DNA from: a virus | DNA: 13,289 bases | Virus record (IMG/VR): IMGVR_UViG_3300017989_002792 | Reading direction: 5' to 3' (one strand) | Shown: positions 1-13,289 of the stretch, in pieces | Numbering within the stretch: the first letter of the stretch is position 1 | Layout: each line of letters opens with the position of its first letter | Made by a program: the position numbers and the translations under genes | Notes under the pieces: model-generated | What the model was told of the DNA's origin: nothing | Seen by the model: only the letters and a program-made list of their open reading frames with translations | Databases searched by the model: none

Positions 1-192
1 TATGATAATCCAGGTACAAAAGAAAGAAAGGAAATACTAAAAGATTATTTTAGTGAATCGCCTTTATTTAAGACAACGGAAAAAGCTTTTGAATATGCAA
101 AAGAAATAAATGAAGAAATTTTAAAAGATGATTTTTGTCCTATAGTTGAATATGGTATTTGCTATTTAGGAGAATATGAATCTTTTGATTAG
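1..192 (+). CDS. 3' end of a hypothetical protein (partial, runs off window start)
   Basis: Frame 1 is open from nt 1 (YDNPGTKERKEILKDYF...EYESFD) to TAG at 190-192, immediately abutting tRNA-Trp at 193. Confidence 0.45.
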   Translation, partial: YDNPGTKERKEILKDYFSESPLFKTTEKAFEYAKEINEEILKDDFCPIVEYGICYLGEYESFD

Positions 193-264
193 AGGGGTGT
201 GGTGTAATGGTTAACATCTTCGGCTCCAACCCGAAGGCTCAGGGTTCGAATCCTTGCATCCCTG
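193..264 (+). tRNA. tRNA-Trp (anticodon CCA)
   Basis: Acceptor AGGGGTG/CATCCCT (one G-U). D-stem GTGT/ACAT. Anticodon stem TTCGG/CCGAA, loop CTCCAAC. T-arm CAGGG-TTCGAAT-CCTTG. Discriminator G. Confidence 0.8.
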
Positions 265-289
265 AATTAAAAAATAAAGGAGATAATAA

Positions 290-598
290 ATGAATCAACC
301 AAAACCACAACAAATAAGTGGAAATATGTTATTAAGTTCTTTTATGAGCGGAGTAATTAACAATATGGTAATAATGTCGTTCATAAAAAGCTTTACAAAA
401 GAAGAAGCTGAAAAAGTTCTTGATGAACTTTATAATGCGCAACTAGAAGTTTTTAAGAACACATGGGAGCCAATGTTAGCACAGGATATTGGTGGTTTAA
501 TTGAATTAAAAAAAGTTCTTAAAGAAGAATTTGACGGATTTAAAAAATCAATTTTAGAAAAGTATAAAAAAGATGGAGAGTTGGCAGAGTCTGGTTGA
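290..598 (+). CDS. hypothetical protein (102 aa)
   Basis: Strong RBS AAGGAGA 6 nt before ATG. Stop TGA 596-598 lies inside the 5' part of tRNA-Ser. Confidence 0.7.
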   Translation: MNQPKPQQISGNMLLSSFMSGVINNMVIMSFIKSFTKEEAEKVLDELYNAQLEVFKNTWEPMLAQDIGGLIELKKVLKEEFDGFKKSILEKYKKDGELAESG

Positions 599-665
599 TT
601 GCACTGCACTTGAAATGCAGAGGGCTATGTGAATAGTCCCAGGGGTTCGAATCCTCTACTCTCCT
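575..665 (+). tRNA. tRNA-Ser (anticodon TGA), class II with long variable arm
   Basis: Acceptor GGAGAGT/ACTCTCC. Anticodon stem CTGCA/TGCAG, loop CTTGAAA. Long variable arm AGGGCTATGTGAATAGTCC. T-arm CAGGGG-TTCGAAT-CCTC. Confidence 0.8.
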
Positions 666-751
666 AATAAAAATACACGACGAAGGTCAAAAAATATAAA
701 ATATCTACTATTTGTAAAACATGTTATAAAAGTAAGTATAGATAGATTTTA

Positions 752-826
752 GGCACCGTAGACCAATCAGGCAGAGTCAACGAGCTTAAACCTCGTTAAG
801 TAGCGGTTCGATTCCGCTCGGTGCTA
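752..826 (+). tRNA. tRNA with Leu anticodon TAA (reads UUA) but short 5-nt variable loop (class I-like)
   Basis: Acceptor GGCACCG/CGGTGCT (G1-U72). 3-bp D-stem GAC/GTC with long D-loop. Anticodon stem ACGAG/CTCGT, loop CTTAAAC. Variable TAAGT. T-arm AGCGG-TTCGATT-CCGCT. Discriminator A. Confidence 0.75.
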
Positions 827-840
827 ATAAAATAAAAAAA

Positions 841-913
841 GGCGCGATGACCTAATTGGCAAAGGTACATGATTCAAACTTATGGTTTATCGGTTCAAAT
901 CCGATTCGCGCTA
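841..913 (+). tRNA. tRNA with Leu anticodon CAA (reads UUG), short 4-nt variable loop
   Basis: Acceptor GGCGCGA/TCGCGCT. D-stem ACCT/AGGT. Anticodon stem CATGA/TTATG (one G-U), loop TTCAAAC. T-arm ATCGG-TTCAAAT-CCGAT. Discriminator A. Confidence 0.75.
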
Positions 914-935
914 ATTAAAACAAAGGAGATTTAAA

Positions 936-1292
936 GTGTTTACATTCTTAGTAATTTTAGGAATAATTAGTTTTTTAGTTATCGTTTTCACAGTACAATA
1001 CTACGAACCTTGGATTGATGGTGATGGACCTGTGTATGTGTTTTTAGTTTCATTAATCATACTAATTTTATCTATTGTTTCGGGAATCATAGGAACAAGA
1101 ACAGTTAAAACAAAATATGAAAAGGCTAAAATTACTCAAATAATCGAACATAAAGATACATTAGTAATTTTGCTCGAAGATGGAAAAATACTTACTAAAA
1201 AAGAATTAAAATGGAGAGACAAAAATAGAATTTTTAAGAAAATAGAAATCGATAGATTTGGTGATGAAGACGAAGAATATGTGGTAAAATAA
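936..1292 (+). CDS. hypothetical membrane protein (118 aa, two N-terminal TM helices), GTG start
   Basis: RBS AAAGGAGA 6 nt before GTG. N-terminus MFTFLVILGIISFLVIVF...VFLVSLIILILSIVSGIIG is strongly hydrophobic. Confidence 0.65.
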   Translation: MFTFLVILGIISFLVIVFTVQYYEPWIDGDGPVYVFLVSLIILILSIVSGIIGTRTVKTKYEKAKITQIIEHKDTLVILLEDGKILTKKELKWRDKNRIFKKIEIDRFGDEDEEYVVK

Positions 1293-1502
1293 ATGACATT
1301 ACTAATTTTAATAGCAATAATTATAAGTCCATTAATTTTAGCATTAATTATCAAATGGTATTTAAACTATAGATGGATGAAGAGATACATAAATGATATT
1401 GGTTATCGTTATGCATTAGAAGCTCGTGAGAGAGCAGAAAGATTAAAGAACATGAATTTGCAAGCGATGTATCTTGATAAAAAAGAAGGAAGAATAAATT
1501 GA
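1293..1502 (+). CDS. small single-pass membrane protein (69 aa)
   Basis: Start ATG overlaps the preceding stop (TAAATG). N-terminal TM LLILIAIIISPLILALII, then a charged C-terminus. Confidence 0.55.
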   Translation: MTLLILIAIIISPLILALIIKWYLNYRWMKRYINDIGYRYALEARERAERLKNMNLQAMYLDKKEGRIN

Positions 1503-1675
1503 GGTCCGATAAAATACTAAAATGTCCTAAATGTAATTCCATTGAAATTTCATATATATTTGTTATGGAACGAAAATATGATAATACAAATTATTATTGC
1601 AGAAATTGTAAATATAAATTTTATATAGAATGGAAAGGTAATAATTATAACGCCCTTGTAGACGAATTGGCCTAG
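1499..1675 (+). CDS. putative small zinc-ribbon protein (58 aa) with TTG start; absent from the ORF track
   Basis: AGGAAG RBS about 7 nt upstream of TTG 1499. Translation LRSDKILKCPKCNS...YYCRNCKYKFYIEWKG has CxxC...CxxC. Stop TAG 1673-1675 lies inside the downstream tRNA. Confidence 0.3.
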   Translation: MRSDKILKCPKCNSIEISYIFVMERKYDNTNYYCRNCKYKFYIEWKGNNYNALVDELA

Positions 1676-1730
1676 TCAACTGGCTTAGACCCAGTGCGTA
1701 AGCGTCCCGGTTCGAATCCGGGCGAGGGTA
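1652..1730 (+). tRNA. tRNA with Leu anticodon TAG (reads CUA), 10-nt variable region, 3-bp D-stem
   Basis: Acceptor GCCCTTG/CGAGGGT (two G-U). Anticodon stem ACTGG/CCAGT, loop CTTAGAC. T-arm CCCGG-TTCGAAT-CCGGG. Discriminator A. Confidence 0.75.
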
Positions 1731-1753
1731 TTTAAAAAAAGTAAATGAAAAAA

Positions 1754-1781
1754 TTGATTAACATGGAGGGTTTTGTATAGT
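1754..1781 (+). promoter_or_regulatory. sigma70-like promoter TTGATT-N16-TATAGT
   Basis: -35 TTGATT at 1754-1759, -10 TATAGT at 1776-1781, just upstream of RBS TAGGAGGT and ATG 1803. Confidence 0.4.
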
Positions 1782-1802
1782 AATACTTTAGGAGGTATTA
1801 CT

Positions 1803-2027
1803 ATGCGTTTATTAAACAAACCAAACCGTATTCTTAAAGAAACTACAAATAATAGAGAATATAAAATAGCGAAAGCAAATTTGGAACTATATAATATATG
1901 TCCTATATGTCCACCATATGGAGGGTGTAATTCACATAGGATTAAAATTAGAGATTATCGTTGTTGGAAACGATATAGAAAAACACAATATAAGCTGATG
2001 TCGCCTAACGGAAGGGCCTCGGAGTGA
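1803..2027 (+). CDS. small Cys-rich hypothetical protein (74 aa from ATG 1803; ORF track lists the 1773 start)
   Basis: RBS TAGGAGGT 8 nt before ATG 1803. Motif CPICPPYGGCNSH. Stop TGA 2025-2027 overlaps the anticodon loop of tRNA-Phe. Confidence 0.5.
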   Translation: MRLLNKPNRILKETTNNREYKIAKANLELYNICPICPPYGGCNSHRIKIRDYRCWKRYRKTQYKLMSPNGRASE

Positions 2028-2064
2028 AGATCCGATAGTGGTAGTTCGACTCTACTCGTCAGCA
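1994..2064 (+). tRNA. tRNA-Phe (anticodon GAA)
   Basis: Acceptor GCTGATG/CGTCAGC (one G-U). D-stem GCC/GGC. Anticodon stem TCGGA/TCCGA, loop GTGAAGA. T-arm GGTAG-TTCGACT-CTACT. Discriminator A. Confidence 0.7.
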
Positions 2065-2074
2065 ATTAAAACTT

Positions 2075-2296
2075 ATGTATAAACAATGTAAATTAAGAAA
2101 AGGAAAAGCAACCATAACTACTTGGGCACATGTAAATGTTGCAAAAAAAGGAAAACAAATTATGGTAAAAAGAGGTAATTTTTGGGAGTTTGATTGGATT
2201 ATTGAAGAAGTTTATCACGATATTGTAATAGATGAAGATAGGTTAGATGAATTAAAATCAGATCATAGAAATCAAAGAAAAGTAAGCGATGTTTAG
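2075..2296 (+). CDS. hypothetical protein (73 aa); alternative start ATG 2162 has a better RBS
   Basis: ORF MYKQCKLRKGKA... has no clear SD before 2075. AAAGGA sits 11 nt before ATG 2162 (MVKRGNFWEF...). Confidence 0.4.
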   Translation: MYKQCKLRKGKATITTWAHVNVAKKGKQIMVKRGNFWEFDWIIEEVYHDIVIDEDRLDELKSDHRNQRKVSDV

Positions 2297-2304
2297 GAAA
2301 AGAA

Positions 2305-2757
2305 ATGGAAAAACTAAAAGTTGTTAAAAAAATAAAATGGGATGAAGTAAAAAAGGCAATTCAAGAAAGCTCAAATGAAAGTTCTATCTATGTTGGTTGT
2401 GATAGTCAACACAGAAAAAAAAGTACACTTTTTGGACTAGTAGTTGTTATTCATATAGATAGTTCAAAGGGTGGAAGAGTATTTTATGAAATATCTAAGG
2501 CCAAAAGAATTAAGAGTCTTAGAGAGCGTCTTTTAAAAGAGGTTGAATTGGCTGTCACAGGAGCTCTCCAGATAGTGGAATCAGTTGGAAATAGACCTTT
2601 TGTTATTCACCTCGATATCAACCGGGATCCAGCGCATAAAAGTAGTGTGATTGTAAATGAAGCGATTGGATGGGTAACCGCGCAAAATCTGGAAGTTGCA
2701 GTAAAACCAGAGGCATGGGCAAGTGCACATGTGGCCGATCATATATGTAGGCTATAA
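2305..2757 (+). CDS. DUF458 / YkuK-like RNase H-fold protein (150 aa)
   Basis: Motifs IYVGCDSQ, LFGLVVVIHIDSSKGGRVFYE, LKEVELAVTGALQIVES, VIHLDINRD, KPEAWASAHVADHICR match the RNase H-like DUF458 family pattern (acidic residues on an RNase H fold). RBS AGGAAAAG precedes the start. Confidence 0.55.
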   Translation: MEKLKVVKKIKWDEVKKAIQESSNESSIYVGCDSQHRKKSTLFGLVVVIHIDSSKGGRVFYEISKAKRIKSLRERLLKEVELAVTGALQIVESVGNRPFVIHLDINRDPAHKSSVIVNEAIGWVTAQNLEVAVKPEAWASAHVADHICRL

Positions 2758-2827
2758 TTAATTATTAATTTCCTCTTAGGGACATCAAGTTATTTTATTC
2801 CAAAAATAAGGAAATTGTCTAAAAAAA

Positions 2828-3037
2828 ATGAAAAAAAAAGTTAAAAAGCAAAAATTAGAAATTTCATTAGAAGAGTTAAGAAGCATCATAGGAGAGATCG
2901 AAAGACGTTTAGATTGCGGATGGGATGATTGCTGGCCAACTTATGATGAAGAAAAAATTGAAATTACAATTTATGAGGATAAAGTAGACTTACGTATTCC
3001 ATATGAAGGTACTTCTTTTCAAACTTTTAATAGGTGA
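2828..3037 (+). CDS. hypothetical protein (69 aa)
   Basis: ORF with weak RBS. Stop overlaps the next gene's start (ATGA-type coupling at 3034-3037). Confidence 0.45.
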   Translation: MKKKVKKQKLEISLEELRSIIGEIERRLDCGWDDCWPTYDEEKIEITIYEDKVDLRIPYEGTSFQTFNR

Positions 3038-3537
3038 AAATGAAAAAAGAACTTGAAAAAAAATTAAGAACTAGATTTAAATTTTTTACAGTATCACCTG
3101 AAGTAGAAGATGGTTGGTTTGATTTATTATGGAACTTATGTTTTGAATTAGAATCGTGGTGTTTTGAAGGAGAGACAACTCAAGTTAAAGAGAAATTTGG
3201 TGGATTAAGATTTTATGTAACTTCTGCGGCCGATAGAGAGTATAGGATAATTCATGCGTATGAGGAGAAGTCATATACTATTTGTGAATTTTGTGGCGGA
3301 AAAGGAAAGCCAAGAGAAAAATTAGCATGGAGATTAACCTTATGTTTTAAATGTTATATCATAAAAAGAATTAAAATATTTTTTGACTTTATTACTTTTT
3401 CAGCATGGAGAGCAAAAAGAAGAATAAATCGTTTTATTAAAAGATATAAAATAAATAAAGAAATAAAGAAAGCAGAAAAATTAGGTGCTTATGACGCAGT
3501 CGAACATCAGACAAGCGAAAATAATTTTATGCCGTAG
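3034..3537 (+). CDS. hypothetical zinc-ribbon-containing protein (167 aa)
   Basis: RBS AGGTGA before ATG. Motif CEFCGGKGKPREKLAWRLTLCFKCY (CxxC...CxxC). Basic C-terminus. Stop TAG 3535-3537 falls in the acceptor stem of the downstream tRNA-like element. Confidence 0.6.
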   Translation: MKMKKELEKKLRTRFKFFTVSPEVEDGWFDLLWNLCFELESWCFEGETTQVKEKFGGLRFYVTSAADREYRIIHAYEEKSYTICEFCGGKGKPREKLAWRLTLCFKCYIIKRIKIFFDFITFSAWRAKRRINRFIKRYKINKEIKKAEKLGAYDAVEHQTSENNFMP

Positions 3538-3608
3538 TATCCACGCCCGCTACGAACGGGTAGTAAGGTAATTGGACGAAAATGCGGGTTCAAATCCTGC
3601 CTACGGCG
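3531..3608 (+). ncRNA. aberrant tRNA-like element / possible tRNA pseudogene (ACG-type anticodon hairpin, no canonical D-arm)
   Basis: Perfect 7-bp acceptor GCCGTAG/CTACGGC and canonical T-arm GCGGG-TTCAAAT-CCTGC. The interior folds only as hairpin GCCCG-CTACGAA-CGGGT, with a 7-nt 5' connector and a 22-nt 3' spacer. Confidence 0.4.
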
Positions 3609-3629
3609 AATCAATAAAGGAACAAAAAT

Positions 3630-3851
3630 ATGTGCAATTCAGACAGAAATTGTGAAAAGTGTAGAAATGGATATTATGTAGAATCAATAAAATTTCCTGA
3701 TGAATTAATTGAAATTTTAGGGGAATGGTATGAAAAATATAGGAATCAAGCAATTTTGAGAAGACTTAGACTCATCGTAGCTCAATCGGAAGACCGCGCG
3801 ATTACGAACCGTGATGTTGAGAGTTCAAATCCTTCCGATGGGAATGGATAG
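3630..3851 (+). CDS. small Cys-rich ORF (73 aa) whose 3' third is the tRNA-Arg sequence; only the N-terminal part is likely genuine coding
   Basis: RBS AAAGGA before ATG. N-terminus CNSDRNCEKCRNGYY (C-x5-C-x2-C). The ORF has no stop before reading through tRNA-Arg 3771-3843. Confidence 0.3.
   Translation: MCNSDRNCEKCRNGYYVESIKFPDELIEILGEWYEKYRNQAILRRLRLIVAQSEDRAITNRDVESSNPSDGNG
3771..3843 (+). tRNA. tRNA-Arg (anticodon ACG)
   Basis: Acceptor CTCATCG/CGATGGG (one U-G). D-arm GCTC-AATCGGAA-GACC (one mismatch). Anticodon stem CGCGA/CCGTG, loop TTACGAA. T-arm GAGAG-TTCAAAT-CCTTC. Discriminator A. Confidence 0.65.
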
Positions 3852-3930
3852 TTGCTCGAGTGGAAAGAGACCAGTCTGCTACACTGAGGTCGGGTATAGC
3901 CCGCATAGGTTCAAATCCTATACTGTCCGA
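3846..3930 (+). tRNA. tRNA-Ser (anticodon GCT), class II
   Basis: Acceptor GGATAGT/ACTGTCC (one U-G). 3-bp D-stem. Anticodon stem CCAGT/ACTG(A), loop CTGCTAC. Long variable arm with hairpin CGGG-TATAG-CCCG. T-arm ATAGG-TTCAAAT-CCTAT. Discriminator G. Starts 2 nt after tRNA-Arg. Confidence 0.7.
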
Positions 3931-3947
3931 ATAGGAGAAGAAGAAAA

Positions 3948-4070
3948 ATGAAAATAATTGATCTAAAAAAATATAAAAAGAAAGAATCAAAAAAAAGAAA
4001 GGAAAAAAGAGAAGAGATAATAAAAAAAATTATAAAATTGTCAGATCATCTATATCCGAATAAAATCTAG
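3948..4070 (+). CDS. possible small lysine-rich basic protein (40 aa); absent from the ORF track
   Basis: RBS AGGAGA 9 nt before ATG 3948. Translation MKIIDLKKYKKKESKKRKEKREEIIKKIIKLSDHLYPNKI. Stop TAG overlaps the -35 of the MVP promoter. Confidence 0.25.
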   Translation: MKIIDLKKYKKKESKKRKEKREEIIKKIIKLSDHLYPNKI

Positions 4071-4097
4071 ACAATATCATTAATAATAGAATATAAT
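4068..4097 (+). promoter_or_regulatory. sigma70-like promoter TAGACA-N18-TATAAT (part of the recurrent GAATATAATTAA motif)
   Basis: -35 TAGACA at 4068-4073, -10 TATAAT at 4092-4097 inside GAATATAATTAA. About 65 nt upstream of the MVP gene start. Confidence 0.55.
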
Positions 4098-4161
4098 TAA
4101 CTATAGAGATTTTTTACAAAAGATCCTATAAATTTATTATAAAAATACAAAGGAGGTTTTA

Positions 4162-11526: not shown

Positions 11527-12156
11527 ATGATAGTTACATTTTCATCAAGCTCACATTCAGGAAAAACTACATTTGCGGAACATATACAAAAATTGTTAGG
11601 CAAAGATAATGTTATTATTTACAATGAAATAATAAGACGTTATGATATCAAAAGTATTGACGATTTAAGAAGAGATCCTAATAGATACTTTAAAATTCAA
11701 AAGGAAATAATTACAGAAAAATATGATCAAGAAATTTGCGCAAGAAAAGATCATCAATTCCAGTTGGGAACTAAAAATAAAATAATTATATTTGATAGAT
11801 CGTTAGCAGATTCTTTTTATTATTACACAAAATATGTAAAAGTTAATCTATTATCTGACGAAAACAAGAAAGAATTTTATGAATTCCAAGATAAAGTATA
11901 TCGTTGGGCAGCAGATTCGTTTGAGTATGTTTATGATAGAATTATATTATTTAACCCAATTCCATTGCCAGAAAAATTAAATGATGGCTTTAGAGAAAAA
12001 GGGTTGAGAGAAAAACAAATGTCAGAATTTCATATGATCAAATTGTATTCATATGGTTTTTGTAAAGATTGGAATAAAATTAAATTTATTGATGTAAAAA
12101 GGGATAATTCATTAATGAATTTTATGAGGCTATTATATGAAACGAATAATTCCTAG
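11527..12156 (+). CDS. P-loop NTPase, nucleotide/nucleoside kinase-like (209 aa)
   Basis: Walker A-like FSSSSHSGKTT, Walker B-like IIIFDRS, and a kinase-like fold pattern of AAA_28/dNK type. Confidence 0.55.
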   Translation: MIVTFSSSSHSGKTTFAEHIQKLLGKDNVIIYNEIIRRYDIKSIDDLRRDPNRYFKIQKEIITEKYDQEICARKDHQFQLGTKNKIIIFDRSLADSFYYYTKYVKVNLLSDENKKEFYEFQDKVYRWAADSFEYVYDRIILFNPIPLPEKLNDGFREKGLREKQMSEFHMIKLYSYGFCKDWNKIKFIDVKRDNSLMNFMRLLYETNNS

Positions 12157-12820
12157 GACATATAAAGAATATAATCAACTAGTAGTAAAAGGAGAAAACT
12201 TTAATAAAGATAATATTACTATTAATATTCATGGTGCTATTGATGTCAATAATAGATCTTTAACAAAGAAATATTTATATAATGCTTTATCGTTTACAAC
12301 AGACAAATTAGCGTCAGATGAAATTCTTAAAGCAATAAAAGGAATTAAAGTAGATGAAGAATTTATGAATAGTCGATGCTATCCTACGGGTTTATTTAAT
12401 ATTGGAAATGTAATGATAGTTGGAATGAATCCAGGCAGGAAAGGTAGAAGTGTTGAAGGTTACCCGTTAAAACCTTCATTTGTTTATCAATCACCAAGTT
12501 TTAATTTAAGAAAAGCATGCGAATACACATTTGGAAACGATATTCCGTATGTCACAAATCTTTGCAAATATGCCACAGTTGATAATAAAGTTTCTGAAAA
12601 ACAATATGAAGAATACGAATTTATATTTCACATGGAAATAAATTATATGAAGCCAAGGTTAATTATAGCATTGGGAAATGATGTATATAATTATATAGAT
12701 AAATATATTTTAACAGAAATACCAGTGATTAAAATAATGCATCCGGCAGGGATATGTTACAATGACATGACAGTTAAAGATTATGTAATACATTTTAGAA
12801 ATAAGGTTAGGCAATCATAA
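12137..12820 (+). CDS. uracil-DNA glycosylase superfamily protein (SMUG-like motifs), 227 aa
   Basis: Motif A VMIVGMNPGRKG (GMNPG as in SMUG-type UDGs). Motif B IMHPAGICY (HP(S/A) motif). Overlaps the upstream gene by 20 nt. Confidence 0.55.
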   Translation: MKRIIPRTYKEYNQLVVKGENFNKDNITINIHGAIDVNNRSLTKKYLYNALSFTTDKLASDEILKAIKGIKVDEEFMNSRCYPTGLFNIGNVMIVGMNPGRKGRSVEGYPLKPSFVYQSPSFNLRKACEYTFGNDIPYVTNLCKYATVDNKVSEKQYEEYEFIFHMEINYMKPRLIIALGNDVYNYIDKYILTEIPVIKIMHPAGICYNDMTVKDYVIHFRNKVRQS

Positions 12821-12930
12821 TGATAGAAAATATGGAAGAAATTTTTGATGACTTTAATAAAATACTTAAATCACAAAAAATAAAATTATATTGTTTTTAT
12901 AGAATAAAAGAAGTTTATATGAAGGAATAA
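12820..12930 (+). CDS. possible small protein (36 aa) with TAATG-coupled start; absent from the ORF track
   Basis: ATG 12820-12822 overlaps the upstream TAA. Translation MIENMEEIFDDFNKILKSQKIKLYCFYRIKEVYMKE. Confidence 0.25.
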   Translation: MIENMEEIFDDFNKILKSQKIKLYCFYRIKEVYMKE

Positions 12931-12932
12931 TC

Positions 12933-13289
12933 ATGAAAAAAATCGGCTTCCTCGGCGCGCCTGGCGTAGGCAAATCAACTTTAGCATCTGGTCTTTTTTA
13001 TGAATTAAAAAAGAAGAAATATGAAGTTGAACTAATTCCTGAACTTGTAAAATTTAAAGTTTTTATGGGCGCAGATAATAGTGAAATTGGTTTCGATATT
13101 CAAAATAGTTTAGAACAAAGAAAACTAGAGAAAATATTTGATGAGCATATAGGGTTAGATTATGTAATATGCGAAAATCCATTGTGGAATGGTTTAATTT
13201 ATTCAACGTTTTATAACAAAGAATACGAAATGAAATTTCTTGAGAAAATAGCAAGAGAGAGTTATTATGATTTTATGTTTTTTATAAAA
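12933..13289 (+). CDS. P-loop ATPase/kinase, AAA_28 / NadR-kinase-like (5' partial, runs off window end)
   Basis: RBS AAGGA 8 nt before ATG 12933. Walker A GAPGVGKST. Motif VICENPLWNGLIYSTFY. No stop before the window end. Confidence 0.65.
   Translation, partial: MKKIGFLGAPGVGKSTLASGLFYELKKKKYEVELIPELVKFKVFMGADNSEIGFDIQNSLEQRKLEKIFDEHIGLDYVICENPLWNGLIYSTFYNKEYEMKFLEKIARESYYDFMFFIK

Follow-up and report, generated by a model that had tools for sequence, protein, structure and literature searches.

Compact leucine tRNA genes with reduced variable arms in the tRNA cluster of a low-GC phage

In Escherichia coli the determinants of leucine identity are the discriminator A73 and a set of core features (U8:A14, A15:U48, the placement of G18G19, A20a and the T-loop pair U54:A58), while the variable arm is dispensable (PMC9976931). 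Engineered E. coli tRNALeu from which the arm has been removed is, in the account that PMC9976931 gives of Larkin et al. (2002), aminoacylated and edited by bacterial LeuRS, its charging requiring A73 and the tertiary contacts of the D and T loops. A bacterial tRNALeu with a 5-nt variable loop is leucylated by the LeuRS of Streptomyces coelicolor and by the human mitochondrial enzyme; E. coli LeuRS fails to charge the S. coelicolor short-loop tRNALeu(CAA) (PMC6614811), so tolerance is not universal among bacterial LeuRS and charging elsewhere is not to be assumed. Textbooks and one experimental paper describe short-loop tRNALeu as a bacterial rarity. Within the literature searched, the phrase "type I tRNALeu" is used by the Streptomyces study only, and no paper on short-arm tRNALeu in phages was found.

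The genes described here lie in a 13,289-nt stretch of viral DNA (IMG/VR record IMGVR_UViG_3300017989_002792; the whole stretch is referred to as the window). They belong to a phage tRNA cluster on the + strand, delineated at 193-3930 by ARAGORN, Rfam and the list of open reading frames. Its other members are tRNATrp(CCA) (193-264), tRNASer(UGA) (575-665; 91 nt, with a 20-nt arm), tRNAPhe(GAA) (1994-2064), a degenerate tRNA-like element (3531-3608), tRNAArg(ACG) (3771-3843; a poor 36.6 bits on the Rfam model) and tRNASer(GCU) (3846-3929; 86 nt, with a 17-nt arm). Small open reading frames with Shine-Dalgarno sites lie between the tRNAs of the cluster. Both tRNASer genes keep long arms: the shortening of the variable arm is therefore specific to leucine.

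ARAGORN places tRNALeu(UAA) at 752-826 (75 nt), tRNALeu(CAA) at 841-913 (73 nt) and tRNALeu(UAG) at 1652-1730 (79 nt), exactly where, and exactly as long as, a prior sequence-only reading of this DNA had them. The program draws a cloverleaf for each, and the Rfam tRNA model (RF00005, gathering score 29 bits) scores them at 53.0, 57.7 and 50.0 bits respectively, the last figure coming from a local search (a whole-window run with speed filters missed this gene); these scores equal or exceed those of the window's other tRNAs. The brackets of ARAGORN and the Rfam alignments agree on the variable regions, and on the sizes that had been read from the letters: UAAGU (5 nt) for tRNALeu(UAA), GUUU (4 nt) for tRNALeu(CAA) and GCGUAAGCGU (10 nt) for tRNALeu(UAG). 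None is the stem-loop of more than 10 nt that makes a class II arm. Neither ARAGORN nor the Rfam alignments contain a hidden long arm in any of the three genes, and total lengths of 75, 73 and 79 nt leave no space for one to have been overlooked; folding on the Rfam covariance model, to which the sequence-only reading had in advance submitted its parse, thus uncovers no normal long arm.

The three genes (all + strand) can be read off position by position. In tRNALeu(UAA) the acceptor stem (752-758 paired with 819-825) opens with G1.U72; U8 and A9 (759-760) lead into a D arm at 761-778, GAC-C-AAUCAGGCAG-A-GUC, which has a 3-bp stem and a C13.A22 mismatch; A26 (779) is followed by the anticodon arm (780-796, loop CUUAAAC, anticodon at 787-789), the variable loop (797-801), the T arm (802-818) and A73 at 826. 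The acceptor stem of tRNALeu(CAA) (841-847 with 906-912) likewise opens with G1.U72 and is followed by U8 G9; its D arm (850-866), ACCU-AAUUGGCAA-AGGU, differs in having a 4-bp stem that includes U13-A22; the anticodon (875-877) sits in the loop UUCAAAC, the variable loop occupies 885-888, the T arm 889-905, and A73 is at 913. In tRNALeu(UAG) the acceptor (1652-1658 with 1723-1729) again has G1.U72, followed by U8 A9; the D arm at 1661-1677 is GAC-G-AAUUGGCCU-A-GUC, with a 3-bp stem and G13.A22; the loop CUUAGAC presents the anticodon at 1686-1688; and the variable region at 1696-1705 precedes the T arm (1706-1722) and A73 at 1730. The length of 10 nt that had been read for that variable region stands, but the region is no plain loop: its first eight nucleotides can pair into a 2-bp stem with a GNRA tetraloop on top (GC-GUAA-GC, followed by G47 U48), and it is accordingly a miniature arm rather than a class I loop. 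The minimum-free-energy fold of the naked tRNALeu(UAG) sequence is not a cloverleaf, to which little weight is attached, since folding a single unmodified tRNA often misses the cloverleaf.

Common to the three, when the ARAGORN structures are parsed, are G1.U72, C3-G70 and the combination of A14 and A15 with U48; the discriminator is A73 throughout, and two of the three D stems are of 3 bp, both as first read. The positions that hardly vary among tRNAs are kept (U8, A14, G18G19, U33, G53, U54U55C56, A58, C61); each 7-nt anticodon loop has U33 and a leucine anticodon (of the form NAG or YAA); the stems are intact, with irregularities limited to G.U pairs and to the 13:22 mismatch typical of the short-Leu family; CCA is not encoded. 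By sequence, all core determinants of the E. coli type are present in tRNALeu(UAA) and tRNALeu(CAA), while tRNALeu(UAG) has C instead of A at position 20a; one of these determinants, A15:U48, was tried and rejected as a discriminator within the window, where the Trp, Phe and Arg tRNAs carry it too. All three also have C38. The A36A37A38 motif is used by MiaA and TrmL; C38 breaks it, and the modification state of the window tRNAs would consequently differ from that of canonical tRNALeu(UAA/CAA).

Do the bodies of these tRNAs look like those of leucine tRNAs when anticodon and variable region are disregarded? A naive-Bayes classifier that excludes both places all three with an independent set of short-arm Leu tRNAs as the best class, with 11 of 1438 non-Leu tRNAs falsely called the same; it mislabels the window's own Phe and Arg tRNAs, and is for that reason a weak instrument for so divergent a phage. 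Its margins are 14-16 nats for tRNALeu(UAG), 5.5-8.9 nats for tRNALeu(UAA) and only 1.6-1.9 nats above Met for tRNALeu(CAA). Nine of the ten nearest neighbours of tRNALeu(UAA) are Leu; for tRNALeu(CAA) the count is 7 of 10 in a first panel, with Glu at the top, and 6 of 12 in a larger one, with Gln at the top. A covariance model of short-arm Leu (R1) gives 75.1 bits to tRNALeu(UAA) and 58.7 bits to each of the other two, against 41-45 bits (maximum 44.7) for the window's Trp, Phe and Arg tRNAs. Panel matches above 73 bits, the range of tRNALeu(UAA), are all Leu; in the band from 58 to 72 bits tRNAs for Lys, Met, Thr, Ile and Arg turn up as well, so 58.7 bits is not decisive by itself, and the raw score was set aside as sole proof for tRNALeu(CAA) and tRNALeu(UAG).

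Other candidate marks were discarded. G1.U72 is common among viral tRNAs for Ile, Val and Glu, and a classifier in which long-arm Leu was the sole leucine class put Met and Glu slightly ahead but misassigned the window's Trp, Phe and Arg tRNAs and was thus uninformative for so divergent a phage. By architecture, the 3-bp D stem with a non-Watson-Crick 13:22 is found in tRNALeu(UAA) and tRNALeu(UAG), not in tRNALeu(CAA); a loop of about 5 nt (4-8) is found in tRNALeu(UAA) and tRNALeu(CAA), and the 10-nt region of tRNALeu(UAG) goes with a group of 9-12-nt miniature arms. The blastn match of tRNALeu(UAA) is the tRNALeu(TAA) of Ochrobactrum phage vB_OspM_OC, the 5' half of tRNALeu(UAG) matches the 74-nt tRNALeu(TAG) of Cellulophaga phage phi19:1, and the bodies of tRNALeu(UAG) and tRNALeu(UAA) are 70% identical.

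How widespread the compact form is can be gauged from three arbitrary 120-locus samples of IMG/VR. Among viral tRNALeu(UAA) genes, 24 of 102 (24%) are of 75 nt or less (24% is also quoted at 78 nt or less); 17 of 41 tRNALeu(CAA) genes (41%) and 25 of 59 tRNALeu(UAG) genes (42%) are of 78 nt or less, a further 6 and 11, respectively, measuring 79-81 nt. Miniature arms of 9-12 nt like that of the window's tRNALeu(UAG) account for another 14-19%; closely similar ones (UGC-GAAA-GCGU, UGC-GCAA-GCGU) occur in other viral tRNALeu(UAG) genes. In the contigs of the first viral sample a short variable region is found in 50 of 144 tRNALeu, 1 of 15 tRNATyr and 0 of 39 tRNASer. Bacteria have the form too: 12 of 101 sampled tRNALeu(UAA) genes have a 5-nt loop, mostly chromosomal genes of Actinomycetota. 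Loops of 8 nt or less make up 35% of viral against 15% of bacterial Leu tRNAs, and variable regions of 9-12 nt were seen in 34 distinct viral cases but in none of the 107 Leu tRNAs from bacteria; the tetraloop-capped miniature arm was found, in the samples taken, in viral contigs only.

The family is coherent. Among 123 distinct short Leu tRNAs, A73 is universal (as it is among the 94 long viral Leu genes examined), the 13:22 combination is non-Watson-Crick in 122, and 117 have A15:U48, with G15:C48 in 4. In an alignment of the first 66 of them (A1), 97.9% of cells pair, 459 cells are changed on both sides, and the observed covariation values were reached in 0 of 500 shuffles. The short trio of UAA, CAA and UAG anticodons recurs in other viral contigs (L094, L134 and L147, for example), and short and long Leu genes stand side by side in 15 viral loci. 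Matches in cultured phages amount to 61 records; among the matches listed, most are annotated tRNALeu of 73-77 nt. On this comparison of sequences the three window genes belong to a widespread tRNALeu lineage with a reduced class II arm. For tRNALeu(CAA) the membership is weak: it is an outlier, a Watson-Crick U13-A22 and a 4-nt loop each occurring once among the 123, and its assignment is the least secure of the three. The feature had been taken for something unusual; with the compact form common in phages and present in bacteria, that view is not upheld.

No close relative of the phage came to light in the collections searched. Megablast with all 13,289 nt against 50,697 phage records gave no match; degenerate patterns drawn from tRNALeu(UAG) and tRNALeu(UAA) retrieved the Cellulophaga phage only, or nothing, in IMG/VR; and a neighbouring RNaseH-like gene has no IMG/VR relative. 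Relatives of a 931-aa protein are only ~40% identical, and their loci have no tRNAs or an ordinary 86-nt tRNALeu. Since the only protein relatives lie in viral contigs of 190-570 kb, the phage is probably large. A scan for promoters and terminators did no better than on shuffled sequence. The description of an AT-rich, UUA-heavy genome holds up in the window, where GC is 30% and TTA is the most used leucine codon (124 of 253, or 49%). In alignments with homologues, the columns are 41% leucine at TTA, 58% at TTG and 62% at CTA, against 52% at the control codon CTT, on few columns (20, 7 and 7) and by a comparison that is blind to low-level mischarging; these alignments contain no sign of reassignment at TTA, TTG or CTA, and as far as homologous sequence can tell, the three codons stand for leucine.

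Most probably, then, these are three working leucine isoacceptors for UUA, UUG and CUA, serving a low-GC (30%) phage and receiving their leucine from a LeuRS to which the variable arm is of no consequence. The sequence-only reading had offered functional minimalist leucine tRNAs as its favoured interpretation, and the identity elements, the classification, the share of TTA and the codon columns all lend support to it. The class II arm would have been reduced to a 4-5-nt loop in two genes and to a 2-bp stem with a tetraloop in the third, the rest of the leucine architecture being apparently retained. All three keep A73, U8:A14, A15:U48 (the Levitt pair) and a Leu-type D loop containing G18G19; two also keep a 3-bp D stem mismatched at 13:22. 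Bacterial LeuRS reads A73 and the tertiary core, and neither the anticodon nor (in the E. coli case) the sequence and fold of the arm, so that the arm can go without loss of leucine identity; tRNASer keeps its arm because SerRS needs it. Transcription would be followed by processing by RNases P and Z and by CCA addition; leucylation would fall to the host LeuRS, or to a phage LeuRS if one is encoded in the unseen part of the genome; and the charged tRNAs would supply the phage's leucine codons, chiefly UUA, presumably to its benefit.

The loss of the class II arm gives these tRNAs the look of class I, and it had accordingly been suggested as an alternative that they are isotype-switched: a non-leucyl synthetase would charge the body and place another amino acid at UUA, UUG or CUA. 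The long-arm-only classifier, with Met and Glu slightly above Leu, leans that way, and so does tRNALeu(CAA), whose anticodon is one base from CAU (Met or Ile2) and whose runner-up class is Met. Yet the synthetases of the other A73 isotypes require anticodon bases that are absent here (those for Met, Ile, Val, Lys, Phe, Arg, Tyr, Pro and Thr are anticodon-dependent); C3-G70 stands where alanine identity would call for G3:U70, the long arm of Ser is missing, position 73 is never G, U or C, and once a short-arm Leu class is offered to the classifier, each of the three falls into it and into no other isotype. The homologue columns at the three codons are mainly leucine, the same short trio recurs in other contigs, and with TTA the commonest leucine codon, mistranslation would affect every protein: a switch of identity is very improbable. 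Scarcely any likelier is the proposition that these are decaying or non-translational tRNA-like genes (pseudogenes, remnants of integration sites or processing signals) with a residual cloverleaf. At least one degenerate tRNA-like element and a low-scoring tRNAArg do lie in the same window, and the Leu genes are identical in sequence in the other assemblies of this phage (L001-L004), which leaves no variation for testing selection; but intact stems, the presence of invariant positions and 50-58 bits on the Rfam model speak against decay, as does the strong compensatory change across the wider short-Leu family, which implies selection for structure.

Which bacterial LeuRS accept compact leucine tRNAs, and why do phages favour them? 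One suggestion, compatible with functional leucine tRNAs and adding a selective reason for their form, is that the shortened arm and C38 are adaptations by which phage tRNAs continue to decode leucine while escaping something that recognizes host tRNALeu: a tRNA-targeting defence nuclease or toxin of the host, or the phage's own attack on host tRNAs. The viral excess of 9-12-nt forms and of loops of 8 nt or less fits, and so does the sharing of the unusual C38 by all three window tRNAs; cultured phages of Prochlorococcus, Pseudomonas, Vibrio and Lactobacillus carry short tRNALeu, the tRNALeu of these hosts being long-armed; the short tRNALeu of Prochlorococcus phage P-SSM7 adjoins a tRNA ligase gene; and changes in the loop have been reported to let phage T5 tRNAs escape anticodon nucleases. 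Against this, no nuclease that uses the leucine variable arm as a handle was found, nor does any gene for defence or counter-defence in the window hint at one; deletion bias, a streamlining of genomes or the spread of a single compact lineage could account just as well for the excess in phages; the same short form is chromosomal in Actinomycetota, where such an explanation is needless; and short and long Leu genes coexist in those 15 viral loci. Adaptive escape is unlikely. Its more general form, in which arm shortening, to a compact or a tetraloop-capped form, is a widespread phage-specific counter-measure that leaves a tRNA chargeable by host LeuRS and invisible either to an enzyme of the host that recognizes class II tRNALeu or to one of the phage that destroys the host's class II tRNALeu, is to be regarded with the same scepticism. 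Were it true, the phage would own a private leucine-decoding pool, and the LeuRS of Pseudomonas, Vibrio, Prochlorococcus and Lactobacillus, which do not encounter a short tRNALeu among those of their own cells, would have to accept one all the same, unlike E. coli LeuRS confronted with the Streptomyces tRNA.

With functional leucine tRNAs as the preferred interpretation, the window genes can be annotated as tRNALeu with reasonable confidence, and neither recoding nor mistranslation need be invoked. The compact leucine tRNA is a fairly ordinary form, common in phage genomes and found in some bacteria (24-42% of phage tRNALeu genes and ~12% of bacterial tRNALeu(UAA), as sampled), of which the window genes are further examples. 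Compact leucine tRNAs that LeuRS accepts whatever the anticodon could interest tRNA engineers.

Among described systems, the type I tRNALeu(CAA) of S. coelicolor (Fan et al., Nucleic Acids Res 2019, PMC6614811) is alike in being of bacterial type, with a 5-nt loop and A73; it shares its cytoplasm with class II tRNAs and is a proven substrate of a bacterial LeuRS. The loop sequence, A44-C45-A46-G47-C48, fits an NNAGY pattern, as do the UAAGU of the window's tRNALeu(UAA) and the loops of many genes gathered from phages and actinobacteria. The Streptomyces gene is, however, the one short isoacceptor on the chromosome of a high-GC actinomycete, whereas the window has three in a phage of 30% GC. 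Each of these carries G1.U72 and C38; the loop of one is 4 nt long, and another has a miniature arm of 10 nt. Short tRNALeu genes of cultured phages have the same compact architecture, sequence similarity without a gap at the variable region, and the same setting within tRNA clusters, with only ~80-89% identity to the window genes over 35-44 nt. Prochlorococcus phage P-SSM7 has a 73-nt tRNALeu annotated "codon recognized: UUA"; Ochrobactrum phage vB_OspM_OC has one of 75 nt plus CCA, as well as an 80-nt miniature-arm TAG gene; the gene of Cellulophaga phage phi19:1 agrees with the window's tRNALeu(UAG) in G1.U72, A73, the D arm and the loop CUUAGAC; Pseudomonas phage ZC03 has a 77-nt short tRNALeu beside an 84-nt Leu gene; and short annotated tRNALeu occur also in Streptomyces, Lactobacillus, Vibrio and Rhodococcus phages. 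As far as the literature searches reached, no biochemical study of these cultured-phage genes was found.

Canonical class II tRNALeu (that of E. coli, for example) shares with the window genes the anticodons, A73, U8:A14, A15:U48 and G18G19 in an AAUUGG-type D loop, and its 3-bp D stem with R13.A22 is matched in tRNALeu(UAG); it differs in its arm of 13-19 nt with a 4-6-bp stem, in G9 and in A36A37A38, where the window genes have variable regions of 5, 4 and 10 nt, A9 in two and C38 in three. Animal mitochondrial tRNALeu(UUR/CUN) resembles them in its short variable loop, in an identity conferred by A73 and A14 and in being served by a LeuRS of bacterial descent. It is organellar, with a relaxed, floppy structure and a dedicated mitochondrial LeuRS, while the elbow of the window genes is canonical throughout (G18G19 and the T loop UUCRAWU). 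The armless E. coli tRNALeu are laboratory constructs; the window tRNAs are natural genes.

Of the eight tRNA genes that ARAGORN calls in the window, all on the + strand, three have leucine anticodons. These are a 75-nt tRNA-Leu(taa) at 752-826, a 73-nt tRNA-Leu(caa) at 841-913 and a 79-nt tRNA-Leu(tag) at 1652-1730; the Rfam tRNA model, whose gathering score is 29 bits, gives them 53.0, 57.7 and 50.0 bits, respectively. (A technical note: the Leu-tag match is lost to speed filters in the window-wide run and regained in a search limited to 1600-1780.) The variable regions read UAAGU in Leu-taa, GUUU in Leu-caa and GCGUAAGCGU in Leu-tag, both in the Rfam alignments and in the ARAGORN bracket strings. 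The gene lengths and the variable regions of 5, 4 and 10 nt thus stand as the sequence-only reading had given them. In Leu-tag these 10 nt (GC-GUAA-GC-GU) can fold into a stem of 2 bp with a GNRA tetraloop on top, a miniature arm and not a loop. A long arm overlooked by eye, which that reading had named as the first finding that would tell against it, was looked for in the covariance-model alignments and is absent: a total length of 73-79 nt leaves no room for it. The three genes have A73 in common, as had been noted, and also G1·U72, C3-G70 and A14 A15 ... U48; the 3-bp D stem ascribed to two of them is seen in Leu-taa and Leu-tag, together with a 13:22 mismatch, while Leu-caa has U13-A22. 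In the panel of viral loci L042-L161 the G1·U72 wobble, at the top of the acceptor stem, is frequent in several isotypes with A73 (Leu, 31/94 and 25/50; Ile, 15/28; Val, 13/23; Glu, 17/27), while Thr, Pro, Ala, Asn, Asp, His and Phe tRNAs show it rarely or never.

All three anticodon loops have C38 (CUUAAAC, 785-791; UUCAAAC, 873-879; CUUAGAC, 1684-1690), a position occupied by A in most Leu tRNAs of the panel. Canonical tRNALeu(UAA/CAA) carries the A36A37A38 motif, which MiaA and TrmL need (PMC9976931), whereas C38 breaks it in the UAA and CAA genes of the window. Judged by this loss of the motif, anticodon-loop modification probably differs from that of the canonical tRNAs.

How common are such genes? 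A blastn search with the three genes finds few matches among cultured phages, every one annotated tRNA-Leu: Leu-taa matches tRNA-Leu(TAA) of Ochrobactrum phage vB_OspM_OC (75 nt plus CCA, loop AAAGU), and Leu-tag matches the 74-nt tRNA-Leu(TAG) of Cellulophaga phage phi19:1, with which it shares G1·U72, A73 and the CUUAGAC loop. A representative of the short-arm family matches 61 cultured-phage records, with most of the matches listed annotated tRNA-Leu and hosts that include cyanobacteria, Streptomyces, Lactobacillus, Pseudomonas, Vibrio, Rhodococcus, Acinetobacter and Bacillus. Prochlorococcus phage P-SSM7 has a 73-nt tRNA-Leu (L503 302-374) annotated "codon recognized: UUA"; the gene immediately downstream (L503 431-673) is annotated as a tRNA ligase, a hint that phage tRNA genes and tRNA repair may be connected. 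Pseudomonas phage ZC03 combines a 77-nt and an 84-nt tRNA-Leu in one cluster. An Erwinia phage Hena1 gene annotated tRNA-Arg is 79% identical to the short-Leu query over 66 nt.

IMG/VR was sampled with a pattern that fixes the anticodon and T loops and leaves the variable length free between 4 and 23 nt. Among the first 120 loci matched, 24 of 102 tRNA-Leu(taa) are no longer than 75 nt; the same design yields 17 of 41 distinct tRNA-Leu(caa) and 25 of 59 distinct tRNA-Leu(tag) of at most 78 nt, with a further 6 and 11, respectively, at 79-81 nt. (These samples, like the bacterial one below, are the first matches of each scan and not random draws; percentages are therefore rough.) In the parsed panel of the first viral sample a variable region of 8 nt or less occurs in 50/144 tRNA-Leu, as against 0/39 tRNA-Ser and 1/15 tRNA-Tyr, so that shortening of the variable arm in viral contigs is both common and Leu-specific. 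Another 19/144 tRNA-Leu have 9-12 nt. In this "mini-arm" class the stem has 2-3 bp and often ends in a GNRA or UNCG tetraloop (UGC-GAAA-GCGU, CGC-UUCG-GCGU, UC-UUCG-GA); viral loci L436, L410, L115, L444 and L013 (2410-2492) provide examples, as does the window at 1696-1705.

The same pattern, applied to bacteria with one genome per species, finds a 5-nt loop in 12/101 tRNA-Leu(taa). The titled matches are mostly Actinomycetota (Nocardioides, Gordonia, Arcanobacterium, Herbiconiux, Microbacterium), and a short tRNA-Leu(UAA) beginning GCCCCCGUAGCCCAAUYGGCAGAGGC, with a 5-nt loop NNAGU, is conserved in chromosomal contigs of several genera of that phylum (loci L170, L172, L175, L188, L204, L217 and L232). 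A Planctomycetota genome has a tandem short Leu trio (cag, taa, gag; L195 3550-3794), and a bacterial-genome contig packs 29 tRNA genes into 2.9 kb (L248 81-2905), four of them Leu genes whose variable regions are short; the window's tRNA-Trp finds its nearest neighbour in the tRNA-Trp of this contig (78% over compared positions). The mini arm is another matter: 34 distinct examples come from viral contigs, as against none among the 107 Leu tRNAs of the bacterial-genome sample. Among published short bacterial tRNA-Leu, the literature covered gives only the Streptomyces tRNALeu(CAA).

The short-arm genes are a coherent family. In a panel of 123 distinct short Leu tRNAs, from which the window genes were left out, A73 is universal (123/123), 13:22 is non-Watson-Crick in 122, 15:48 is A:U in 117 and G:C in 4, and the loop is 5 nt long in 112; a 13:22 mismatch is uncommon among class I isotypes. 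The first 66 collected were aligned with their anticodons masked: 97.9% of cells fit the pairing of a cloverleaf whose D stem has 3 bp, and both partners change in 459 cells. None of 500 shuffles reaches the observed values, and sliding the partners by 1-3 columns abolishes the signal. The 15:48 tertiary pair itself alternates (A:U, 60; G:C, 4; C:G, 1).

Do the window genes belong? A naive-Bayes classifier was given 63 features (60 canonical positions and three D-loop length measures), with anticodon and variable region left out; its leave-one-out accuracy is 80-81%. When a short-arm Leu class is included, all three genes are assigned to it, by margins of 5.5-8.9 (taa), 1.6-1.9 (caa) and 14-16 (tag) nats; only 11/1438 non-Leu tRNAs are so assigned. 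With a covariance model made from the alignment of 66 sequences, Leu-taa scores 75.1 bits and Leu-caa and Leu-tag 58.7 bits each, the window's Arg, Phe and Trp tRNAs reaching 44.7, 43.2 and 41.5 bits. In a panel of 40 viral loci every match above 73 bits is Leu, while the 58-72 bit range also holds Lys, Met, Thr, Ile and Arg tRNAs, so that Leu-taa is the one gene that the model settles. Leu tRNAs make up 9, 7 and 7 of the ten nearest neighbours of taa, tag and caa, respectively, and identity between the taa and tag bodies is 70%, where unrelated pairs have about 45%. Leu-taa and Leu-tag can be counted as members with confidence; Leu-caa, atypical in its U13-A22 and 4-nt loop, is a probable member only. 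Five short Leu genes (taa, tag, cag, gag, caa) lie together in viral contig L081; another gene there (2115-2189), called tRNA-Gln(ttg), has a body far closer to short-arm Leu (+17 nats) but U73.

The window (GC, 30%) is a fragment of an uncultured phage, probably a large one. Shine-Dalgarno sites precede its ORFs; among the products are accessory proteins of phage type, namely a Nol-like carbamoyltransferase, a metallophosphoesterase, an RNaseH-like protein, a UDG-family protein and a protein of 931 aa. The last (4162-6957, +) has a Major Vault Protein shoulder domain (PF11978, E = 1.9e-23), a weak Vault_3 repeat and no PHROG match; it recurs identically on four metagenomic contigs, the longest essentially the window, and viral contigs of 190-570 kb, one of them recovered from the human gut, carry its relatives at ~40% identity, hence the probable large size. 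The cultured-phage collection holds no DNA-level relative of the window. Both tRNA-Ser genes of the cluster keep normal arms (20 and 17 nt); tRNA-Ser(UGA) (575-665) has U73 in place of the usual G73. Just 1-2 nt lie between tRNA-Ser(GCU) (3845-3930) and tRNA-Arg(ACG) (3771-3843), a poor tRNA (36.6 bits; C1-G72; mismatches in D, anticodon and T stems). A ninth tRNA-like element (3531-3608, +), absent from the ARAGORN calls and the window-wide Rfam run, scores 30.0 bits in a local Rfam tRNA search and 24.4 bits with the short-arm-Leu model. Its acceptor stem is 7 bp long (GCCGUAG/CUACGGC), its T arm is good, and ACG stands in the 7-nt loop of a further stem-loop; the D arm is missing from its usual place, UCCA after U8 A9 pairing instead with a UGGA that follows the anticodon arm on the 3' side and adjoins a D-loop-like AAUUGG (minimum-free-energy fold, -29.5 kcal/mol; z = -2.75). 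A rearranged tRNA-Arg pseudogene and a tRNA-like RNA are both possible identities.

What do these anticodons mean to the phage? The genome is UUA-heavy and AT-rich, as had been remarked: TTA accounts for 124 of the 253 Leu codons in 16 window ORFs, ahead of CTT (72), TTG (25) and CTA (23). When three window proteins are aligned to homologues in the collected loci, Leu is the leading conserved residue under TTA, TTG and CTA, averaging 41%, 58% and 62% over 20, 7 and 7 columns (small numbers); control CTT columns are 52% Leu, and other codons behave similarly for their own amino acids. No codon reassignment is seen at TTA, TTG or CTA in these columns, which make wholesale mischarging implausible. 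The suggestion that these are isotype-switched tRNAs that mistranslate thus runs against identity elements, classification and codon test alike, and we consider it highly improbable. We give equally little credence to their being pseudogenes: stems are intact, invariant positions are kept, model scores are good and the family covaries.

The functional option of the sequence-only reading fares better, and we hold it to be likely: A73 is present and the best class is short-arm Leu, narrowly so for Leu-caa. The genes would then be leucine tRNAs with a dispensable arm trimmed, predicted to be processed, provided with CCA and charged by LeuRS of the host, or of the phage should it encode one, to feed UUA-rich phage messages. 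Does arm loss itself serve a purpose, such as evading a nuclease or toxin that targets tRNAs? The enrichment of short forms in viruses, the virus-only mini arm, the tRNA ligase beside the P-SSM7 gene and the shared C38 are all compatible with that proposal, but the chromosomal actinobacterial genes do not need it, and it strikes us as unlikely.

Precedents for charging exist. Leu identity in E. coli resides in A73, the A15-U48 pair, G18G19, A20a and D/T-loop contacts; neither the anticodon nor the long arm, whether by sequence or by fold, matters to it, and constructs without the arm stay active, while arm size is the main determinant for SerRS (PMC9976931). The natural S. coelicolor tRNALeu(CAA), with its 5-nt loop, is charged by its own single LeuRS and by human mitochondrial LeuRS; E. 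coli LeuRS fails to charge it, and the ability maps to the leucine-specific domain of LeuRS (PMC6614811). Short-loop tRNALeu has been called rare in prokaryotes (PMC6614811); its abundance in phages may be under-appreciated, and against the comparative data the window genes are unsurprising. Compact tRNA-Leu is already known, and these genes add members: their closest sequence relatives are cultured-phage genes annotated tRNA-Leu, and their closest experimentally characterised relative is the short-loop tRNALeu(CAA) of S. coelicolor.
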